Sequence record: PX436236.1
DNA: 64,000 bases
Source: a phage
Strand: one strand, 5' to 3'
Part shown: in pieces, positions 1 to 64,000 of the stretch
Layout: the number at the start of each line of letters is the position of its first letter
How positions within the stretch are numbered: position 1 is the first letter of the stretch
Position numbers and translations under genes: made by a program
Notes under the pieces: generated by a model
The model's input: the letters and a program-made list of their open reading frames with translations, nothing else
Told to the model about the DNA's origin: nothing
The model's database searches: none

Positions 1-2211
1 TTAAGCCGCTTCCACGGCTTTCATGAATTTAACAATTTGAGCTACAGAAGCCTCGGTAATGGATGTTCCACGACGATACATGTAGTCCGAAACTAAATGG
101 TAATCAGATTCAAACTGTACAGTCATTTTATCATTGTTGCTTGAAGCATTATCAGTCAACTTAAAAAAAGTATTGTTACAAATTTTCTTGATAACGGAAA
201 GCTTGTCATCAGTGATATAACCATGGAAATTCATATAACGGAATATATCATAGAAATTACTCAGACGAGTATATGCTTCAGTTACCGGCTTGTCACTGAA
301 ATACTTGGTCATGAAATTAAGCTGAGGGAACTTAGCAATGATTTCAAGGTAATACCGAGCTCGAGTATTGCTACCAAGGTAGTCATCAACATCTACCGCG
401 TCTAAGGCTTCAGCATAGGCTTCTAATGCAGCTTCCATCAAGCATTCGCACTGGCCTAACTTTTTAATCTTTTTGGCAATCTGAGGGCGAATGATATGGA
501 ATTCGGTAGCACCAATCAAATTGGCCATACGACACATGGTAGTGGTATTGATGTCAAAGATACCATAAGCTTCATCCATTCCCATGATATCAGAACGGCT
601 ACCAAACAGAACATAACCTGTAATTTCTTCTGCTTCGGCAGCGGTTAAGTACAGGGTTTCATTAGCCCAGCGCCCGTCTTTAATGAACCAACGATAAGCA
701 CTCGGTGTTTTAGGACGCGGTTCTGATGAACGGACAGTAACCGGAATCCATGGCTTAACAATTTTATTCAGTTCAGAGACTTTATAAAAATGAATTGTGT
801 CACCTTTAAAAAGTTCTTTAACCTTTTCAAGTTGTTGCATTTGCAACATTGAATTTGGGTCGACAAAAATAAGGTCAGTTCCGTATTTAGGAATATTGTT
901 CTCTTTAACAATTTTCTTAGCCGAAGCACTGTTGTCCATTGCCAGAGCCCAAAGACCTCGAACTAATGGCACACGACCTTTTTCATCATCATAAACAACA
1001 TGGATTTCTTTCTTATTAATGCCTAATAAATTACTAAGTCCTGCTACCGAAGAAGTATTACCACTTGACTTAATTCGTTTCAAACGTGGGTCTGAAACGA
1101 CTTCGTAAACCACACCTAAATTAATAAGGTCGTTTTGAAGGGTATAACGCTGGTATAATTTCTCATATGTCAATTTTTCTGTAGTAAACAGGCTAGTTCC
1201 ACCTTTTTTGGTAAGATAGTCACGAGCACTGTAACCAAGGTTAGAAAGGTCACGATAAACATGGCGTGGATTATCAGATTCAACCCATTCCTGTGTATCG
1301 TTTTTAAAGACCACTGCATCCAGTGCTTCGATACGGGTTGCAATATTTTCCATCGTACGTTTATCAAGAGACAACACTTCACGAGACGGAGCAATATCCA
1401 GTGAACCCATAGGGAACTTAATATAAACTACATCATGGCGAGTACGCATCCATGTGCCTTTATTATAGGCAGAATCCAATGGATAAACAATACCACCATA
1501 AACTGCATAAAGTCCTGAACGTTCGAAGCTGCCATAATTTGTAGTGGTTACAGGATGGTAATCGTCAAATTCAGGGAAATAATCAACTTCAACACCGTCT
1601 ACATCACCAAGACCAATGAAAGGCCGCATGATATAACGAACTTCAGTTTCAAACTTACGGAAATCTTCTTCATCAACAGGAACCGTGATTTCGATACCTG
1701 TTTTATCGCCTGGCTGCATAGGTTCGACGAAAGTAGGTTTAATCTGAGGCCCGTCACCATCCATATAAGCTACATAACCACGAACTTCACCGTTATGCCA
1801 TGAGGTGATATTAAACGTTTCGGTATAACTGAACGGAGATTTTGAACCAAGGCCAAAGCCACCGATGAAATCGTTAGAAGCCGTTTTGGATGATGCGAAA
1901 TAAGAGTTGTACAAACCTGTTTCGTTTTCATCACCACGAATTTGGAAATCACTCATACCCGGACCGAAATCACGACATACAAAGCGAGGGTCTAGTTTAC
2001 CAGGAACCTGTACTTTCCAACGTTCTTTATTACCATTTAGAATATGGGCATCAATCATGTTGGTAATTAGTTCACGAACTACGGCACGTACTTTATTACT
2101 ATAAAGGTCTGATGACAAAATTTTAAAGACCTTAGGCGACGCCTGAATAGTAAAGCCTGTGGACTTAGCACCATTACCAATGATTTGTTCTTTTTCGGTT
2201 TCAATAATCAT
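1..2211 (-). CDS. rIIA: rIIA membrane-associated protein (GHKL-type ATPase motif region), 736 aa
   Basis: Full ORF with stop at window start; N-terminus and GFGLGSKSPF-like ATPase segment resemble T4 rIIA; lies next to the topoisomerase gene as in T4. Confidence 0.8.
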   Translation of the reverse strand: MIIETEKEQIIGNGAKSTGFTIQASPKVFKILSSDLYSNKVRAVVRELITNMIDAHILNGNKERWKVQVPGKLDPRFVCRDFGPGMSDFQIRGDENETGLYNSYFASSKTASNDFIGGFGLGSKSPFSYTETFNITSWHNGEVRGYVAYMDGDGPQIKPTFVEPMQPGDKTGIEITVPVDEEDFRKFETEVRYIMRPFIGLGDVDGVEVDYFPEFDDYHPVTTTNYGSFERSGLYAVYGGIVYPLDSAYNKGTWMRTRHDVVYIKFPMGSLDIAPSREVLSLDKRTMENIATRIEALDAVVFKNDTQEWVESDNPRHVYRDLSNLGYSARDYLTKKGGTSLFTTEKLTYEKLYQRYTLQNDLINLGVVYEVVSDPRLKRIKSSGNTSSVAGLSNLLGINKKEIHVVYDDEKGRVPLVRGLWALAMDNSASAKKIVKENNIPKYGTDLIFVDPNSMLQMQQLEKVKELFKGDTIHFYKVSELNKIVKPWIPVTVRSSEPRPKTPSAYRWFIKDGRWANETLYLTAAEAEEITGYVLFGSRSDIMGMDEAYGIFDINTTTMCRMANLIGATEFHIIRPQIAKKIKKLGQCECLMEAALEAYAEALDAVDVDDYLGSNTRARYYLEIIAKFPQLNFMTKYFSDKPVTEAYTRLSNFYDIFRYMNFHGYITDDKLSVIKKICNNTFFKLTDNASSNNDKMTVQFESDYHLVSDYMYRRGTSITEASVAQIVKFMKAVEAA

Positions 2212-2218
2212 ATTTTTC

Positions 2219-2422
2219 TCAATTCAGGTTACGTTTAAAAATGTCTGCCACTTCAAGGAGCTCGTCCTTAGTAGCGATGTCGTTGAGTATTTTATATCTG
2301 ATTTCTTTAAAGCGTTCTTTAAAATCCTCAGCCGCATTGATATCAAAAAATCGTTGGATTAACCGGAATTCTTTATGGACGGCTTTATCGAACAAATCAA
2401 TATTCACTTTAAAGTTTGTCAT
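2219..2422 (-). CDS. hypothetical protein, 67 aa (rIIA.1 position)
   Basis: ORF directly upstream of rIIA, 8 nt gap; position only. Confidence 0.45.
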   Translation of the reverse strand: MTNFKVNIDLFDKAVHKEFRLIQRFFDINAAEDFKERFKEIRYKILNDIATKDELLEVADIFKRNLN

Positions 2423-2732
2423 TTTTAACTACCTCATGTTGAACATATTCTCTGGTAGAACCTAGTTCAGCCAGAATTCTTCTCATAGAACCCATTGTAC
2501 TTTTGTGCTCTCTATGGCGATACATTATCTCTAAAACCTTTTCCTGGACAACAGGAGAGAGCGCTTGGTTATCTTTAATCTTTAAGGCAATAGATTTTAC
2601 AGCCTTAAGGTATTCAAGTCCCTTACCGCTTGTAGTCACTACTCCTTCATCTTTACAGTTACGAATAGCCGTTTCCATAAAGGATAAAGCCAGGTTATCC
2701 GTGTTCACTATACTGTTATCTTGCATAATCAT
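2409..2732 (-). CDS. hypothetical protein, 107 aa
   Basis: ORF; start moved to MIMQDN, which is preceded by GAGGTGAGAAT. Confidence 0.45.
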   Translation of the reverse strand: MIMQDNSIVNTDNLALSFMETAIRNCKDEGVVTTSGKGLEYLKAVKSIALKIKDNQALSPVVQEKVLEIMYRHREHKSTMGSMRRILAELGSTREYVQHEVVKNDKL

Positions 2733-2774
2733 ATTCTCACCTCTAGATAATCCTATCATAACCACAGGTCTTTG

Positions 2775-2802
2775 TAAACCCCGAAAAGGGCCCGAAGGCC
2801 CT
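2775..2802 (-). terminator. Intrinsic terminator hairpin (GGGCC-UUCG-GGCCC) with downstream U-run, minus strand
   Basis: Perfect stem with UUCG tetraloop followed by TTTTCGGGGTTT on the minus strand. Confidence 0.5.
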
Positions 2803-2809
2803 TATTAGT

Positions 2810-3010
2810 TTAGTTACTTGAATCGACCTTATAGACTTGTCCGCGGGTTTGGTAAACTTCGCCGTCCCATGTCTCGACTGTAATAGTCACGTATTCTGCA
2901 AACTGAGGTCTAGTATCAGTCCAGATATAACCGTATTCACCGGTGACGAGCGTAACCCAGTACTTTCTCATAAAGTCTCCTTTTGTATGGCACCAATTAG
3001 TACCATACAT
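2810..3010 (-). CDS. hypothetical protein, 66 aa
   Basis: ORF between topoisomerase gene and terminator. Confidence 0.4.
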   Translation of the reverse strand: MYGTNWCHTKGDFMRKYWVTLVTGEYGYIWTDTRPQFAEYVTITVETWDGEVYQTRGQVYKVDSSN

Positions 3011-3015
3011 ATTTA

Positions 3016-4833
3016 TTACGACATCCAGGCCTTACGGAGTTGAGGGTCATTACCAAGGAGCATTTCGAACTGTTCTTTCCAATCTTCAGGTAATTGAACC
3101 ACATCAAATTTAGGGTCTTGAATCATTCGACGGTATTCAGCTTTCTCAAGAGAACCTAGTCCTTTGATATAACGAATAGAATGTTTTGGTAGAGAATCCT
3201 TAGCTTTGGTATAACTAGGCACATCATAGAACCATTCCTGTTCTTTACCAATCTGGGCAATAATTACCGGAGTTTTACAGAAACGTACTCGGCCTTGTTC
3301 GAACAATTCAGGCCATTGACTAAAGAAGGCTAGCAATGATGGATAAATCGAACCAGTACCATCCACATCGGCATCAGTCATAATAGCAATATTACGATAG
3401 TTAGTTTTCTCTGCAGGTTCACCAATAACCAATCCAGTGATTGCACAGATATCAAATAGTTCCTTGTTCTTCATGATATCTGTTGCTGTCATTCCCCAGG
3501 TATTCATAACCTTACCACGCAATGGGTAACCACCTTGAAGGTCTTTATTACGAACTTCAATGAAAGGACCCATAGCGGAATCCCCTTCGGTTAGGAACAG
3601 GGTTGTATCAGCATCTTTGCCGTATAGGTTAGCTTTAATATGCTTATGGACCTTGGCTTTAGAAGCTTTCTTAGCGGCTTTAGTTTCGGCAGCCTTTTCA
3701 GCTGCTAATTTACGTGCTAAAGCAGCTTCAACGATAGGCATAATCAACCCATCAACTTTAAGAATGGCTTGAGCAATTTTCTTAGCATCAATTTGGATAT
3801 GATTGCGAATCTCACCAAAAGGAGAGGTCAAACGTTCTTTAGTCTGTGAATCAAAACGCATGTTGCTCATATCACGAATGAACATCACCATCGTAAGGCA
3901 TTCTTTAACACGAGCTTTAGTTACTTCAATTCCACGGTATTTCTTTTTAATGCCTGGCAGAAGGTGTTCACAAATATCATCGAATACACATTCAACGTGG
4001 TGGCCACCATTCTTGGTGTGGATATTGTTTACATAAGTCAGTTGACGGAATCCATCCGGAGAAGGAGTGAACGCCATCGAAACATTATCGGTTTCTTGGA
4101 TTACAAAGTCTTCACCAAATTGCTTAGCATACTTTTTAAAGTTGCCATCTACTTTTTTACCATTAAAAGTAAATTGAATATCAGGATAAACTACGGCCAG
4201 AGTTTGCAATCGGTCTAATGTAATATCCAGATAAATTTGTGACAGGCTATTTTCTTCGAAATGATTAAAGTCTGGGGTGAATATAACCGAAGTACCCTTA
4301 CCTTTAGATTTCTTAGTAGACCAACCTTTGTTTTCCATTCCGTTTGAACAGTTAACAGTAATCTCATTCTCACCATCAGAGGTGATGCCTGTGAACAAAA
4401 CAGAGAAGATATTAGTTAAACTACTACCGACACCATTCATGCCGCCTGTCTTACGCTCAGCGTCATCTCCAAAGTTACCACCTGCCTTTGGAATAGTCCA
4501 TGCAGCTACAGGACCTGGAATCTGTTCACCATTTTGGTCGGTGACCATTGCTTGTGGAATACCACGACCATTATCAGAAACTGAAACCTGGTTATTCTTA
4601 ATTTGAACATCAATTTTATTTGCGAATTTAAAATTGGTACGAATAGCTTCATCGACAGAGTTATCAATGATTTCATCAATTAATTTAACCAGTCCAGGAA
4701 CATAGTTTACCTGTGTAAAATTACCAAACAGGAATCGACCGTGAGCTTCATTAGCACTTGAGCCAATATACATCCCACTACGTTTTTTGATATGTTCAAT
4801 GTCGGACAGTACTTTAATTTCATTCTTAATCAT
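3016..4833 (-). CDS. 39: DNA topoisomerase II large (ATPase) subunit, gp39 with gene-60 portion fused, 605 aa
   Basis: N-terminus MIKNEIKVLSDIEHIKKRSGMYIGS and GyrB-like motifs; 605 aa is the size of a single uninterrupted 39+60 ORF. Confidence 0.9.
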   Translation of the reverse strand: MIKNEIKVLSDIEHIKKRSGMYIGSSANEAHGRFLFGNFTQVNYVPGLVKLIDEIIDNSVDEAIRTNFKFANKIDVQIKNNQVSVSDNGRGIPQAMVTDQNGEQIPGPVAAWTIPKAGGNFGDDAERKTGGMNGVGSSLTNIFSVLFTGITSDGENEITVNCSNGMENKGWSTKKSKGKGTSVIFTPDFNHFEENSLSQIYLDITLDRLQTLAVVYPDIQFTFNGKKVDGNFKKYAKQFGEDFVIQETDNVSMAFTPSPDGFRQLTYVNNIHTKNGGHHVECVFDDICEHLLPGIKKKYRGIEVTKARVKECLTMVMFIRDMSNMRFDSQTKERLTSPFGEIRNHIQIDAKKIAQAILKVDGLIMPIVEAALARKLAAEKAAETKAAKKASKAKVHKHIKANLYGKDADTTLFLTEGDSAMGPFIEVRNKDLQGGYPLRGKVMNTWGMTATDIMKNKELFDICAITGLVIGEPAEKTNYRNIAIMTDADVDGTGSIYPSLLAFFSQWPELFEQGRVRFCKTPVIIAQIGKEQEWFYDVPSYTKAKDSLPKHSIRYIKGLGSLEKAEYRRMIQDPKFDVVQLPEDWKEQFEMLLGNDPQLRKAWMS

Positions 4834-4857
4834 GTTATTTCCTCATGTAGTAGGAGA

Positions 4858-4884
4858 ATATTATCCCATTTCACTTAAAGCATA
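4858..4884 (-). promoter_or_regulatory. Candidate MotA-dependent middle promoter upstream of gene 39
   Basis: Minus strand reads TATGCTTTA (MotA-box-like), 12 nt, TAATAT, then GGAGAA RBS and the gene 39 ATG. Confidence 0.4.
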
Positions 4885-4900
4885 AAAGGGCCGAAGCCCT
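4878..4900 (-). terminator. Terminator hairpin (AAGGGC-UUCG-GCCCUU) with U-run
   Basis: Stem-loop immediately after the stop of the lipoprotein ORF, followed by TTTTATGCTTT. Confidence 0.5.
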
Positions 4901-5160
4901 TAATCAAATCGAATGGTCGACTTTTTAAAGAATAACCCAGAACAAACTGTTCCTTCAACCCTTTTACCCGTCGGACCGACAGCAATAAAGCCTGTACGTT
5001 GGAAATCATCTTCAGAGCAGCCAAATAGGTTGTATCCTGTGATTTGGATTTGTTCGTAGCCATTTGCATCCAATACACGGGTAGCATTATCGGCATCAGT
5101 ACAACCAACCAACGAAACGGCTAGTACAAGAGCTGCAATAGAACGATTAATATATTTCAT
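4900..5160 (-). CDS. putative lipoprotein, 86 aa
   Basis: Signal peptide with lipobox LVGC. Confidence 0.55.
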   Translation of the reverse strand: MKYINRSIAALVLAVSLVGCTDADNATRVLDANGYEQIQITGYNLFGCSEDDFQRTGFIAVGPTGKRVEGTVCSGLFFKKSTIRFD

Positions 5161-5166
5161 AATTTC

Positions 5167-5343
5167 TCACTTAGTCAGCAGGTCGTAAAAACCGCCATTA
5201 ACATGTTTAGGAGCCGAGACTAACCGAACAGCCAGCCGATGGCAATCAGGACAAACATCATTATCTCTTTCAGAGATTTTCTTGATTTTTTCGTATTCTT
5301 TTGCACAGTCTTCAGATTGGCATTTGTAATCATAAAGTGGCAT
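5167..5343 (-). CDS. small zinc-ribbon protein (FmdB-like CxxC...CPxC), 58 aa
   Basis: Own translation: MPLYDYKCQSEDCAKEYEKIKKISERDNDVCPDCHRLAVRLVSAPKHVNGGFYDLLTK; below the 60-aa cutoff of the supplied track. Confidence 0.45.
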   Translation of the reverse strand: MPLYDYKCQSEDCAKEYEKIKKISERDNDVCPDCHRLAVRLVSAPKHVNGGFYDLLTK

Positions 5344-5344
5344 A

Positions 5345-5749
5345 TTATTCCTTAAAGTGAGCTTTCAACATCTGGTAAACTGACCAGGCTTCAGAATTAT
5401 TAGAGATAGTGATTTTAGTCAAAGGGAAATCACTTAGTTCGGACAGATCATCACTATCATCGTAGCCATAATCACGGTCTTCATCCAATTCTTCGTCGCA
5501 CTCAACTTCAACCATTTCGGTAAAAAATTTCCTCTCACTAGCGTATATAACCATATCTTTATTATCGCCGTAAACCAGGTCGAAGTTGATTACACATCCA
5601 TTTGAAATTTTAACCGGGGAAAAACCTTCACCTTCAATAATAACATCGGCTACAATATTATTGATATCTCTACGACGGAATTCAGCTTCGGCCGCCTCAT
5701 CTTTAAAATAGTACCATTTACCGGCTTCAAATTTAGCTTCATTAGACAT
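5345..5749 (-). CDS. hypothetical acidic protein, 134 aa
   Basis: ORF; start set at MSNEAKF, whose ATG overlaps the upstream stop. Confidence 0.5.
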   Translation of the reverse strand: MSNEAKFEAGKWYYFKDEAAEAEFRRRDINNIVADVIIEGEGFSPVKISNGCVINFDLVYGDNKDMVIYASERKFFTEMVEVECDEELDEDRDYGYDDSDDLSELSDFPLTKITISNNSEAWSVYQMLKAHFKE

Positions 5750-5960
5750 TATAAGTCTCCTTCCAGTAGTCAATGCCTTCAGCAGTGATTTCACGGAACA
5801 CTGCATAGATAGGATTTTCATCACCTTGGTTTTCGTATACATAAACCGACGATAAATGAGAAAACGTATCAGAATGTTCCTTTTGAACCACGATTAAATC
5901 AGGGTTGAACAGAACATCTTCAAATTCTTCACGAGTCGAGTTCACAGTAACTTTAGCCAT
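5742..5960 (-). CDS. hypothetical protein, 72 aa
   Basis: ORF with the promoter cassette at 5979-6020 immediately upstream. Confidence 0.5.
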   Translation of the reverse strand: MAKVTVNSTREEFEDVLFNPDLIVVQKEHSDTFSHLSSVYVYENQGDENPIYAVFREITAEGIDYWKETYNV

Positions 5961-5978
5961 TTTATTTTCCTCTCATTT

Positions 5979-6020
5979 GTTGATAGGGTAATAGTATCAC
6001 ACTACTACCCTGTTGTATAC
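5979..6020 (-). promoter_or_regulatory. Early-promoter cassette (variant -35 GTATAC, extended -10 TGATACTAT, CCCTATCAAC box)
   Basis: Member of the repeated promoter family; inverted repeat AGGGTA/TACCCT flanks the -10. Confidence 0.5.
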
Positions 6021-6032
6021 TGTTTTTAAACT

Positions 6033-6599
6033 TTATGCAAAATGAATATCAGCGTACTCAACAATAAAACTTTCAGGAACTACTTTAAAGGTGCCAAGGA
6101 ACACGATGTTATACAGCTTAACACCTTCTTCAACCCATTGGTCTGTGATGTAACCGGACATACTAGTGGTTTCATAAGTCGGACCATACTTGCAATTGTA
6201 TTCAAACGGTTTAGGTGAAACGAAAAAGACACCTTTACCTAATTTCCATTTGAAATCAACACCAACATGAGATTGGTCAATAGTTTCAACGTCTTGAGCT
6301 ACTACGCCACGGATATCATTGCTTTCACATACATACCCATCATGGGATTCAACTTCTTCAACTACAGGAGCGATGTATCCGGTAAATTCAGTCGATTCCA
6401 AGAATTTAGCACGCACATAAGCGAATTGAGTTTCAGTTTGACCATTTTTAGGAATGATACGCACTTTTACTTCAGAATTTTCTACACTGACACCTTCTTT
6501 AAGTTGGATACTAACAACTTCAACTAAACAGCCTGCAGCTTTTGAACGAGACTTTTTGGATACACGAACAATACCGCCGATATCGGAAATAGTAATCAT
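6033..6599 (-). CDS. hypothetical protein, 188 aa (paralog of 6673-7221)
   Basis: C-terminus TDQWVEEGVKLYNIVFLGTFKVVPES matches the neighbour. Confidence 0.55.
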   Translation of the reverse strand: MITISDIGGIVRVSKKSRSKAAGCLVEVVSIQLKEGVSVENSEVKVRIIPKNGQTETQFAYVRAKFLESTEFTGYIAPVVEEVESHDGYVCESNDIRGVVAQDVETIDQSHVGVDFKWKLGKGVFFVSPKPFEYNCKYGPTYETTSMSGYITDQWVEEGVKLYNIVFLGTFKVVPESFIVEYADIHFA

Positions 6600-6672
6600 A
6601 ATTTTTCTCTCTTGGTTAAAGGTTTATTCTCCATGAGAGCCATTATAACATGGCCCTCGATAAAGTAAACTA

Positions 6673-7221
6673 TTAATTCAATACATTAACCACTGCACTA
6701 CGAGGTACTACACTAAAATCACCAGCATGTACAACGTTCAGAAGCTCAACACCGTCTTCAACCCACTGGTCTGTTACCCAACCACAGATAGGATTATCAA
6801 AAGGACGACGGATAGACACAGCAGCACACAGAAGGTCGGTAGGGTCTTGTTCTTCAACTTCTTGGAACAGGATGAACTCATCTTCATAAACCAAGATTTT
6901 CTCTATTTTGTTATTATCTAATCGACGGCCGTGGATGACGTAAGATTTAGTAAACCAGTCACTTTTGGTAAATTCTTCAACAATAAATTCGCCTTCGCCA
7001 AAAACCTCAGTCAGAGTTTTATGGCCAGAAATCAAGGCCTTAGTTTTAATTTCAGGTTCAACCAGTTTGTAGGTTTTGCCGATTTCGATAGTCTGAGTAT
7101 TCATAGCGGTTTCCTTAATTTCCAGTGGTTTAACAGGGCATACATAAGTGCTTAAAACATCAAAATCAATCAGTTTAGCTGCAGGATTTGGGGTATATTT
7201 AGGGTTGTAATTAAATTTCAT
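6673..7221 (-). CDS. hypothetical protein, 182 aa (paralog of 6033-6599)
   Basis: C-terminus TDQWVEDGVELLNVVHAGDFSVVPRS matches the neighbour. Confidence 0.55.
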   Translation of the reverse strand: MKFNYNPKYTPNPAAKLIDFDVLSTYVCPVKPLEIKETAMNTQTIEIGKTYKLVEPEIKTKALISGHKTLTEVFGEGEFIVEEFTKSDWFTKSYVIHGRRLDNNKIEKILVYEDEFILFQEVEEQDPTDLLCAAVSIRRPFDNPICGWVTDQWVEDGVELLNVVHAGDFSVVPRSAVVNVLN

Positions 7222-7727
7222 ATTGTTCTCAATTCAATAAAATCTACAAGTTCGGCATAGGATTTGCGGAACATTACTTGGCGGCCGCCGATGACAACCT
7301 CATCTTCTGGTATTTCGTAAACGGCAAGATAGAATCCTTTAGAAGATAATTCTTCACGCTCTTCACGAGTGAACCAGCGCATCATATCATACTCGCTGGC
7401 AAAAGCAAAATGGTAGAGATTAACAAACCAACCTGGAATATAATCATCGCAGCCTTCATAATCAGGCTGGTCCCACTTAGTTCGAATGGTTTTATTAGAA
7501 TTTTCCACCAACAACTTGTCTTGACCTGGTAGCGGAATATTTTTATTATTGGTATGGTGGTGTCTAAAATTAGGTTTGTCGAAACCTACTTCTAATAACC
7601 AACCTTCGCTCCATTCATCAAACGAGCCTCTATACGGTGTTAATTGGCGGCACTGTTGGTGAGTGATTGCTATAACATCGCTGTTATCTAAGATACTGAA
7701 CGATGACTCCACTCGATAAATTTTCAT
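7218..7727 (-). CDS. hypothetical protein, 169 aa
   Basis: Start set at MKIYRVESS, preceded by GAGGAGAAC and the promoter cassette. Confidence 0.5.
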   Translation of the reverse strand: MKIYRVESSFSILDNSDVIAITHQQCRQLTPYRGSFDEWSEGWLLEVGFDKPNFRHHHTNNKNIPLPGQDKLLVENSNKTIRTKWDQPDYEGCDDYIPGWFVNLYHFAFASEYDMMRWFTREEREELSSKGFYLAVYEIPEDEVVIGGRQVMFRKSYAELVDFIELRTI

Positions 7728-7741
7728 TTTGTTCTCCTCAT

Positions 7742-7783
7742 GTTGATAGGGTAGATAATAACATGTCATGAGGAGAAGTAAAC
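7742..7783 (-). promoter_or_regulatory. Early-promoter cassette (GTTTAC, 17 nt, TATTAT, CCCTATCAAC)
   Basis: Spacer TCTCCTCATG is the exact reverse complement of the downstream RBS region CATGAGGAGA. Confidence 0.55.
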
Positions 7784-7787
7784 ACTT

Positions 7788-8462
7788 TTATCGATTTTTT
7801 ATACTTAATGGGTCCGGATTCTCAGGGACATCTTCCAGGCCTAAGGCATAACGTTGGGCATATTTCAGCATCAAGATATCCTTAGCACAGTCATGGATGG
7901 AGTCATGAGCAACAAAGCCGTTCAATGTTCCGTTAGGCAGAGGACACATGCTCAATCCACGAGTCAGTGAATATGCTTCAATAGCTGTACGGATGTCACG
8001 TTGGTTCCAGAATTTAACCGGTTCTAATTTACTGGTATCGATTTCATTCTCAGGAACCCCTTCAGAACGATAAGCATCACGAATAAGGTCGACTAAGATA
8101 GGAAAGTCAAAGGACATTCCACGACACCACATCTGGGATTTCCATTGGTCTACTTCGTTTTTACGGCAGTATTCCAGGAAATTACCGAGACCAATAGAAG
8201 TGGACACATCAATTTCAGATGGAGCCAGGTTTTTACGCGCTTCAGGCCCTTGCTCTTTCCACCACTGCAACGTGCTTTTAGAAAACAGTCGTTTATCACG
8301 TTGAGAAGCGAGGTCAAATTTAATACGAAGGCCTCGTTGAGTAAGCTCTTCAAACGTTTCTACAACCTCTGGATTAGGGTCGTAAGCAATTACAGCGAGG
8401 TCGATAACTGCCGCATTTTGGGTTGTGGCAAAGGTTTCAAAGTCAATAATTATATCTTTCAT
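7788..8462 (-). CDS. dexA: exonuclease A (DexA, DEDD-type), 224 aa
   Basis: N-terminal IIDFETF exonuclease motif; size and position as in T4. Confidence 0.8.
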   Translation of the reverse strand: MKDIIIDFETFATTQNAAVIDLAVIAYDPNPEVVETFEELTQRGLRIKFDLASQRDKRLFSKSTLQWWKEQGPEARKNLAPSEIDVSTSIGLGNFLEYCRKNEVDQWKSQMWCRGMSFDFPILVDLIRDAYRSEGVPENEIDTSKLEPVKFWNQRDIRTAIEAYSLTRGLSMCPLPNGTLNGFVAHDSIHDCAKDILMLKYAQRYALGLEDVPENPDPLSIKNR

Positions 8463-8698
8463 TTAACGTACCTCATAAGGTCTCGGATTTGGCCGACGGT
8501 GTAGTCTTCAATATAAACCGAAGAGATATTGTCGTCCATCAGATTTTGTACTGCAATAAAATCACTCTCAATCTCTTTAAGAGAGTTCAGGACAGTATGG
8601 GCCTTTTGCCTAATGCTGATATTATTTTGGTTGACTTTAATAATATGTTCGGTTTCAAATTTCAACTTATAAAATTGGTCTTTAGTTACTTTAATCAT
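8459..8698 (-). CDS. hypothetical protein, 79 aa
   Basis: Start set at MIKVTKDQ, preceded by GAGGAAA. Confidence 0.45.
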   Translation of the reverse strand: MIKVTKDQFYKLKFETEHIIKVNQNNISIRQKAHTVLNSLKEIESDFIAVQNLMDDNISSVYIEDYTVGQIRDLMRYVK

Positions 8699-8705
8699 AT
8701 TTTCC

Positions 8706-10037
8706 TCAAACGTAGTAGGCGTCAGTACGAGCACGAGTAATACTAACATAAGCCAGCTGTGAAGCTAAATTCGCATCAGCCATATGCATGCATGGAGTAT
8801 AGATGAAACTGTTTTGGACTGTAAGTCCTTGGGATTTATGAACAGTGCTCACAGGAAGAGCTCGAACCTTAGTAAACATTCTCTTAGCTTTCCAGAAATC
8901 AGCCCACTTAGGTTTCTTACCACTACCACGCATGGCTTTGTATTCAGTAGCAACCTTAGCCAAGAAATAATGGAACTTCTCAACCGAAGCCTCATCGATA
9001 ACCTTTAAATGCTCTACATAATACTCATCATCTTCATCGATAGATTCTACTTGCAGGTCCCAGTAATTAATCATTTGTCGAGTGCCTACATCCTTAGCAG
9101 ACAAGAACAATGAGGTGTGGTTCACATCCAGAATACGAACCATTTGACCGTTATTAAAAATGGTTTCAGAGAATTTCTTACCATCGTATTCAAGTTCCTT
9201 CATAAAAGGCTCTTGCATCACCAGGATTTCACCCTTGATATAAGGTGCATCGGTTTCATAAAGCTTTTTACGAATAATGCTATTCAGCTTTTCAACCGAT
9301 TTATTTGTATAAGCAAACATCCTATTTTCAAATAAGGCATCCGCGTCTTTTACAATGGAAAAATAATTCATCATAAAATCTTTTAAAGCAGTTTGAGATT
9401 TAAAACCATGGACACCATGTCCTTCGAATACACAATCTCTAAACCATCCGCCATTACGGATTTCAGTAGCAACCTCAATGATTGGAGCATTGCTACGCAT
9501 TACTTCGGTCAAATGCAATTGCTTGATTTTTGGATGGGTAAAGAACGGAGACAACTGTGGACTACCATCACTTCCAGGTTCCACTGGCTGTAGCTGAGCT
9601 CTGTCGCCAATCCCTAATACAGTACACCATGGTGGCACTGAAGATTCGATAATCTTAAACAGCTTACCGTCAATCATCGAGCCTTCATCAACAACCAGAA
9701 CGTTACATTTGCTCAAGTCAGGAGCTTCGCGTTGTTCAAAGATGTCCTGGTCTTCGTACGTAGTAGGGTTAATCTTTAAGATTCTATGGATTGTTGATGC
9801 TTCTTGACCTGCGAGTTTCGACAACACCTTTTTGGCCGCATGGGTAGGTGCAGTCAAAATAACTCCGAGTTCACCATTCTTGACTAGATGGTCAAGAATA
9901 AATTTGGTAAGGGTTGTTTTACCCGTACCAGCAGGGCCGTTCAATGTAATCCATTCGCCCTTACGTCGTTTAATAGCTTCAATGATTTCTTTAAAGGCCG
10001 TCCTCTGGCCGATGTTCAAGTCTTCAAATGTAATCAT
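8706..10037 (-). CDS. dda: Dda DNA helicase (SF1), 443 aa
   Basis: Walker A GPAGTGKTT and extensive similarity to remembered T4 Dda along the whole length. Confidence 0.9.
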   Translation of the reverse strand: MITFEDLNIGQRTAFKEIIEAIKRRKGEWITLNGPAGTGKTTLTKFILDHLVKNGELGVILTAPTHAAKKVLSKLAGQEASTIHRILKINPTTYEDQDIFEQREAPDLSKCNVLVVDEGSMIDGKLFKIIESSVPPWCTVLGIGDRAQLQPVEPGSDGSPQLSPFFTHPKIKQLHLTEVMRSNAPIIEVATEIRNGGWFRDCVFEGHGVHGFKSQTALKDFMMNYFSIVKDADALFENRMFAYTNKSVEKLNSIIRKKLYETDAPYIKGEILVMQEPFMKELEYDGKKFSETIFNNGQMVRILDVNHTSLFLSAKDVGTRQMINYWDLQVESIDEDDEYYVEHLKVIDEASVEKFHYFLAKVATEYKAMRGSGKKPKWADFWKAKRMFTKVRALPVSTVHKSQGLTVQNSFIYTPCMHMADANLASQLAYVSITRARTDAYYV

Positions 10038-10333
10038 GCCAATTTTACTCGCTTAACATATAAAGTGTCTAAAACTAATTTAAGTTCTCGGGCTCGTTCT
10101 TCGGTAGGATATACTGTTTTAGTTTCCCACTTATCAAACCACCATTTTCTAGGTGTGTACACCGTTTCAATGCGTCCCTTACTTAAATATTGTTTTGTAG
10201 TGTATGAATACCCAGCACATTCGAAATCAGCAGCGGCTTTTGTGGAATATAAGGTCACCTTTCCGTCATATTCCAATGGAATTTCATACCCATCTTTGTC
10301 CTTGTGAACTAATACGTATGCATAGTACATCAC
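10034..10333 (-). CDS. hypothetical protein, 99 aa (dda.1 position)
   Basis: ORF whose stop overlaps the dda start. Confidence 0.5.
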   Translation of the reverse strand: MMYYAYVLVHKDKDGYEIPLEYDGKVTLYSTKAAADFECAGYSYTTKQYLSKGRIETVYTPRKWWFDKWETKTVYPTEERARELKLVLDTLYVKRVKLA

Positions 10334-10334
10334 G

Positions 10335-11084
10335 TTAACCTCTAATCAGTGAAAAAATTGAAGCATTCAGCGGAAGACCTTTTTTCAACTTCATTTTGTC
10401 AATAAAAGAAAGGTGTTCTAAACGCTCCAGACCTTGAATAATTTTATCATACATATCGTAACGCATTTCTGCTTCAGACAATTTAAACTTGACACGCCAA
10501 TCGGGCCCGCCAATTAAAGATTTAAGACCCTTTTCCATAGTACCGATTGAAGCGTTAGACCCATGGATACGAGCTTTAACCGCGATGACCGAAGGGGTCT
10601 TATCAGTAGCTCCTGATTTAATAAGGTCCTTAAGACGTTTTTCACGCTTTTTAAGACCTCTTTGGGTATCTTTAATATTTTTAACGATTTTACGAATTTT
10701 ATAATAATTATCGGGAGTAACTTTAAAACTATTAGGCATTTTAGAACCACCTGAAATACGGGACGCTAAACGAGTCTGTGCACGTTTCAATTCATCTAAA
10801 GACAAATCAGCTCGCAACCCGTTGTACTTAACTTTAACCGGGATTACATTACCTTCGATATAACCTATATCGTTGTTAAAGCGTTCAAACGAAATCTTAT
10901 CTTTATCTGAATTCTCATCAAAGCGCTCGCCTGAATATGCACACACTTTTTGTTCAAGAAGTCTACGAACGTACTTACTAGACAGGTTAAAGTCCTTACC
11001 ACGTTTCTTGGCAGAGGCTTTAGTGTGTTCGCGCCGTTTGTAAACCTTTGCATCAAATTCATCGGTAGTTTTAATAGTAGGCAT
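10335..11084 (-). CDS. hypothetical basic protein, 249 aa (srd position; contains a degenerate HNH-like segment)
   Basis: Position between dda.1 and the mod genes; segment CAYSGERFDE...ISFERFNNDIGYIEGNVIPV; identity unverified. Confidence 0.5.
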   Translation of the reverse strand: MPTIKTTDEFDAKVYKRREHTKASAKKRGKDFNLSSKYVRRLLEQKVCAYSGERFDENSDKDKISFERFNNDIGYIEGNVIPVKVKYNGLRADLSLDELKRAQTRLASRISGGSKMPNSFKVTPDNYYKIRKIVKNIKDTQRGLKKREKRLKDLIKSGATDKTPSVIAVKARIHGSNASIGTMEKGLKSLIGGPDWRVKFKLSEAEMRYDMYDKIIQGLERLEHLSFIDKMKLKKGLPLNASIFSLIRG

Positions 11085-11113
11085 AATATTTTTCTCATCT
11101 TACGGACGATTAG

Positions 11114-11153
11114 CTGATAGGTCTATAGTATCATGTTGCTCGGTAAAGTAAAC
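11114..11153 (-). promoter_or_regulatory. Early-promoter cassette
   Basis: GTTTAC, 17 nt, TGATACTAT, AGACCTATCAGC upstream of the 10335-11084 ORF. Confidence 0.5.
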
Positions 11154-11222
11154 ACTTTTTTGCTTTAAATTTTCGACGGTATAATGAATCAAGGACTTTG
11201 CCTTTCAATTAAACCGGGCGCT

Positions 11223-11837
11223 TCAGTAAGAAAGAACGGAAAGATTCCAAATGGTGTAATTATTCCATTTAGGATTTCTCTCAATAGAGTCTACGCGCAG
11301 CGTAGTTCCCGCAGGGAACATCATCTCATCTTCATCATTTATTAATTGTAAGTTTGCTACACGGGTAGATTCAGGAAATGCGCCAGGGAACTCTTCAGGG
11401 GGTGCAGCACATAACATTTTAAAGATTTCTTCCTGATAATTGTACACAAATGGTGCATCATTAATACAAAAGATATTAAATGTGCCGTAGAAGTTATAAG
11501 ATGCGAAGTTACGAGCTACATTGAAATCTTTTGAGAAGCTCATTACTCGGTCGAATTCAATTACGGCACCTACACACATTGTGGACTCTAGATACTTCAT
11601 AGTCTTTTTAGATATGCCGCGATAGAGCTTATCAGGCACTACAGAAGTCAGGTTCTTACGGATGATTTTGTTCAGAGTTTCCTGGATAGTATCTGGTTTA
11701 TTTTCCATGCACTGCCAGAGGGTACTCTGTTCTAAATCAGAATACACCTCATCAATTTCTATCTGAGTATTCTCACGGAAATCATCGCATTTGGCATTGT
11801 TGATAAATTCTGCTAATTTATGGCTCGGATATAACAT
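11223..11837 (-). CDS. modA: ADP-ribosyltransferase, Mod family (ModA-like), 204 aa
   Basis: R-S-E toxin-type motifs: LYRGI, SFSKDF, EDEMMFPAG; assignment of A versus B is by position only. Confidence 0.6.
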   Translation of the reverse strand: MLYPSHKLAEFINNAKCDDFRENTQIEIDEVYSDLEQSTLWQCMENKPDTIQETLNKIIRKNLTSVVPDKLYRGISKKTMKYLESTMCVGAVIEFDRVMSFSKDFNVARNFASYNFYGTFNIFCINDAPFVYNYQEEIFKMLCAAPPEEFPGAFPESTRVANLQLINDEDEMMFPAGTTLRVDSIERNPKWNNYTIWNLSVLSY

Positions 11838-11850
11838 ATTATTCTCCTCA

Positions 11851-11892
11851 GTTGATAGAAAGATAGTACCACAAGCTTCCTTGCCTGTAAAC
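11851..11892 (-). promoter_or_regulatory. Early-promoter cassette
   Basis: GTTTAC, 17 nt, TACTAT, CTTTCTATCAAC, then GAGGAGAA RBS. Confidence 0.5.
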
Positions 11893-12461
11893 TAAAAATC
11901 CAACATTTTTAAATGAATTGTTTTATACTCGATTTCATACGGGTCTCTTTTGACGGTTTCGATTGCAACAATCTCAAATCGCGATTGGCTGGAGACCATG
12001 AACTCACATTCAGTTTCAACCATATCATAGAGGTCAATACGGGTTTCATCTATTTCAAGCTCATCTACATTCCCAGCAAGAACAAGGTCGATAGCATGAT
12101 TGTAGTAGTCGAAAATGAACGGTGCATTCCTGAGACTTAAAATGGTTTTGGTTCCATATTCCCATGCCCCTGCGAACTGACGAGCCTGAGAGTATTGTGT
12201 ACTAAAAGAAGTGACTCGACCAGGAGACCATTGACACCCTACTGAAAGGAGCTCTAATTGCTCAAGTTCTCTGGCGGTAATCCCACGATATAACTCTACT
12301 GGAACCGCTGAAGTAACATGCTTACGAACCAGCTTGTCAAGGTCGTAATGGAAGTTAGGGTCCTTTTTAGCATCCAGACATTTCTCTAACAAGGCTTGTT
12401 CAGATTTTGAAAATTTGGAATTGATTCGGTCTTGGTAAAGACATTTTTGTTCGATGTTCAT
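11892..12461 (-). CDS. modB: ADP-ribosyltransferase, Mod family (ModB-like), 189 aa
   Basis: R-S-E motifs: ELYRGI, SFSTQ, ECEFMV; paralog of the adjacent gene. Confidence 0.6.
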   Translation of the reverse strand: MNIEQKCLYQDRINSKFSKSEQALLEKCLDAKKDPNFHYDLDKLVRKHVTSAVPVELYRGITARELEQLELLSVGCQWSPGRVTSFSTQYSQARQFAGAWEYGTKTILSLRNAPFIFDYYNHAIDLVLAGNVDELEIDETRIDLYDMVETECEFMVSSQSRFEIVAIETVKRDPYEIEYKTIHLKMLDF

Positions 12462-12470
12462 ATGACCTCC

Positions 12471-12515
12471 GGTGATTTAGAGGTCATTATAACATGAAGG
12501 GAGGAGGTGTAAAAC
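12471..12515 (-). promoter_or_regulatory. Early promoter with RBS-containing hairpin
   Basis: GTTTTACA, spacer, TATAAT, then GACCTC...GGAGGTC inverted repeat that includes the SD. Confidence 0.45.
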
Positions 12516-12516
12516 T

Positions 12517-12705
12517 TTATTTTACCCAGGGAGCCCAGGGTGGAGGGTCTAAGTAATAAGAAGCAAGGTCACTAAGGACCTCTTTAGGCAACTTAAAACC
12601 ATGCTTCTGTATAATCATATCAAGTTCGTTGACAAGGTCAACAGGCGGCTCCTGAGTTGTTTCAGGCTCAGGGTCCGGAATGACAAACATATCAAATAAG
12701 TCCAT
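12517..12705 (-). CDS. hypothetical protein, 62 aa
   Basis: ORF. Confidence 0.4.
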   Translation of the reverse strand: MDLFDMFVIPDPEPETTQEPPVDLVNELDMIIQKHGFKLPKEVLSDLASYYLDPPPWAPWVK

Positions 12706-13193
12706 TAGTAACCACCGATAGGACCGTAGCCATACATACGAGCTCGCGCCTTAGCATCACGAATAGCTTCTTCAGTCATGGTAAAGCGCAATCCAATATC
12801 AAAGTGTTTCCAAATCTGACGTTCAACTTCAATAAGGTCTTCGGTAGCGGAAATCAGATAAGTACGACCTTTAAGACGTTCGTTGGACATTCTATCGGTA
12901 TCTTTATAGAAAATGTCCATTGTTCCTTCGCCATACGGGTCCGGATGGCGATAACCCTTGATATGTAATGCTTCAGCCAGGCTAAAAGGACAATCTTCAG
13001 CAACATCAACATTTTTGTTATGGTAAGCCTTCATTAGAATATTTTCTGGTGGCTTAATATCTTTTAATCGTGTTTCTAGCTGGGTTATAGAATTCGTACC
13101 ATTATCGACAAGGATAAGACACGCCGTAGCATCATAAGGACGCGTTTGTCCAGATGAATCACGTACATGGAATTCTAGTTCATAAACTTTCAT
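12705..13193 (-). CDS. hypothetical protein, 162 aa (mrh region)
   Basis: ORF; position only. Confidence 0.5.
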
Positions 13194-13347
13194 TATGATT
13201 TCCTCTTCTTAGTTTACCTACTAAAGGACCATCCGGAATTTTATTTTCTTGGATGTATTTCTCGTTTTCTTTCATCATTTTACTACCAATTTTAAGAAGC
13301 AAATCCAGTGCCTCTTTAGCTTGTTTTTCGGCCTCTTCAGTAGTCAT
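13180..13347 (-). CDS. possible small protein, 55 aa
   Basis: Own translation [55 protein letters not shown]; ATG overlaps the upstream stop. Confidence 0.3.
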
Positions 13348-13544
13348 GATTTATCCCCATAGATGTCACGCATAATTCTAAGAGCTTCGCGTTCTAATTT
13401 CTTTTCGCGTTCTTCACGGATACCTTTAAGAATCCATTCTTCGGACTCGCGTTTCATTTCTGCATTAGCTTGGTCCAACCACCCGTCATCAAGATAATCA
13501 CCAGGACGGTCCAGCCAATCTTTAAGCCATGATAAAGGTTTCAT
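13344..13544 (-). CDS. hypothetical protein, 66 aa
   Basis: ORF. Confidence 0.45.
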
Positions 13545-13867
13545 TAATCACACGAGCCGGACGATGAGTCACAGCTTCCTGAGTCATAAGACGAATAAGA
13601 AGAATCACCAGTCCAAGAACTGACAGCAGCCGCAACCATAATAGGAGTAGTATCAATATGGCTTGTGCGACGAGCTTCTAGATGCTCTTTAAACTTTTTA
13701 GAATTCAAAGGAAGGGCACCCGGGCCTACATTACCGGCTTTTTCAGGTTGACGGATAACTTCTTCCATCATACCATCGCCCACATAAACATATTCCTTCA
13801 GACCTGAGATAGGAACCACCCCTTCACCAGGTTTGGTCTTGAAAAAATTCTTAAGCCAACGAATCAT
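13544..13867 (-). CDS. hypothetical protein, 107 aa, Ser/Cys-rich C-terminus
   Basis: ORF. Confidence 0.45.
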   Translation of the reverse strand: MIRWLKNFFKTKPGEGVVPISGLKEYVYVGDGMMEEVIRQPEKAGNVGPGALPLNSKKFKEHLEARRTSHIDTTPIMVAAAVSSWTGDSSYSSYDSGSCDSSSGSCD

Positions 13868-14109
13868 AGGAAACCTCGTTTAAATTCAACTTTATCGATA
13901 TCATCAGTCTCGTGACGGATTTCGGCATTAAATTCGATAGAACCGTCTTCATGCATCATAAATGAATGGACAATAACTTCGGTATACCAAGGAGTATAAA
14001 AGTACTTTTTCAATACATGATTAGCGATAATTTCATCTAAAGTTTTATTTGGTTTAATCCAACGATTTAACATAGCATTCTCCTCTATAAGATAAGACCA
14101 TCTTAACAT
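13864..14109 (-). CDS. hypothetical protein, 81 aa
   Basis: ORF. Confidence 0.45.
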   Translation of the reverse strand: MLRWSYLIEENAMLNRWIKPNKTLDEIIANHVLKKYFYTPWYTEVIVHSFMMHEDGSIEFNAEIRHETDDIDKVEFKRGFL

Positions 14110-14135
14110 AACCTTCTTAGAAAGTAAACCCTTAA

Positions 14136-14163
14136 AACCAAAAAAGGAACCCGAAGGTTCCTT
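14136..14163 (-). terminator. Terminator hairpin (AAGGAACC-UUCG-GGUUCCUU) with U6
   Basis: Perfect stem, UUCG loop and TTTTTTGG directly downstream of soc. Confidence 0.55.
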
Positions 14164-14167
14164 ATAA

Positions 14168-14401
14168 TTAAACTACTGGGGTCGGCGTAAACATCGCCGC
14201 GTTCTTAGTTCGCCAATCGGCTGCATCAGTTACTACAGTAGTGTATGCCGCCTTTTCAGAAGGAAATGTCTGATAGTGTGCATTCGCAATACGATGCTCG
14301 TTTGAATAGATTTCAAACGGAACAGATACTTCAACACCTTTAACTTCTTTACCTTCACCAGCCGGATGCGTAAAGGTTTTGATATTAACGAAACCACCCA
14401 T
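14168..14401 (-). CDS. soc: small outer capsid protein Soc, 77 aa
   Basis: GFVNIKTF ... ANAHYQTFPSEKAAY matches the remembered T4 Soc sequence. Confidence 0.8.
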   Translation of the reverse strand: MGGFVNIKTFTHPAGEGKEVKGVEVSVPFEIYSNEHRIANAHYQTFPSEKAAYTTVVTDAADWRTKNAAMFTPTPVV

Positions 14402-14432
14402 AATAAACTCCTTTGTTGTTTAATTACAGGTG

Positions 14433-14440
14433 TATTTATA
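14433..14440 (-). promoter_or_regulatory. Late promoter TATAAATA upstream of soc
   Basis: Exact TATAAATA on the minus strand about 30 nt before the soc ATG, then AAGGAG RBS. Confidence 0.5.
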
Positions 14441-14444
14441 CTGC

Positions 14445-14678
14445 TTATTTTATCATAACCTTTTTAGTTAAAAGCTCGTCAGGATGCCTTCTGGCGTATG
14501 AAGGGCTTTCTTTTACTGGGGTATTTGAAATAACATCGCTTAATTTATCAGCTCTAGCTTTTAATTCTACGTGTTCTTTTGAATCTTTAAAAGGATGACT
14601 AATTATTTGCAAATTAAGACCATGTAATTCATATTTAAGCCCTTCCATAAATCTTGCTGGGCCCCCGTAATTATTCAT
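14445..14678 (-). CDS. hypothetical protein, 77 aa
   Basis: ORF between soc and the HNH endonuclease gene. Confidence 0.35.
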   Translation of the reverse strand: MNNYGGPARFMEGLKYELHGLNLQIISHPFKDSKEHVELKARADKLSDVISNTPVKESPSYARRHPDELLTKKVMIK

Positions 14679-15519
14679 TTTCGAACCTCTTTACCATGTT
14701 TATATAATTTTCGTCTGGATAACCTAAACTAACTGCTAACTTTCTAAAATTCACATATTTTGGTTTGTTATTAGCAATCCATAAATTCCTAAGCTCAGTT
14801 TCATAATTCCATTTGAGTTGATTGCCTCTAGCAGTTTTGCTCAAAGTTTTTCCTTTATCTTTTAGAGCTTTTTCCGAAGACTGTTTTAATTTTTGGAGAT
14901 TTAAAACTTCCTCAACAGATAAATTATTTTCTTCTGCATAGCGCGCACAAAAATCTTTTACTGTAGCTATTAGACAGTTTTTGTGGGTACCTAAAACTTC
15001 CGGATTATTTTCTTCAACCAAAACTCCCCAGTATCTTCGATAGCGAGGCATATCCCGCGAAATCCAGTCATTATACCAGAAATCAAAATTAGAATACATA
15101 AAGGATTTTCTTTTACGGAGAATGTCTTGCTCTATCCACTCCCCGCGTTTATCGGCCCATAACTTAATAGTAAGGTCTTTCTCTAAATCAGAAAGCTTCT
15201 TAAACTGGGCACTATTTGTTAGTGTCATTCTCTGGAATGCATTAAGCAAACCCACCACCTGAGTTGAGCACAAAAGATAATGAACATATATGTGTTGGTA
15301 TATAGGAAGATAGACCCTATTCCAAGGAGAGATTTTAAAATCGCTGTATTCTGGAAATGCACACTTCGGAAGTATATGATGAGCTTCCGTTTTAGATTTG
15401 GTATGGACGTTTAGTTTATACTTATCTATAATTTTTAAGTAATCATCTAAAAGTTCCCATTGCGGGAACTTTTCTTTAAGAACAGATTTGAAATTAATAT
15501 CCATTGTCCTGGCGTTCAA
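14671..15519 (-). CDS. HNH homing endonuclease, 282 aa
   Basis: HNH motif EAHHILPK...N...H; C-terminal LGYP..NY segment shared with the HNH gene at 50778-51542; sits in the soc-56 interval. Confidence 0.6.
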   Translation of the reverse strand: MNARTMDINFKSVLKEKFPQWELLDDYLKIIDKYKLNVHTKSKTEAHHILPKCAFPEYSDFKISPWNRVYLPIYQHIYVHYLLCSTQVVGLLNAFQRMTLTNSAQFKKLSDLEKDLTIKLWADKRGEWIEQDILRKRKSFMYSNFDFWYNDWISRDMPRYRRYWGVLVEENNPEVLGTHKNCLIATVKDFCARYAEENNLSVEEVLNLQKLKQSSEKALKDKGKTLSKTARGNQLKWNYETELRNLWIANNKPKYVNFRKLAVSLGYPDENYINMVKRFENE

Positions 15520-16012
15520 AGTTGTGTTTATTTTTCAAATAATAAAGTTTAAACATTTCTTCGGCCGTCATATTCAGGCCAATAGCCATATTGAATACGA
15601 AGTGCATGATGTCAATGAGTTCGAATTTAATTTCGAGTTGGTCTTCAGGAGACATTTCTGAAATAGGTTTGGCCTGTGCTTCTGGATAACGAGCTTTCCA
15701 TTTTTTCCAGACAGCAGATGCATCTTTCTCACCTTTAGACATTTCACCAAGTGAAGTCAGAAGTTCACGGAATTCATCGTCAATACAATCTTTCTGTTCA
15801 CGCATCCAAGCAACAACATCACCGGCTGTCGCTAATTTGTCCGGATGGTAACAATATTCACGGTCATTAGCCAAACGAACCTGTAAAGATTTCTGCATAT
15901 CAAGCATAACTTGCAGAGGGTCTTTATCTTCATGAATCAGAGCATTAAAATAAGCTTCCTCAGCTTTATCAACACCATCAATCAGGTTTGCGCATTCGTT
16001 AAAGTATGCCAT
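15494..16012 (-). CDS. 56: dCTP pyrophosphatase gp56 (MazG-like), 172 aa
   Basis: N-terminus MAYFNECANLIDG resembles T4 gp56; size and position agree. Confidence 0.8.
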   Translation of the reverse strand: MAYFNECANLIDGVDKAEEAYFNALIHEDKDPLQVMLDMQKSLQVRLANDREYCYHPDKLATAGDVVAWMREQKDCIDDEFRELLTSLGEMSKGEKDASAVWKKWKARYPEAQAKPISEMSPEDQLEIKFELIDIMHFVFNMAIGLNMTAEEMFKLYYLKNKHNFERQDNGY

Positions 16013-16050
16013 TATATTTTTTCCTTTTCAATTCATTAGTAAGTTAGATA

Positions 16051-16074
16051 ATTATAAACTGTTAGATTAAAGCG
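16051..16074 (-). promoter_or_regulatory. Candidate middle promoter upstream of gene 56
   Basis: CGCTTTA (MotA-box-like), 11 nt, TATAAT on the minus strand. Confidence 0.35.
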
Positions 16075-16103
16075 AATAAATATTAATTTAACAGGAGGAT
16101 AAC

Positions 16104-16304
16104 ATGGGCAGTATTTTTTACCAAATCTGGAAATTGGCCGAAAAGAAAGACAGGAAAATGATGTTAGGTTTTCTTGCGCTAGACGTATTCCTTTGGAATC
16201 TTCTAGTAGTCCCTGTAGCCGCTAGCCAAGGGATAATTTTACCAGCGGTTACAATGGAACACGTGTTAAGCATAATTGGATTCTTTAGCGGAGTTCCTGC
16301 CTAA
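16104..16304 (+). CDS. small hydrophobic protein, 66 aa, the only convincing plus-strand ORF
   Basis: Strong SD (acAGGAGGataacATG) in a 288-bp gap with no minus-strand coding; product is a predicted membrane protein. Confidence 0.4.
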   Translation: MGSIFYQIWKLAEKKDRKMMLGFLALDVFLWNLLVVPVAASQGIILPAVTMEHVLSIIGFFSGVPA

Positions 16305-17329
16305 ATTTTAGAATATTTTGAAAGTCTCATTTTTGCCATTAAACCTTGGGCTATATTAGCTTTCATATATGCCAGTACATCATTTATATCAGCTTTATCT
16401 TTCATAATCATATCATTTATATCTTTAGAAGGCCATGGAGCCTTGTCCCAGAATAGAACCCTTTCGCCAGCATCAACTAATCGTTGCATACGCTTAATTG
16501 TGTCAGGATGGCGGGGTTCATTGTCCATTACCCAGGCACGAGTTTCTTTACATGGAACCATAGCCAAGTCCAACGACCCGCCAGTAATTGCTATTGCATT
16601 CGGAACAAACAAAGAGTCAATAGGGCCTTCCATTACCCACACCAACTGACGTTCGTCAACTGTATCCATTCCATATATTTTTGTAGCTTGGTCATGAGCT
16701 TTTATTGTAATATATTTTTGTGGAGCATCTTTACGTAAGGCTCGACCCTGAAAACTTTCAATTTGTTTATTCTTATTGAAAATTGGAATAACCAAACGAG
16801 GCTCAGGCATTTCTTTAGAATAGGTCCCTGGATTGACAGAGTTCACCAATGCCGGCCATTCTTTAGTAAACCACAGCCGGTTCCATTTGTTTTCAGGAAT
16901 GCAACGTAACGTCACATATTTGATAATAGGATGGTCCTTTGGCATTCTATCTAGTCGTTCACAGAAATTAAGCTTTTCGATGACAGGCATCTTGGCTTTA
17001 ATTTTTTCAGATATCTCCACCTTAGGTGCAGCTTGTCTCCCGAACGATTGCTCTTTATGTTTCTCAAGAATATATTCTCGATATAAATCAGGCTCATATT
17101 CGTATAGATACTTCTTAATTCCTGCTGAATAGTCACAGTTAAAACAGTGCAGCATTACGGAGCCGTCATTGGCCGGATAGGCCCAAAAACGAGCTTTGTT
17201 CTCATCTTTTAGGGAGTCGCCACATACACGACAACGACAGTTTAATTTAAAATCACTACCAGTTACTTGTCTGAATTTAGGTTGATAATTCAAGGCACGT
17301 ACAGCAAATTCTCTATCGACATATGACAT
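16301..17329 (-). CDS. 61: DNA primase gp61, 342 aa
   Basis: Zinc ribbon CRCRVCGD...CFNCDY, TOPRIM region, C-terminus AQGLMAKMRLSKYSKI as in T4 gp61. Confidence 0.9.
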   Translation of the reverse strand: MSYVDREFAVRALNYQPKFRQVTGSDFKLNCRCRVCGDSLKDENKARFWAYPANDGSVMLHCFNCDYSAGIKKYLYEYEPDLYREYILEKHKEQSFGRQAAPKVEISEKIKAKMPVIEKLNFCERLDRMPKDHPIIKYVTLRCIPENKWNRLWFTKEWPALVNSVNPGTYSKEMPEPRLVIPIFNKNKQIESFQGRALRKDAPQKYITIKAHDQATKIYGMDTVDERQLVWVMEGPIDSLFVPNAIAITGGSLDLAMVPCKETRAWVMDNEPRHPDTIKRMQRLVDAGERVLFWDKAPWPSKDINDMIMKDKADINDVLAYMKANIAQGLMAKMRLSKYSKI

Positions 17330-17367
17330 TATTTTTCCTTGGGCTCTAAATTAATAGAGCCATTATA

Positions 17368-17529
17368 TCATTCGTTTTCGGATTTTTCTTTACGCTTTTT
17401 AGATGGGATTTGTTCAGGCCCTTTGTTGACGACCGCGCCTGAGGTAGTTCCGGAGGCAATATTAGATGGGTTACCACCTGCATCGCCTGCGACCATATCT
17501 TCGTTCATAACTTCTTTAAAAGATTTCAT
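17368..17529 (-). CDS. possible small protein, 53 aa
   Basis: Own translation MKSFKEVMNEDMVAGDAGGNPSNIASGTTSGAVVNKGPEQIPSKKRKEKSENE; AGGAG RBS. Confidence 0.3.
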   Translation of the reverse strand: MKSFKEVMNEDMVAGDAGGNPSNIASGTTSGAVVNKGPEQIPSKKRKEKSENE

Positions 17530-17545
17530 AGGCTCCTGGCCTTAT

Positions 17546-17755
17546 TTATATTACGAAAATAGCTTTATCACCATTTGCATCAGTGACTTCGTACGTATCT
17601 TCGTGGTAAAGTGGAATAATCCAAGTCACACCATCACCGGCAATAATATGGATAGCTTCTTGGTCCTTTGATACGATTTCATACTCTTCGAATAATTCGA
17701 ATACAGAAATCTTAGAGCCCGTACACATTGCACTCATATTGTTCCCTTCTCTCAA
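17546..17755 (-). CDS. hypothetical protein, 69 aa
   Basis: ORF. Confidence 0.4.
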   Translation of the reverse strand: MREGNNMSAMCTGSKISVFELFEEYEIVSKDQEAIHIIAGDGVTWIIPLYHEDTYEVTDANGDKAIFVI

Positions 17756-17933
17756 TCAGTTGGCGATGGGCCTTTTTAAGTTTACGAAGCTGGCGCTTAG
17801 TCGGCCGTGCGACATAAGCTTGAGTAGTTACTCGTCCAAAAACACCATACTTAGGTGAAGGAGAATCGATAAAGACTTCCCACTGACAAGAGTAACTATA
17901 CACCGCTTTAGAGAATTGAGTTAAGACAAACAT
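17712..17933 (-). CDS. hypothetical protein, 73 aa
   Basis: ORF. Confidence 0.4.
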   Translation of the reverse strand: MFVLTQFSKAVYSYSCQWEVFIDSPSPKYGVFGRVTTQAYVARPTKRQLRKLKKAHRQLIERREQYECNVYGL

Positions 17934-17934
17934 A

Positions 17935-18375
17935 TTAACCTCGATTCATAAAGGCATTAAAAATCTGGTCATCTATTGAATAAACCGGGGCTTCCAGAAT
18001 TTTCAACAGACTGTTTTTGATATACTTGCTAGGGATATCCATATTAACACAGTCGTTCAATTCGTTGTCCGGGAGAATATGTTTAAATTCAAACCCATCA
18101 AACTCAACCTTGTCAGGAATACCTTCAGCGAAAAAATAAACCAATTGGTGCATTGTATTGCACGAAAATAATTTAGACCTCACCGCGATAAGTTCTTGCC
18201 AATGGTTTAATTCTCTGTTAAGAAGTTTATGAGCCATTGTAATTCGATCATCGCTATCAACAAGAAAATAACCCAGGTATTGGTGGTCGTCGCTCCAAAA
18301 CATCCTGTATGCTTGTGCATTTGGATTTTTACAACGAAGTTTTTTGATAACTAAATTTCTGTTAATCTTATTCAC
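17935..18375 (-). CDS. hypothetical protein, 146 aa
   Basis: ORF. Confidence 0.5.
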   Translation of the reverse strand: MNKINRNLVIKKLRCKNPNAQAYRMFWSDDHQYLGYFLVDSDDRITMAHKLLNRELNHWQELIAVRSKLFSCNTMHQLVYFFAEGIPDKVEFDGFEFKHILPDNELNDCVNMDIPSKYIKNSLLKILEAPVYSIDDQIFNAFMNRG

Positions 18376-18661
18376 CTGTCACCTCTTTAACGATATTTTT
18401 GTTATCGAAATTGGCATCACAATACAAATTCCAGTTATATTGCATAACACCACCTGAAGCTAATTGGTCTGACACTTCTTTAGCCATATCAGGGCGGTCG
18501 CGTTTAGTGATGTTCATGATATCGGCATAAATCTGATGTTCAACCGATTCTTGGTCTGCAGTCATAGACCATTCACAAAGGTCTTTATCTAATCCAGCCG
18601 TAACTGGAGCTGTGCCACATGATGCTACTGTAAGGATTGCTGCGATTAATAACTTTTTCAT
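18368..18661 (-). CDS. secreted protein, 97 aa, candidate Spackle (superinfection exclusion)
   Basis: Cleavable signal peptide; same length and genomic position as T4 sp. Confidence 0.5.
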   Translation of the reverse strand: MKKLLIAAILTVASCGTAPVTAGLDKDLCEWSMTADQESVEHQIYADIMNITKRDRPDMAKEVSDQLASGGVMQYNWNLYCDANFDNKNIVKEVTGE

Positions 18662-18677
18662 AATGTTCTCCTCGGTA

Positions 18678-18719
18678 GTTGATAGGGGTAATATACTACA
18701 TTACCCCTTTGATGTAAAC
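18678..18719 (-). promoter_or_regulatory. Early-promoter cassette
   Basis: GTTTAC, spacer, TATATT, CCCCTATCAAC; inverted repeat GGGGTAAT/ATTACCCC flanks the -10. Confidence 0.5.
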
Positions 18720-18721
18720 TG

Positions 18722-18925
18722 TTATTTTTCGTTAGAACGATAATCACACTCAAAAACTTTATTGTCATCAACAAAGGCTTTCACCAGCGCATTATTCACT
18801 TCTGCATACTGCACTGTAACCCATTCAATCATATTTTGGTCACTAACATCTAGAACGGTTTCTTTGGTAAACATATTACCATTTTCAAACCAACCAATAA
18901 ACACTACTTTCTCTAATTTAGGCAT
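18722..18925 (-). CDS. Dmd-like small protein, 67 aa (candidate antitoxin-type RNase inhibitor)
   Basis: N-terminus KVVFIGWFENGNMFTKE recalls T4 Dmd from memory; clear paralog of the next ORF. Confidence 0.4.
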   Translation of the reverse strand: MPKLEKVVFIGWFENGNMFTKETVLDVSDQNMIEWVTVQYAEVNNALVKAFVDDNKVFECDYRSNEK

Positions 18926-19120
18926 TTAGATTTCCTTAATACGTGCATCATGTTCATAAACTTCTACGCCATCAACATAGGCCTTGACTAGAATGTTATT
19001 GACTTCAGCGAATTGAGTAGCCACCCACACAATATCATTTTCAGGTACTGAAGCTTCTTTGGTAGTGGTATCATCATTATTAAAACAGCATACAAATTTT
19101 ACCGTAGTCAATTTGGACAT
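18926..19120 (-). CDS. Dmd-like small protein, 64 aa, tandem paralog
   Basis: Shares QYAEVNNALVKAFVD / QFAEVNNILVKAYVD with the neighbour. Confidence 0.4.
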   Translation of the reverse strand: MSKLTTVKFVCCFNNDDTTTKEASVPENDIVWVATQFAEVNNILVKAYVDGVEVYEHDARIKEI

Positions 19121-19438
19121 TTAGATTTCCTCACAGAAGGCCCATTCAGCATGATAAACCGTAGCGCCTTTAGTATCATTTAAACAAACCACATCCACCG
19201 GAGCAATTACACGATAAAGACGGGGTTCTCCTCCCACTGAACGAGCTGCACGTCCAGCATAAATCTTAGCCAAACCGATATCTTCAGTAAAGAACACACG
19301 ATTTAGGTTTTTCTTACGACCGGTTTCAGACAGAACTCCTGTTTCCTCAGGAGGACAAAGCATATTACCGATATTAGCGACACTACAACTTCCATGGTAA
19401 TACACTTTATATTCTGCTTTACAGTCGATGGTTTTCAT
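19121..19438 (-). CDS. hypothetical protein, 105 aa
   Basis: Start set at the ATG of MKTIDCK, preceded by GGAGAAC. Confidence 0.45.
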   Translation of the reverse strand: MKTIDCKAEYKVYYHGSCSVANIGNMLCPPEETGVLSETGRKKNLNRVFFTEDIGLAKIYAGRAARSVGGEPRLYRVIAPVDVVCLNDTKGATVYHAEWAFCEEI

Positions 19439-19450
19439 TTTGTTCTCCAA

Positions 19451-19491
19451 GTTGATAGGTCTATAGTATCACGCCTACAGGAGATGTAAAC
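19451..19491 (-). promoter_or_regulatory. Early-promoter cassette
   Basis: GTTTACATCTCCTGTAGGCGTGATACTATAGACCTATCAAC on the minus strand. Confidence 0.55.
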
Positions 19492-19498
19492 CCTTAAA

Positions 19499-19524
19499 AA
19501 CAAAAAAGGAGCCGAAGCTCCTTA
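19499..19524 (-). terminator. Terminator hairpin (AAGGAGC-UUCG-GCUCCUU) with U-run
   Basis: Sits after gene 41 and immediately before the promoter cassette. Confidence 0.55.
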
Positions 19525-20961
19525 AAATTTGATAGATGCTGCTAAATCGTCCAAATCACTTCTATTAACACGCGTCTGTCGATTGACCTCGGCCTGGCGA
19601 TTCATCTCACCTGTAGCCTCACGAACAGTGTTCACTGGGCCTGGGTTGGAATCATCTTCAACTTCGTACCAACGTTGATTTCCTTTCTTAACGCCAATCT
19701 TAAATTTGTTGTAGTAGCTCTTATCGCCATAACGAGATTTAAGCTGCTTAACCATTTGCATACCCATCTGAGCGAACTCTTCTGTCTCGACCACACCCAA
19801 CATGAAGTCTGCAGTATGTGCAATACCAAAGGATTCAGCAATATCGGCCATATCGATTTCGGCTGCAACGTTCGCACCACGAGTAGTCTGGGCTGCAGTC
19901 CACAACAGTAATTTCTTCTCTACTGCAAGTCCACGTAGTTCTTCAGCAACCATCTTAATCAATCCGTAACTGTTTTCAGAGAAAACTTTCGTACGAGACG
20001 ATGCACAGATAGCCAAGTAGTCAACGATAACGACCTGTGGGACAAAGTTTTGTTTGAGCTTGTATTCGTTTAATAATGCACGGAATGTATCGGCATTAGC
20101 GCCACCGGTAGGGTACTGTTTAATCTTTAAACGACCCAAGGTAGCAGTTGAACGCCATTTATCCATCTTAGCTTTATATTCAGGCCACGAGACGTGACCA
20201 TCATCGATATCATCCAGCGACACGTCCAGAAGGTTGGCATCGATACGCTTAGCACATACTTCCTCTGCCATCTCCATGGAGATATAAAGAACATCGTAAC
20301 CAGATTGAAGATAATCAGCAGCCAATGAACAAAGACCAAGAGACTTACCTACGTTTGTTCCTGCCAACAATACGTTTTCAGTACCAAACTCAGCACCACC
20401 TTTGGTAATCTTATTCAGAATATTAAGACGGAACGGAACCTTACGTGCTTTATCGGAATAACTTTTGAATCGTTCTTCATAGTCATCCATCCAGTCATGA
20501 CCTAATTCAGAATCGAAACAAATCGATAATGCATCACGCATGATATCCGGAATAGCACCAATACCTGGAAGTTTTCTATTTTGTTGCTCAACCGGAAGGT
20601 CGGCATTAGTTTGGATTTCAATGATTTTTGAAGTTGCATTATACATCGCTGCTTTCTGAACGTATTTCTCCGTCTCTTTAACCAACCATTCTTGGTCTTC
20701 AGGTCCGGCATTCAGCGAACTTAAAAGCTCTTTAGCGCCTTGGTGTTCAACTTCTGAAAGCGTACTGTTATCTAATGCAATGCTCAATGCGTTCTTAGAA
20801 GGCACTGCATTATATTCATTGACATGTTTTTTAATTTCTTTGAAAAGGGTCTTTGCAGGACCCTGGTCAAAATAAGAATCATTCATATAAGGCCAGACCT
20901 TAGTGAAATAATCACTATTGCCTAGCAGTTGAGCCAAAATAGTTTCTACCACTTCCACCAC
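19522..20961 (-). CDS. 41: replicative DNA helicase gp41 (DnaB-like), 479 aa
   Basis: Walker A GTNVGKSLG and high similarity to remembered T4 gp41 over the whole length. Confidence 0.9.
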   Translation of the reverse strand: MVEVVETILAQLLGNSDYFTKVWPYMNDSYFDQGPAKTLFKEIKKHVNEYNAVPSKNALSIALDNSTLSEVEHQGAKELLSSLNAGPEDQEWLVKETEKYVQKAAMYNATSKIIEIQTNADLPVEQQNRKLPGIGAIPDIMRDALSICFDSELGHDWMDDYEERFKSYSDKARKVPFRLNILNKITKGGAEFGTENVLLAGTNVGKSLGLCSLAADYLQSGYDVLYISMEMAEEVCAKRIDANLLDVSLDDIDDGHVSWPEYKAKMDKWRSTATLGRLKIKQYPTGGANADTFRALLNEYKLKQNFVPQVVIVDYLAICASSRTKVFSENSYGLIKMVAEELRGLAVEKKLLLWTAAQTTRGANVAAEIDMADIAESFGIAHTADFMLGVVETEEFAQMGMQMVKQLKSRYGDKSYYNKFKIGVKKGNQRWYEVEDDSNPGPVNTVREATGEMNRQAEVNRQTRVNRSDLDDLAASIKF

Positions 20962-21275
20962 CTCTTAGATTTAATTTTATCCAGTTCTTCTTGTATTTGC
21001 ATTGTAACACATTTTTCTACATGAAGCGCTAGCTCTTCTTTTCGGTCTTCGGAAGGTGTTCCGAAATCAACCGACACTTTTCCATCTTTCTCAATAACAA
21101 TATTCATCACATAAACGATGTGAGCAGTGCCATCGGGTAAAGTAAGCATAATTTCCTGCTTAACAGAACCCATTGACTTACGGATTATATCTAATGATTT
21201 CTCATAATAACGAGGGTCACTAGGACCCTCTTCGGTATCTTTAACGAAATTATCTAAATCAGATAAATCAGTCAT
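20946..21275 (-). CDS. hypothetical protein, 109 aa (gene 40 position)
   Basis: ORF between uvsX and gene 41; position only. Confidence 0.45.
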   Translation of the reverse strand: MTDLSDLDNFVKDTEEGPSDPRYYEKSLDIIRKSMGSVKQEIMLTLPDGTAHIVYVMNIVIEKDGKVSVDFGTPSEDRKEELALHVEKCVTMQIQEELDKIKSKRWWKW

Positions 21276-22440
21276 CTAAATTCATCTCTTCCAAATCGTT
21301 TTCGATATCAGCGGCGCTTTGGGCATTACCACCTAATTTAACAGCAACGTTCTTAGAGACACGAGAGTTAATAAGGTCGTTCACTGCATCGTCAACTTCT
21401 TTAATAGAATTAATTGCACCGAGCTTATACTTATTCTCGATTGCTTCACGGAACGGGGCATGTTTAAACAGCGGTCCCCAGAACTCGACACAATCGGTAG
21501 CTTTAGCACGCCATGCTTTTTCTTCTTGAACCATTTCGCCTGTGGTTTCGTCAAGGAATGCACGATTATACCAGCCGGCTTTAGGTTTCACGACAAAGCC
21601 AATATCAGTAGCCATTTCAAGCAATCCACTGAATGGGTCGATACCACCTTCGAAGTTCACTGTAATCGGGAACGTTGATTTCTCTTTAACCGTACGAGAT
21701 TTCTCGGCCTTCAGTGTGAAGTCATAACCAGTGAGCTCAGTACCATCTTTAACCTGACGTTTAGAGATAAAGAACACGGTAGAAGCAGAGTACAGAATAC
21801 CAGTACCACCACCCATAATCTCTTTAGGGTACATTCCACCAATTTCCATAGCCGTGTGGTTAATTGCTACACAAGGGATATCTTTGATGGTCAGATAAGG
21901 TGTTACGATACGGAACAGAGATTTCAGTGATTTAGCACGAGTCATATCACCTACAACTTTCTCGTTCAAAGCATCTTCGGTTTCTTTCTTAGAAGCAGTG
22001 TTACCAATGGAGTCGATAAAGATAATAACCTTTTCGCCACGAGTAATTTCTTCTAACTGGTTGGTCATATCAACTTTAAGCTGTTCGACTGACTGGATTG
22101 GTGTATGAACCACACGTTCCAAATCAACACCCATCGAACGGAAATAAGATTCTGAAGCACCAAACTCAGAGTCATAGAACAAACAAATTGCGTCTGGATA
22201 TTTCTTCATATATGCCGCAACCATGGTAAGTCCAAACAACGTTTTAAAGTGTTTAGATGGAGCAGCAAAGATTGTCAAACCTGATTGTAAGCCTGCATTC
22301 AACGCACCGCCTAATGCAATATTCAGCATAGGGATACGAGTAGGAACTTCGTCACGACCATTAAACAATTTAGATTTGGTCAGGTCGGCGGTCATTTTAG
22401 AAGTAGAAGCTTTAATCAAACGGGATTTTAAATCAGACAT
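21268..22440 (-). CDS. uvsX: UvsX recombinase (RecA-like), 390 aa
   Basis: N-terminus MSDLKSRLIKASTSK is near-identical to T4 UvsX. Confidence 0.92.
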   Translation of the reverse strand: MSDLKSRLIKASTSKMTADLTKSKLFNGRDEVPTRIPMLNIALGGALNAGLQSGLTIFAAPSKHFKTLFGLTMVAAYMKKYPDAICLFYDSEFGASESYFRSMGVDLERVVHTPIQSVEQLKVDMTNQLEEITRGEKVIIFIDSIGNTASKKETEDALNEKVVGDMTRAKSLKSLFRIVTPYLTIKDIPCVAINHTAMEIGGMYPKEIMGGGTGILYSASTVFFISKRQVKDGTELTGYDFTLKAEKSRTVKEKSTFPITVNFEGGIDPFSGLLEMATDIGFVVKPKAGWYNRAFLDETTGEMVQEEKAWRAKATDCVEFWGPLFKHAPFREAIENKYKLGAINSIKEVDDAVNDLINSRVSKNVAVKLGGNAQSAADIENDLEEMNLDD

Positions 22441-22480
22441 TATATTTTTCCATAGGCATCATTATATTTTACTCACGTTT

Positions 22481-22513
22481 TAAGATAGGGTAATTATATC
22501 ACTTCACATTTAC
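22481..22513 (-). promoter_or_regulatory. Promoter with extended -10 (TGATATAAT) and TACCCTATC box upstream of uvsX
   Basis: Variant of the repeated cassette; -35 element unclear. Confidence 0.35.
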
Positions 22514-22517
22514 AGCG

Positions 22518-23411
22518 TTAAAGGACCACGTCCTCATAACTTGGCATTTCGTGCTCAGAATGGATATGGGCACCGAAATAAATGAATTCAGCTAGACCAG
22601 GATGGAATACTAAACCGGGATTCTCATGATAAATGATATGAGGTCTTGATTTCAGAATCTGATAATATTCAACCTTACTCGGTTTGAATTTAATAATCTC
22701 TACATCAGGACGATAGTCTTCACGCTTAAATGAATCATTCGGATCGGTGATATAAAGGCGAGAACCTTCAGCCGCAGCTTGGTCTACAACTCTTTCGAAT
22801 TGATAACATTTATCAGAGATACGGAATGGATGGAAAATACCATCAATTTTAATAGGCGCTAGACCTTCAGAGTAACGCTCAATTACTGCAGGATTAATTA
22901 CCTTTTGGTCTACAAAAATCTTATCAGAGGATGCACCTCGTGACACCAGGACGTCTTTCTGACATTGATTCAAGACCGTAGTATAAATCGAACGTTCAAC
23001 TGAACCCACGTCGGTATCAATAAACTCATCGATGTAATAACGAGGAACTTCAGGGTCCATTGTAATGTTAAAGTTGAATTGTACGGTATGAGCACCATCA
23101 TAACCTGTGATATCGGTTACCAATCCTGAGCAGTCATAGTATTCGATTAACGAATCAACAACGAACTCATTTTCAGACCAAAAATGTTTACGAGTTTCAT
23201 AAGCATTTTCTTTATACCAAAGAGGTACAAAATTCAGTTCAGGAAATAATTCAATGCATTCTTTGATATCGCTCGAATTTCTAGGATAAGCCAGATAATC
23301 ACCTGGGCAAGCACGGTTTAAATGGAGTTGAAAATTGCCGTCCTTAAGGACGGCATATTCACCTGTTTCGTAACTACGCATACTGAAAATAGGAACGATA
23401 AACAAACTCAT
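22518..23411 (-). CDS. protein of unknown function, 297 aa, occupying the T4 beta-glucosyltransferase slot
   Basis: No resemblance to remembered T4 beta-gt; its start overlaps the gene 42 stop by 4 nt. Confidence 0.6.
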   Translation of the reverse strand: MSLFIVPIFSMRSYETGEYAVLKDGNFQLHLNRACPGDYLAYPRNSSDIKECIELFPELNFVPLWYKENAYETRKHFWSENEFVVDSLIEYYDCSGLVTDITGYDGAHTVQFNFNITMDPEVPRYYIDEFIDTDVGSVERSIYTTVLNQCQKDVLVSRGASSDKIFVDQKVINPAVIERYSEGLAPIKIDGIFHPFRISDKCYQFERVVDQAAAEGSRLYITDPNDSFKREDYRPDVEIIKFKPSKVEYYQILKSRPHIIYHENPGLVFHPGLAEFIYFGAHIHSEHEMPSYEDVVL

Positions 23412-24106
23412 TTCAGGAATCCTCGAACGTAGTCAAAATCACGTTCAAATACGTGTGCACTAACCATAGTATGGGAATACGTACCCAGACCAACACCACA
23501 CTGTTCAGCAATAAAGGCCATCAGTTTACCCTGCAGATAGAAATCCAGCTGCATAACAATAGCACAGTTCTGTGAACGCATATGGGTATGTGCATAAAGA
23601 CGTCCATCACGAATATAATATGTCACCGAATCGGTACATGGGTATTCTAAGGATTCGTCAGAATCAAGGAGGGCTTGGTCTTGTTCTTGGAGAATTTGGA
23701 ACACAACTCGTCTCGAGTTAGGCTTTTCTTTAAGCTCTTTAAGTAAGGCTGGGAGTTGGGCCACAATTCGAGGTCCATAGAAAGTGTTGAAGTTTGCAGG
23801 CAATACGTCACTTTTCGGCTTATCAATGAACTTAGCAACATTAGGATATTCCTTAAATGCTTCGGCAGCATCAGTACCACCGGAAATCATAAACTTCCAA
23901 AAGGATTCGGCATAATCATAGTTGATACGATTAATACGAGGGTCGGTGAATTTATAGGTGCTTGCATCCAGTACTTCTACCGAAGCAGAACCAATTTCAT
24001 AACAACGGCCGATACGAGAATCAACTGCAAACTGTGGAGCTTCCAGGATTTCTTCGTTCATTTGCTTAAACGCGTTTTCAAAACTAACAGCGGTAATGTG
24101 TTTCAT
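23408..24106 (-). CDS. 42: dCMP hydroxymethylase gp42 (thymidylate synthase fold), 232 aa
   Basis: PNSRRVVFQ...YPCTDSVTYYIRDG...MRSQN...QLDFY aligns to T4 gp42 and has Asp at the cytosine-specificity position. Confidence 0.8.
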   Translation of the reverse strand: MKHITAVSFENAFKQMNEEILEAPQFAVDSRIGRCYEIGSASVEVLDASTYKFTDPRINRINYDYAESFWKFMISGGTDAAEAFKEYPNVAKFIDKPKSDVLPANFNTFYGPRIVAQLPALLKELKEKPNSRRVVFQILQEQDQALLDSDESLEYPCTDSVTYYIRDGRLYAHTHMRSQNCAIVMQLDFYLQGKLMAFIAEQCGVGLGTYSHTMVSAHVFERDFDYVRGFLK

Positions 24107-24639
24107 TTATTCACCTTATTTTCAATATATTCATTCAGACGTTTTAATTCTACCATATCGACGTTAAGCAAGTTATTATGGCCGTCGTGATTTAAGATTT
24201 TAAACACGTTTTCAAAACATGTTTCGTATTGGCGGATAGTTAGGTTGAACTCATCTTTGGTTAATTTAATAAGGTCATCTTCAAAGTCTTTATCCAGTGG
24301 ATTACGGGTTAAAATAATCTCAATGATATTGAATTCTTTTTTGAAATCAATCCAATCTTCTAGTTCTACATAAGGGTCCATTTCACCACGAAGGAATCCA
24401 GAGTAAACAATATTACTAGGATACCCACGGTCTAAGATGTAGACAAAATTAGGGTCTAAAAACTTATACAACGTCTCGACTAAAGCCTTGTCATTATCAG
24501 TCCCTAATGAAATGCATTTGCCATTAATCTTTTTAGGGAAATCAATAAGACGATATTTCTTATCAGATAAAAGTGATTCAATTAAAGTAGACTTCCCGGA
24601 ATTATCCGGGCCGTCGATAACAATGATTTTTGGTTTCAC
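24103..24639 (-). CDS. P-loop kinase, 178 aa
   Basis: Walker A IIVIDGPDNSGKST at the N-terminus; stop overlaps the gene 42 start by 4 nt. Confidence 0.65.
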   Translation of the reverse strand: MKPKIIVIDGPDNSGKSTLIESLLSDKKYRLIDFPKKINGKCISLGTDNDKALVETLYKFLDPNFVYILDRGYPSNIVYSGFLRGEMDPYVELEDWIDFKKEFNIIEIILTRNPLDKDFEDDLIKLTKDEFNLTIRQYETCFENVFKILNHDGHNNLLNVDMVELKRLNEYIENKVNK

Positions 24640-25034
24640 GGATGATATGCCTTATAGGTTTCAAGAGTTCCCTCACGAACCATTTCTTTAAAGTGGTCAG
24701 GACGGATTGCTCGGTCATCGATGATAAAAGTATAACTCGGCTTATGTGTAAGCAGATTGTGATATTTCAATCCAATCTTTTCAAGGTTCTTAACTAATGC
24801 AGGAACTACTTCAACCAAGATTCGACCTGGGCCGCATGAAGTCATACCACGGGCAGTGAACAAGGTAATCTCGTACCCTTCATCATAAAGCTTATTAATC
24901 ATGGACACCATTTCGGTGTCCGGTTTAAAGTTTTCGTAATCACGGTCATGGTTCCAAATCGTGATTGTGTTATCGATGTCAAAACATAAATGAGGCTTAT
25001 TTTCTACTCGATGTGACATTAAATTTTCTTCCAT
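24636..25034 (-). CDS. HAD-superfamily phosphatase, 132 aa
   Basis: Motifs FDIDNTIT, TLFTAR and IIDDR, similar in pattern to the T4 polynucleotide kinase phosphatase domain. Confidence 0.6.
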   Translation of the reverse strand: MEENLMSHRVENKPHLCFDIDNTITIWNHDRDYENFKPDTEMVSMINKLYDEGYEITLFTARGMTSCGPGRILVEVVPALVKNLEKIGLKYHNLLTHKPSYTFIIDDRAIRPDHFKEMVREGTLETYKAYHP

Positions 25035-26692
25035 TGTTTGTGGAGTTCAGTAGAACCTGTAGGTTTATATTTTACACCAGTTTCTTGGTCAAGCAAAACC
25101 CACTTATCAGGACAACGAGTGATAATTTGAGCCGTGATAGGGTCGCGAACTTCATCAACGAATTCACCTGTGATAAGCTTACGCTTACGAGGATGTCGCT
25201 TCAGCAGCACACTCAGTTGGTACAAACCGTTGTAATAAGCACCCAGAGCTTTCAGAGGGTTATTTTTAAAGTAACCTGCCAATGCCATCCAGATAACAGC
25301 AATCCAGAGCTTGTGCTTAAATGTACACATTGGAATATCATCTAAAGGCATAACCTTTTCAATATCAACGAATACACGAGTTCCGTTACGAGTTAAGCCA
25401 CCCCATAGAGGGTCAGAGTTAAATTTGTCATAACCATCGATAGAATAAAGCACCTTAGCTTCATCATAAATCGCAGGGCCTTTAGAACTATTACCAAAAT
25501 AACCACGTGGGTCGATGATTTTAATATTACCTTCGTCCGACAACATAATATTACTGTAGTGCGGGTCGCCATGAATAAGTTGGTACGGTTCTTTATGTTC
25601 AGACAGAATTTCTAAGGCGTGACGAAGAAGTTTTTCTGGGTCGCCTACCTTGAAGTCGTTAACATGGGTAATACCCTGTGGAGCAAAGCCTTCAATCAAT
25701 CCGGCAATAGAAGCATTACGAATAAGGACCTTGTCCAATACTTCTTTCTTAACATCAGAATACCATTGCTCATCGGACGGATTATCGATAGTTCCACCGA
25801 ACGAACGTAATGCACTAATAACCTTATAAACCATTAGGACTTTAGTTTCTTTAGACATAAACCGGTAGGCATCTGCCATGGTTCGACCAAAGATACGTTC
25901 CATTTTAATGAATTCGCCTGGAGCAAAGTCTACAATGCTAGGAACGAATTCGGAATCAATAGAATTATACCAATTGATTTCTTTAGATTGGATTTCTTTA
26001 CCCAATTCGTTAGTTGGTACTTTAATAGCTAGATTCTCGGTGAACTCTAATTTATTAAATTCACGGTTAATTTCAGAATCTTCATGCGCCTTAGCCAGTT
26101 TCAGTTTGTCACCAACATCAACTACAAAGTCTAACTTACGTTCAGTCAAATGGACCATTGAATCCAGGTTGTCAGCAAGGTCTTCACCATAATTAGAACG
26201 GTCGAAACCTGTCCAATTAGCCACCTGATACAAGCCAACTACGCCACCACCGGTACCAATTTCACGCAAGTACGGTTCTTCAAATGTAAAACGACAGTCA
26301 GTCCCATAGGTATAACAGTAGTCGTTATCCCACTCAACTTTATGACCTTCAGGAATAATATCACACCAGTTAAACAAGACATTGTGCCCAATGATATCTT
26401 CGGCAATGCAATCGATAGCATGAGCCGAACCATTGGCAACATCAACGTTACGAATAGTGAATTTAGGCTTATCACTATTAATCATGTTAATGGATTTAAT
26501 ATAGCCTTTAACGAGGTCGTTAAATTTGCTGTGAATAACCAGAATAATTTCATCTGATTGATTACTATACAAATCATACAAATGTTTTAATACAGTATGT
26601 TGTTTGTAGTTAACCAGTACCTTCGGGATTTCGTTGGTAATTGGATACAACCGTGAGCCAAGACCCGCGCCTAAAATAACAACCTTTTTCAT
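25019..26692 (-). CDS. bifunctional nucleotidyltransferase (N-terminal) / APH-choline-kinase-like kinase (C-terminal), 557 aa
   Basis: N-terminal VVILGAGLGSRLYPIT...KVLV signature; C-terminal HGDPHYSNIM...IIDPRG; start set at MKKVV, preceded by GAGGAA. Confidence 0.65.
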   Translation of the reverse strand: MKKVVILGAGLGSRLYPITNEIPKVLVNYKQHTVLKHLYDLYSNQSDEIILVIHSKFNDLVKGYIKSINMINSDKPKFTIRNVDVANGSAHAIDCIAEDIIGHNVLFNWCDIIPEGHKVEWDNDYCYTYGTDCRFTFEEPYLREIGTGGGVVGLYQVANWTGFDRSNYGEDLADNLDSMVHLTERKLDFVVDVGDKLKLAKAHEDSEINREFNKLEFTENLAIKVPTNELGKEIQSKEINWYNSIDSEFVPSIVDFAPGEFIKMERIFGRTMADAYRFMSKETKVLMVYKVISALRSFGGTIDNPSDEQWYSDVKKEVLDKVLIRNASIAGLIEGFAPQGITHVNDFKVGDPEKLLRHALEILSEHKEPYQLIHGDPHYSNIMLSDEGNIKIIDPRGYFGNSSKGPAIYDEAKVLYSIDGYDKFNSDPLWGGLTRNGTRVFVDIEKVMPLDDIPMCTFKHKLWIAVIWMALAGYFKNNPLKALGAYYNGLYQLSVLLKRHPRKRKLITGEFVDEVRDPITAQIITRCPDKWVLLDQETGVKYKPTGSTELHKQWKKI

Positions 26693-26752
26693 TATCTGTT
26701 CCTCAAGTGAATGTAGGTACATTATACACTATTTTTAATAAATTGGTATTGC

Positions 26753-27253
26753 TTAAATCTTATCTTTACCGATTTCAATACACTGTTCTATTGCCGCCGG
26801 TGCTTTGGTCTTGAGCTTATCGATTTGTTTCTTATAATCACGAGCTTTACCGAAGCTCTCGGTTTCGAGCATTTCGTAATAACGAGCCTCGTGGATGGAA
26901 ATCTGTAGATTGATATGGTTTACGCACATCGCATACAGTTTCTGCTTTTTGTACAAATCATCTTGACGCTTCATTTCTGCCTGGTGTTTGGCTAGTACCG
27001 CTTCACGCTTGGACTCTTGTTCACGTTGGAATTCGATTTCTTGTTGAGCATATTTTGCACAGTTATTACCGCATTGATTATTAGCTCGGGTGTACACAAG
27101 TCCAGAACCTGCACGGAATTTCATTTCGCCATCGAATTGTTTCTGTTCAGCTGCGATACGAGCTTTACCAACTTCATCAGCCGAAACTGCATCACCATAT
27201 TGGACCGCGCAACCTGATAGGAGCATACTCATTGCGATAATTAACTTTTTCAT
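26753..27253 (-). CDS. lipoprotein, 166 aa
   Basis: Signal peptide with lipobox LLSGC; coiled-coil-like remainder. Confidence 0.55.
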   Translation of the reverse strand: MKKLIIAMSMLLSGCAVQYGDAVSADEVGKARIAAEQKQFDGEMKFRAGSGLVYTRANNQCGNNCAKYAQQEIEFQREQESKREAVLAKHQAEMKRQDDLYKKQKLYAMCVNHINLQISIHEARYYEMLETESFGKARDYKKQIDKLKTKAPAAIEQCIEIGKDKI

Positions 27254-27260
27254 AATATCC

Positions 27261-27398
27261 TCAATTAAAACAGTTATACTTAATTTGTGCTATAAGAATA
27301 ATCCATCCAATGATGAGTGTCGGAATCATTGGCGGAATTGCCACTGCCCAATAAATGGTAAAGGCGGTCATTATAAGAAATAAAATAATTATTTTCAT
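27261..27398 (-). CDS. possible small membrane protein, 45 aa
   Basis: Own translation MKIIILFLIMTAFTIYWAVAIPPMIPTLIIGWIILIAQIKYNCFN; ATG overlaps the upstream stop. Confidence 0.35.
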   Translation of the reverse strand: MKIIILFLIMTAFTIYWAVAIPPMIPTLIIGWIILIAQIKYNCFN

Positions 27399-27631
27399 TG
27401 CTTAACAATAATGATTTGTGCGTTTGATTTACGTTCAGCGACGATAGCCCAGATTAAAGCCACTACCCAACCAATCATCGTCCAGCCTAACAGGAGATTA
27501 AGGAAGAAAATTCCGACATTACTACGAGTGCCTCGCAGAAGAGCCAGAATCCATGGTAAAAAGTAACCGATGAACATAATAACCAGAGAACCGAATCCTA
27601 AAACACCAGCACTAACGATTAAAGCTTCCAT
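27395..27631 (-). CDS. two-TM membrane protein, 78 aa, candidate Imm (immunity to superinfection)
   Basis: Hydrophobic two-helix protein directly upstream of the operon, the position of T4 imm. Confidence 0.5.
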   Translation of the reverse strand: MEALIVSAGVLGFGSLVIMFIGYFLPWILALLRGTRSNVGIFFLNLLLGWTMIGWVVALIWAIVAERKSNAQIIIVKQ

Positions 27632-27648
27632 TGTAATTTCCTCATGTA

Positions 27649-27691
27649 GTTGATAGGAAGGATACTACCACGTTCCTTGTGGTATGTAAAC
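27649..27691 (-). promoter_or_regulatory. Early-promoter cassette
   Basis: GTTTAC, spacer, TAGTAT, CCTTCCTATCAAC, then GAGGAAA RBS. Confidence 0.5.
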
Positions 27692-27693
27692 AC

Positions 27694-30405
27694 TTAAAAG
27701 TCGAACATATCAAATAATGTTGCTTTTTTCTCGTAGTCGATTTTAGCAGACTCAGTAAAACCGGTCAGAGGTTTGATAAAGGTCTTTTGGAACAGTACGT
27801 TGTAGTCCATCCAACGGAGGACTTGGTCACGAATCTGAACCGGAAGTTCAATACCTGACGGCCATGCCATACAAGCTTCACCAAACGGGTTGCCTTCTTT
27901 AAGTGGCAGTACATATACCTTTTCACCATCAACGATACGAGGCATAGTCAAATCACCTGCAGAAGCACGCATGTAAGCTAAGCAACCTTTGATGTGGTAT
28001 GGACATTTAGAACCCGGGAATCCACCTTCATTATATTTCTCGATGTTGTTAGCACTGGATACTGCTGCAATGCTTACATAATCGAGTTCGTTAAATTCCT
28101 TATTAAACTGTTTGAAATATTCTTGCAAAGATGCCTCGCCTTCCTGAAGCATACGACGGATACATTCCTTCAGAGCTTTCTGAACTGCTTTAGGTGTACT
28201 TGATTTCTGAGTTTCGAGACCCATGATTTTCAAGTGTGGTTCAGCATAACGAGTACCTTCCATGTCCCAAACGTTAAGTGCATAACGTTTCTTGCCTGTC
28301 CAGAATCCACCAAGACCTTTAGAACCAAGTGGAGGACCTGCGATAGCTTCTCGGTCCATGAACATCAAGTGTTGTTTGTTGTTCATGTATTCGCACATCT
28401 CACGGAAGCCTGCATCAATAGCTGGTTCCATACGTTCACGTGCAAATTTATCTAAGAAGTCGACCCAGTGGTTAGTATCACGGAATTTGTCTTCGCCTAC
28501 TTTATTGATGATTGCATCCGCCTTAACATAAATGGAGTCAGTATCACCATAGAGCACGAACTTCTGATTTTCAGTCTTACACACGCTATTCAGATATTCG
28601 TTAACCTTACGTTCAATCCATTGGAGGGCCATTTGACCAAACAGTGTGATTGCAGTTGCGTTCCTGAGGTCGTAATAACGGAACCATACGTTACCAAGTG
28701 CACCATAAAGGGAGTTGATAAGCAACTTACGGTTAATCTGAGCAGTCATACCTGCAACTTCGGTACGTTCAGCTCTGAACAACATTTCTCTTAAAGAAGG
28801 TGCTGACAGCGTTTTAATCTTGGCTTTGATTTCGTCAGAGAAGTCAAAACGATAATCGATATCCAGTGGACTATCAGCCGAGAGATTAGGATTTTCTAAT
28901 GCTTCTTTAATTAACTCACCATTACGTTGAGCTGCAAGCATATAACCTTTATGTTCTTTACGTTGTAAGAACACCTTAGTGATTTCTGTAGGAATCACAC
29001 CATCGCGGTCTTTATAGTACATCATGCCGTTAGGAGAGCAACTGTAGACGTCGCTAGGACGCGGAGCTGTTCCGGCAATATATTCATGTATCGGTGCGTT
29101 AGCGAATGTCCCTGCGATGGTCTCTGGGCTTATATTCACTTGTCGAATGATACTCGGGTACAGAGATGTAAGGTCGAAACTCATTACATATTTGTAAGCG
29201 TTAGGAATAGGTTCCTTAACGAAAGCACCGGGATAAGGTTGAACCACGTGTGAACGAGCTTGTGGAATTACCTTGCCTTGCTCTTTAAGGCTATTAAAGA
29301 TAATAGCGTCCCAAGTCTTAATTGGACTGAACACCGACTGAATCTGCATCTTGGCATAATAACCCATGTCCAAACTCAGAAGAATGAACTGACGCTTCAT
29401 ATCAATCTGCACTACACGATATACGTCGATAATATTATAGGAAATATATCGTTGGTGGTTCGTCTCACGTAACTTGGAGATTGGACCATCATATTTCAAC
29501 TTACCTACTTTCAATTCATATTCAGAAACATAATCCAGAGAATAAGAAGGCTGGTTGGTGAAGCTGAATTTTTTATAGAGGTCGATATAATCCAGAACAG
29601 AGATGCCGAACAAAGTAATGATTTCACGAGCACCGTACATGTTCTCGATAACTTTAACACGAGTTTTACGATGTGGGCTTAATCGCTTAGCAGTGTTCTC
29701 ACCGAACAGATTTTTCAGACGGTTATAAACGTACGGCACGTCAAATGATTCAACGTTCCATCCAGTCAAAATCACAGGAGTTTTCTGTTGCCAGAAATTC
29801 AAGTACTCAAGCATCATTTCTTCTTCAGAATTAAACGGAAGATAAACGATTTTGCCAATGATTTCCTGTGGAACTTCGTCACCACCTTCGTCTTGGAGTT
29901 TCTCAGCGATTTTAATCGACCACTCTTCAACAGTACCATAAGGCGAAACTAAAAGGTCGAATACATAGAATTTATCGTCAATCGAGTCGTAGTGGGTAAT
30001 GGCATCGATAGGATGTTTAGCCTGAGCTGGTTCAGGGAATCCATCAGGAGATGTTACCTCGATGTCGAAGTTAGCAATACGAATCTTAGAAGAATCATAT
30101 TTGATTTCTTTACGATAGGTATCAGACAAATAGGCTAATTTATAGTCGTCCATACCCAGGGCTTCGAGGCCCATATCATCCATACGTTTCATCCATTGGG
30201 ATGCATCACGCATAGAGTCGAATTCTTTCTTAACACAACCCTTACCATAGATATCAATGTATTTTACGGCTTGCTCTGGATTAGCATGCATAAACATTGT
30301 AGGCTTGTATGGAACTTCACGACTACGTTCGTTACCATTTTTATCGATGTAACGTTCGAGAATATTATCACCGATTTGTTCGACTGTCAAATAGAATTCT
30401 TGCAT
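27694..30405 (-). CDS. 43: DNA polymerase gp43 (family B), 903 aa
   Basis: Start set at MQEFYLTVEQIG (T4 begins MKEFYISIETVG) with AAGGAAA RBS; exonuclease and polymerase motifs including YGDTDS. Confidence 0.92.
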   Translation of the reverse strand: MQEFYLTVEQIGDNILERYIDKNGNERSREVPYKPTMFMHANPEQAVKYIDIYGKGCVKKEFDSMRDASQWMKRMDDMGLEALGMDDYKLAYLSDTYRKEIKYDSSKIRIANFDIEVTSPDGFPEPAQAKHPIDAITHYDSIDDKFYVFDLLVSPYGTVEEWSIKIAEKLQDEGGDEVPQEIIGKIVYLPFNSEEEMMLEYLNFWQQKTPVILTGWNVESFDVPYVYNRLKNLFGENTAKRLSPHRKTRVKVIENMYGAREIITLFGISVLDYIDLYKKFSFTNQPSYSLDYVSEYELKVGKLKYDGPISKLRETNHQRYISYNIIDVYRVVQIDMKRQFILLSLDMGYYAKMQIQSVFSPIKTWDAIIFNSLKEQGKVIPQARSHVVQPYPGAFVKEPIPNAYKYVMSFDLTSLYPSIIRQVNISPETIAGTFANAPIHEYIAGTAPRPSDVYSCSPNGMMYYKDRDGVIPTEITKVFLQRKEHKGYMLAAQRNGELIKEALENPNLSADSPLDIDYRFDFSDEIKAKIKTLSAPSLREMLFRAERTEVAGMTAQINRKLLINSLYGALGNVWFRYYDLRNATAITLFGQMALQWIERKVNEYLNSVCKTENQKFVLYGDTDSIYVKADAIINKVGEDKFRDTNHWVDFLDKFARERMEPAIDAGFREMCEYMNNKQHLMFMDREAIAGPPLGSKGLGGFWTGKKRYALNVWDMEGTRYAEPHLKIMGLETQKSSTPKAVQKALKECIRRMLQEGEASLQEYFKQFNKEFNELDYVSIAAVSSANNIEKYNEGGFPGSKCPYHIKGCLAYMRASAGDLTMPRIVDGEKVYVLPLKEGNPFGEACMAWPSGIELPVQIRDQVLRWMDYNVLFQKTFIKPLTGFTESAKIDYEKKATLFDMFDF

Positions 30406-30462
30406 TTCATTTCCTTTATAGACGAGTGATTGTCTTTTGTTTGTTGATGAATTATTATACTC

Positions 30463-30483
30463 CAAAAAGGGACCGAAGTCCCT
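30463..30483 (-). terminator. Hairpin (AGGGAC-UUCG-GUCCCU) with U5 between regA and gene 43
   Basis: Stem-loop then TTTTTGGAGTATAAT; may be a terminator or attenuator. Confidence 0.45.
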
Positions 30484-30492
30484 TTGCTTAAT

Positions 30493-30855
30493 TTAATTAC
30501 CGATTGTGTACTTAGACAGTAGTTCCCAGTCATTTTTCTGCTTAAAGGAAATGACACGGAAGTTATTGGTGATTTCGAACAGTTCAGAGTCGTCTACGAT
30601 ATCAATCAGTCCCCACTCCTTAAGAAGCTGGGCAATTGAATCACGACGTTGGTAGTCTTCACCATCGATATCAACTTGGCGGCCATCCATACGTAACATC
30701 TCTTTAAAGTGGACGATATAATATAGCCCTTGCTTTTGCAGAATGTGGCAGGATTGATATAGTTTCTTTTCTTTATTATTAGCGATACCCATACGAGTTA
30801 GGGTCTCTTTCACTTTCAAGAAGTCTTCAGGTTGTTTCAGAGTAATTTCAATCAT
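30493..30855 (-). CDS. regA: translational repressor RegA, 120 aa
   Basis: Near-identical to remembered T4 RegA (MIEITLKQPEDFLKVKETLTRMGIANNK...). Confidence 0.92.
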   Translation of the reverse strand: MIEITLKQPEDFLKVKETLTRMGIANNKEKKLYQSCHILQKQGLYYIVHFKEMLRMDGRQVDIDGEDYQRRDSIAQLLKEWGLIDIVDDSELFEITNNFRVISFKQKNDWELLSKYTIGN

Positions 30856-30861
30856 TTTAAT

Positions 30862-31434
30862 TTACCATTCCAATGCTTTCTTTTTCAAGTCTTTTTGTTC
30901 TTTAACATTTTTAGTTACGGATTTCAGGAATTCGTCCGTAACCAACCCTTTCATCTTCTTAAGCACTGCCGGAAGATGGCCTTTAATTTTATAAGTCTCG
31001 AGATAACGATAAGCGTCATCATTATTAATTGAATGGTATTTCATCAATAAACGAGTAATAAAAACTACACTAACTTCATCATCATGGGCCTTAGCCCATT
31101 TACCAAATCTCTTACCCTTAGGAACCGCGTGTAAAAGATAGTTGAAATGACTTTGGTCATCAAGTTTCAAACAGTTAACCATTGCAGCTTGCATAATGCA
31201 ATCCACATGTTGGCTCAAACTATTATCGAGCCAAAATTGATTATAGTTTTCCGATTGAGCCAAGTTACGTTGGTTCTTACCATACGTGATGTCGTTCATA
31301 ATGGCAAACAGTTCGTTTTCAGCCTTTTCTTTAAATGAATCGGCCAAGGCTTGAATTGCAGCGTCGTTACGTGATTTCCAAGCAACTTCATGTTCGTTCA
31401 GTTCGACGTCATCATCAAAAAGACTTATAGCCAT
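30862..31434 (-). CDS. 62: clamp loader small subunit gp62, 190 aa
   Basis: Similar to T4 gp62 (...KGLVTDEFLKSVTKNVKEQKDLKKKALEW). Confidence 0.85.
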   Translation of the reverse strand: MAISLFDDDVELNEHEVAWKSRNDAAIQALADSFKEKAENELFAIMNDITYGKNQRNLAQSENYNQFWLDNSLSQHVDCIMQAAMVNCLKLDDQSHFNYLLHAVPKGKRFGKWAKAHDDEVSVVFITRLLMKYHSINNDDAYRYLETYKIKGHLPAVLKKMKGLVTDEFLKSVTKNVKEQKDLKKKALEW

Positions 31435-32384
31435 TGGAGCTCCAGAGCAAGTTGGATGAACAGATAAGTCATGTGAATTTCTGGGTTAGCCGCAATACCA
31501 TGGTATTGGTTATTTTCACCGACAATTTCGTACATTCTAACAATGCTTGGCCCAGGCAATTTACCATAGAGTTCGTTAGCCAGCGACATAATAAAGTTGG
31601 AATAGTCATTGACATGGCGTGGAGCTAATGCACGGAGTTCTTTAAAGTTTTTATCTTTAAGTGCAGCCACTACTTCATCGATAGGCGAATTGGTATTCAT
31701 TACAATACTCAAAATGCCTGTATCGATTTTACCACTGGATGAGTAACGGTCCAGTTGGTTAACTGTTTTACGGAAATCAGGAAAGTTTTGTTTAACTAAA
31801 GCAGCAATAACTTTAAGGTCTTCGACTTCGATATTTTCGTTTTTACAGATCGCTACAGCACGATGAATCATTTCTTTCATCATGGATGTTTGGTCAGCTG
31901 GAGTGGCTTCACCAAATTTAATAACACGACAACGGGATTGAAGTGGGCCGATAATACCATCAATATTGTTTGCTGTAATAATTACAGAACAGTTTGAGGA
32001 ATAGGCTTCTAAGAACGAACGAAGGTGACGTTGAGCTTCAGCAACACCAGCACGGTCGAATTCGTCGATAACAATTACCTTACGTTTACCTTCGATAGAT
32101 TTGGAAGATGCAAAACGAGTAAGTTCATTACGAACGAAATCAATACGGCAGTCGGAACCGTTAACAAAAAGCATATCTGAATTTGTATCAGCACACAATG
32201 CTTTAGCTACGGTAGTTTTACCTGTGCCTGGTGAAGCAGAGACTAGGATAATGTTAGGGATTAGACCCTTATTAACAATGGCTTGGAGGGTTTCTTTATC
32301 ATGCGCCGGCAGAATACACTCAGATAAAGTACCTGGACGATATTTCTGTTCCCACATGAATTCGTTATTGTTTACTGTAAGCAT
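31425..32384 (-). CDS. 44: clamp loader large subunit gp44 (AAA+), 319 aa
   Basis: Walker A SPGTGKTT; high similarity to T4 gp44. Confidence 0.9.
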   Translation of the reverse strand: MLTVNNNEFMWEQKYRPGTLSECILPAHDKETLQAIVNKGLIPNIILVSASPGTGKTTVAKALCADTNSDMLFVNGSDCRIDFVRNELTRFASSKSIEGKRKVIVIDEFDRAGVAEAQRHLRSFLEAYSSNCSVIITANNIDGIIGPLQSRCRVIKFGEATPADQTSMMKEMIHRAVAICKNENIEVEDLKVIAALVKQNFPDFRKTVNQLDRYSSSGKIDTGILSIVMNTNSPIDEVVAALKDKNFKELRALAPRHVNDYSNFIMSLANELYGKLPGPSIVRMYEIVGENNQYHGIAANPEIHMTYLFIQLALELQWL

Positions 32385-32445
32385 ATTAATTTCCTCAGGT
32401 TTGTTTTTACATTATACTCCAAGGGAGGAATCTCCTCCCTATGCT

Positions 32446-33144
32446 TTAGAACGAGTGGCTTGAGCCTGCTTCCATAGCCAATACATAAGAAGCTTGTGAA
32501 CCTTCAAACTTGGCTGCGAAACGAGCGTCCTGACCTTCACCACGAGCCCATAACAATACATGGTAATCGGCAGGCATCATTTTCATATTAGTTTTGTTGA
32601 TAATGAATTTGAATTCAGGGCCATCATGGTCTGCAACCACTAAGGAATACAATGGACGGGCCAGGTCCTTATCATCAACTTGTTTGTAGCCATTGATTAC
32701 AATTTTACCATTGTCTACAGTAATAGCAAATGTATCAATACTCAGTCCAGAGGACACACGCATCAACTGTTGGTAATCTTCGGCTTTAAGGTCAAAAATA
32801 ACTTCAGCCACCGGGAACGGAATAGCTTTGCTTGGGAATGCAATTGTACTTGGGTCGGCAATAGGCCACTTAATAGTTGAACGTTGGTCTTTAATAATTA
32901 GAGTGGTTTGGTCTTCACTTACCGAAACTTCAGCACTTTCAGATACCAATGACAGAATACTTAAGAAGCCGTTCAGGTCGTAGATTGCGGCTTCGATATC
33001 AAAGGTATCACTTACAGTAGCTTCACCATAACTTGCACCCGTTACTGAACGAGTTAGAATAGTGTTACCAGGCTTAAGCATGATACCTGGGTTAATACTG
33101 GAGAAGTTTTTCAGAATGTTCAGAGTTTCTTTAGAGAATTTCAT
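32446..33144 (-). CDS. 45: sliding clamp gp45, 232 aa
   Basis: High similarity to T4 gp45 (MKFSKETLNILKNFSSINPGIMLK...). Confidence 0.9.
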   Translation of the reverse strand: MKFSKETLNILKNFSSINPGIMLKPGNTILTRSVTGASYGEATVSDTFDIEAAIYDLNGFLSILSLVSESAEVSVSEDQTTLIIKDQRSTIKWPIADPSTIAFPSKAIPFPVAEVIFDLKAEDYQQLMRVSSGLSIDTFAITVDNGKIVINGYKQVDDKDLARPLYSLVVADHDGPEFKFIINKTNMKMMPADYHVLLWARGEGQDARFAAKFEGSQASYVLAMEAGSSHSF

Positions 33145-33168
33145 AATGTTTCCTTATCAAGTCAAAAA

Positions 33169-33582
33169 TTAAGCAATAACGATCATTTGTTTACGAATGG
33201 ATTCAGGCAGAGATTCAATATACTCTGGAATCTGGGAAGCAACAATAGCACCGGCTTCAAGCAGTTGTTCGTCAAAATCTACGCAATAATCATCTTCAAG
33301 ACGTTCAGAACCATCACGGTCGATAACCAGTTTAGCACCTGCGGCCAATGAATCATTATAATGGCGACGCATAATTTCTACCCACTTATCAGATACGTCG
33401 TTATCAATGATACCGTAGAGCATGAACTTAGTTTCTTGTGGAAGAGACTGGAGACGACGTGCAGAGTCGGTATCAATATTCAGTACCCATGATTTACGGA
33501 TACGGTTTTGATTGTGTGGGTTGGAGTCAGTACGAATGGTTTTAACTTGGATATCTTTAACAGTAATAGCGTTAGCAAACAT
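33169..33582 (-). CDS. hypothetical protein, 137 aa (rpbA position)
   Basis: Position between 46-region ORFs and gene 45; start set at MFANAITV; identity not verified. Confidence 0.45.
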   Translation of the reverse strand: MFANAITVKDIQVKTIRTDSNPHNQNRIRKSWVLNIDTDSARRLQSLPQETKFMLYGIIDNDVSDKWVEIMRRHYNDSLAAGAKLVIDRDGSERLEDDYCVDFDEQLLEAGAIVASQIPEYIESLPESIRKQMIVIA

Positions 33583-33612
33583 AATATTTTCTCTCATTTG
33601 GTTGGTAGATGT

Positions 33613-33637
33613 ATTATAAATCAATATTTTAAAGCAC
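33613..33637 (-). promoter_or_regulatory. Candidate middle promoter
   Basis: TGCTTTA (MotA-box-like), 11 nt, TATAAT on the minus strand. Confidence 0.4.
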
Positions 33638-33644
33638 TTAACGT

Positions 33645-33836
33645 TTAATCAAAGTATTCATAAACGAACCAGGCAGGGTTCCTGTTCGACATGATTCTAT
33701 CATACTCTGACTTAAAAGCATTTCGGAGATAATCTTCAGTAACAAGATGTTCGTCTCCAGAGAAGTTATTAACTAAAACATACCGCTTTAGTTCAGGAAC
33801 GGCCAACAAATGCTGGCCTGTTATAAAATCACTCAT
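33645..33836 (-). CDS. hypothetical protein, 63 aa
   Basis: ORF. Confidence 0.4.
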   Translation of the reverse strand: MSDFITGQHLLAVPELKRYVLVNNFSGDEHLVTEDYLRNAFKSEYDRIMSNRNPAWFVYEYFD

Positions 33837-35515
33837 TCCATCACCGTGAATCGTCCAACTTTCTTCATTTGAAGATGTTGGCCATATGCTTGTGGGTCAT
33901 GGTCTCGGTGAGAGATAATGAACACGTTCGTATCTTCAAGGCTATTCAAGATGGTTGCAATGCTCTTAACACCCTCGGCGTCAGTAGCACTGTCAAAAAC
34001 TTCATCAAGAATTAATGTGCTGATATTAACACCGGATACCTTTGAAGCAATATCACGCCAGGTAAAAAGTAGTGCGATATCAATACGTGCTTTCTCACCC
34101 TGTGAAAATGAAGCATAACTAAAGTCTTCACGTCCACGTGATTTAATCGTCTCATTGAATTCTTCGTCTAGGGTAAAGACGTAGTCGGCTTCCATAATCT
34201 TCAAATAAGAATTTATCTGCTTATTAAAGATAGGAATGTATTTCTTAATAATGGAACCTTTAATACCGGTATCCTTCAACATTTCTGTCAGAATTCCACG
34301 ATGATATTTTTCCATTACTAAGGACGATTTGGTAGAGACGATTTTATCAAGCTCTGCTTGAAGCGCGGCAATCTCTTCGGCATTACTTACGAACTCAGCA
34401 GCTGCTTGGTCGATTAATACTTTAACTTTTTTAGCTTTCTCTACGGCAGTAATGGCTTGTTGCTTATGAGTAGCTATCTGAGATTTAATAGCCAGCGCTT
34501 TATTACGTTGTTCGGTTACTTGGTCCTTAATGAGCTTGAGTTCTTGGTACTGCTCATTAATCTTATCCAAAGATTTTTGAAGCTCAAAGTTCTTATCCTT
34601 AATTTTAGTAAGGATGTTTCCATGCTCTTCCAATCCTTGCATACACGTAGGACAGCTGCCGCCTGTTTCGTATAATTTCACGACCTTAGTAAAGGTTGCC
34701 ATATCATTCTTGATTGCAAATCCTTTATTGCTCAGGTCACTCATAGAGTTGCTAGGGTCATCATCGACGATGACATTGAGTAATTCATCAGTTAGTTTTT
34801 CTATATTGCCCTTCGCAGTCCTGGCTTCTTTAACTAGCTCGTCATACATTACTTGTAGACGTGCTGCGTTCTCGCCGGATAATTTACGCTGACGTTCTTC
34901 GTTGTCATTATAAATTTTAATCTGTTGGGTAATAGAATCCTGCTTAACGTCGATTACTTGGATTTGGCTATTAGTCTCGCGAATCAAAGATTTGTTCAAC
35001 TTATCCATATCCGCTAATACAGAAACCTCTAAGAGGTCTTCCACAAGCTTTCGGCGCGCAGGGGTCGACAAACCCATGAAAGGGGTATACCCTGCCGTGC
35101 CAAGAACGACAATCTGTTTGAAGCTTGCATAGGACATTCCGATAAGCTGTTCAAATTCTGCTTGGAAGTCTTTACTGCTGGCAGATTCATCAAGACGTTC
35201 ACCGCCACAAGAGATTTCAAAAATATTGGGTTTTTGCCCGCGCTTGATATAGTATTCTTTGCCATCATATTCCATCCACAGTTCGACCAAAAGGTCTTTC
35301 TTATTACTTGAGTTAATCAACTGCCCTTTCTTAACATCACGAAAAGGCTTACCGAACAGAGCAAATGTAACGGCTTCAAGGAACGTAGATTTCCCAGCAC
35401 CATTTTTACCGGTGACTAAGGTCTTTTGGACCTTGTCAAGTTGGATTGTAATAGGTTGCTGGCCTACCGACATAATATTTTTATACGTTACTTTCTTTAA
35501 CTTAAACGTTTTCAT
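33833..35515 (-). CDS. 46: recombination endonuclease subunit gp46 (SbcC/Rad50-like ATPase), 560 aa
   Basis: Walker A GKNGAGKST; long stretches identical to T4 gp46. Confidence 0.92.
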   Translation of the reverse strand: MKTFKLKKVTYKNIMSVGQQPITIQLDKVQKTLVTGKNGAGKSTFLEAVTFALFGKPFRDVKKGQLINSSNKKDLLVELWMEYDGKEYYIKRGQKPNIFEISCGGERLDESASSKDFQAEFEQLIGMSYASFKQIVVLGTAGYTPFMGLSTPARRKLVEDLLEVSVLADMDKLNKSLIRETNSQIQVIDVKQDSITQQIKIYNDNEERQRKLSGENAARLQVMYDELVKEARTAKGNIEKLTDELLNVIVDDDPSNSMSDLSNKGFAIKNDMATFTKVVKLYETGGSCPTCMQGLEEHGNILTKIKDKNFELQKSLDKINEQYQELKLIKDQVTEQRNKALAIKSQIATHKQQAITAVEKAKKVKVLIDQAAAEFVSNAEEIAALQAELDKIVSTKSSLVMEKYHRGILTEMLKDTGIKGSIIKKYIPIFNKQINSYLKIMEADYVFTLDEEFNETIKSRGREDFSYASFSQGEKARIDIALLFTWRDIASKVSGVNISTLILDEVFDSATDAEGVKSIATILNSLEDTNVFIISHRDHDPQAYGQHLQMKKVGRFTVME

Positions 35516-35736
35516 GTATTGTTCTCACGAATTGTTTGTTCAGCATATTCTAGCATTTCTTCGGAAGAAGCAAACACGTCGTCAAGTTCCATGGCCCATG
35601 AAACACCTTCAGAATATCCAGAAGTGACATACATAGTTCCGGTATACCAAGAACCATCCACGTCCCATTCTACATTACCGAACCAGCCATCGCCAATATG
35701 AAAATCATGTTTATACATTTTCGTCATTATAAGCAT
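35512..35736 (-). CDS. hypothetical protein, 74 aa
   Basis: ORF. Confidence 0.45.
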   Translation of the reverse strand: MLIMTKMYKHDFHIGDGWFGNVEWDVDGSWYTGTMYVTSGYSEGVSWAMELDDVFASSEEMLEYAEQTIRENNT

Positions 35737-35974
35737 CCTTGATGCATGATTCAGCCATATGAATTAATGTTTCTGGAGTATCATCTACCATTACATTAAA
35801 GCTAAATTCCACAGCCCAATCAGTAGCAACATAAACTTTAATAAGCTCGTTGGTATCGCGAGTGCTCACGGCTTCAAACCAGAACTTAATGATATTCGTT
35901 TGGTTATCGTCATCAATAACTGTGCAGTCATGCTCCAGTTCAAGTCCTGATTTTTTGAATTCATCTAAAGTCAT
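35711..35974 (-). CDS. hypothetical protein, 87 aa
   Basis: ORF. Confidence 0.45.
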   Translation of the reverse strand: MTLDEFKKSGLELEHDCTVIDDDNQTNIIKFWFEAVSTRDTNELIKVYVATDWAVEFSFNVMVDDTPETLIHMAESCIKDAYNDENV

Positions 35975-36993
35975 CGTGTAACCTCATTATAAAGTTGTGC
36001 GGCCATAGTCTTAAGGGCTTTAACATCGTCTTCAGTGTGGCCATCAGGGAGGGCATCGATATAATCATACATCATATCCAAGAGGGACTTAACTTCATCT
36101 TCCTCTTCAGAATCATCGATATCAACACTGTTATCTACCTTAGACACAATACGCAAAGAGTGGACAACCTTTTCAAGCTCTGATTCGAACTTGGTAAGGC
36201 CGTCATCGATTTTATCGACTATAACACGAACTGCGATATTTGTAAAATCTTTGTAATCGATAGTCGCGTTTGGATAATGAATCTTACGGTGCCAACAGGT
36301 TTCATTGATGATGAAATCCATTTTATGGGTTTCTGTATCGAAAATCCAGAAGCCACGAGGGTCGTTCTCATCACCTGCAGTCAGGGTCCATGGCGTACCA
36401 ATATACTTGACGTTTGCTGCATCAGAAATGGTGTGGAAGTGACCAGACCATACTTGCTTATACTTCTTAAGGAAATCAGGTTCTAAACCATGTGATTTCA
36501 TTCCTTTATAGAAATAGAAACCATTTAATTCCCAGTGGCCAATACAGAAATCGGCAGTAGTATTTTTGATATGGTCCATGATATCGGTCGTGTTTTCTTC
36601 ACACATCCATGGAATCAAATCAATTTCTGTACCATCAAAATTAACCGTAGTAGGTTTCTCAATAACCTTGATATGGTCGTATTTACCCAGAACTTCAGAA
36701 GCAGCGTTCGGAGTCAATGTGTTTTTGTAGTGCATATCATGGTTACCAACGACCGTATACATGGTAATGCCGTTGGCTTTAAGCAAATCGGAGATTTCGC
36801 GAGCGAATTCCATACACTTATGGGTAATTGCTTTACGAACGTCAAAGATATCACCGTATTGAATCCATACAGTAATGCCATTTGCTTTAGAATAATTAAT
36901 AGCGTCTTGGATACCTTGACGTTGGATATTTTGTACCCACACATCATCGGCCTTCACTCCAAGGTGCCAGTCACCTGTGTTTAATATTTTCAT
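35971..36993 (-). CDS. 47: recombination endonuclease subunit gp47 (SbcD/Mre11-like), 340 aa
   Basis: N-terminal phosphoesterase motif MKILNTGDWHLG; start set at MKIL. Confidence 0.88.
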   Translation of the reverse strand: MKILNTGDWHLGVKADDVWVQNIQRQGIQDAINYSKANGITVWIQYGDIFDVRKAITHKCMEFAREISDLLKANGITMYTVVGNHDMHYKNTLTPNAASEVLGKYDHIKVIEKPTTVNFDGTEIDLIPWMCEENTTDIMDHIKNTTADFCIGHWELNGFYFYKGMKSHGLEPDFLKKYKQVWSGHFHTISDAANVKYIGTPWTLTAGDENDPRGFWIFDTETHKMDFIINETCWHRKIHYPNATIDYKDFTNIAVRVIVDKIDDGLTKFESELEKVVHSLRIVSKVDNSVDIDDSEEEDEVKSLLDMMYDYIDALPDGHTEDDVKALKTMAAQLYNEVTR

Positions 36994-37133
36994 AAGCCAA
37001 GCGCCGTTATTGCAATGCAAAATAAAATTATTGAAATGAACCCGTCAGGAGTGGAAAAGAATCCTATCCAACAAGCTCGTGTGAATGTGTAGAATGCCAT
37101 GAATAACACGACATATCCTAAAAGTAGTTCCAT
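36990..37133 (-). CDS. possible small membrane protein, 47 aa
   Basis: Own translation MELLLGYVVLFMAFYTFTRACWIGFFSTPDGFISIILFCIAITALGL; GGAGAA RBS; stop overlaps the gp47 start. Confidence 0.4.
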   Translation of the reverse strand: MELLLGYVVLFMAFYTFTRACWIGFFSTPDGFISIILFCIAITALGL

Positions 37134-37153
37134 ATGTTCTCCTCAGTTGGTTC

Positions 37154-37178
37154 ATTTTATCATCCAAATATAAAGCAA
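37154..37178 (-). promoter_or_regulatory. Candidate middle promoter
   Basis: TTGCTTTA (MotA-box-like), 11 nt, TAAAAT. Confidence 0.35.
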
Positions 37179-37198
37179 AAAAGGAGCCTAAGCTCCTT
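37175..37198 (-). terminator. Terminator hairpin (AAGGAGC-UUAG-GCUCCUU) with U6
   Basis: Perfect stem followed by TTTTTTGC on the minus strand. Confidence 0.5.
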
Positions 37199-37419
37199 TA
37201 CCAACTAATACACCGTACAGAGGTTCGTGATTAGACCTGAACTTGATAGGCTTATAGGTAATAGTACCTTCATTTTCTGCTTTAATACGAGCGGCTTCAA
37301 ATTTAAGTATCATCTCATTTTTGTCAGATTTAATCTTATCAAAATCCATCGAATTCGTCATTCATACAACCTCTTAAACTTTTTCGTATTCGTCTTTCAT
37401 TAGCCGCCTGTCCACGTTA

Positions 37420-37620
37420 TCATCGTTGCCACCATTTCTTAAGTTGATGAGAATCTACCCAAACCTTGGCTACGGGCTCAATCCGAAAAATTCCATCGGA
37501 ATACTGGCCGACCATTTTATATTCGGTTTCGGACTGCTTAATACAGATATTACCGTATGAGCGAAGTCTAAAGGCGGCTCCAATAAGAAGCCGTTTAAAG
37601 GGTTTATTTACTAGGGCCAT
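37420..37620 (-). CDS. hypothetical protein, 66 aa
   Basis: ORF. Confidence 0.4.
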   Translation of the reverse strand: MALVNKPFKRLLIGAAFRLRSYGNICIKQSETEYKMVGQYSDGIFRIEPVAKVWVDSHQLKKWWQR

Positions 37621-37915
37621 TGACGATTTCCCAAATTTGTTTGCGGGTAGATTCCCACATCAATTGAACAAGTTCATCAGTAACAGGTTGACGGTAAATA
37701 CCACGTAATTTAATTAAAGCGTACTTATATGCTTCAAAGTTGTTTTCAAGTACAGCGCCTTGGGCATGGAGATTTAAACGACGGATTTCACGAGCATTCT
37801 TCTTAAGAATCTTAGCCGCTTGAGAATTAGCTTCTTTAATATTGTGCTCTTCTAAACGTTGCTGGGCTTCTTCAATTTGCTCATCAGTCAATTGAGAAAT
37901 GTCATGGCTTTGCAT
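37604..37915 (-). CDS. hypothetical protein, 103 aa
   Basis: ORF. Confidence 0.5.
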   Translation of the reverse strand: MQSHDISQLTDEQIEEAQQRLEEHNIKEANSQAAKILKKNAREIRRLNLHAQGAVLENNFEAYKYALIKLRGIYRQPVTDELVQLMWESTRKQIWEIVNGPSK

Positions 37916-37916
37916 A

Positions 37917-38183
37917 TTAATCCTTTGGAGTCAATTCAATAGTGAAGTAGAAATTAGCGTTCTCAACATGATAACGGTAATCTACGTTATTGTCAGGAGA
38001 AGTGAATTCAATATTCCTGACGTTAAGTGGGTCAATATCAATAGGAAGACCTTTAACATCCCGTAATATCAATTTAATAAAATAAGGGAGTGCTTCGAAG
38101 TCTTCCATTCCATCTAAAAGTGGAGTGATATTAATCTGATGTTCCATATAAAAAATCCAGTTCACCAACTTTAGGTTGGGCAC
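37917..38183 (-). CDS. hypothetical protein, up to 88 aa
   Basis: ORF; start uncertain because it overlaps the gp55 C-terminus. Confidence 0.4.
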
Positions 38184-38688
38184 TCTTATCAGACCCTGGT
38201 GCTTTAGTTAAAGAGGTTTCATACTGAGTCATTTTGTCGTAGATATCTTGGATAAAGGTTTCATCTGCAATACCTACCATGTCGTCATCATTACTGTCAT
38301 AGACATTATGGACGAAGTAGCTATATTTCTTTGCCATTTCTTTACGTTCTTTTTTGATACGCTGAACGAAGGCATTAAAACAAGCCATAGTGATATATGC
38401 ATGTGGGTTGTCGTATTTTGTTTCGTCGAAGTTGTGAAGACCTTTAATCGAAGCTTCGATTCCATCAGCAATCATTTCTTGCTTCCAAGATTGGGTATAT
38501 CCTGAGAAGTTGAAACGTTTACTTAGTCCTTCAGCAATGAGCATAATAGCCAAGCCGATAACGTCGTTCTGGCGAACTATTTTATTAGGATCGGTATTTT
38601 CTCTGAGTTCTGTTTTCCATTGGGTGATAGCTTTCAGAAGCTCCTTATTATTTACATAGTTATTTTTAGTCAGTTTAATTTCGGTCAT
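38131..38688 (-). CDS. 55: late-transcription sigma factor gp55, 185 aa
   Basis: Near-identical central region to T4 gp55 ([52 protein letters not shown]). Confidence 0.92.
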
Positions 38689-38754
38689 TGTTACCTCAGA
38701 TAACTCAAATCATAGGTCTATTATATCATAGTATTTGAAGACCCTTTTAAAGCA

Positions 38755-39018
38755 TCAACGGAGTAAGCAATAAGCCTGAAATACGGTTTCAAGGATTTGT
38801 GTGAACTCGGAATAAGAAATTGTATCAGTACATCCATGTTCAGACATATATCCACAAAATTCTTTAAAAAGACCTGGATATTCGCGATGGTTGTATTTGG
38901 AAATATGAGACTTCCATACTAAAGAAGTCTCACCACAAACAAACTCAACATCCATACAGTTATCTATTAAGAAAAATCCGAGACCTTCGTAGGCGAGGGT
39001 GGTGGATATGGGTTTCAT
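38755..39018 (-). CDS. hypothetical protein, 87 aa
   Basis: ORF. Confidence 0.45.
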   Translation of the reverse strand: MKPISTTLAYEGLGFFLIDNCMDVEFVCGETSLVWKSHISKYNHREYPGLFKEFCGYMSEHGCTDTISYSEFTQILETVFQAYCLLR

Positions 39019-39281
39019 TGTAGGAATCGAGCTCCTTCCAATGCGTCATCTAGGTTATCGAACTCGTCGACGTAATCAACACCGCCAACCTCATCTTTTG
39101 CATACAGCCAATACTGTTTAAATTCGTATTCGATGATAAAGTGGTCACCCTCAATCTGGAGAGTCCCATCACCATTAAATTGAACTGCATAACCTGTAAA
39201 GCGGACATCATTCAAGAGTTCTTCTTTCATAGCAATCATTTCCAAGTTTTTATCGTAATTAGAGAGTTTTATTTTAATCAT
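39015..39281 (-). CDS. hypothetical protein, 88 aa
   Basis: ORF. Confidence 0.45.
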   Translation of the reverse strand: MIKIKLSNYDKNLEMIAMKEELLNDVRFTGYAVQFNGDGTLQIEGDHFIIEYEFKQYWLYAKDEVGGVDYVDEFDNLDDALEGARFLQ

Positions 39282-39522
39282 TCAAATAATCCTCAAATTC
39301 ATTTAATGTCATGCCTTCATCCCAAGCTATTTTTGGGTCAGGCATTTTCATATAAGTGGTTTTAGAGCTTATAGGAAATATCCTGAAATCACGATGACTT
39401 CCACTTAGCATCTTAGCCGCTTTTATAATAGTTTCAATATTATTCATCATGGGTGTACGTTGGAACCCGGCTAAAGCTTTAAGGACTATTATAACCGATA
39501 CACCCTCAGGCAAATTATTCAT
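39274..39522 (-). CDS. hypothetical protein, 82 aa
   Basis: ORF. Confidence 0.45.
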   Translation of the reverse strand: MNNLPEGVSVIIVLKALAGFQRTPMMNNIETIIKAAKMLSGSHRDFRIFPISSKTTYMKMPDPKIAWDEGMTLNEFEDYLND

Positions 39523-39848
39523 TTAGCTGCCTTAACAATTTTCAGGTCGACGAATTTTTTCTTACGTTGGTTTTTCATACGACGGATAGTTTTATCCGTG
39601 ATTTCACCAGGGCACCAAGCTTTAGATTCTACACCAAAGGCAGCGACATCGAATTCATCGAGGATATATTGAACCAGGATTTCACGAATACCGTTCTTAC
39701 CAATTTTCTGGTCTTTAGAGTGCATGATAGGTAACAGTTCAGCAACCCATTGGTCAAGAACCTGAGGAGTTACAAAACCTGTTTTCATCAGTTCGTTTAC
39801 TTTATCGAAAGCGAAAGAGTTCAGTACGTTTTTAATAGCTTGTGACAT
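39519..39848 (-). CDS. hypothetical protein, 109 aa
   Basis: Start set at MSQAIKN, preceded by GAGGAAA and a promoter. Confidence 0.5.
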   Translation of the reverse strand: MSQAIKNVLNSFAFDKVNELMKTGFVTPQVLDQWVAELLPIMHSKDQKIGKNGIREILVQYILDEFDVAAFGVESKAWCPGEITDKTIRRMKNQRKKKFVDLKIVKAAK

Positions 39849-39882
39849 AATAATTTCCTCAGTTTTAAAGTTATAATCCGTA

Positions 39883-39917
39883 GGACCATTATACTCTGGT
39901 CCCAAGAGTTTGTAAAC
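39883..39917 (-). promoter_or_regulatory. Early promoter (GTTTAC, 18 nt, TATAAT) with inverted repeat GGACCA/TGGTCC flanking the -10
   Basis: Seen on the minus strand just upstream of the 39519-39848 ORF. Confidence 0.45.
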
Positions 39918-40165
39918 TATTTTTGACTCATTGCACCTTTCCAGCCTTCGTACATAGATGCAGCTGAAATTAATAAAGCGCCTGAACAACTTGAATATTT
40001 GTGGTTCCAAAACCAGTTCAGAAAAACTTCGTCATCAATACCTTGGGCTATCATATTTTCAAAGAACTGACGACGAGCTTCAGCAATTCGCTGTGATAAT
40101 TTAGATTCAGGATTCATTTTAAATTTTCCAGTTTCCGTGTTTATCAATGAATTTAATCCAGTCAT
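39917..40165 (-). CDS. hypothetical protein, 82 aa
   Basis: ORF. Confidence 0.4.
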   Translation of the reverse strand: MTGLNSLINTETGKFKMNPESKLSQRIAEARRQFFENMIAQGIDDEVFLNWFWNHKYSSCSGALLISAASMYEGWKGAMSQK

Positions 40166-40343
40166 TTACTGACCACGTGGTTGTATCGCCCTTTGGACTA
40201 ACATTTAAAGTGTATAGTCCTTGCTTAAAAAGCATTCGTTTGATATTCATATTTTCCTCAGCTATAACGATAACATTCGTTTGATTTACGTTTTGCAACT
40301 CGATGAGAAGTATTGTAATCAGGTTCATCGTCATTGTAAACAT
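40119..40343 (-). CDS. hypothetical protein, 74 aa
   Basis: ORF. Confidence 0.4.
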   Translation of the reverse strand: MFTMTMNLITILLIELQNVNQTNVIVIAEENMNIKRMLFKQGLYTLNVSPKGDTTTWSVNDWIKFIDKHGNWKI

Positions 40344-40551
40344 CTTTTTTCAGCTTTCTCACTTCTTTACGAAGCTGGCGGTTCATTTCGTTCTTAACTT
40401 CAGAATCAACACCGCGCATACGTTTCCACTTGTCAGAACGGAAGATATTTTCTTCAACCAGTTCCTGACTTACGCCGTCCGGTGCTTTACGACGTCCGGA
40501 ATAATAAAAATCTTTTACAGACAATTCTTTACGACGAATAGTTTTACCCAT
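40258..40551 (-). CDS. hypothetical basic protein, 97 aa
   Basis: ORF. Confidence 0.45.
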   Translation of the reverse strand: MGKTIRRKELSVKDFYYSGRRKAPDGVSQELVEENIFRSDKWKRMRGVDSEVKNEMNRQLRKEVRKLKKDVYNDDEPDYNTSHRVAKRKSNECYRYS

Positions 40552-40553
40552 AG

Positions 40554-40808
40554 TTACCTCAGCAGTTTGTATCCAATAAGATTTTTAATGTATTGGACAT
40601 CTTTGACATCCAAATCTAACTTAATATCTTTCAGGCGTTCGGTCAGAGTAAGAAATGATACACGTTTCCAATTCTTAACAGGACAGCAATAAGTTTTCGG
40701 GCCGTTGGCGATTTCAATATTCTTATCAGTGACGGTGAGAAAAATCAGGCGCTCATCATCCAGATTAAGGGTGACGACATTTTTCATTGAATGTAATTTC
40801 AGGCTCAT
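40554..40808 (-). CDS. hypothetical protein, 84 aa
   Basis: ORF. Confidence 0.45.
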   Translation of the reverse strand: MSLKLHSMKNVVTLNLDDERLIFLTVTDKNIEIANGPKTYCCPVKNWKRVSFLTLTERLKDIKLDLDVKDVQYIKNLIGYKLLR

Positions 40809-40987
40809 GATTTAATTTCCTTAGCTACTGAACAAAATAAAGAACGGTCACACACCATCAATGGAGCATCAGGGTGAGTCAAAGGTTGATACCATACATC
40901 GAGATTTGTTACCTTTGTTACTTGAACAGGGTAGCCATTTACTGAATAATACTGGTCGGCTTTAATTTCTTTATCTTGGATAGTCAT
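40805..40987 (-). CDS. hypothetical protein, 60 aa
   Basis: ORF preceded by a promoter cassette. Confidence 0.4.
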   Translation of the reverse strand: MTIQDKEIKADQYYSVNGYPVQVTKVTNLDVWYQPLTHPDAPLMVCDRSLFCSVAKEIKS

Positions 40988-41002
40988 AATGTTCTCCTCA
41001 TG

Positions 41003-41045
41003 TGTTGATAGGATAGACTATAACACGTGAGGAGAGGAAGTAAAT
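41003..41045 (-). promoter_or_regulatory. Early-promoter cassette (ATTTAC, TATAGT, CTATCCTATCAAC)
   Basis: Spacer TCTCCTCACGTG pairs with downstream CACATGAGGAGA, one mismatch. Confidence 0.5.
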
Positions 41046-41046
41046 A

Positions 41047-41364
41047 CTAATCTTCAATTAAATCTTGGTCATAACCAAGTTCAATCAAAAGCGATTTGAA
41101 GGCAGGAATATTTTCTATTTTCTTATTATCGACAAATATGACAGGATAGCGTATCGCTAAGCTCTTGAAGCCTGCACGTTTGGCCAATGATACTATAAGA
41201 GGCTTGTCGTATACTGCGCCTGACGGCGTCTGGTTAATCACAGGATAGAAAGTATGTGGGATAGAAAGGGAATTTAGGAGCGATAGAACAGCAATGCACC
41301 CTGGACAGCGCATGACTGTCTCAGGGATACCGTAAATCTCAATTTTAGTTAACTTTTGGTCCAC
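41047..41364 (-). CDS. thioredoxin/glutaredoxin-fold protein with CPGC motif, 105 aa
   Basis: MRCPGCIAV near the N-terminus. Confidence 0.45.
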   Translation of the reverse strand: MDQKLTKIEIYGIPETVMRCPGCIAVLSLLNSLSIPHTFYPVINQTPSGAVYDKPLIVSLAKRAGFKSLAIRYPVIFVDNKKIENIPAFKSLLIELGYDQDLIED

Positions 41365-41641
41365 AGGAAATAACTCCTTGGTAGTCCCAGGTTTTTAGAA
41401 CTTCGTCATCAACAGTTTCATAAGGAACATAAATCTGTACAAGGAACCCGGTATCATCAAAAGAGAAATAGACAGTAGGTTTAATACCATGAATCTCTGA
41501 TAAAGCGTAGATGTCCTTGAGGTCTTCTTCCTTACCTTTAAAGAATTCCGGGTTCAGGTCACAGTCATGGAAGTACCAATCATCACCAAACTTGTCCCAA
41601 GCGGTCCAATTCAAAGCTACATATTCTTCAAAACGTTTCAT
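41345..41641 (-). CDS. hypothetical protein, 98 aa
   Basis: ORF. Confidence 0.45.
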   Translation of the reverse strand: MKRFEEYVALNWTAWDKFGDDWYFHDCDLNPEFFKGKEEDLKDIYALSEIHGIKPTVYFSFDDTGFLVQIYVPYETVDDEVLKTWDYQGVISCGPKVN

Positions 41642-41865
41642 TCTTTCACCTTCATCATTTTTGCAATAACACTATGAACAGCCTGGATTCGTTTTTCGAA
41701 CTCAGACCCTTCAAGACCTTTTTCAGTACTCAGGGCACCAATAATCATAAACAGCAATCCAAATGGGACGACCAGGATTAAAAGGCACACGATAAACAAG
41801 ACAAATGTAATATTGGCCAGGATATCAGAAACAGCATTACGAAATTTGTTCATACGATAGTCCAT
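41638..41865 (-). CDS. small membrane protein, 75 aa
   Basis: Hydrophobic core FVLFIVCLLILVVPFGLLFMIIGAL. Confidence 0.45.
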   Translation of the reverse strand: MDYRMNKFRNAVSDILANITFVLFIVCLLILVVPFGLLFMIIGALSTEKGLEGSEFEKRIQAVHSVIAKMMKVKE

Positions 41866-41978
41866 GTATTAGTTACAACAAATAACCATTGAGCAGGATA
41901 CTCAACACCCATGCGCCGGATAATATCATTCATAGATTCGGTTAAGGCATAAAATGCGTAGCCATAAAAATTAATCAT
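41850..41978 (-). CDS. possible small protein, 42 aa
   Basis: Own translation MINFYGYAFYALTESMNDIIRRMGVEYPAQWLFVVTNTWTIV; GAGGAAA RBS. Confidence 0.3.
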   Translation of the reverse strand: MINFYGYAFYALTESMNDIIRRMGVEYPAQWLFVVTNTWTIV

Positions 41979-41994
41979 TTAAGCGATTTCCTCA

Positions 41995-43068
41995 TTAAGA
42001 TTTCAAATAAGTTATATAACTTTCCAACCATTCAATCATTTCTGATTTTTCGGCAGTAGTCATAGGATTAACTATATCTTTAAAACTGTTAAGCATTACT
42101 TGAGACGTAACTTTTGTCTTTTCGGTTTTTACCAATTCGATAGAGCCAAGTTTTTTAATATGGTCTTCTTTGCTTTCGACTACTAATTTAACAGCTCTTC
42201 CATCTTTAATAGCTTTGTTAGCCTGACCGCGAGTCATACCGTAAAATTCTTCTAACTCGGAATTGGATAAAAATTTTGTTCCTGAAGAAACGTCCTGAAA
42301 TTTATAACGCTGACGAGCAATATCTGGTGGAAGGCCCCATCGGTCTTTAATTAGGTCGAGGGTTCCTTGAAGAAGCCTTGTTAAATGGTTGCTACTTAAA
42401 TCATTATTACGAGCGAATTCGTTTTGATTTATTACTTCCACCGGCTTGTTTTCTTCATAGTCCCATATAGTAAATTTAGAGCAATTATAGGTAACAGAAT
42501 GTTTTTCCATTTTAGAACGACCAAATTGCCATCCAGATTTAATATACTCACTAACTTCATCAGGTTTAACGTACTTGGTTTTCTGGCCAATTTTATACAT
42601 CATAGGCCAAGAAACATGCTCATTCCCTTTATCAAATTCCATCCATCTTGCAATATCATCCTCTGTTAAATCGTCAAAGCAGTTAGGGTTGAAATGCCCG
42701 CCAATTTGTTTATTGAGCCACATAGGGTCTCGTAAAACATCATTGGCTAATTGCATTTCCATTTCTGCCATAAGAGTTTTACCCCAAGTAGGGTACCATC
42801 CTACAATAAGATATTCTTTTGGACTTATACCCTTTTCTATCATTGCGTTCAATTCATTGGATGATGAGGTATAGGTTTTCCAATCAGATTCCTCAAACCC
42901 TTTTTTAGGACCACGTTTAAATGTGCAAGGTGCAGCTTTGATTCGTTTCCAAATCTTTTTAGCACCGACATATTTTTTGCCATCTTCAAAAGTGATTACA
43001 TACACAAATCCAATATAATTTTTAATATCAACTTCTTCAAATACCGCCCAATGCCCGAAATCTTGCAT
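41995..43068 (-). CDS. GIY-YIG (Seg-type) homing endonuclease, 357 aa
   Basis: N-terminal GFVYVITFEDGKKYVGA motif (GIY...YIG variant). Confidence 0.55.
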   Translation of the reverse strand: MQDFGHWAVFEEVDIKNYIGFVYVITFEDGKKYVGAKKIWKRIKAAPCTFKRGPKKGFEESDWKTYTSSSNELNAMIEKGISPKEYLIVGWYPTWGKTLMAEMEMQLANDVLRDPMWLNKQIGGHFNPNCFDDLTEDDIARWMEFDKGNEHVSWPMMYKIGQKTKYVKPDEVSEYIKSGWQFGRSKMEKHSVTYNCSKFTIWDYEENKPVEVINQNEFARNNDLSSNHLTRLLQGTLDLIKDRWGLPPDIARQRYKFQDVSSGTKFLSNSELEEFYGMTRGQANKAIKDGRAVKLVVESKEDHIKKLGSIELVKTEKTKVTSQVMLNSFKDIVNPMTTAEKSEMIEWLESYITYLKS

Positions 43069-43105
43069 GACCTATACCCTTACCATTATTAGATAAGGGT
43101 ATTTA

Positions 43106-43315
43106 TTATTTTTCAAATGTACTATAAAACGAGCGATGCAACCGTTTAAATTGACGAATCATCTTTTTAGTAGGACGGGTGTATAACCCTACACAAGTGG
43201 CCATAAACTGATCAGTAGGACTTCCTTTAATAAGAAGTTTCCAGACTTTACCGCCATTTAACTTTTCAGTATAAATCAGTTCAGTTTTCATAGTAAAACC
43301 CATATTCCATATCAA
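43106..43315 (-). CDS. hypothetical protein, 69 aa
   Basis: ORF. Confidence 0.4.
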   Translation of the reverse strand: MIWNMGFTMKTELIYTEKLNGGKVWKLLIKGSPTDQFMATCVGLYTRPTKKMIRQFKRLHRSFYSTFEK

Positions 43316-43422
43316 TTAAATCATTGTTTGAAGGTTCATTATACTCTATTTCGGAATCGTTGTAAACGGGTTCCTCTGGCTCGGTAGGTTCTATCGTATC
43401 CCACCGAGCGACATACCATGGC

Positions 43423-43731
43423 TTAACGGTCACACCACCAACTACTTACTTCAAAATCAGGTTCACCGTGTTCCCAGTACCAAGGACCGACTGGATGCCA
43501 ATCACCGTGTTCATCTTCTTCAAATTCTTCAGATTCAAGGCCAACGTATTGCCATTGGACTTCATAAGCAGTGCCACCGATTACAACGGTGTTCTCGCCA
43601 TATGGATGAGCTACAGCAAAGTCTACACCTTCTGCTTTAGCCAGCCAAACCATATATTCGTATAGTTTATATTCCAGGTCATCTTCGGTACCATCACCTA
43701 GAAAAATGGTTTGTTCGTTTAATTCAATCAT
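43423..43731 (-). CDS. hypothetical acidic protein, 102 aa
   Basis: Start set at MIELNEQ, whose ATG overlaps the stop of the small ORF upstream. Confidence 0.45.
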   Translation of the reverse strand: MIELNEQTIFLGDGTEDDLEYKLYEYMVWLAKAEGVDFAVAHPYGENTVVIGGTAYEVQWQYVGLESEEFEEDEHGDWHPVGPWYWEHGEPDFEVSSWWCDR

Positions 43732-43889
43732 TTGAAGTTCCAGAATGAAGCACCAACCAGAAATAAAGGCCAACAAATCATAGACGTCAGCCATGAACAA
43801 AAGTCACCTGAATCATCTAATTTAGCTAGGGTCTTAGCATAACCAATACCGATGATAAGATACAAAACAACCAACATTAATTCAATCAT
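43728..43889 (-). CDS. possible small membrane protein, 53 aa
   Basis: Own translation MIELMLVVLYLIIGIGYAKTLAKLDDSGDFCSWL...; follows the nrdC stop. Confidence 0.35.
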   Translation of the reverse strand: MIELMLVVLYLIIGIGYAKTLAKLDDSGDFCSWLTSMICWPLFLVGASFWNFK

Positions 43890-44149
43890 TTGAAATACGC
43901 TCGCAGTTGGTCAAAGCCACCAATATGACTTCCATCAGGAGCAAATACCTGAGGCATAGTCAAACCTACCTGAGATTCACGTCCAAGAGCAGTCAAGAGT
44001 TCAGCAATCTTCTCATCATCAAATACGCCTTTTTCCGGCATCACGTTAATGAATTCGTAAGGTTGTTTCTTAACATCAAGCAGACGTTTGGCATTATCAC
44101 AGAAAACACAACGGTGAATATTTGAATCATAACCATAAACTTTAAACAT
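43886..44149 (-). CDS. nrdC: glutaredoxin NrdC, 87 aa
   Basis: Near-identical to T4 NrdC (MFKVYGYDSNIHRCVFCDNAKRLL...MPQVFAPDGSHIGGFDQLRAYFK). Confidence 0.92.
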   Translation of the reverse strand: MFKVYGYDSNIHRCVFCDNAKRLLDVKKQPYEFINVMPEKGVFDDEKIAELLTALGRESQVGLTMPQVFAPDGSHIGGFDQLRAYFK

Positions 44150-44150
44150 T

Positions 44151-44387
44151 TTAAATTCCTAATATTTGTTTGAATGCTTCAGAACGGTCAAGTTCTGTTC
44201 CATATTTTTCCATGTGCTCATATTTTAAATTATACACATCAGATAGTATATTATTATACGAGCGAGTTAAAGCAGATTTCAATACTGAATAACTGTCCGG
44301 AAATTTACCATGCTCTTTATAATAAGCTAAAGTAAGTTCGCGGACTGCCTTATCGGCAGCCTCTACATATTCTTTACGCTTTGCCAT
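44151..44387 (-). CDS. hypothetical protein, 78 aa
   Basis: Start set at MAKRKEY; the longer ORF overlaps its neighbour. Confidence 0.4.
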
Positions 44388-44685
44388 TTTCTTCTCGCTC
44401 AAATTTATGTTTACAATGGCGGCATTTGTAACGAAGATTACTAGTCTGCCAATGGACCAATTGAACCTGTTCTGTGCCGCACTTAGGACAGTTAGGAACA
44501 TTCTTAGAAGCTTGTTCTCGTCGTGCGACCATAGCCATTACAGCATCCCAATTAACGGCATCATCATAATCATCACAACCATGAATTTTACCAACCAATT
44601 CAACTTCAACATCCGCGGCTTTAATAAATTTCAATAAACCAGTATTAGATGCTGAAGCAATATCTTCAGCTAAACGTTGTTTCAT
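44374..44685 (-). CDS. zinc-ribbon protein, 103 aa
   Basis: C-terminal CPKCG...CRHCKHKF. Confidence 0.45.
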
Positions 44686-45692
44686 TTCAGCAGCTCCAGA
44701 GCCTGTTCAAGACGGTCTAAACGATTGGTAGACTCTTCCCAAAGTTTCTTGGCGGCGGTATATTGGCCAGTCAGTTTTTTGTTGATAGCAAGGGCGTCTT
44801 TATACGCTTTTTCCAAGGCAACGACTTCCGGTAACTTGGATTTAGTAATTGGTGTAGGGGCCATGATAGGGCTGTTCAAGTCGTTAATCAAGTCTTCTAA
44901 TGTAGCAGGCTCTTTATCAGTGTTCACAATTTCCTCACATTTTTCTTTGTAAATTTCAGCATCAGTTTTTGGAACGGTACATTTGATTTCACGGACTGTT
45001 ACTAAGACTTCATATCCTTTCCAGCCTATGTGGTGTTTAACTTCTTGGGTCTCATATTTCTCTACGGTATCCATCAGAGCTAAAGCCTGTTCGATAGTAT
45101 TCAAGGTATCGTAAGCAATATCTTGATACTTTACAACTTCCACATCATCTTTAGGTTTCCTATTAGGTGACCAAATAACAGAAATAATAGCTTTTCCTTT
45201 ATAACTATTTGTTTTAATCATGCAATTAGCCATCGGGTGAATAGTACGACAATCACCGGAAACTATAGTTTTAGAGGCCGCTTTGAGAATTAATGCAGAG
45301 TTAGCCTTGAATTCGCTAACCCAACGTTGCGGAAATAAACTATTAGGGTCCATACCTTTAATTTTGATATAACCTTTTATGGTATCACCAAACCATTTGT
45401 AGCTAACAACACGGCTAGAACCTGGATGTTTCTCTTTGCCAAACTCTGAAAGGATGTCCTTATTGACCAGTCGAGAAAGCAGTCGAGAACCTTTAAATGT
45501 ATCTACGATATCAGAAATAAACAAACGGCCTGCAATCTTTTCGATTTCGGCTTTGAAACAGCGCGATAATGCATCATCAATTTGGTCGACCCATTTATTG
45601 ATATTAGAAACTATTACCTCGTATGGGGTTAACGGAGGGGTGTTGGTAGTGATATACGTAGTAAAGGCATTGATGTATTCAGTACGAGTCAT
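44682..45692 (-). CDS. hypothetical protein, 336 aa
   Basis: Start set at MTRTEY, preceded by GAGGAGAA and a promoter (GTTTAC, 18 nt, TATAAT at 45720-45749). Confidence 0.5.
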   Translation of the reverse strand: MTRTEYINAFTTYITTNTPPLTPYEVIVSNINKWVDQIDDALSRCFKAEIEKIAGRLFISDIVDTFKGSRLLSRLVNKDILSEFGKEKHPGSSRVVSYKWFGDTIKGYIKIKGMDPNSLFPQRWVSEFKANSALILKAASKTIVSGDCRTIHPMANCMIKTNSYKGKAIISVIWSPNRKPKDDVEVVKYQDIAYDTLNTIEQALALMDTVEKYETQEVKHHIGWKGYEVLVTVREIKCTVPKTDAEIYKEKCEEIVNTDKEPATLEDLINDLNSPIMAPTPITKSKLPEVVALEKAYKDALAINKKLTGQYTAAKKLWEESTNRLDRLEQALELLK

Positions 45693-45750
45693 GATATTCT
45701 CCTCAGTAGATTTAAAAAGATTATACTCCATCCGTCCTTGGATGTAAACA

Positions 45751-46644
45751 TTATTTTAGAGCTAATACTGCCGCGCTAAGCTTGTCACGCTGGATTTCCA
45801 TGTTCTTGATGCGAATCAATACGTCTTGAATACTCTTTTTCTCATCTTCGATCTGACCATTTAAACGGTGGATTGATTCCTGGAGGCGGTCCTCATGATA
45901 CTTCTCGATAGGTTTCATCGTAGGGTTAGTAACAACCAAAGAATTATCAGGTTTAATTTTCCAATGATAAGGTTCGGAATTGAATGGACTCGGTACAGCC
46001 GTGGTTTTGAATCTGTCATAGGCTGCATACTGGCCTACGCTGTCACATGATACTGCAGAGATACGACGTTCCATTTGTGGGTCCTTTTGTTGGGATTGAT
46101 AAGGGGCATAAGACAAAAGATATTCACGAGTTAGTTTAACATTAAAATACACTGCATCAGGCCGTCCGGAACAATCAGCATATTCATCGGTTGTAACTTT
46201 ATATGATTCTACTGCCTTAATACGAGTCATTGCTTCCCTGAATAAGGTTTCGAATGCTTCACGAAGGGCCTTATTACCTTTTGAGGTAGGACGGAAACGA
46301 ACTTGAATACCGTCAGGCAGAATATTAATGACTAGGTTACGAGCCGTAAAATTAATATTCTTGATATTGACAGGAACCGTAGAAATACGTCCTGCAGTAG
46401 CCAAGAGGTCTTTGATATTAGCTCGCAGTGTTGCACCAAATAAATGAGCAGGGCAACGGCAATAATCGTTCAAAGAACTAATATAAGTCCCTTTACGACC
46501 TACACCATAAGTATAATTACCATTACAAATATGACCGAAGTCGGCCAGCCGATCGATAGCGATACGACGAGTCGTGTCATGGTCATAGATGGAATATTCT
46601 TTACGTGTTTTAATGTTCATATCAGAGTCCAAATAATTTTTCAT
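45751..46644 (-). CDS. hypothetical protein, up to 297 aa, coiled-coil C-terminus
   Basis: ORF; start uncertain. Confidence 0.5.
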   Translation of the reverse strand: MKNYLDSDMNIKTRKEYSIYDHDTTRRIAIDRLADFGHICNGNYTYGVGRKGTYISSLNDYCRCPAHLFGATLRANIKDLLATAGRISTVPVNIKNINFTARNLVINILPDGIQVRFRPTSKGNKALREAFETLFREAMTRIKAVESYKVTTDEYADCSGRPDAVYFNVKLTREYLLSYAPYQSQQKDPQMERRISAVSCDSVGQYAAYDRFKTTAVPSPFNSEPYHWKIKPDNSLVVTNPTMKPIEKYHEDRLQESIHRLNGQIEDEKKSIQDVLIRIKNMEIQRDKLSAAVLALK

Positions 46645-46837
46645 AGAGTTTAGCGATAGGCCACAGAATTAGCATACATAACCAGGCAAAGCAAAATACT
46701 GGCCATACAAATGTAATGAATACCGCATCATAGCTTGATTCAATTTTAACCGGGTTCCACGCGCCTGTTTTATGCGCAATCAAAGCAGTAATAAATCCTA
46801 TCACAAGATAAGCAAGAATAAAACCAATAATTTCCAT
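46622..46837 (-). CDS. small membrane protein, 71 aa
   Basis: Two predicted hydrophobic helices. Confidence 0.45.
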   Translation of the reverse strand: MEIIGFILAYLVIGFITALIAHKTGAWNPVKIESSYDAVFITFVWPVFCFAWLCMLILWPIAKLYEKLFGL

Positions 46838-46839
46838 AA

Positions 46840-47682
46840 TTAATCCTTAAGAAGATTTAGGATATCGATATATTTTTGACGTTCAGCCTTGGCTTTAGCA
46901 TTCAGACCAGAGAGTCGGAAAATCTCATCATCTTGTTGTTGAATTGTAACATTAAGACAAGTAAGCAAATTGCTAAAATACTCGATTTGAGCTTGGTGCT
47001 TCTCATTGCTGCGCACTGGCACAGGTTCCGGTTTAGGAGCTTGTTCTGAATGCTCTTCAGCCAGGTCTTTAATTTTATAAAGTTTAATACGCTGACCCAC
47101 CCCAGTTTCGGCATCACCAAAACTAAGAACACCGTGCTGTTCTAATTCGGACAAGGCTAATCGGAGATGGAACTTCCAGTTGTCATATTGACAACCACTA
47201 AAAGTTGAAATGGTATACTCATTTTCATTTCTGGGGTGGTTAACAATACTAAAGATAATCCAATCACCTGAACCATTAGTCTTAAAGGTCATTTGTTTAT
47301 CTTGACCTTTTGCAAGGCGAGCACCTAGTGCTAGTAGACGTCGTTGGTTGGCATGAAGGTCTTGAACCACTTCGTCAAATGACATCGCCGGGATTAAACG
47401 ACCATAGAGGTCGTAGCCTTTGTTATAATTTTTAAGAATAATTTTGGCATTAGCACGAGACAACATACCTGTTTTACGAAGAGTTTTCATGACCCGGTCT
47501 TCTAAGGTAAACGACCTGGTCTTGTCAAAGATTTTAGTGAAGTCATCTTTAACAGTACAAACGTTGAACTTGTCCCACATCATATATAGAACCTTTTCAA
47601 CCACTTCTTTAGAACTCGGAATACGACCAAATTTAATAACTTTTTTAACTTCAGAACGAATTTGATTAATTGCCTGTGACAT
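46840..47682 (-). CDS. hypothetical protein, 280 aa
   Basis: ORF with GAGGAAA RBS. Confidence 0.5.
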   Translation of the reverse strand: MSQAINQIRSEVKKVIKFGRIPSSKEVVEKVLYMMWDKFNVCTVKDDFTKIFDKTRSFTLEDRVMKTLRKTGMLSRANAKIILKNYNKGYDLYGRLIPAMSFDEVVQDLHANQRRLLALGARLAKGQDKQMTFKTNGSGDWIIFSIVNHPRNENEYTISTFSGCQYDNWKFHLRLALSELEQHGVLSFGDAETGVGQRIKLYKIKDLAEEHSEQAPKPEPVPVRSNEKHQAQIEYFSNLLTCLNVTIQQQDDEIFRLSGLNAKAKAERQKYIDILNLLKD

Positions 47683-47719
47683 AATAATTTCCTCAGTAAG
47701 TAATTAAGAACCTAGAACC

Positions 47720-47743
47720 ATTATACCATCCTTGGTATAAAGC
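47720..47743 (-). promoter_or_regulatory. Candidate middle promoter
   Basis: CGCTTTA (MotA-box-like), 11 nt, TATAAT. Confidence 0.35.
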
Positions 47744-47745
47744 GT

Positions 47746-48270
47746 TTATGCGAGAACCGTCTTTAAACGCTCTTCAAATTTATGAAGCAGAGCTTGGCGT
47801 TCAGCTCGTTGTGATTTGTACTGCTCGATACGACCTGAAGTGAGGGCGTACTGTTCGTTTACTGATTCCCGCATAAATTCAGGAATCTCTTTACAAGCTT
47901 TTATTTCGTCAAACTTATCAATAACCGCTTGTTGTTCAGCAATCAGATTATCGAAATAAGCGATATCAGATTTAACGTTTGCCAGGTCTGATTCGGTAGG
48001 CATTAAACGTTTGTTACGTTCAGCTTGATAAGCTTGGTTAGTTTCACGACTCCAGTGAAGAGTACGTTTTTTGTTAGTGTTTTTATAGAGCTCTACAATA
48101 CCGACTGAATCGATGATAACAATCCAGTTCCAACGGCTTTTGTAAATCTCTCCTCCAGCAACGGTAATCTCATTACCACAAGCAACATCGTTAAAGAACT
48201 TGCTTTGTTTTTCAGATTTGAAATTACCATTATTAAAATTAATCAGTGAAAAAATATCTTTAGCGTTCAT
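47746..48270 (-). CDS. hypothetical protein, 174 aa
   Basis: ORF downstream of a promoter cassette. Confidence 0.5.
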   Translation of the reverse strand: MNAKDIFSLINFNNGNFKSEKQSKFFNDVACGNEITVAGGEIYKSRWNWIVIIDSVGIVELYKNTNKKRTLHWSRETNQAYQAERNKRLMPTESDLANVKSDIAYFDNLIAEQQAVIDKFDEIKACKEIPEFMRESVNEQYALTSGRIEQYKSQRAERQALLHKFEERLKTVLA

Positions 48271-48284
48271 GATAACCTCCAGTA

Positions 48285-48325
48285 GTTGATAGGTCTATAG
48301 TATCATTTCTACCGGAGATGTAAAC
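48285..48325 (-). promoter_or_regulatory. Early-promoter cassette
   Basis: GTTTACATCTCCGGTAGAAATGATACTATAGACCTATCAAC; spacer pairs with the downstream SD region through two G-U wobbles. Confidence 0.55.
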
Positions 48326-48327
48326 AA

Positions 48328-48669
48328 CTAATAGAAACTTTTTTCACCGGCTTGACCACTAAACCATGCGGATTGAGTGTTCTCTTTCCGTTGGTGTTCA
48401 ATACGAATGCGATATTCATTCCTGATGGCGCAGAGTTCATCTCGGAAGTCGCCTGCCAACTTTACCTGCTTGCGGTCTAGATTTATTAAGGCCTGGGTGT
48501 TAACGGCCAAGCGCAGTCTCCTGAAGTCTCCTCCACTACACGGATTTTTATAGAATTTCTCAGAAAACTTAGTACTACATTCATTAATATAGTCTTCAAC
48601 AGACTGTTTCATAGCTTTGGAAAAAGTCTGACCTGCTTTATAAAGATTGTAAATAAATTGTTCAAACAT
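48328..48669 (-). CDS. hypothetical protein, 113 aa
   Basis: ORF. Confidence 0.45.
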   Translation of the reverse strand: MFEQFIYNLYKAGQTFSKAMKQSVEDYINECSTKFSEKFYKNPCSGGDFRRLRLAVNTQALINLDRKQVKLAGDFRDELCAIRNEYRIRIEHQRKENTQSAWFSGQAGEKSFY

Positions 48670-48678
48670 AATTCACCC

Positions 48679-49659
48679 TTATTTCAGAAGTGTAACTTCA
48701 GCGATTTCGCTCCAGTCATTTTTATCGGTGGCAATGAAGTCCGCCAGATAAAGAGCTGTACGTAATGATACGTTACGAAGACGAGATACATTAGCCTTCA
48801 TCCAGGACAGTGCTTGATAAGTCTCGGCATCAGTCAGACCACGGTTTTGCATCATATCAGTGGACAGGATAACGTCTTCAACACGGACCATAATCTCTTC
48901 GTTAGAGTGAACTCCGAGGTCTAAGTAAACTGAACGAGATACTAAAGCCTGGAGGTGTGGAGCAAGTTTAGTTCCACGCTCTAATTCACGGTCAATATCA
49001 ACGTTGGTGATGAACACGATGGTGCCTTCATACTCAAATTCTTTATCGATATTTTTATCATCAAGATAAGAACTTGAAGTGCTCCAGCACACCTTACGTT
49101 TTTCACCAGTATCCAATGCTGCTTTTAACAGGTTCAGGATATCCATATCAGAGAATACATCAACATCATCAATAAGAAGAACACTATTAGGGCCGCGGTT
49201 ATTCCAAAGCTGCTCGTAAAGACCGATTCCACTAATCTTTCCGTTGATTGATTTATATTCGATAGTTTCATTTTCGTGGGCATTCTGTAATGCTTTATCT
49301 AAAGAATACGTTTTACCAATACCTGCGGCACCAGAGATGATAAGGGAACGAATTTTACCATCGATGATTCCGTTAGTCATCATGTTCATTACTTTAAAAC
49401 GTTTGTTGATGCGGTGTTTCATTTCTTCAGAAGATTCGGTAACCACTACAGGAGCTTCAGCACCTTCGGTTTCGATATCAGATTTGAATACCCATACACC
49501 ACGTTCAACACCATCAATCTGTACGAATACCTTACCATCACCGAGGTGAGCTTCAGATTCATGAATTTTATTAGGGAACCAGGTTTTACCTGAACTCATG
49601 AACGTACCAGAGATTTCATTACCGCGATAGACACCTTTGTTGATTTTGATAGTTAACAT
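48679..49659 (-). CDS. P-loop NTPase (AAA-like), 326 aa
   Basis: Walker A GAAGIGKT and Walker B VLLIDDVD; start set at MLTIKINK with GGAGAA RBS, downstream of the promoter. Confidence 0.55.
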   Translation of the reverse strand: MLTIKINKGVYRGNEISGTFMSSGKTWFPNKIHESEAHLGDGKVFVQIDGVERGVWVFKSDIETEGAEAPVVVTESSEEMKHRINKRFKVMNMMTNGIIDGKIRSLIISGAAGIGKTYSLDKALQNAHENETIEYKSINGKISGIGLYEQLWNNRGPNSVLLIDDVDVFSDMDILNLLKAALDTGEKRKVCWSTSSSYLDDKNIDKEFEYEGTIVFITNVDIDRELERGTKLAPHLQALVSRSVYLDLGVHSNEEIMVRVEDVILSTDMMQNRGLTDAETYQALSWMKANVSRLRNVSLRTALYLADFIATDKNDWSEIAEVTLLK

Positions 49660-49685
49660 TATATTCTCCATTTCACTCAGTAGAT

Positions 49686-49725
49686 TTGATAGGTCCATAA
49701 TAACATGCTCTACGAGAGTGTAAAC
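49686..49725 (-). promoter_or_regulatory. Early-promoter cassette
   Basis: GTTTAC, 17 nt, TATTAT, GGACCTATCAAA. Confidence 0.5.
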
Positions 49726-49740
49726 TCTTTTTTGCACTAA

Positions 49741-49764
49741 ACCCAAAAAAGGCCCGAAGGCCTT
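49741..49764 (-). terminator. Terminator hairpin (AAGGCC-UUCG-GGCCUU) with U6
   Basis: Immediately after the nucleotidyltransferase stop and before the promoter. Confidence 0.55.
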
Positions 49765-49767
49765 TTA

Positions 49768-50778
49768 TCATTTATAATACGAGTTATGGTTTTCTAGGTA
49801 CACCTCTTCAACGAACTTGTCCCAGAATTTCATGTCTACCTTATCAGGCATACCATTCTTAGCGGCCCAGATAGCATTAGTTTCGACTTCATCTACAATA
49901 GCTTCAAGTTCAGCCTGCACATCTTTAAAAGCATGTAGCCCTTGTTTGATTTCAAGGATAAACGGTGCTGTACGTAAAGGATATTTGAGATCGCCGGTCA
50001 TATAGATTTCCTTCAACTGATAACCGGCACGATAAGCATGGCTCAGAGCTTTCCAATCGATACCTTCATTAGCTTCAGCCTTACGAGCACGTTCGCCATA
50101 TTCAGCATCAAGCTTATTCAGAGATTGCTTGAGCTCGATTAAAGACAAAGTAGTTTGGTACTTACGTCCTAGAACAGTATAGAACGTTTGAGGGCCTGTT
50201 TTCTCATGGTTATGGAATACCCATTCACAGAACTCATTTTCAGGGAGTCTGTGTTTGATATCTTCTACCTTAGTACGACGAAGTCTATCAGGGATTCCTT
50301 CTTGATAGTCAACCCACTGTTCAGGAATCTGGTTAACAATAGCCAGTACACCACGCAGTGCAGCTAGTCGAGAACCCTTAACACCATATTTAGAAGCTTG
50401 CTTACGGACGTACCCTAAATAGGCTTTCATGTTGGTTGTATAGAACCGTGAACGATTGTCTTGGATAAATTTCCATACACCAGGTAAATCAGATTTAACC
50501 ACCATTTCAGGTGGAGTGTGGAGCATATCCAGAGCAACGGTTTCGCCTTCAGCCGCTAGTTTAAAGAAATATTTCAGGCTGTAAAGCTCGTGGTCAACAT
50601 CATCTTTAGTGTTTTTGGAAGCAGTGTTATTCGTGTTCAGGTTGGTATGGTTCATAGCCGTACCTAACAGAATATCACGCGGATGTGGAACAAAGATTTC
50701 TTTAAAATCGACATCAGATTCTGGAGTACTTGTTCCATAAAGGTGGGAGCCAAAATATCCCTTCATAACTGTTCTCAT
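49768..50778 (-). CDS. polymerase-beta-superfamily nucleotidyltransferase-like protein, 336 aa
   Basis: N-terminal YFGSHLYGTSTPESDVDF (GS...DxD signature); AAAGAGG RBS. Confidence 0.5.
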   Translation of the reverse strand: MRTVMKGYFGSHLYGTSTPESDVDFKEIFVPHPRDILLGTAMNHTNLNTNNTASKNTKDDVDHELYSLKYFFKLAAEGETVALDMLHTPPEMVVKSDLPGVWKFIQDNRSRFYTTNMKAYLGYVRKQASKYGVKGSRLAALRGVLAIVNQIPEQWVDYQEGIPDRLRRTKVEDIKHRLPENEFCEWVFHNHEKTGPQTFYTVLGRKYQTTLSLIELKQSLNKLDAEYGERARKAEANEGIDWKALSHAYRAGYQLKEIYMTGDLKYPLRTAPFILEIKQGLHAFKDVQAELEAIVDEVETNAIWAAKNGMPDKVDMKFWDKFVEEVYLENHNSYYK

Positions 50779-51542
50779 TATTCACCTCTTTCATAGTCTT
50801 CAATAAATTGCATAATTAAACGTTGGTAGTTAGATTTGGGATATCCTAATTTACTAATATAAGTACCAAAAGCCCCACGCTTAGGCCTATTTAATTTAAC
50901 CCATAAAGAATAAAGCAAATCATAATCTTGCCAATGTTTTCCTATTCTTTGCTTTGCTTTAGAAGCATCAGATTGCCTCTTTTTAGTTTCCGGATTATTT
51001 AGAGATTTCTTAACAGCATTAGAATGCCTTTCTCTAACATCAGGGCGTTTAAATGCTTCTTTAATAGCTTTAGAAATTTTCTCTTTAACTTCAGGACGGT
51101 TTTGAGCTTCTATTTGAGCGGCAGACATTTTATCTTTTATTTCCGGTAGACTCATAGTTATAGAACGTTTATTTCTATACTCTTCAGTCTTCCATATTTC
51201 TTTCATCGCATTTGAATGAATTTCTGAAAATTTTTCTCTAACTAATTGGTATCCTCTAGAAGTTAGTTTAAGATTTCTTCCTAGAGAATCCTCACCGAAG
51301 CTATAAAACGACCACCAAGCATAAATTAGTCCAGAAGAATCAGAATGAATTCTAGCTAGAAGCCAGTGTGCTATAAAATGTTCTCTGGCTGTCAACAGAA
51401 CTAAATTATTAGGTTCATCACTCCCACCAATACATGATGGGAGTATATGATGGGACTCTGTATAAAAATTTAATTTGGATTTGTCTAATCCTCTAAGTTT
51501 ACCTCTTTGGATTAGACTATCATAAAGCTTGGTATAATTCAT
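50778..51542 (-). CDS. HNH homing endonuclease with NUMOD-like repeats, 254 aa
   Basis: ESHHILPSCIGGSDEPNNLVLLTAREH; repeated N(R/N)PE(V/T)K motifs; C-terminal LGYP..NY. Confidence 0.65.
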   Translation of the reverse strand: MNYTKLYDSLIQRGKLRGLDKSKLNFYTESHHILPSCIGGSDEPNNLVLLTAREHFIAHWLLARIHSDSSGLIYAWWSFYSFGEDSLGRNLKLTSRGYQLVREKFSEIHSNAMKEIWKTEEYRNKRSITMSLPEIKDKMSAAQIEAQNRPEVKEKISKAIKEAFKRPDVRERHSNAVKKSLNNPETKKRQSDASKAKQRIGKHWQDYDLLYSLWVKLNRPKRGAFGTYISKLGYPKSNYQRLIMQFIEDYERGE

Positions 51543-52006
51543 TATGGGTTTGTTTTGTTCTCGAAGTGGATTACCGGACAGACCTTAGATTTACGAGCTT
51601 TAATGTATTGAATAACGATGTTTTCTTTAGTTTCTCGGCCTTCACGCTCAGCTTGAATACGTTGCCATTCCTTTTCTTCTCTACGGGCATCATACCATGC
51701 GTGTAAATTCATCACACCGAATGCCAAACCAATGGATAGCGCAATAATAAGAGCTATTGAAACCAATCCTAAAACAAACCCTAGACTCAACAGAACAGGG
51801 GTACTTAATACAAAGAAATGCTCTAATACACCAACACCTGCAACAGTTAATCCAAAAAGCGTACTACCTGCAACAACAGCACAAGCAAAACAAGCCCAAA
51901 CCATTTTCCAGAAGTAAGCACATAAAGAGTGCGGTCGAGAATGACTGTCATAAAAACGGTCATGAAGTTTAGCGTGCCAAGAGTTTGCATTGATAATCAT
52001 AATCAT
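51542..52006 (-). CDS. membrane protein, 154 aa
   Basis: Several hydrophobic helices. Confidence 0.45.
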   Translation of the reverse strand: MIMIINANSWHAKLHDRFYDSHSRPHSLCAYFWKMVWACFACAVVAGSTLFGLTVAGVGVLEHFFVLSTPVLLSLGFVLGLVSIALIIALSIGLAFGVMNLHAWYDARREEKEWQRIQAEREGRETKENIVIQYIKARKSKVCPVIHFENKTNP

Positions 52007-52016
52007 AATATTTTCC

Positions 52017-52577
52017 TTAAGAGTTCATAGTTGGGATAACAGAGTTCAGATAAGAGACTAAAACTTTTAGTTCGTCTTTAGTAAATACCACTTCACTTTC
52101 ACCATCGTGTCTTTGGGTCAAGGATAACAAATCACGGCCCTGATGTTGATACACGGTTAATTCAGTATCATAATTCAGTTCTTCTTCATCACCTTCAAAG
52201 GTTTCACTAGAACGAATCACGGCATCTTGGCCAGGGACTTTCCATTCAACTTCCGGCTTGCATTCTTCCTGGAACAGTTTGAAAATACAATCAAAGAATT
52301 TATCAGAATCGCTGATGCTCAGACATTCAATACCATTTTCCAGATTAAACCCGGTTTCATTTTTATAGATATAGGCAAACATATCATCATTGATATCGAT
52401 AGGAGCACTAGCCCGACCGTTAAGATAATCGTGTCTATCTAAAACCATTAAATCATAAAGCGGTTTAATATCAGCGATAGTCAGTACGATTTTATCGTCT
52501 TCTTGTGAAAGCTCAATTGCGTTATTAACTACTTCAGCGGACAGTTCGCCAAACAATTCAGTTGTTTCAATAATCAT
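52017..52577 (-). CDS. hypothetical acidic protein, 186 aa
   Basis: ORF. Confidence 0.5.
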   Translation of the reverse strand: MIIETTELFGELSAEVVNNAIELSQEDDKIVLTIADIKPLYDLMVLDRHDYLNGRASAPIDINDDMFAYIYKNETGFNLENGIECLSISDSDKFFDCIFKLFQEECKPEVEWKVPGQDAVIRSSETFEGDEEELNYDTELTVYQHQGRDLLSLTQRHDGESEVVFTKDELKVLVSYLNSVIPTMNS

Positions 52578-52587
52578 TTTCTATTCC

Positions 52588-52785
52588 TCAACGGTTATGT
52601 TTTAAAATACTATAAAGCTCTTCGACTTGGTCTGCATTCAGACAAATCATATCATTTTCTTGTTGGAGCGTGATTCCACCTTTTTCTTCCCAATCTTTAA
52701 CAAAGACGTCATCGTCAGATTCTTCAACATCTGCTAAAAGGGCAATCACACCATCTTCAGAACAACCATTTGGATCGTATAACAT
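52588..52785 (-). CDS. hypothetical protein, 65 aa
   Basis: ORF. Confidence 0.4.
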   Translation of the reverse strand: MLYDPNGCSEDGVIALLADVEESDDDVFVKDWEEKGGITLQQENDMICLNADQVEELYSILKHNR

Positions 52786-52906
52786 TTACAATTTCCTCAC
52801 TAACCATGAAAAGAATAAACCGATTAAAATAGGGCCTATAATCATTGTTGACCAAGCCCAAGGTTCAAGATAGTAAATCATCTTCAGGCTCCTGTGCCAT
52901 CAGCCA

Positions 52907-53089
52907 TTATGCTTTCAACTCATTAAGATACTCAACCAAGGCCGCTTTAGAATTAGCCAAATCTCGTTTACACTGCTCTATTCCGGAATATGAATAGCCT
53001 TCGCAATGTTCTACTGCACTATCATAAGAATCACGTTCAATAGCAGTAGCTAGTTTAAGGATTTGTTCAATCTGTTCAGTAGTTAACAT
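52907..53089 (-). CDS. hypothetical protein, 60 aa
   Basis: ORF. Confidence 0.4.
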   Translation of the reverse strand: MLTTEQIEQILKLATAIERDSYDSAVEHCEGYSYSGIEQCKRDLANSKAALVEYLNELKA

Positions 53090-53093
53090 AATA

Positions 53094-53330
53094 TCACCAG
53101 TATTTGTTGATAGTAGAAATTAATTCTTGGGCTTGGGTAGTCTTCAGTTTACATCCACAACCCTTTAATGTGTCTTTAAGGAGCCACGGTTCCTTGAGCT
53201 CGTCCTTTTCTAGACGAATTCTGTATCCTCGATAATCAGCGAAGATACTTCGGTCGTCGAATATCTTAATCTCAAGGATACGACCGTTGATTTCATATTC
53301 TAATGAAACCGTAGTACTTGTAAGTTTCAT
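53094..53330 (-). CDS. hypothetical protein, 78 aa
   Basis: ORF downstream of a promoter cassette. Confidence 0.45.
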   Translation of the reverse strand: MKLTSTTVSLEYEINGRILEIKIFDDRSIFADYRGYRIRLEKDELKEPWLLKDTLKGCGCKLKTTQAQELISTINKYW

Positions 53331-53346
53331 ACTGTTCTCCTCATTA

Positions 53347-53387
53347 GTTGATAGGTCTATAGTATCATGTTCCTAGAGGATGTAAAC
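53347..53387 (-). promoter_or_regulatory. Early-promoter cassette
   Basis: GTTTACATCCTCTAGGAACATGATACTATAGACCTATCAAC. Confidence 0.55.
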
Positions 53388-53394
53388 ACCTAAA

Positions 53395-53424
53395 CGAAAA
53401 AAGGTCCCACCGAAGTGAGACCTT
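53395..53424 (-). terminator. Terminator hairpin with U-run
   Basis: GGTCTCAC-UUCG-GTGGGACC stem (one mismatch) followed by TTTTTTCG. Confidence 0.45.
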
Positions 53425-53427
53425 TGA

Positions 53428-53811
53428 TTATTCTAACGTCAGCAAATACTTAGTCTGGTAAAAGACGCCAGTGATATCGTCCAAAGTCGACTGGATGGCC
53501 TTAGGAAGTGTATCATAGATTTTATCAGATGCTTTAAGAAGCTCGTCAAGGAAATCTACAGGGTCCTTAGGCAAGTCTGAAGCAGACGGTAATGATGCTT
53601 TATATTCTTTGCCACTGAATCCAAGATATTGCTCACTAAATTGGTCCAGCGGTCCTTGAACTTCTACATAATAGAAGTCATACGCTTTGTGTCTTGCATA
53701 GCTTTTGGTTTCTAAATGGGCTGACTTAAAATAGGCTAAAGAAACCAGTAGCCAACCAATATAAGAATCCACTTCAGACCCTCGACTGGGTACGAAATCA
53801 TTGAACTTCAT
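53428..53811 (-). CDS. hypothetical protein, 127 aa
   Basis: ORF. Confidence 0.5.
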   Translation of the reverse strand: MKFNDFVPSRGSEVDSYIGWLLVSLAYFKSAHLETKSYARHKAYDFYYVEVQGPLDQFSEQYLGFSGKEYKASLPSASDLPKDPVDFLDELLKASDKIYDTLPKAIQSTLDDITGVFYQTKYLLTLE

Positions 53812-54091
53812 CTTCCACCTTCATTAGTTTTACATAACGCTCTCCGATGGCCCGACCTTCAATTGAGCACGCTTCTATAGTCCGACAACTTGAAATCTTC
53901 CAGGAAGCCGTAACATAGGCCCAATAGTCTTCGGAGGCCTTTACGCTGGGTCTACTCATTTGCGCATAAACAGGCATCGCACTACTAGCAAATGCATCCA
54001 TCAATTTATCATTGGCACCATTTGCTAGTGAAACTGTAGGGCTTAAACATCCCGCCATAAGGATACAAGCCGCTGTACGGAAAATATCCAT
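53798..54091 (-). CDS. rI: candidate RI antiholin (lysis inhibition), 97 aa
   Basis: Signal-anchor N-terminus; C-terminal C..IEAC.IEGRAIGERYVKLM resembles T4 RI C..DFECIERGAEM..Y..IM; same length as T4 RI. Confidence 0.5.
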   Translation of the reverse strand: MDIFRTAACILMAGCLSPTVSLANGANDKLMDAFASSAMPVYAQMSRPSVKASEDYWAYVTASWKISSCRTIEACSIEGRAIGERYVKLMKVEDEVQ

Positions 54092-54183
54092 ACAAAAGTC
54101 CTTTGTTGTTTTATACTATTTGCCTTTCGGCCTTAACCGATAGCGATTACCAAAAGCTAAAGCTCTACGGTTAGTATTATTAT

Positions 54184-54462
54184 TTATAGCTTTTTAAGCT
54201 TACGACAATAAGAATAGAACACGTCGTTAAAATTATATTCAACCCAATTCCTCTGTATAGGCGAGGTAATGGAAAGCATATAATGCGCTTTAATTAAATC
54301 CATCCCGTTTTTATTAGGACACTCTTTATTATTAGCATTATACGTCGCTGCTACAACCTCTATCTCTCTTTTGTAAGCCACATCATCCATGATAGGCGAA
54401 AGAACAATATAAGAAATAGCCACAGCGAACGCTAGAATTAAAATCTTTGAATTTAGGTCCAT
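54184..54462 (-). CDS. membrane protein, 92 aa
   Basis: N-terminal hydrophobic helix. Confidence 0.45.
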   Translation of the reverse strand: MDLNSKILILAFAVAISYIVLSPIMDDVAYKREIEVVAATYNANNKECPNKNGMDLIKAHYMLSITSPIQRNWVEYNFNDVFYSYCRKLKKL

Positions 54463-54469
54463 AATACCC

Positions 54470-55042
54470 TCAACTCGTTATTTCTATCCAGTGCTTCCTG
54501 CACAATGACACGTAAGAATCGTTGCCACCTATAGAAACTTGGGCGCCGTCCTTAATTGCGATACCATCCTGGACCCTAGCAGTCATAGTAGCTTTACGGC
54601 CACAATGGCACACACCTTTGTACTCAACGAGTTTATCTGCCGTAGCGAGTAATTCAGCAGAGCCAGGAAACAGTTTACCCTGAAAATCAGTTCTTAGCCC
54701 ATAGCACATAACCGGAACATTATAATTGTCTACTATCTTTGCCAGTTGTTTTATCTGTGCAGGTTCTAAGAACTGTGCTTCATCCACAAATACGCAGTGG
54801 ATATCTTTTTGAGATTCAGCCCAACGATAGAACTCGTATAGGTCCATATCCGGAGTCACGGCATTAGCCTCTTGACTAATCCCTATACGAGACGAAATGC
54901 TATGGCTTGATTCTCTATTGTCTATCGCAGGCTTTAAAAGGAGTACGCCCATACCACGTTCTTTGTAGTTATGAGCTGCCGTTAGCAATGAAGCGGTTTT
55001 CCCGGAATTCATCGCCGCATAATGAAAATAAAGTTGAGCCAT
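54470..55042 (-). CDS. tk: thymidine kinase, 190 aa
   Basis: Highly similar to T4 Tk (YAAMNSGKTASLL...CVFVDEAQFL...CHCG). Confidence 0.9.
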   Translation of the reverse strand: MAQLYFHYAAMNSGKTASLLTAAHNYKERGMGVLLLKPAIDNRESSHSISSRIGISQEANAVTPDMDLYEFYRWAESQKDIHCVFVDEAQFLEPAQIKQLAKIVDNYNVPVMCYGLRTDFQGKLFPGSAELLATADKLVEYKGVCHCGRKATMTARVQDGIAIKDGAQVSIGGNDSYVSLCRKHWIEITS

Positions 55043-55051
55043 ATTACCTTC

Positions 55052-55246
55052 TTAAAGACTATTTACATAAGCAATTAATTCATTTTCCTTTTTAGAAAAC
55101 TCATCCTCTTCACCACCTCTCCAATCCCAATCCAGAGAGTTATCAAATTCACATTCTATGTTGAGTTCCATAAGCTCATGGATAAGCTCAAACAATTTAT
55201 CTTTCTGTTCTTTACTCAGACTCATAACCATTGCACCTTTAAGCAA
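55052..55246 (-). CDS. hypothetical acidic protein, 64 aa
   Basis: ORF. Confidence 0.4.
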   Translation of the reverse strand: MLKGAMVMSLSKEQKDKLFELIHELMELNIECEFDNSLDWDWRGGEEDEFSKKENELIAYVNSL

Positions 55247-55434
55247 TATTCTTCTACATGCTGTTTACGTTTATTTTTATCTATAAAAATATATTCAACG
55301 TATTCACCGATATACCATTTATCAGTGTTGTGTTGACTTTTTATAGGGCATTTAGTTACTCGTGTTTCGGTCCAGCGTCGAATAATTTCCGCTTTGTTTT
55401 TAGGGTCAAACGGATGCGGGTAATGGGCTTTCAT
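55222..55434 (-). CDS. hypothetical protein, 70 aa
   Basis: ORF. Confidence 0.4.
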   Translation of the reverse strand: MKAHYPHPFDPKNKAEIIRRWTETRVTKCPIKSQHNTDKWYIGEYVEYIFIDKNKRKQHVEEYCLKVQWL

Positions 55435-55873
55435 AATCTACCACCACTAAATTAATATCAGGAGTAAACAAATTAATCAATTGATAAACCTTGTCCCAAT
55501 CACCACCAGCAATACCACAACCAATGCGAGGGATATAAATTCTTGGTTTAAACAAAAGACCTTTTGCTTGTTGATTTAATTCTATCATACAGTTTACTAA
55601 AGCACCATAATCAAGATTAGGGCCTGGTTCGTATTGGGTATATAAATTATAGCAAATTTGGCCATTATTACCTGTAGCTTGAGTAAACGTGCCAAGTTTT
55701 GCCAAATTGCCTAAATAAGTAGTTTTATCGATAGCGAGAATAGGCGGATAAGCCTTAGCTAATTGTCCAGCTACACCTGAACCCATTGTGTGGAAACAGT
55801 TGCACCCGTGTGCAACATTATTACCTTGAAGAAATAGGGCGACAATATCGCCCTTAATATAATCAATAATCAT
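55406..55873 (-). CDS. macro-domain-like protein, 155 aa (candidate ADP-ribose binding or hydrolase)
   Basis: N-terminal NNVAHGCNCFHTMGSGVAGQL resembles the macro-domain glycine-rich signature. Confidence 0.45.
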   Translation of the reverse strand: MIIDYIKGDIVALFLQGNNVAHGCNCFHTMGSGVAGQLAKAYPPILAIDKTTYLGNLAKLGTFTQATGNNGQICYNLYTQYEPGPNLDYGALVNCMIELNQQAKGLLFKPRIYIPRIGCGIAGGDWDKVYQLINLFTPDINLVVVDYESPLPASV

Positions 55874-56226
55874 TTAGAGTTTAATCCTCGGTTGTAAGAG
55901 TCAACGAGTCTGTCTACCATAGACGCGCACATTTCTTTGTACTTTTTATCAGATGGAATACATTCAGTAACGTTTAGACGTTGCTCGTATCTTTTAGAAA
56001 GAGTTTTCTCTTTCATTCGACGATGCTCTACGTCGTTCTGCCCATCTTTAAAAGCAGCTGTGATTTTTGAACTGAATTCGATAATGCATTCAGTATTACT
56101 CGGATGACAATAATCTTTTGCTGTACGGGTAGCATACTCGACAATTGAATTATTACTATCACCAACTTGTGACGCTAATACTCCCGGAGCAATCAACATA
56201 AGCGCTATAGTCATCTGCTTAATCAT
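55870..56226 (-). CDS. secreted protein, 118 aa
   Basis: Cleavable signal peptide. Confidence 0.45.
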   Translation of the reverse strand: MIKQMTIALMLIAPGVLASQVGDSNNSIVEYATRTAKDYCHPSNTECIIEFSSKITAAFKDGQNDVEHRRMKEKTLSKRYEQRLNVTECIPSDKKYKEMCASMVDRLVDSYNRGLNSK

Positions 56227-56766
56227 TTAATACACCGCCTCAAACATCTTTTTAGATTTTAGGTAATTGGCCTTTTCTAGAACTTCAGAAGCATATTTAC
56301 TGCCTGCTTTGGCGTTCCAGCCCGCATTATAAGAAGCAATCGCTTTTCTCAGGTCACCTTTGTGAACATCAATCCAATAAGACAGTTCAATGTAGGCCCA
56401 AGAGGCACTGTTCTGTCGTTTTTGGACCATACGAATTATTTCTTTGTCAGACATCTTCCAACCTACCTGTTGAACACGACTTCTTAACGTAGGCAAGTAA
56501 TTTTGGAACATGCCATAAGCATGGTGCTTATCTTTATTTAAACCCTGATTAATTCCGGCAGATGATTCCTGCCATAGTAATCCGGCCATAATATATCCTA
56601 ATCCTTTTTGATTAGGGTTTTCTTTGAACTTTCCCGACTTTTGGTATTGTTCACCGAAAGCATACGCATAATGTAAATTATCGAGTTGTTCATTACTGAA
56701 AGTAGGCTCTACGCTATGGGCAGACATACTAACTGTCAATAGTAAAGTGGCTAATACTTTTTTCAT
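56227..56766 (-). CDS. secreted lytic-transglycosylase-like protein (SLT domain), 179 aa
   Basis: Signal peptide; LLWQESS and AYGMFQ resemble the SLT catalytic motifs. Confidence 0.5.
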   Translation of the reverse strand: MKKVLATLLLTVSMSAHSVEPTFSNEQLDNLHYAYAFGEQYQKSGKFKENPNQKGLGYIMAGLLWQESSAGINQGLNKDKHHAYGMFQNYLPTLRSRVQQVGWKMSDKEIIRMVQKRQNSASWAYIELSYWIDVHKGDLRKAIASYNAGWNAKAGSKYASEVLEKANYLKSKKMFEAVY

Positions 56767-56778
56767 GAGACCTCATTA

Positions 56779-57237
56779 TTAAAGATAGATTACTTTCGTG
56801 CTGGTTTTACCTTCTAAACGTTTAGAGTTAACAAATGCCATACGACATTTAAGGGAATATCCTTTATCAGGATGTTTACGGTCTACAGTCATACCTAGCC
56901 ATAAGGTTTTATCGGTAATTTCGAGACGCAATGGGCGATACACTTTACCAGGGACAATTTCGGATTCTACATCAGGTAGAGGTTCCTGGATTAAAAATTC
57001 ATGAATTTCTTTAACATGGTTATGGAGTTGCTTGAATAAAGCAAAAACGTATTTTTCGTCGATTTCACGTTGGATAGCACGGTCCAACAAGTGATTAGAG
57101 TACTTAATAAAGAAGGCTGGGACTCCGCTCTTGATGGCGGCTTTTTTGATGGACGTATTCAGTTCACGGAATTCGGTTTCGAACTGACGACGTAATTTAT
57201 TGCGGCGGATGAATACTTCTGAATTAATTTCTGACAT
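56779..57237 (-). CDS. regB: RegB endoribonuclease, 152 aa
   Basis: Highly similar to T4 RegB (EVFIRRNKLRR...HLLDRAIQREIDE...LEITD..LWLG). Confidence 0.88.
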   Translation of the reverse strand: MSEINSEVFIRRNKLRRQFETEFRELNTSIKKAAIKSGVPAFFIKYSNHLLDRAIQREIDEKYVFALFKQLHNHVKEIHEFLIQEPLPDVESEIVPGKVYRPLRLEITDKTLWLGMTVDRKHPDKGYSLKCRMAFVNSKRLEGKTSTKVIYL

Positions 57238-57253
57238 TTTGTAATCTCCTGTA

Positions 57254-57294
57254 GTTGATAGGTCTATAGTACCACGTCTACAGGAGATGTAAAC
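57254..57294 (-). promoter_or_regulatory. Early-promoter cassette upstream of regB
   Basis: GTTTACA-TCTCCTGTAG-ACGTGGTACTATAGACCTATCAA-CTACAGGAGA: perfect 10-bp inverted repeat of spacer and SD region. Confidence 0.6.
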
Positions 57295-57298
57295 TGCT

Positions 57299-57508
57299 TT
57301 ATTCTTGGAATGGGGTAAGTTTTCCAGCAGCTGAACAAATTTCTACCAGTACAGGGTAAAACTCTTTCACTTGTTCAAGGCGTTGGGCTGCATACTGTAC
57401 TTCACCTTCTTCGAGACAAGCCATTTGGTCGTCAAGCAAGTATTTGTGGTAGCCAGTACAGGCTTCACCGATGATACGCTGGAAATCTTGTAAACTTTCA
57501 ATTTTCAT
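57299..57508 (-). CDS. hypothetical protein, 69 aa
   Basis: Start set at MKIESLQD, preceded by GAGGAAA. Confidence 0.45.
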   Translation of the reverse strand: MKIESLQDFQRIIGEACTGYHKYLLDDQMACLEEGEVQYAAQRLEQVKEFYPVLVEICSAAGKLTPFQE

Positions 57509-57786
57509 CAGTATTTTTCCTCGGGTTGGAAAACGGAACGACACGCCCACATACTAGCTTCTTTAAGACGGTCAATTGCATTACGAATCTGGGTAATGCG
57601 TTCATGAGCCTGGTCTAGTTCTTGTTCAGAAACCTCTTCGGTATCTAAGTTCATATAATAGGTAACATGTTCTTCTTCTAGAGCTTTAAACATCAGCCCT
57701 AACCGAATTTCGGCATCTTTGATAGCGTTTACTTTACCGATTTTATCGTCGGTATGCGGCTTATAACCCTTGATATCTTCAATCAT
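57508..57786 (-). CDS. hypothetical protein, 92 aa
   Basis: ORF. Confidence 0.45.
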   Translation of the reverse strand: MIEDIKGYKPHTDDKIGKVNAIKDAEIRLGLMFKALEEEHVTYYMNLDTEEVSEQELDQAHERITQIRNAIDRLKEASMWACRSVFQPEEKY

Positions 57787-58001
57787 TTCACTTCCTCGCC
57801 AGTTGCGATATCATATTCTACCAAACGAAGGCCTTCAGTCCAACCTTGCACGGAGATATAGGTAGTCGGGTAAATCATTTCTTTACCATTCCACCGACCG
57901 CCATCCCAGACTTCCAGAAAGTCTTGTTCACCTGGTCCATTAAGCCATTCAACAAATCTTTTCAGAGCTTCTTCAGAACCTTCAATTGTCAATTTAGACA
58001 T
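57783..58001 (-). CDS. hypothetical protein, 72 aa
   Basis: ORF. Confidence 0.4.
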   Translation of the reverse strand: MSKLTIEGSEEALKRFVEWLNGPGEQDFLEVWDGGRWNGKEMIYPTTYISVQGWTEGLRLVEYDIATGEEVK

Positions 58002-58338
58002 ATTTTTTCCAATCAGAAATCATATGAATCTCTTGGTCATAAGTCAAGAGACTACGAGCAATAATACCCTTACAAGGCCCTGAGATGAACTCGAGAGTGA
58101 AGTAAGGAACCTGTTTCATTAATCGGATACTAGGAGCATGACATCTAAAACGAGAGCCCTTAAAGGGCCCTGTCATGAATACATATTCCAATGGGTAGAA
58201 ATAAGCATATTCGAAATTTGCAGTAAGGTCCTCTCTTCGAACCTTACGTGAGAAATAACAGAACTCAAAAAGTTCTTCATCAGTCATCATTGCATTCCTA
58301 TCACAAAGAACAGAGGCAAAGGCTTGTCGCCTTGGCAC
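57994..58338 (-). CDS. hypothetical protein, 114 aa
   Basis: ORF. Confidence 0.45.
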   Translation of the reverse strand: MPRRQAFASVLCDRNAMMTDEELFEFCYFSRKVRREDLTANFEYAYFYPLEYVFMTGPFKGSRFRCHAPSIRLMKQVPYFTLEFISGPCKGIIARSLLTYDQEIHMISDWKKYV

Positions 58339-58814
58339 ATAAATTTATTAATCATTACCTGGTAAGCTTCATAGAACTTATCCATCGCTGGAAGGCGCAT
58401 TGGCTCTTCGATAATAATCAATAATCGAGTAACGGATAGTCCACGATACTTATGGAAATTGTCTTCATCAAGGAAACTGCGCACAGTATCATAGACAACA
58501 AAACCAGGACCTTCGACTTGGAGATGTGGGTGTGCCTTAGAAACCTGTTTTATTACATTACAAATTTCTCGCGAGCGATGCGAAGAACTCGACATAACAA
58601 TCACATCATTACCCTTGGAAACCCAATCAGCGGCGAACTGAGCAAGGGCACTTGTTTTACCTGTTTGGCGTCCGCCATCAAGTCGAAGAGTACCAAACTC
58701 TTGCATTCTTGAAGCGGGTTCATACCATGTGTATTGGTCTGAGTCTAAACGTTCAATGGCGCGTTCAGCGAAGGCGTGCATTAAGGTTAGATAAATGGGA
58801 GTTAAAAATTTCAT
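58287..58814 (-). CDS. P-loop-containing protein, up to 175 aa
   Basis: GGRQTGKTSA Walker-A-like segment; start uncertain. Confidence 0.45.
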   Translation of the reverse strand: MKFLTPIYLTLMHAFAERAIERLDSDQYTWYEPASRMQEFGTLRLDGGRQTGKTSALAQFAADWVSKGNDVIVMSSSSHRSREICNVIKQVSKAHPHLQVEGPGFVVYDTVRSFLDEDNFHKYRGLSVTRLLIIIEEPMRLPAMDKFYEAYQVMINKFMCQGDKPLPLFFVIGMQ

Positions 58815-58974
58815 AGTAGTCTCTTAGTGGTGGGGCCATTCCTTGGCACATAATTCGTCCATGTATCCGTATGTAAACCCTTTACCGCACTTGGGCTCGA
58901 CCTTATTACAGGTAGGGAAAGGTCCATCACTCAGAGGACGCGACGTTCATGAGGAGAGGGCCGGCTTGCCTTTA

Positions 58975-59274
58975 TTAGAAAGAACCAGAACCTCTAATTG
59001 TGTTCTGGCGACCTTTATTTTCTAATTCGGAGTGGTCGATTTCATATGCTTGTGCTACGCCAAAGGCCTTTTTAACTTTAGCTAAAGAACCTTTAGATGT
59101 AACAATATTAAAAGTATTACCTTTGGTAAAATCAACAAAATCGACTTGTACGCCCTGTTTACCGAGGCTTGCTACAATAGCATCAACATATTCTTGGTCT
59201 AAATTGCCTTGAACTCCAATTTGAAATGCTTTAGGAGCTTTGGCTTCTGTGATAAATTCTTGATAAGTTTTCAT
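58975..59274 (-). CDS. internal-protein-like packaged protein with capsid-targeting N-terminus, 99 aa
   Basis: N-terminus MKTYQEFITEA matches the T4 internal-protein capsid-targeting sequence. Confidence 0.55.
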   Translation of the reverse strand: MKTYQEFITEAKAPKAFQIGVQGNLDQEYVDAIVASLGKQGVQVDFVDFTKGNTFNIVTSKGSLAKVKKAFGVAQAYEIDHSELENKGRQNTIRGSGSF

Positions 59275-59287
59275 TGTTATTCCTTAA

Positions 59288-59329
59288 GTTGATAGAAGTA
59301 TTCTATCACGGATTTAATTAAGCGTAAAT
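59288..59329 (-). promoter_or_regulatory. Early-promoter cassette variant (ATTTAC, 18 nt, TAGAAT, CTTCTATCAAC)
   Basis: Upstream of the 58975-59274 ORF. Confidence 0.45.
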
Positions 59330-59734
59330 AGCCTTGCCATAATGTTTGTACCAGGTAGGACGCTGTGCAATTTTTTCATCCAAACGGGTCTGAGATATAG
59401 CAATAGAAGCTTCGTGTGGAGTATAGTCACCACGGAATTCCTGAGGAATGTCACTAATGTCCTGGACAGTAGTATCCTTGATATTAAAACCACGTTTTAA
59501 ACATTCGGCTATAAGCTCAATTTGTCGCTTACGTAAAAATTCAAGCTTATCGTAAAAGAATGTAACATGGCCTGTGCCAAGGATAAAAGTAGGACTGATT
59601 TTGAAATCACGGACATGTTTACCATTAGCAACATGCTTACGAACTGCACCGAAAACACGTGGTAATTCACGATATTCAGCCATTAAGTGTTGGTCAGCCA
59701 ATTCAGATACTAAGGTAAGGTTGATACGAGTCAT
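59318..59734 (-). CDS. denV: endonuclease V (pyrimidine dimer glycosylase) DenV, 138 aa
   Basis: Near-identical to T4 DenV from [28 protein letters not shown]; start set at MTRINL. Confidence 0.92.
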
Positions 59735-59763
59735 TTTAGTGTTCTCCATGTTTGTATGAGAAC

Positions 59764-59792
59764 ACTATATCACAACTATCGTAAAAATAAAC
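59764..59792 (-). promoter_or_regulatory. Early promoter upstream of denV (GTTTAT, 17 nt, TGATATAGT)
   Basis: Sigma-70-like elements with extended -10. Confidence 0.4.
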
Positions 59793-59794
59793 CG

Positions 59795-60097
59795 TTATTT
59801 ACCTTTAATTGCTTTAGCTGCTTCGGTAGCCGCTTGCTGAAGGTCATCCATAGACATACCGAACTTAGAAGCAAAGTTATCAATTTTCTTTTCGACAGAA
59901 TTCAAAGGCTTGGCCTGTTTACCTTCATTAGCGCCTGGGAGAGCGAGAATACGCTCTTTGTCAATATAAAGGCTTACAAGTTTCTTACGGTCTTTATCGG
60001 GCAAATCATGAAATGAATGGGCCTTTTTATTTACGGCGGCTTCTAATTTACCCGCACTTACTCGCGCTTCGGTGATAAATTCTTGATAGGTTTTCAT
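59795..60097 (-). CDS. internal-protein-like packaged protein, 100 aa
   Basis: N-terminus MKTYQEFITEA. Confidence 0.55.
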   Translation of the reverse strand: MKTYQEFITEARVSAGKLEAAVNKKAHSFHDLPDKDRKKLVSLYIDKERILALPGANEGKQAKPLNSVEKKIDNFASKFGMSMDDLQQAATEAAKAIKGK

Positions 60098-60138
60098 ATG
60101 TTTCCTTTAAATGTAAATAGGTCCGAGTATTCGCTTTA

Positions 60139-60735
60139 TTAATTACCACGGGCTGCATTAGCAACGGCGTAAGCGTACTGAATATTAGCGTCTTTAAACG
60201 TACCTTTAGAGGTATCTAGTTCTGCCTTAAAGCCGCCTTTAACCATAACATCAGCAAATTCTTTACGGAAAGTCATTGCATCAAGACCTTTCCATGCGGA
60301 TTTATGCTTGGCAAATTCAAGACCGGCGAAGTTAACTGCTTTAGCCAATTTATTATCAATAGTCCATTTACCTGCTTTAGGTACAAACACCGGGCCTTTC
60401 TGTTTAGAGAACAGTTTTAAATTCCAGCGACGAAGGTCACCGTCAGCTTTAACAAAAGCTGCGTCCAAGTTACTAGCAACAACATCTTGGATATGGGCAA
60501 ATTTAAGTCCATCAGCTTCAATATTTAGGTCGTTACGCCAGCGAAGTCCTTCCCAGGCGAAAGCTTTAAAGTCGGAAGCTTTTGTAGCCAAGTACCGTTC
60601 AATAGGAGCTGTTTTAGCGTCAAAACCGTTTCCTGGGTTGTCAACGCCGTTTCCTTTGTAAGTCCACTCATCTTTATTAATGCCTTGGACCTTTCCTACA
60701 GAAGCTTCGGCGATAAATTCTTTATACGTTTTCAT
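60139..60735 (-). CDS. internal-protein-like packaged protein, 198 aa
   Basis: N-terminus MKTYKEFIAEA. Confidence 0.55.
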   Translation of the reverse strand: MKTYKEFIAEASVGKVQGINKDEWTYKGNGVDNPGNGFDAKTAPIERYLATKASDFKAFAWEGLRWRNDLNIEADGLKFAHIQDVVASNLDAAFVKADGDLRRWNLKLFSKQKGPVFVPKAGKWTIDNKLAKAVNFAGLEFAKHKSAWKGLDAMTFRKEFADVMVKGGFKAELDTSKGTFKDANIQYAYAVANAARGN

Positions 60736-60786
60736 ACGGGTTCCTTAAAGGAAAATATTTTAATTGGTCTGTTCAAGTAACTGTAG

Positions 60787-60818
60787 ATATACTATCACAA
60801 TTCTAGGAGATGTAAACT
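60787..60818 (-). promoter_or_regulatory. Early promoter (GTTTACATCTCC, TGATAGTAT)
   Basis: Partial member of the cassette family, upstream of the 198-aa internal-protein gene. Confidence 0.45.
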
Positions 60819-61216
60819 TATTTATAGGTCTTCATCCAATTCTTGAACAAAGCCGCGACGTCTTTCTCTTTAACGTTCAGTTTAATGTCCAACATTTTAC
60901 CACCCGCTGCTCTGGTTTGGCGAATCTTAGCAGTACCGGTTTCGCCATTCCACTCAACATAATACTGTCCAGTGTTCATTGCAATACCATCACCGTAGTC
61001 TTCATTTTTAGAAGTGGTGAATGCTAGCTTCATAGTCTTAGATACATGAGCCTGCATGCCTGTCTGAAGGGCATTACGAACGCGAATAACCTGAGGAGTG
61101 GCCTGGGTCAAGTTCTCATTCAGTTCTTCAGTGAACTCTTCAGATTCAAACATCGCCAAAAGTTCTTTAGATGCAGGAATTACATTCTCTGCGATAAATT
61201 CATTATAAGTTTTCAT
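60818..61216 (-). CDS. internal-protein-like packaged protein, 132 aa
   Basis: N-terminus [11 protein letters not shown]. Confidence 0.55.
60821..60828 (-). promoter_or_regulatory. Late promoter TATAAATA
   Basis: Exact octamer immediately upstream of the early promoter, giving the internal-protein gene both early and late signals. Confidence 0.4.
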
Positions 61217-61697
61217 ATGCTTTCCAAGTACCTGTTTTAAATGTTGAAATCACGCGCTTAGCACGATTAGGAGTTTGTTTATACCAACGGGATTGAGCCA
61301 GGTTAACTGCCGCATCGTTCCAACGTTTCTGTTGGAGCATACGTAAAGAGTTAGTGAACCCTGCTACGCCTGCTTCACCCATTTGGAAGACCATGTTAAT
61401 TAAAGCACAACGACGAACTTCGTCCAGTACATCATAAACAGGTTTCAATTTAGGATTACGCAGAATAGCTCTACGAGCATTTTCAACCGATCGGTTAAAG
61501 AGTTGTTCAGCTTCAGCCATAGTAATACGACCATTACAAACTCGACCTATAAGCTTATCAAGTTCAGCACGAGCAACATCTTTAGAAGGGTTCTTAGTAA
61601 TCAATTGGCCGATACCAATAGTCCAATAACCTTCAGTGTCTTTATAAAGATTTAAATCAAGACCTTCGTCTTGACGTAACATATCAAAAATATCCAT
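61203..61697 (-). CDS. e: lysozyme (endolysin, gene e), 164 aa
   Basis: Near-identical to T4 lysozyme ([16 protein letters not shown] ... [30 protein letters not shown]). Confidence 0.95.
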
Positions 61698-61727
61698 AAT
61701 ACCTCCTGAGTATAGGAGGTATTTATA
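61698..61727 (-). promoter_or_regulatory. Late promoter TATAAATA plus SD-sequestering hairpin upstream of gene e
   Basis: Minus strand: TATAAATA-CCTCCTATACTCAGGAGG-TATT-ATG; 7-bp stem pairs ACCTCCT with AGGAGGT. Confidence 0.6.
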
Positions 61728-62177
61728 TCAAAAGAGCGAATCTAAAACCTTAAACATCGACGGGCCCATGACATATTCCCATTGCGGACGTTTAATCAAG
61801 GCAAAAGCATCAAATTCAGGAATAGTACGACCGTCAGGGAACGTATGGTAAGCCGTACATTTGCAATCCTTGAACTGCTCGTGTTCCACAGGCACCGTAT
61901 ATAAGAACAGATGTAGATTCTTATTGCTTGAATATTTGAACTCACCCAGGTCTTTCAGGAACGCAGGATCGTATGCTGTGAATCCAATCTCTTCTTCGGT
62001 TTCGCGCATTGCCGCTTGAATGGGCTCTTCGCCTGGTTCGACATGACCCTTAGGAATGTCCCATTTATGACGCATATTCTCTGGATTACGAGAGCCTGTT
62101 ACACGGCCCATGACCAGTTCTTTATCAACGGTCATGAATAAAATACCGGCAGATAGTTCTTTCACTTTCTTACTCAT
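61728..62177 (-). CDS. nudE: Nudix hydrolase NudE, 149 aa
   Basis: Nudix box GHVEPGEEPIQAAMRETEEEIGF; start set at MSKKVKEL. Confidence 0.75.
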   Translation of the reverse strand: MSKKVKELSAGILFMTVDKELVMGRVTGSRNPENMRHKWDIPKGHVEPGEEPIQAAMRETEEEIGFTAYDPAFLKDLGEFKYSSNKNLHLFLYTVPVEHEQFKDCKCTAYHTFPDGRTIPEFDAFALIKRPQWEYVMGPSMFKVLDSLF

Positions 62178-62406
62178 CGTCTCGTTCCCATGATTGTTTA
62201 AAAATATCTTGCATAATAATTTGAAGTCTATTTTCTGATGATGGACTTTCACTATCAGACACTTGAAGCATATAGTCACCAATAGGACAGAACATATCCA
62301 TATCGCTTTCTAAGTCTTCTTTAATTTTCTCTTCTGATGTTCCGGTATCATAGGAATACAGGTAAGAATCACATGACTCAGATTTAATATAAATTGCAAT
62401 ACTCAT
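62170..62406 (-). CDS. hypothetical acidic protein, 78 aa
   Basis: ORF. Confidence 0.45.
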   Translation of the reverse strand: MSIAIYIKSESCDSYLYSYDTGTSEEKIKEDLESDMDMFCPIGDYMLQVSDSESPSSENRLQIIMQDIFKQSWERDDE

Positions 62407-62996
62407 TTACGGCATTCCTCAATAAACTCATTTAAATTCTGTTTGATTTTACCTTCGTCGTAAAGACGTTGTTGACGACGTAAACGCCATGGCATTTCAA
62501 TAGCCAAGCACCAAATACTTAAAGCAGCGCCAGCGGCGGCAAGGTTCATTAATCCAGCGCCAATAATAGTTCGTTCTAGCGCATCATTCCAGTTGGCATC
62601 GATTAAAAATGAACTCAGCACTAACATTGGAAGTAAAGTAATAAAATACGCTACAACATATCGTCCGAACGTAAGCCATTCAGTATCAATGAGCCTGGCC
62701 TTTCCATCTTGGAGACAAATATACTTATCGTCAGTGCGAGTGATTTTCTTTACTGGTTGCCAGCCGTTTACAATATAGCCCATTTTATATTCCTCAATTA
62801 AAAGCTGTTTCATTTCGGCAGTACAACCTGACCAATCTATTGTACTGGCTGAAATTCCTTCATCACCGTCATCGATATTTCGCCAGGACTTTTTAATAAT
62901 CATATGTTCACCACTTGGGATAATAATTCCGGCATTTTCCGACCTACGGATGAAGTTTGTATCAATACCCATACATCCAGGTTCATAAAGGGCCAT
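62403..62996 (-). CDS. membrane protein, 197 aa
   Basis: C-terminal hydrophobic helices. Confidence 0.5.
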   Translation of the reverse strand: MALYEPGCMGIDTNFIRRSENAGIIIPSGEHMIIKKSWRNIDDGDEGISASTIDWSGCTAEMKQLLIEEYKMGYIVNGWQPVKKITRTDDKYICLQDGKARLIDTEWLTFGRYVVAYFITLLPMLVLSSFLIDANWNDALERTIIGAGLMNLAAAGAALSIWCLAIEMPWRLRRQQRLYDEGKIKQNLNEFIEECRK

Positions 62997-63685
62997 TACC
63001 AGCCCTCCATAGGAAATTCCAGATATACTTGAGCATTAACACGGATTTCATTAGTAATCTTTTTAACACGGTCTGTATTACGAGACACACGACCAAACCA
63101 GCGCCACCCATTACTTACTGCACGAGAACCTGTATGCCACGTCTGCCAATCAAACTGGAGCAACGTGCGGTCAGGAGCATCCCACTTAGTTAATTCATTA
63201 GACTCAATTTTTTCCAGAACTTCTTTATGCCACTGGCGATAGATAAGTTCGCCTTCAGGAATCTGACTGAACTGTGCAGTTCCGGTTGCAAAATGAGTAG
63301 GACACACATCAGCGTTAACAAGACCAAGAATATGTTCAGAATGGTATCGAGGATTGTCATAATCAGGTTGCCCTGCGGTAATAAAGTGTTGACCCACCGG
63401 AATATCCGGGCGTGGTACATCATCATGGTGATAACCTGGGATAGCAGGATACCAACCAGGCATCAGCATGTGAACACGAGAATCAAATACAATATCAGGG
63501 CCACATTGCCAATCTTCAGGCAGGTTTTCAATAAAGCTACGAGTAATAGGACCGCCGTGTTTATGAGCAAAATAAGCATCGCAATTAAAGAACATAGGCT
63601 CATTTTTAATCATATCATTACTGATATCTTGAGCAAAACCACCGACTGCACGAGCTTGAGAATTAAAAGTTTTCGGACCGTTCAT
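62996..63685 (-). CDS. hypothetical protein, 229 aa, His-rich (possible metal-binding enzyme)
   Basis: ORF with HKHGG, YHHDD and HSEH segments. Confidence 0.5.
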   Translation of the reverse strand: MNGPKTFNSQARAVGGFAQDISNDMIKNEPMFFNCDAYFAHKHGGPITRSFIENLPEDWQCGPDIVFDSRVHMLMPGWYPAIPGYHHDDVPRPDIPVGQHFITAGQPDYDNPRYHSEHILGLVNADVCPTHFATGTAQFSQIPEGELIYRQWHKEVLEKIESNELTKWDAPDRTLLQFDWQTWHTGSRAVSNGWRWFGRVSRNTDRVKKITNEIRVNAQVYLEFPMEGW

Positions 63686-63699
63686 AATATTTTCCTCAC

Positions 63700-63912
63700 T
63701 TACTTTTTGTTGAAAAAGTACATTTTACCTTTAGGGGATAAGGATACACGAAGTGCGTTACCAATACCAACTGAACATTTAACCAGGTCAGCAGATTTCA
63801 ATTCACCAAATGCTTGACGAAGGTCACCATCACGAGTGTTAACCATCAGGCATTTAGCACCAGCTGCACGAACTTCGTTTAACATGTTGATTGCTTGGTT
63901 AGAAAGTTTCAT
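63700..63912 (-). CDS. hypothetical protein, 70 aa
   Basis: Start set at MKLSNQ, preceded by GGAGAAT and a promoter. Confidence 0.45.
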   Translation of the reverse strand: MKLSNQAINMLNEVRAAGAKCLMVNTRDGDLRQAFGELKSADLVKCSVGIGNALRVSLSPKGKMYFFNKK

Positions 63913-63938
63913 TTTATTCTCCATTTCACTCTGTTGTT

Positions 63939-63978
63939 TTGATAGGTCTATAGTATCACACCTATAGACCTTGTACAC
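63939..63978 (-). promoter_or_regulatory. Early-promoter cassette (GTGTAC variant)
   Basis: AGGTCTATAGG in the spacer is an inverted repeat of CTATAGACCT after the -10. Confidence 0.5.
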
Positions 63979-64000
63979 TGTTTTGTGCAATTATTTTTCG

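Follow-up and report, generated by a model that had tools for sequence, protein, structure and literature searches.

The e-denV locus and its four tagged genes

We analysed a stretch of phage DNA of 64,000 nucleotides (record PX436236.1; hereafter the window), which in DNA searches matches Dhakavirus genomes best, with identities of 92-99.6%. Between gene e and vs.8 it carries four short genes, an Ip7-family internal head protein gene (58975..59274), an ipII orthologue (59795..60097), an ipIII orthologue (60139..60735) and a gene that we call Ip132 (60818..61216), which encode proteins of 99, 100, 198 and 132 aa respectively, all on the minus strand and all beginning MKTY(Q/K/N)EFI(T/A)E; the coordinates and lengths given in a preliminary description of this DNA proved exact. 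The upstream boundary of the array is the lysozyme gene e (61203..61697, minus strand; Pfam Phage_lysozyme, and annotated so in relatives), whose 3' end is overlapped by the start of Ip132 by 14 nt. The four genes flank denV (59318..59734, minus strand), a conserved gene for endonuclease V that sits within the array and is not itself an internal-protein gene (Pfam Pyr_excise, E 1e-14; 91% nucleotide identity to T4 denV, with the annotated start as in JS98). The arrangement is collinear with e-ipIII-ipII-denV of T4, and the proposed T4 ipII/ipIII setting is thereby borne out. The preliminary description placed the array just upstream of e; the adjacency is right, but the genes are transcribed from the minus strand and thus lie downstream of e. 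An Rfam scan of 56-64 kb returned no RNA families.

The orthology of two of the genes is established here by full comparison with T4 IpII and IpIII, which their products also resemble in the tag and in their position between e and denV. The 100-aa protein (predicted mature form 90 aa, pI 9.7; phrog_7857, E 2e-54) shares 94% amino-acid identity with T4 IpII (E 5e-67) and 94.7% identity at the nucleotide level. The 198-aa protein (predicted mature form 188 aa, pI 9.5; phrog_5341, E 7e-115) is 87% identical to T4 IpIII over its full length (E 5e-129), from which it differs by a 6-residue insertion (198 aa vs 193 aa). The 99-aa and 132-aa proteins align with T4 IpII and IpIII over the tag only.

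The 99-aa protein (predicted mature form 89 aa, pI 9.0) matches phrog_2667 'internal head protein', the same PHROG as Ip7, over its full length (E 7e-43), and in tblastn searches it shares 97% identity with the ip7-annotated genes of VR20 and VR25, 52% with that of CC31 and 50% with a T2 'internal head protein'. On these matches we assign it to the Ip7 family, with which it has the tag in common. Ip4 to Ip10 are described as polymorphic internal proteins of T-even phages (Repoila et al., 1994, as cited in PMC12373910 and PMC3012670). The location of the gene is different, as the ip7 of CC31 adjoins 57B at the ipI locus, whereas the Ip7-family gene of the window sits downstream of denV. An AlphaFold model of the 99-aa protein (pLDDT 75) has a generic beta-alpha-beta-beta-alpha-beta fold, and a fold search with this model returned only generic ACT/ferredoxin-like folds (TM-scores 0.4-0.5), with no specific match in the PDB. 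PHROG labels thus name three of the four products as internal virion or head proteins, the fourth, Ip132, falling in phrog_15461 'unknown function'.

A capsid-targeting tag on a 54-nt module

The 99-aa and 100-aa proteins both start with MKTYQEFITEA and the 198-aa protein with MKTYKEFIAEA. All four proteins have Tyr4, Phe7, Ile8 and Glu10; mutagenesis of IPIII showed that Tyr4 and Phe7 matter for targeting and that Ile8 and Glu10 matter for processing by gp21, the cleavage motif of which is L/I-x-E (PMC9026906). The presence of these experimentally key residues in every member supports the reading of the shared N-terminus as the T4 capsid-targeting sequence. Residues 8-10, which end the tag, are ITE or IAE in each case and match the gp21 motif; a further L/I-x-E site is absent from three of the proteins, and Ip132 alone has a second, LNE at residues 32-34. 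The expectation for a chance occurrence of MKTY.EFI.E in the window, given its amino-acid composition, is ~1.3e-6. Scanned in six frames, the whole window has MKTY at five sites only, the four ORF starts and the C-terminus of the 132-aa ORF, with ~0.28 chance hits expected; a looser tag pattern matches only the four starts, and no further ORF of the 64 kb contains the tag motif.

Beyond the tag the four proteins diverge completely, as had been claimed. Similarity among them is confined to the first 10-17 residues, pairwise BLASTP aligns only residues 1 to ~10-24, and when the 132-aa and 99-aa families are compared profile to profile, the alignment is restricted to the N-terminal 44 columns, where the tag accounts for the match. 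The earlier term 'paralogs' does not apply in its usual sense, as the bodies have no detectable homology and what they have in common is a module made up of the ribosome-binding site and the tag. In the DNA this module shows as a direct repeat of 54 nt that occurs four times, called as direct-repeat family D1 (alignment A1) and spanning the ribosome-binding site and the first ten codons. The copies lie on the minus strand at 59243..59296 (99-aa gene), 60066..60119 (ipII), 60704..60757 (ipIII) and 61185..61238 (Ip132), the last of these within the end of gene e.

The predicted mature proteins are small and basic, with masses of ~9.5 (99-aa), 9.8 (100-aa), 20.7 (198-aa) and 13.7 kDa (132-aa) and pI values spanning 8.1-9.7. 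The genes for the prohead protease gp21 and for gp22, gp67 and gp68 of the scaffolding core, which the tag binds, fall outside the 64-kb window; all four are encoded by JS98, a phage of the same genus.

Transcription signals of the array

An early-type promoter-like site upstream of ipIII (sigma-70-like; 60789..60816, minus strand; GTTTACA, 16-nt spacer, TG-TAGTAT) follows immediately on the Ip132 stop codon and is kept in T4 and JS98. Close to it, at 60819..60826 on the minus strand, the last codons of Ip132, TAT AAA TAA, create a TATAAATA late-promoter motif. The preliminary description assigned the 198-aa gene an early and a TATAAATA late promoter; both elements are indeed present, but the late motif is not conserved; it is found in certain lineages only and reads TACAAATA in UGJNEcP3, AnYang and JS98, which include the closest relatives. 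We considered whether this motif is an adaptation that gives ipIII a late promoter of its own and rejected the idea, as UGJNEcP3 and AnYang, whose gene order is the same, use TAC for this Tyr, and the motif occurs no more often than expected by chance (5 observed in the window vs 7 expected, so it is not enriched). A further promoter-like site, upstream of the Ip7-like gene (59300..59328, minus strand; TTTACG, 17-nt spacer, TAGAAT, with TG before it), is identified by its match to the consensus only.

A TATAAATA motif upstream of e (61720..61727, minus strand) is found in the same place in T4, JS98, UGJNEcP3, QL01, WG01, IME341 and AnYang. Directly upstream of the 99-aa, ipII and Ip132 genes there is no perfect late-promoter motif, so that their late expression would rely on read-through. 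Because the motif upstream of e is conserved, and because no terminator-like sites were found between the internal-protein genes, such read-through is plausible, and late transcripts of the array probably originate at this promoter motif.

Cassette exchange among relatives

Across the relatives examined, these and other tag-bearing bodies occur in twelve distinct arrangements of order and number, and some relatives retain only one or two bodies. This shuffling, observed directly in the present analysis, extends to the footprint of a crossover: in IME341 the junction of e and ipII is identical to the e-Ip132 junction of the window through ...GAATTTATC, after which the ipII body follows. The chimeric tag of IME341 marks a crossover within tag codons 6-8. 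Cassettes also cross genus boundaries. The DNA of ipII is ~95% identical among the window phage, T4 and the Klebsiella phage Marfa, as against 72-75% for e, and the Ip132 gene is 95.5% identical in HMD-9, a true Tequatrovirus, vs 86% in JS98 of the same genus as the window phage. These comparisons identify the locus as a cassette array with exchange between genera, and the relatives provide a clean example of the loss of a cassette through crossover in the tag and of cassette exchange across genera.

The mobility of the bodies bears on whether the four proteins are mainly structural, that is, basic head fillers that aid the prohead core and balance DNA charge, among which only IpII and IpIII would have specific anti-defence targets. 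All four predicted mature proteins are basic, and T4 internal proteins are present at ~300 copies each, and bind DNA at low salt, and IPIII mutants show slower head assembly, polyheads and a burst of ~40% of normal (PMC9026906); the lysines of internal proteins touch DNA phosphates (PMC3012670). The bodies are nevertheless unrelated, dispensable and freely swapped, with some relatives making do with one or two, and this fits accessory arms-race genes, not structural parts. Moreover, Ip1, Ip2 and Ip3 each have a specific restriction enzyme as a target (PMC12373910). We therefore regard a mainly structural role as improbable.

The Ip132 family

Ip132 is a candidate internal protein that has so far gone unrecognised as one. 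Of 50 phage records that match it, the 40 listed all label the product 'hypothetical protein', and the ORF is intact in 50 of 50. In the relatives examined the gene is always found within the internal-protein array, adjoining known internal-protein genes. In an alignment of family members 56-94% identical to the window protein, tag positions 1-4, 6-8 and 10 are invariant, and the tag holds in relatives whose identity falls to 47-57%; the tag start is also present in relatives only ~40% identical (phages Cronus and 4S), and in variants of 99 aa and 194 aa, whose bodies are ~40-57% identical, the targeting and cleavage residues are unchanged. The second L-x-E site at residues 32-34 is conserved in the family. 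The predicted mature protein is weakly basic (pI 8.1, the lowest of the four). The Ip132 family has all the sequence characteristics of an internal protein.

Searches for the function of the body returned little beyond the family itself. Pfam, NCBIfam and PDB sequence searches with Ip132 gave nothing significant; a search for remote homologues in 5.8 billion sequences found 17 clusters, every one of the same family; and of the 7 matches from an exhaustive profile search of 1.84 billion representatives, those outside the family were weak ones to repeat proteins. Domain searches found no enzyme-like domains in the 99-aa and 132-aa proteins. Weak matches of these two proteins to flagellin (E 0.002-0.02) are probably compositional. 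The AlphaFold model of Ip132 (pLDDT 58) is disordered over residues 1-31, with an acidic disordered stretch after the tag; Foldseek found no fold match for it (best E-value 0.37), and the model is too uncertain to use. We also considered whether the C-terminal MKTYK of Ip132 is the leftover of another tag, and rate this as weak: relatives have WMKSYK, WMKTHK, WMKVHK or WLKK at this point, and because family members vary there the motif more probably belongs to a regular helix at the C-terminus.

It might be argued that the 132-aa product, and possibly the 99-aa product, is not packaged at all, the tag being a by-product of recombination at the module of ribosome-binding site and tag, and the protein being cytoplasmic or non-functional. 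The uniform 'hypothetical' annotation and the PHROG label of Ip132, the embedding of its start in the end of e, the acidic disordered segment directly after its tag and a literature in which proteomic evidence for it was not found would all fit such an origin. Set against this, the targeting and cleavage residues are invariant in every Ip132 member examined, including those with strongly diverged bodies, the ORF is never disrupted in the matching records, and the gene always keeps company with known internal-protein genes. We give this explanation only a small chance, and we infer that the 99-aa and 132-aa proteins are packaged.

Our search of the literature for virion proteomics of Dhakavirus or Ip132-family phages found nothing relevant, and none was found for Dhakavirus genetics. 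Virion mass spectrometry has been reported for the Klebsiella ValerieMcCarty phages, which belong to the genus Jiaodavirus and are absent from the listed Ip132-family records.

DNA modification and anti-defence function

The window phage differs from T4 in the probable modification of its DNA. No alpha-gt or beta-gt is found at the T4 positions in the window, and an RB69-type cluster (homologues of ORF047c-052c) is present. Since the glucosyltransferase genes are absent and the RB69-type arabinosylation cluster is present, the DNA of this Dhakavirus is probably arabinosylated instead of glucosylated (that is, it would not contain glucosyl-hmC); Dhakaviruses are listed among the phages with a cytosine-arabinosylation cluster (PMC13326640). 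The Ip132 family is not limited to phages with arabinosylated DNA, an idea that would have suggested a modification-specific target and that is refuted by HMD-9, which has alpha-gt, beta-gt and a T4-type gene-42 homologue and carries the near-identical Ip132 copy described above.

The function of the tag, cleavage by gp21, injection and the targets of Ip2 and Ip3 are known from published work on T4. In T4, each of Ip1, Ip2 and Ip3 blocks a single GmrSD variant and does not protect against the others; Ip2 and Ip3, once injected, inhibit distinct Type IV restriction enzymes of the GmrSD kind (Silas et al., 2025; PMC12373910). The preliminary description saw in the array a diversified anti-defence payload. 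For two of the four genes this has experimental backing, because they are orthologues of ipII and ipIII and T4 Ip2 and Ip3 are proven GmrSD inhibitors; for the 99-aa and 132-aa proteins we infer such a role. The targets were defined on the T4 proteins, and at 94% and 87% identity the specificity of the orthologues could differ from theirs.

A further parallel is IPI* of T4, the inhibitor of the GmrS/GmrD enzyme of CT596, which like the four proteins is small and tag-bearing; gp21 processes it, and it enters the cell together with the DNA. In sequence IPI* resembles none of the four bodies, and its own gene belongs to the other internal-protein locus, outside the window. It is absent from the listed fold-search matches for the Ip7-like and Ip132 models, and PDB sequence searches, run for each of the four proteins, gave no significant hit. 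The array also resembles anti-CRISPR and other anti-defence islands, in which small, unrelated inhibitor genes likewise turn over rapidly at a fixed hotspot, an analogy drawn in PMC12373910; it differs from these in being unified by a protein-level tag that would pre-load the virion with the inhibitors and so let them act ahead of all phage gene expression.

Taken together, this is a known kind of locus in a T4-like coliphage of the JS98 type, to which one unrecognised family has been added. We read the region as the internal-protein locus at e-denV in a Dhakavirus, a T-even phage of the JS98-like group. Its four unrelated bodies are each fused to a ~54-nt module of ribosome-binding site and capsid-targeting sequence, and we consider it likely that the proteins are packaged and injected to act against host defence. 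In the model that we propose, the genes would be transcribed early from promoters that directly follow the stop codon of the gene before them; late transcription would come by read-through from the conserved late promoter of e. The tag would dock the precursors on the scaffolding core of the prohead, where the prohead protease gp21 would cleave after Glu10 at the I-x-E motif, and the mature basic proteins would remain in the head with the DNA and be co-injected with it. The IpII and IpIII orthologues would then bind and block distinct GmrSD enzymes, of the BrxU/ECOR21 type and the two-gene ECOR17 type, which would otherwise cut the sugar-modified, probably arabinosylated, cytosine DNA of the phage; BrxU does cut arabinosylated-cytosine DNA (PMC13390438). 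The Ip7-like and 132-aa proteins most likely do the same against other defence proteins, and the array would evolve by recombination in the shared tag and promoter modules together with the exchange of cassettes between genera.

Whether those other defence proteins belong to the GmrSD family is less clear-cut. The Ip7-like and 132-aa proteins could be injected and have a different kind of target, such as the nucleases or glycosylases that act on hypermodified DNA, or a role in host takeover like that of Alt, an injected enzyme. In the 2025 screen the interactions seen for ip7 were not reproduced, and Ip4 to Ip10 gave no reproducible inhibition of any GmrSD variant tested (PMC12373910 and its supplement); T-even phages with hypermodified DNA also face further defences, DNA glycosylases and END nucleases among them. 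Where the target of an internal protein is known, which is so for three, it is a GmrSD-family enzyme, however, the authors of that screen argue that both internal-protein loci are aimed at GmrSD-family variants, and five active GmrSD groups still have no known inhibitor (PMC12373910); the two proteins are, besides, small and devoid of enzyme-like domains. A target outside the GmrSD family thus seems to us rather unlikely for this pair.

More speculatively, it is conceivable that the Ip132 family (phrog_15461) is an unrecognised class of injected protein that is cut twice and neutralises a host defence not yet matched to an inhibitor, with the tag module serving as a portable site of exchange. 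The head protease would cleave after Glu10 and after the conserved L-N-E 32-34, shedding the acidic disordered linker, and the target would be a system such as an active GmrSD group from among the five with no known inhibitor, or a non-GmrSD system. If this were true, the near-identity of the Ip132 copies across Dhakavirus, Mosigvirus and Tequatrovirus would be evidence for such an exchange site, through which differently modified phages could trade pre-loaded anti-defence proteins.

The principle of injected internal proteins has been known since the 1990s and the mechanism of Ip2 and Ip3 since 2025, and the window adds little to the principle itself. Internal proteins arrive with the DNA and can disarm restriction enzymes ahead of phage gene expression; being pre-loaded, they therefore help to set the host range of T4-like phages, including candidates for therapy. 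The Ip132 family, annotated as hypothetical throughout the listed records, could be taken directly into screens against orphan Type IV restriction systems. The near-unchanged T4-type Ip2 and Ip3 cassettes in a phage whose DNA is probably arabinosylated are consistent with recognition of the enzyme, rather than of the DNA modification, by these inhibitors.

Internal-protein cassettes between e and vs.8

Our analysis describes a set of internal-protein genes from a T-even phage that share a capsid-targeting sequence and little else. The principle is established: internal proteins have diverse bodies behind one conserved capsid-targeting sequence, and they act against modification-dependent restriction. 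Close relatives already carry internal head or virion protein annotations for three of the four genes. What is new is modest and comprises the family of the 132-aa protein as a candidate internal protein, the pairing of Ip2 and Ip3 with probably arabinosylated DNA, and the dynamics of the cassettes.

The region matches Dhakavirus genomes (JS98-like T-even phages of E. coli) at 92-99.6% identity, with phage UGJNEcP3 as the top full-length match (97.4%). Read in the direction of transcription, the minus strand carries nudE, e, the 132-aa, 198-aa and 100-aa genes, denV, the 99-aa gene and vs.8, an order collinear with that of T4 (e, ipIII, ipII, denV, vs.8). All four open reading frames of the preliminary description were recovered on the minus strand with the places and lengths it had claimed: the 99-aa Ip7-like gene (58975-59274), the 100-aa ipII gene (59795-60097), the 198-aa ipIII gene (60139-60735) and the 132-aa gene (60818-61216). 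The mechanically called denV frame begins five codons further upstream (59735-59749); since the annotation of T4 and of the relatives starts at MTRINL, we place denV at 59318-59734.

As had been noticed from the sequence, each of the four proteins starts with MKTY(Q/K/N)EFI(T/A)E, the T4-type capsid-targeting tag; when all six frames of the 64-kb window were scanned, the motif occurred nowhere else, about 1e-6 occurrences being expected from composition. The further claim that the bodies diverge beyond the tag also holds, with pairwise BLASTP among the four matching the first 10-24 residues only, and the profiles of the 132-aa and 99-aa families aligning to each other at the tag end alone. In DNA, what the four genes have in common is a 54-nt direct repeat, present four times, that spans the ribosome-binding site and codons 1-10. 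Residues 1-10 of IPIII are enough to bring a protein into the T4 prohead core; within the tag, residues 4 and 7 are important in targeting, and 8 and 10 in cleavage. Cleavage by gp21, the prohead protease, follows the Glu of an L/I-x-E motif, and each internal protein is retained in the head at about 300 copies and ejected with the DNA (PMC9026906; PMC3012670). Tyr4, Phe7, Ile8 and Glu10 are present in all four proteins studied here. The predicted mature products are all basic: 9.5 kDa and pI 9.0 for the 99-aa protein, 9.8 kDa and pI 9.7 for the 100-aa protein, 20.7 kDa and pI 9.5 for the 198-aa protein, and 13.7 kDa and pI 8.1 for the 132-aa protein. The window does not extend to the gp21 and scaffold genes; JS98, of the same genus, has them.

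Identity and structure of the proteins

The 100-aa and 198-aa proteins are 94% and 87% identical to T4 IpII and IpIII, respectively, and their PHROG families are both named 'internal virion protein'. The 99-aa protein belongs to phrog_2667, 'internal head protein'; phages VR20 and VR25 have genes annotated ip7 that match it at 97% identity, and its identity to the CC31 gene annotated ip7 and to a T2 'internal head protein' is about 50%. The CC31 gene adjoins 57B, in the other internal-protein locus, whereas the 99-aa gene of the window follows denV. A structure model of the Ip7-like protein, of moderate confidence (pLDDT 75), is a beta-alpha-beta-beta-alpha-beta sandwich whose fold matches are generic ACT or ferredoxin-like domains only. 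A sequence search of the PDB returned no solved-structure relative for any of the four proteins. Weak PDB matches to flagellin and the 'flagellin hook IN motif' (E 0.002-0.02) were seen for the 99-aa protein and the 132-aa family profile, and are probably compositional, reflecting beta regions rich in Ala, Thr, Gly and Asn.

The 132-aa protein falls in phrog_15461, 'unknown function', and is annotated as hypothetical in all 40 listed of 50 matching phage records; none of these 40 carries an internal-protein annotation. The family is small, with 17 clusters in a search of 5.8 billion sequences and seven representatives in an exhaustive profile search. Every member starts with the tag. This holds for the short version of 99 aa that Erwinia phage Cronus carries, and for a 194-aa one, which has an additional N-terminal domain and whose tag is the variant MKSFDQYIMES. 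Across the family alignment, which covers identities of 56-94% to the window protein, tag positions 1-4, 6-8 and 10 are invariant. A second L-N-E site at residues 32-34 is conserved across the family; the acidic stretch that precedes it is disordered in the AlphaFold model and missing from short members, and it is a reasonable guess that a second cleavage may occur at this site. The structure model is poor (pLDDT 58), consisting of a helix, a four-stranded sheet and a C-terminal helix, and a fold search with it found no PDB match. Judged by sequence, the 132-aa family carries every feature that marks an internal protein.

The 132-aa gene begins 14 nt inside e (61203-61216). The sequence ...GCA TAT GAA AAC TTA TAA encodes the e C-terminus AYENL* and, in a different frame, the tag start ATG AAA ACT TAT (MKTY). 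T4 e ends in AYKNL with similar DNA and lacks the overlapping gene, while JS98 e ends in AAYR.

Expression signals

The preliminary description had placed both an early and a late promoter upstream of the 198-aa gene. The T4 early-type promoter (GTTTAC...TG.TAGTAT) is present; it starts directly after the upstream stop codon and is conserved in T4 and JS98. The late-promoter motif TATAAATA is real (60819-60826); it is made by the final codons of the 132-aa gene. The nearest relatives with the same gene order, however, carry TAC rather than TAT there, and the motif is not enriched in the window. A further TATAAATA, upstream of e (61720-61727), is kept in all relatives examined, T4 included, and the internal-protein genes showed no terminator-like site between them. 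The most economical reading of these two observations is that the internal-protein genes would be expressed late by read-through from e.

Anti-defence function and DNA modification

T4 IPI* inhibits the CT596 GmrS/GmrD enzyme (PMC3012670). In 2025 work, T4 Ip2 inhibited the BrxU-type GmrSD of ECOR21, and Ip3 inhibited the ECOR17 GmrSD, which is encoded by two genes, with no cross-protection; assays of ip4 to ip10 yielded no reproducible hits, and an apparent ip7 interaction failed to hold (PMC12373910). The four genes had been proposed as an anti-defence payload set. Because T4 Ip2 and Ip3 inhibit GmrSD enzymes, this stands by orthology, with experimental support, for ipII and ipIII, two of the four; for the Ip7-like and 132-aa proteins we infer such a role.

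No alpha- or beta-glucosyltransferase gene was found at the T4 positions in the window. RB69-type ORF homologues (window about 22524-26692 and 35974-37361 examined) replace T4 beta-gt and gene 42, with homologues of ORF047c, 048c, 045c, 051c and 052c clustered at about 22.5-26.7 kb, and alpha-gt is absent between gene 47 and a-gt.2. In RB69 this is the arabinosylation and 5-hydroxy-dCMP cluster. Dhakaviruses are among the phages listed with a cytosine-arabinosylation pathway (PMC13326640). Given this cluster and the absence of alpha-gt, the phage DNA probably contains arabinosylated cytosine rather than glucosyl-hmC. Since BrxU cuts arabinosylated DNA (PMC13390438), a T4-type Ip2 would still be useful here; the occurrence of T4-type Ip2 and Ip3 in a phage whose DNA is probably arabinosylated is new.

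Deletion and exchange of cassettes

The relatives document both deletion via the tag and cassette exchange across genera. In the orders that follow, a number in parentheses is the length in aa of a further tag-bearing protein. The order is e-132-ipIII-ipII-denV-Ip7 in the window and UGJNEcP3, e-ipIII-132-denV-Ip7 in JS98, e-132-ipIII-denV-Ip7 in QL01, e-132-ipIII-denV-(119)-(85) in WG01, e-132-ipIII-ipII-denV-(119)-Ip7 in AnYang, e-ipII-denV-Ip7 in IME341, e-132-ipII-denV-ipIII-Ip7 in Marfa, e-(99-aa form of 132)-denV in Cronus, e-(93)-denV-(86)-132-ipIII in HMD-9, e-(93)-(86)-132 in F27, e-132-ipIII-ipII-denV fragment in ESCO47 and e-ipIII-ipII-denV in T4.

IME341 retains a direct footprint of deletion. 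An alignment of its locus stretch (1520-1660) with window 61139-61279 and 60020-60160 shows that its DNA, running from e into the tag, does not differ from the window e-132 junction up to GAATTTATC, after which the ipII body follows; the hybrid tag reads MKTYN, of the 132-aa type, then FITEARV, of ipII. The 132-aa body and ipIII were thus deleted by a crossover inside tag codons 6-8.

Among the window phage, T4 and Marfa, sampling Dhakavirus, Tequatrovirus and Marfavirus, ipII DNA is 94.7-94.9% identical, against 72-75% for e and 68-91% for denV. For the 132-aa gene, identity is 95.5% to the copy in Tequatrovirus HMD-9, a phage with alpha-gt and beta-gt, and 92.7% to that in Mosigvirus F27, compared with 86% in same-genus JS98. 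These contrasts indicate that cassettes move between genera, and point to recent exchange.

The same locus holds 119-aa and 85-aa tag-bearing proteins in WG01 (465-1090 of the retrieved stretch) and AnYang (785-1144), and 93-aa and 86-aa ones in HMD-9 (1417-1698, 2177-2437) and F27, the 86-aa protein starting with a variant of the tag, MKMYQEFIAE; the annotation of most of these proteins is hypothetical. Beyond the window range, JS98 (stretch 66000-76000) has two further tag-bearing ORFs on the minus strand: an unannotated 97-aa ORF (MKTYQEFIKES..., stretch 6261-6554) between trna.4 and 57B, the ipI locus, and orf135 (205 aa, MKTYNEFLNES..., stretch 2732-3349), annotated hypothetical. A small census of 44 loci, most of which came from scanning viral contigs for the DNA of the tag, contains about 21 body-unrelated families that carry the tag.

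Elsewhere in the window, the gp56 (dCTPase) homologue (15497-16012) encodes a protein 75.7% identical to JS98 gp56, other compared genes being 94-100% identical, and looks like a mosaic replacement. The vs.4 homologue (57508-57786), with about 77-78% DNA identity to JS98 and UGJNEcP3 between neighbours at 92-100%, reads as another small mosaic patch.

Follow-up and report, generated by a model that had tools for sequence, protein, structure and literature searches.

A late promoter running into a Shine-Dalgarno-sequestering hairpin: probably the Dhakavirus ortholog of the switch that times gene e translation in T4

Premature lysozyme carries the risk of lysing the host before progeny have been assembled. 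The question raised by the lysozyme gene e of the phage studied here (sequence record PX436236.1) is whether its leader holds a hairpin that keeps e in an early transcription unit while confining its translation to late times. We analysed a stretch of 64,000 nucleotides of this phage, referred to as the window, in which e lies on the minus strand directly downstream of the Nudix hydrolase gene nudE (Table 1). A sequence-only reading had placed a T4-type late promoter immediately before e, followed by a 7-bp hairpin with the Shine-Dalgarno sequence (SD) in its 3' arm, and had matched this arrangement to the mechanism known from T4.

The minus strand reads, in order, ctcttt TGA TATAAATA CCTCCT ATACTC AGGAGG TATT ATG GAT ATT, and the 33 nt up to the start codon are wholly taken up by stop codon, promoter, anti-SD, loop and SD. 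The nudE stop codon TGA (61730-61728) is adjoined without a gap by the late-promoter motif TATAAATA, found at 61727-61720 on the minus strand, and the last 4 nt of this motif are shared with the 5' arm of the hairpin. The SD, AGGAGG (61707-61702), indeed lies inside the 3' arm, which ends at the base before the AUG, and the span originally assigned to the element, 61698-61727, is exact, running from the first T of TATAAATA to the final base of that arm. The stem had been drawn too short: the proposed 7 bp, ACCTCCT (61720-61714) with AGGAGGT (61707-61701), are present but form the core of a perfect 10-bp inverted repeat in which AATACCTCCT (61723-61714) pairs with AGGAGGTATT (61707-61698). The lysozyme open reading frame begins with the ATG at 61697 and matches Pfam Phage_lysozyme (PF00959; 1.1e-12).

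Table 1. Features of the gene e leader and its flanking genes, in window coordinates.
Feature	Position	Strand	Basis
nudE (e.1), Nudix hydrolase gene	61728..62177	-	ORF list; Pfam NUDIX 7.5e-15; nudix hydrolase annotation in QL01, JS98 and T4
T4-type late promoter motif TATAAATA (gp55-dependent -10-like element, -13 to -6)	61720..61727	-	Exact match; rule from PMC1524935
Hairpin 5' arm AAUACCUCCU (anti-SD)	61714..61723	-	Perfect 10-bp inverted repeat; RNA folds
Predicted late +1	61713..61714	-	Rule that the motif spans -13 to -6 (PMC1524935)
Hairpin loop AUACUC, 6 nt	61708..61713	-	Comparison with T4; covariance-model-based alignment
Hairpin 3' arm AGGAGGUAUU	61698..61707	-	Sequence, inverted repeat, folding
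Gene e, T4-type soluble lysozyme (endolysin), 164 aa	61203..61697	-	ORF; Pfam PF00959; e/endolysin annotation in relatives

Comparison with other genomes identified the source of the window as a JS98-like Dhakavirus. Over 1.2 kb, identity reaches 99.2% with Escherichia phage QL01 and 90% with JS98, two members of the genus Dhakavirus, and a 301-nt query over the nudE-e junction matched about 1000 T4-like phage records. The window lysozyme is identical to T4 e at 124 of 164 residues (76%), and the gene order nudE, e, internal-protein genes is common to the window, T4, JS98 and QL01. Furthermore, near-identical leaders are found in T4, JS98 and QL01, and Yersinia phage fPS-65 carries an annotated predicted late promoter at the corresponding place. 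Judged by these similarities, the window element is orthologous to the leader of T4 gene e in both position and sequence.

The region downstream of e (59795-61216, minus strand) has features of its own. Three consecutive open reading frames (60818-61216, 60139-60735 and 59795-60097) start with MKTY(N/K/Q)EFI(A/T)E, which we take to be the capsid-targeting N-terminus of internal proteins. The first of them (132 aa) begins 14 nt within the 3' end of e, and it is ordered differently with respect to the ipIII-like gene than in JS98, which points to a shuffled internal-protein cassette region. Both a copy of TATAAATA (60826-60819) and a GTTTAC-type early promoter match (60817-60789) precede the ipIII-like gene.

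We then asked how stable the leader hairpin is predicted to be. The 41-nt segment folds at -14.1 kcal/mol, compared with -6.9 +/- 2.5 kcal/mol for shuffles (z -2.9; 5 of 200 shuffles were as stable), and the hairpin is retained in the MFE and centroid structures of both the 81-nt and the 150-nt context. The window has 85 ATG starts that combine an SD-like motif with an ORF of 60 codons or more; among their leaders, each folded from -40 to +3, that of e ranked first for stability with the SD fully paired. Within the read-through RNA the SD bases are predicted to be 98.7% paired (mean unpaired probability 0.013), and opening the segment from SD to AUG would cost 12.6-12.8 kcal/mol in read-through RNAs as against 3.6-4.0 kcal/mol once the RNA begins at 61714 or 61713. 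RNA that begins at the predicted late +1 folds at -3.2 kcal/mol (z -0.1), with some predicted pairing of the SD to downstream U-rich sequence in the late-type transcript (mean unpaired probability 0.21-0.23). A scan of 61000-62500 against Rfam (E<=1) matched no family; the e-leader element therefore belongs to no curated RNA family.

Where late transcription would begin depends on the rule that the T4 late promoter motif occupies -13 to -6, its T at -13 often being an A in relatives (PMC1524935). Applied to the window, the rule predicts a late +1 at the sixth or seventh nucleotide past the last A of TATAAATA, that is, at 61714, the U that closes the 5' arm, or at 61713, the A with which the loop opens. 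The predicted start thus falls at the end of the 5' arm, so that the placement of TATAAATA would exclude the 5' strand of the helix from the late transcript; a start 3-5 nt farther upstream would keep part of the anti-SD. The loop stretch TATACTCA mismatches the late-promoter motif at three positions, and e therefore appears to have a single late promoter.

By count, the 8-mer TATAAATA is not enriched in the window (5 found, 7.1 expected), and the evidence for the promoter therefore lies in its position and its conservation in relatives rather than in its frequency. All five copies are on the coding strand. The shorter ATAAATA is about 3-fold depleted over the whole window (8 found versus 25.8 +/- 4.8 expected, every shuffle having at least 8) and lies on the coding strand in seven of its eight copies. 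Depletion and strand bias fit the pattern of a functional signal that is avoided elsewhere. A search for the late transcription machinery covered the late sigma factor gp55 and the clamp gp45, gp33 being outside this window in T4-like genomes; both were found on the minus strand (gp55 at 38131-38688, gp45 at 32446-33144) and are 99% identical to the QL01 proteins by tblastn.

Does transcription from upstream reach e? The genes from 63990 to 61728 are co-oriented, contiguous and gap-free in the ORF list, and the terminator scan gave no terminator-like site between the upstream genes and e. Matches to T4-type early promoters lie 4.4-7.5 kb upstream of e on the same strand in QL01, which is 99% identical, together with a MotA-box match that is also upstream of e; the matches to the early promoter pattern GTTTAC-N15-18-TANNNT number 9 against 1.1 expected. 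Because the minus strand of the window from 61728 to its end contains no early or middle promoter match, we infer early read-through into e from the contiguous genes, the lack of a terminator and the QL01 promoter matches, which make it plausible. Across the whole window, GTTTAC-N15-18-TANNNT occurs 21 times (3.6 expected), with 19 of the matches on the minus strand, and MotA-box middle promoters are matched 14 times (3.2 expected); a generic sigma-70 scan stayed at shuffle level (12 found, 11.7 expected). Many of the window early promoters share the spacer start ATCTCCT.

In order to judge whether the stem is maintained among relatives, we gathered e leaders from IMG/VR contigs and annotated phages. 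Of the 19 distinct e leaders examined, 17 carried the motif, one lacked it and one duplicated another leader. All 17 motif-carrying leaders (15 distinct stem classes) have NATAAATA, i.e. (T/A/G)ATAAATA, followed by an SD-sequestering stem of 7-12 bp, and their 5' arm ends at motif-relative position 13-17, the predicted +1 being at 14/15. They represent at least ten T4-like genera, among them Tequatro-, Dhaka-, Karam-, Winkler-, Gelderland-, Jiaoda-, Moon- and Marfavirus, and also include PEi20- and PM2-type phages, VR25/VR26, PTE-Eco05 and MHG19.

A plain MAFFT alignment put the two lineage groups one column out of register and was replaced by a hand-made structure-anchored table and a covariance-model alignment. 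In the table, none of the 15 stem classes departs from standard pairing in the core or on the loop side, and three pairs show double-sided changes. U-A is replaced by C-G in VR25 and MHG19, where the SD is GGGG; C-G gives way to U-A via U·G in SEA1, VR25 and MHG19; and C-G becomes A-U in Winklervirus. The helix grows outward through AAUA/UAUU in one lineage group (ATAC-CUCC) and inward through UAUC/GAUA in the other (ATA-CUCC), on opposite sides of a constant CUCC/GGAG core; a helix is thus preserved by different sequences. Stems of T4, SEA1, VR25 and PTE-Eco05 contain G·U pairs, which fit a helix in the sense-strand RNA only and hence argue against a DNA palindrome or an antisense RNA.

The covariance model was built from nine leaders and recovers the e leader in the relatives searched, with the exception of Moon (L092). 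Its alignment, which is itself fitted to the structure model and sets the 3' arm of MHG19 one column off, has 83% of cells paired compared with 40-53% when partners are slid by 1-3 columns, a covariation score of 0.110 compared with 0.073 +/- 0.008 for shuffles (1 of 500 shuffles reaches 0.110), and two pairs with double-sided changes. Conservation and covariation thus suggest that the helix is kept by selection, with support that is real but modest, since the SD is constrained for its own reasons.

A strong SD-sequestering hairpin also precedes the e homolog of a more distant T4-like phage, represented by a 183-kb IMG/VR contig (L022, at about 1455-1495). It consists of CCTCTTCTAAA/TTTAGAGGAGG, the 75-nt segment folding at -25.5 kcal/mol, and its loop has AATATAAT without ATAAATA; the promoter type may therefore differ there.

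The T4 gene e leader hairpin was reportedly established by experiment by McPheeters, Christensen, Young, Stormo and Gold in 1986 (Nucleic Acids Res 14:5813). According to a review (PMC3014915, citing McPheeters 1986), T4 early transcripts reaching into e form an inhibitory structure, with lysozyme synthesis lowered about 100-fold; T4 has two late promoters, and RNA begun at either one is efficiently translated because the 5' portion of that structure is missing from it; and closely related T4-type phages have similar e leaders in which the late promoter encodes the 5' strand. The T4 late 5' ends used here were taken from this review together with the -13 to -6 rule. A multi-omics paper on T4 (PMC9697503) makes no mention of lysozyme.

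We attribute the T4 mechanism to the window phage because of homology and folding, and consider the leader, with a probability of roughly 0.88, to be the Dhakavirus ortholog of the switch by which T4 times the translation of gene e. The match to T4 drawn by the sequence-only reading gains support from the orthologous leader, the shared synteny, the predicted fold and the published T4 data. Before replication, early and middle transcripts from several kilobases upstream would run through the packed e.x genes and nudE into e. In such read-through RNA the 10-bp helix of AAUACCUCCU and AGGAGGUAUU would bury the SD up to the base before the AUG, 30S subunits would be barred, and no lysozyme would be made. 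After the onset of replication, RNA polymerase modified by gp55, gp33 and gp45 would use TATAAATA (61727-61720) and start at about 61714/61713. Late transcripts would then lack the 5' arm, leaving the SD free in a 17-nt leader and permitting late translation of lysozyme. For the window phage itself we infer where late transcripts begin, that early ones run through into e, and how translation responds.

On a broader reading, which seems rather unlikely, the switch may be one case of a general rule in T4-like phages by which a gene is translated only from its own promoter, the layout recurring at modB with an early-type promoter and perhaps at denV. In this lineage, moreover, e has one late start and a nudE stop 4 nt from the stem, which could render its expression leaky or coupled to nudE instead of strictly off early. 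Other explanations of the same arrangement were weighed against the timing switch.

A classic mechanism of translational coupling uses an RBS-sequestering helix that is opened when the gene upstream is translated, and ribosomes ending at the nudE UGA (61730-61728) might likewise unwind the 5' arm, e then being translated on read-through mRNA in proportion to nudE instead of being silenced. The geometry fits, since 4 nt separate the stem from the stop codon, which adjoins the promoter motif, and several relatives have an upstream stop codon within or beside the NATAAATA motif. However, T4 has the same geometry, and its early mRNA yields about 100-fold less lysozyme according to PMC3014915. Coupling also leaves unexplained why a late promoter stands beside the 5' arm in 17/17 motif-carrying leaders, and the arrangement is kept in SEA1, KP17 and MHG19, where the upstream gene is not nudE. 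We therefore regard coupling as the main function of the element as very unlikely. Given the 4 nt between nudE stop and stem, some early leak or coupling may nevertheless occur if terminating ribosomes briefly open the 5' arm, a caveat that holds for T4 too.

Alternatively, the hairpin might act at the level of RNA ends or processing, as an intrinsic terminator, as a stabiliser of the nudE 3' end, or as a shield of the SD GGAG against the endoribonuclease RegB. It is a stable, G+C-rich hairpin right after a stop codon; it has GGAG, given as the RegB target motif in PMC1702504; and QL01 has a RegB-like gene, annotated as a site-specific RNA endonuclease. Yet the stem in all motif-carrying leaders contains the e SD and is flanked by the late promoter, which would be needless in a nudE 3' element, and the Rfam scan gave no match. 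The stem is followed by AUGGAUAUUUUUG rather than by a U-run and the terminator scan had nothing at the hairpin position, on which grounds the terminator reading was rejected. Taken as a whole, this explanation appears highly improbable, with the qualification that a RegB shield is compatible with the timing switch and the two are not exclusive.

A 10-bp DNA operator bound by a dimeric protein that occludes the late promoter, suggested by the perfect palindrome overlapping the promoter and by the precedent of I-TevI, which binds an operator over its own late promoter (PMC2988022), was rejected because the conserved G·U wobbles of T4, SEA1, VR25 and PTE-Eco05 would be mismatches in duplex DNA and on the antisense strand, and pairing is kept in relatives as the stem letters change; a chance inverted repeat is opposed by the shuffles (5/200 as stable), the rank of 1/85 and conservation across genera, so that this last pair of readings is scarcely credible.

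Layouts resembling the e leader were seen at other places in the window. The modB-like ORF (11892-12461, named after the QL01 annotation) has a leader (12459-12525, minus strand) in which the hairpin TGACCTC(T)...GGAGGTCA comes straight after an early-type promoter, TTTACA-17-TATAAT, with the SD buried to one base before the ATG. At -13.0 kcal/mol this hairpin is the second most stable SD-pairing leader in the window, and the -10 element of the promoter overlaps its 5' arm. The T4 modB leader has the same layout with other stem letters, namely GTTTAC...TATGAT and, after it, GATAGCTTCT/GGAGGCTATC, two of whose pairs are G·U. Against the e-leader covariance model the window modB leader scores 23.3 bits (E 0.035), and a literature search found no description of a modB leader hairpin. 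modB may be translated only from transcripts of its own promoter.

Upstream of the ORF at 41998-43068, which encodes a 357-aa SegE-like GIY-YIG homing endonuclease (Pfam PF19835, 5e-34), the late-type motif AATAAATA leads into the hairpin ATACCCTTA/TAAGGGTAT, which closely precedes the ATG (43066-43106, minus strand). The design is that seen at gene e and published for I-TevI, segB and mobE. The QL01 annotation lists no gene of this size in the corresponding gene 49 region, and the modB-to-e interval is about 2 kb longer in the window than in QL01; the SegE-like gene may therefore be a mobile insert.

The leader of denV (59321-59734), at 59734-59775 on the minus strand, contains the hairpin TAGTGTTCTC/GGAGAACACTA (-12.8 kcal/mol), which pairs the SD and whose 5' arm overlaps a TATAGT -10-like hexamer. 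It differs from the QL01 leader, where a GTTTAC-type early promoter match occupies the corresponding place. The combination of promoter and SD hairpin may also exist at denV. At soc, TATAAATA lies 39 nt upstream of the ATG (leader 14399-14440, minus strand), and the region around the start codon is predicted to pair with bases that closely follow the promoter; the match of this leader to the e-leader model is weak (17.8 bits, E 0.72).

Set side by side, the leaders of T4 (TATAAATACCTTCTATAAATACTTAGGAGGTATTATG) and of the window (TATAAATACCTCCTATACTCAGGAGGTATTATG) share the segment from SD to AUG, GGAGGTATTATG, without a difference, and in both phages TATAAATA overlaps the 5' arm that begins AAUACC. 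The stability of the segment from promoter to AUG is similar as well (-14.1 kcal/mol in the window, -13.3 kcal/mol in T4). Differences are small: a U·G stem pair of T4 is C-G in the window, the stem measures 11 bp in T4 and 10 bp in the window, and the nudE stop that adjoins the motif in the window is separated from it by a 3-nt spacer in T4. The 8-nt loop of T4 holds a second TATAAATA and thereby provides two late promoters, whereas the window has a 6-nt loop, ATACTC, and one late promoter.

The device is thus real but ordinary and already known, as is its conservation in relatives. This JS98-like instance adds no new principle; it belongs to a textbook case in which promoter choice sets translation through the position of the mRNA 5' end, and it confirms that many T4-like genera retain the device with minor, compensated changes. 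Its use lies in annotation, where it helps to place the late promoter and the start codon of e and to assign the gene to an expression class.

The same logic is known from the T-even homing endonuclease genes I-TevI, I-TevII, I-TevIII and segB and from Aeh1 mobE, where an RBS-sequestering helix forms on early and middle read-through RNA and late transcripts lack its 5' strand (PMC2988022). Genes and sequences are unrelated to those of the e leader, so that these systems are analogous and not orthologous, and I-TevI has, beyond the hairpin, an operator for autorepression over its late promoter (PMC2988022). The leaders of T4 soc, 49, 39, 25 and 26 are likewise repressed by pairing of the SD, the AUG or both (PMC3014915, PMC2988022); their helices and registers differ from those of e, and some of this regulation is independent of promoter choice.
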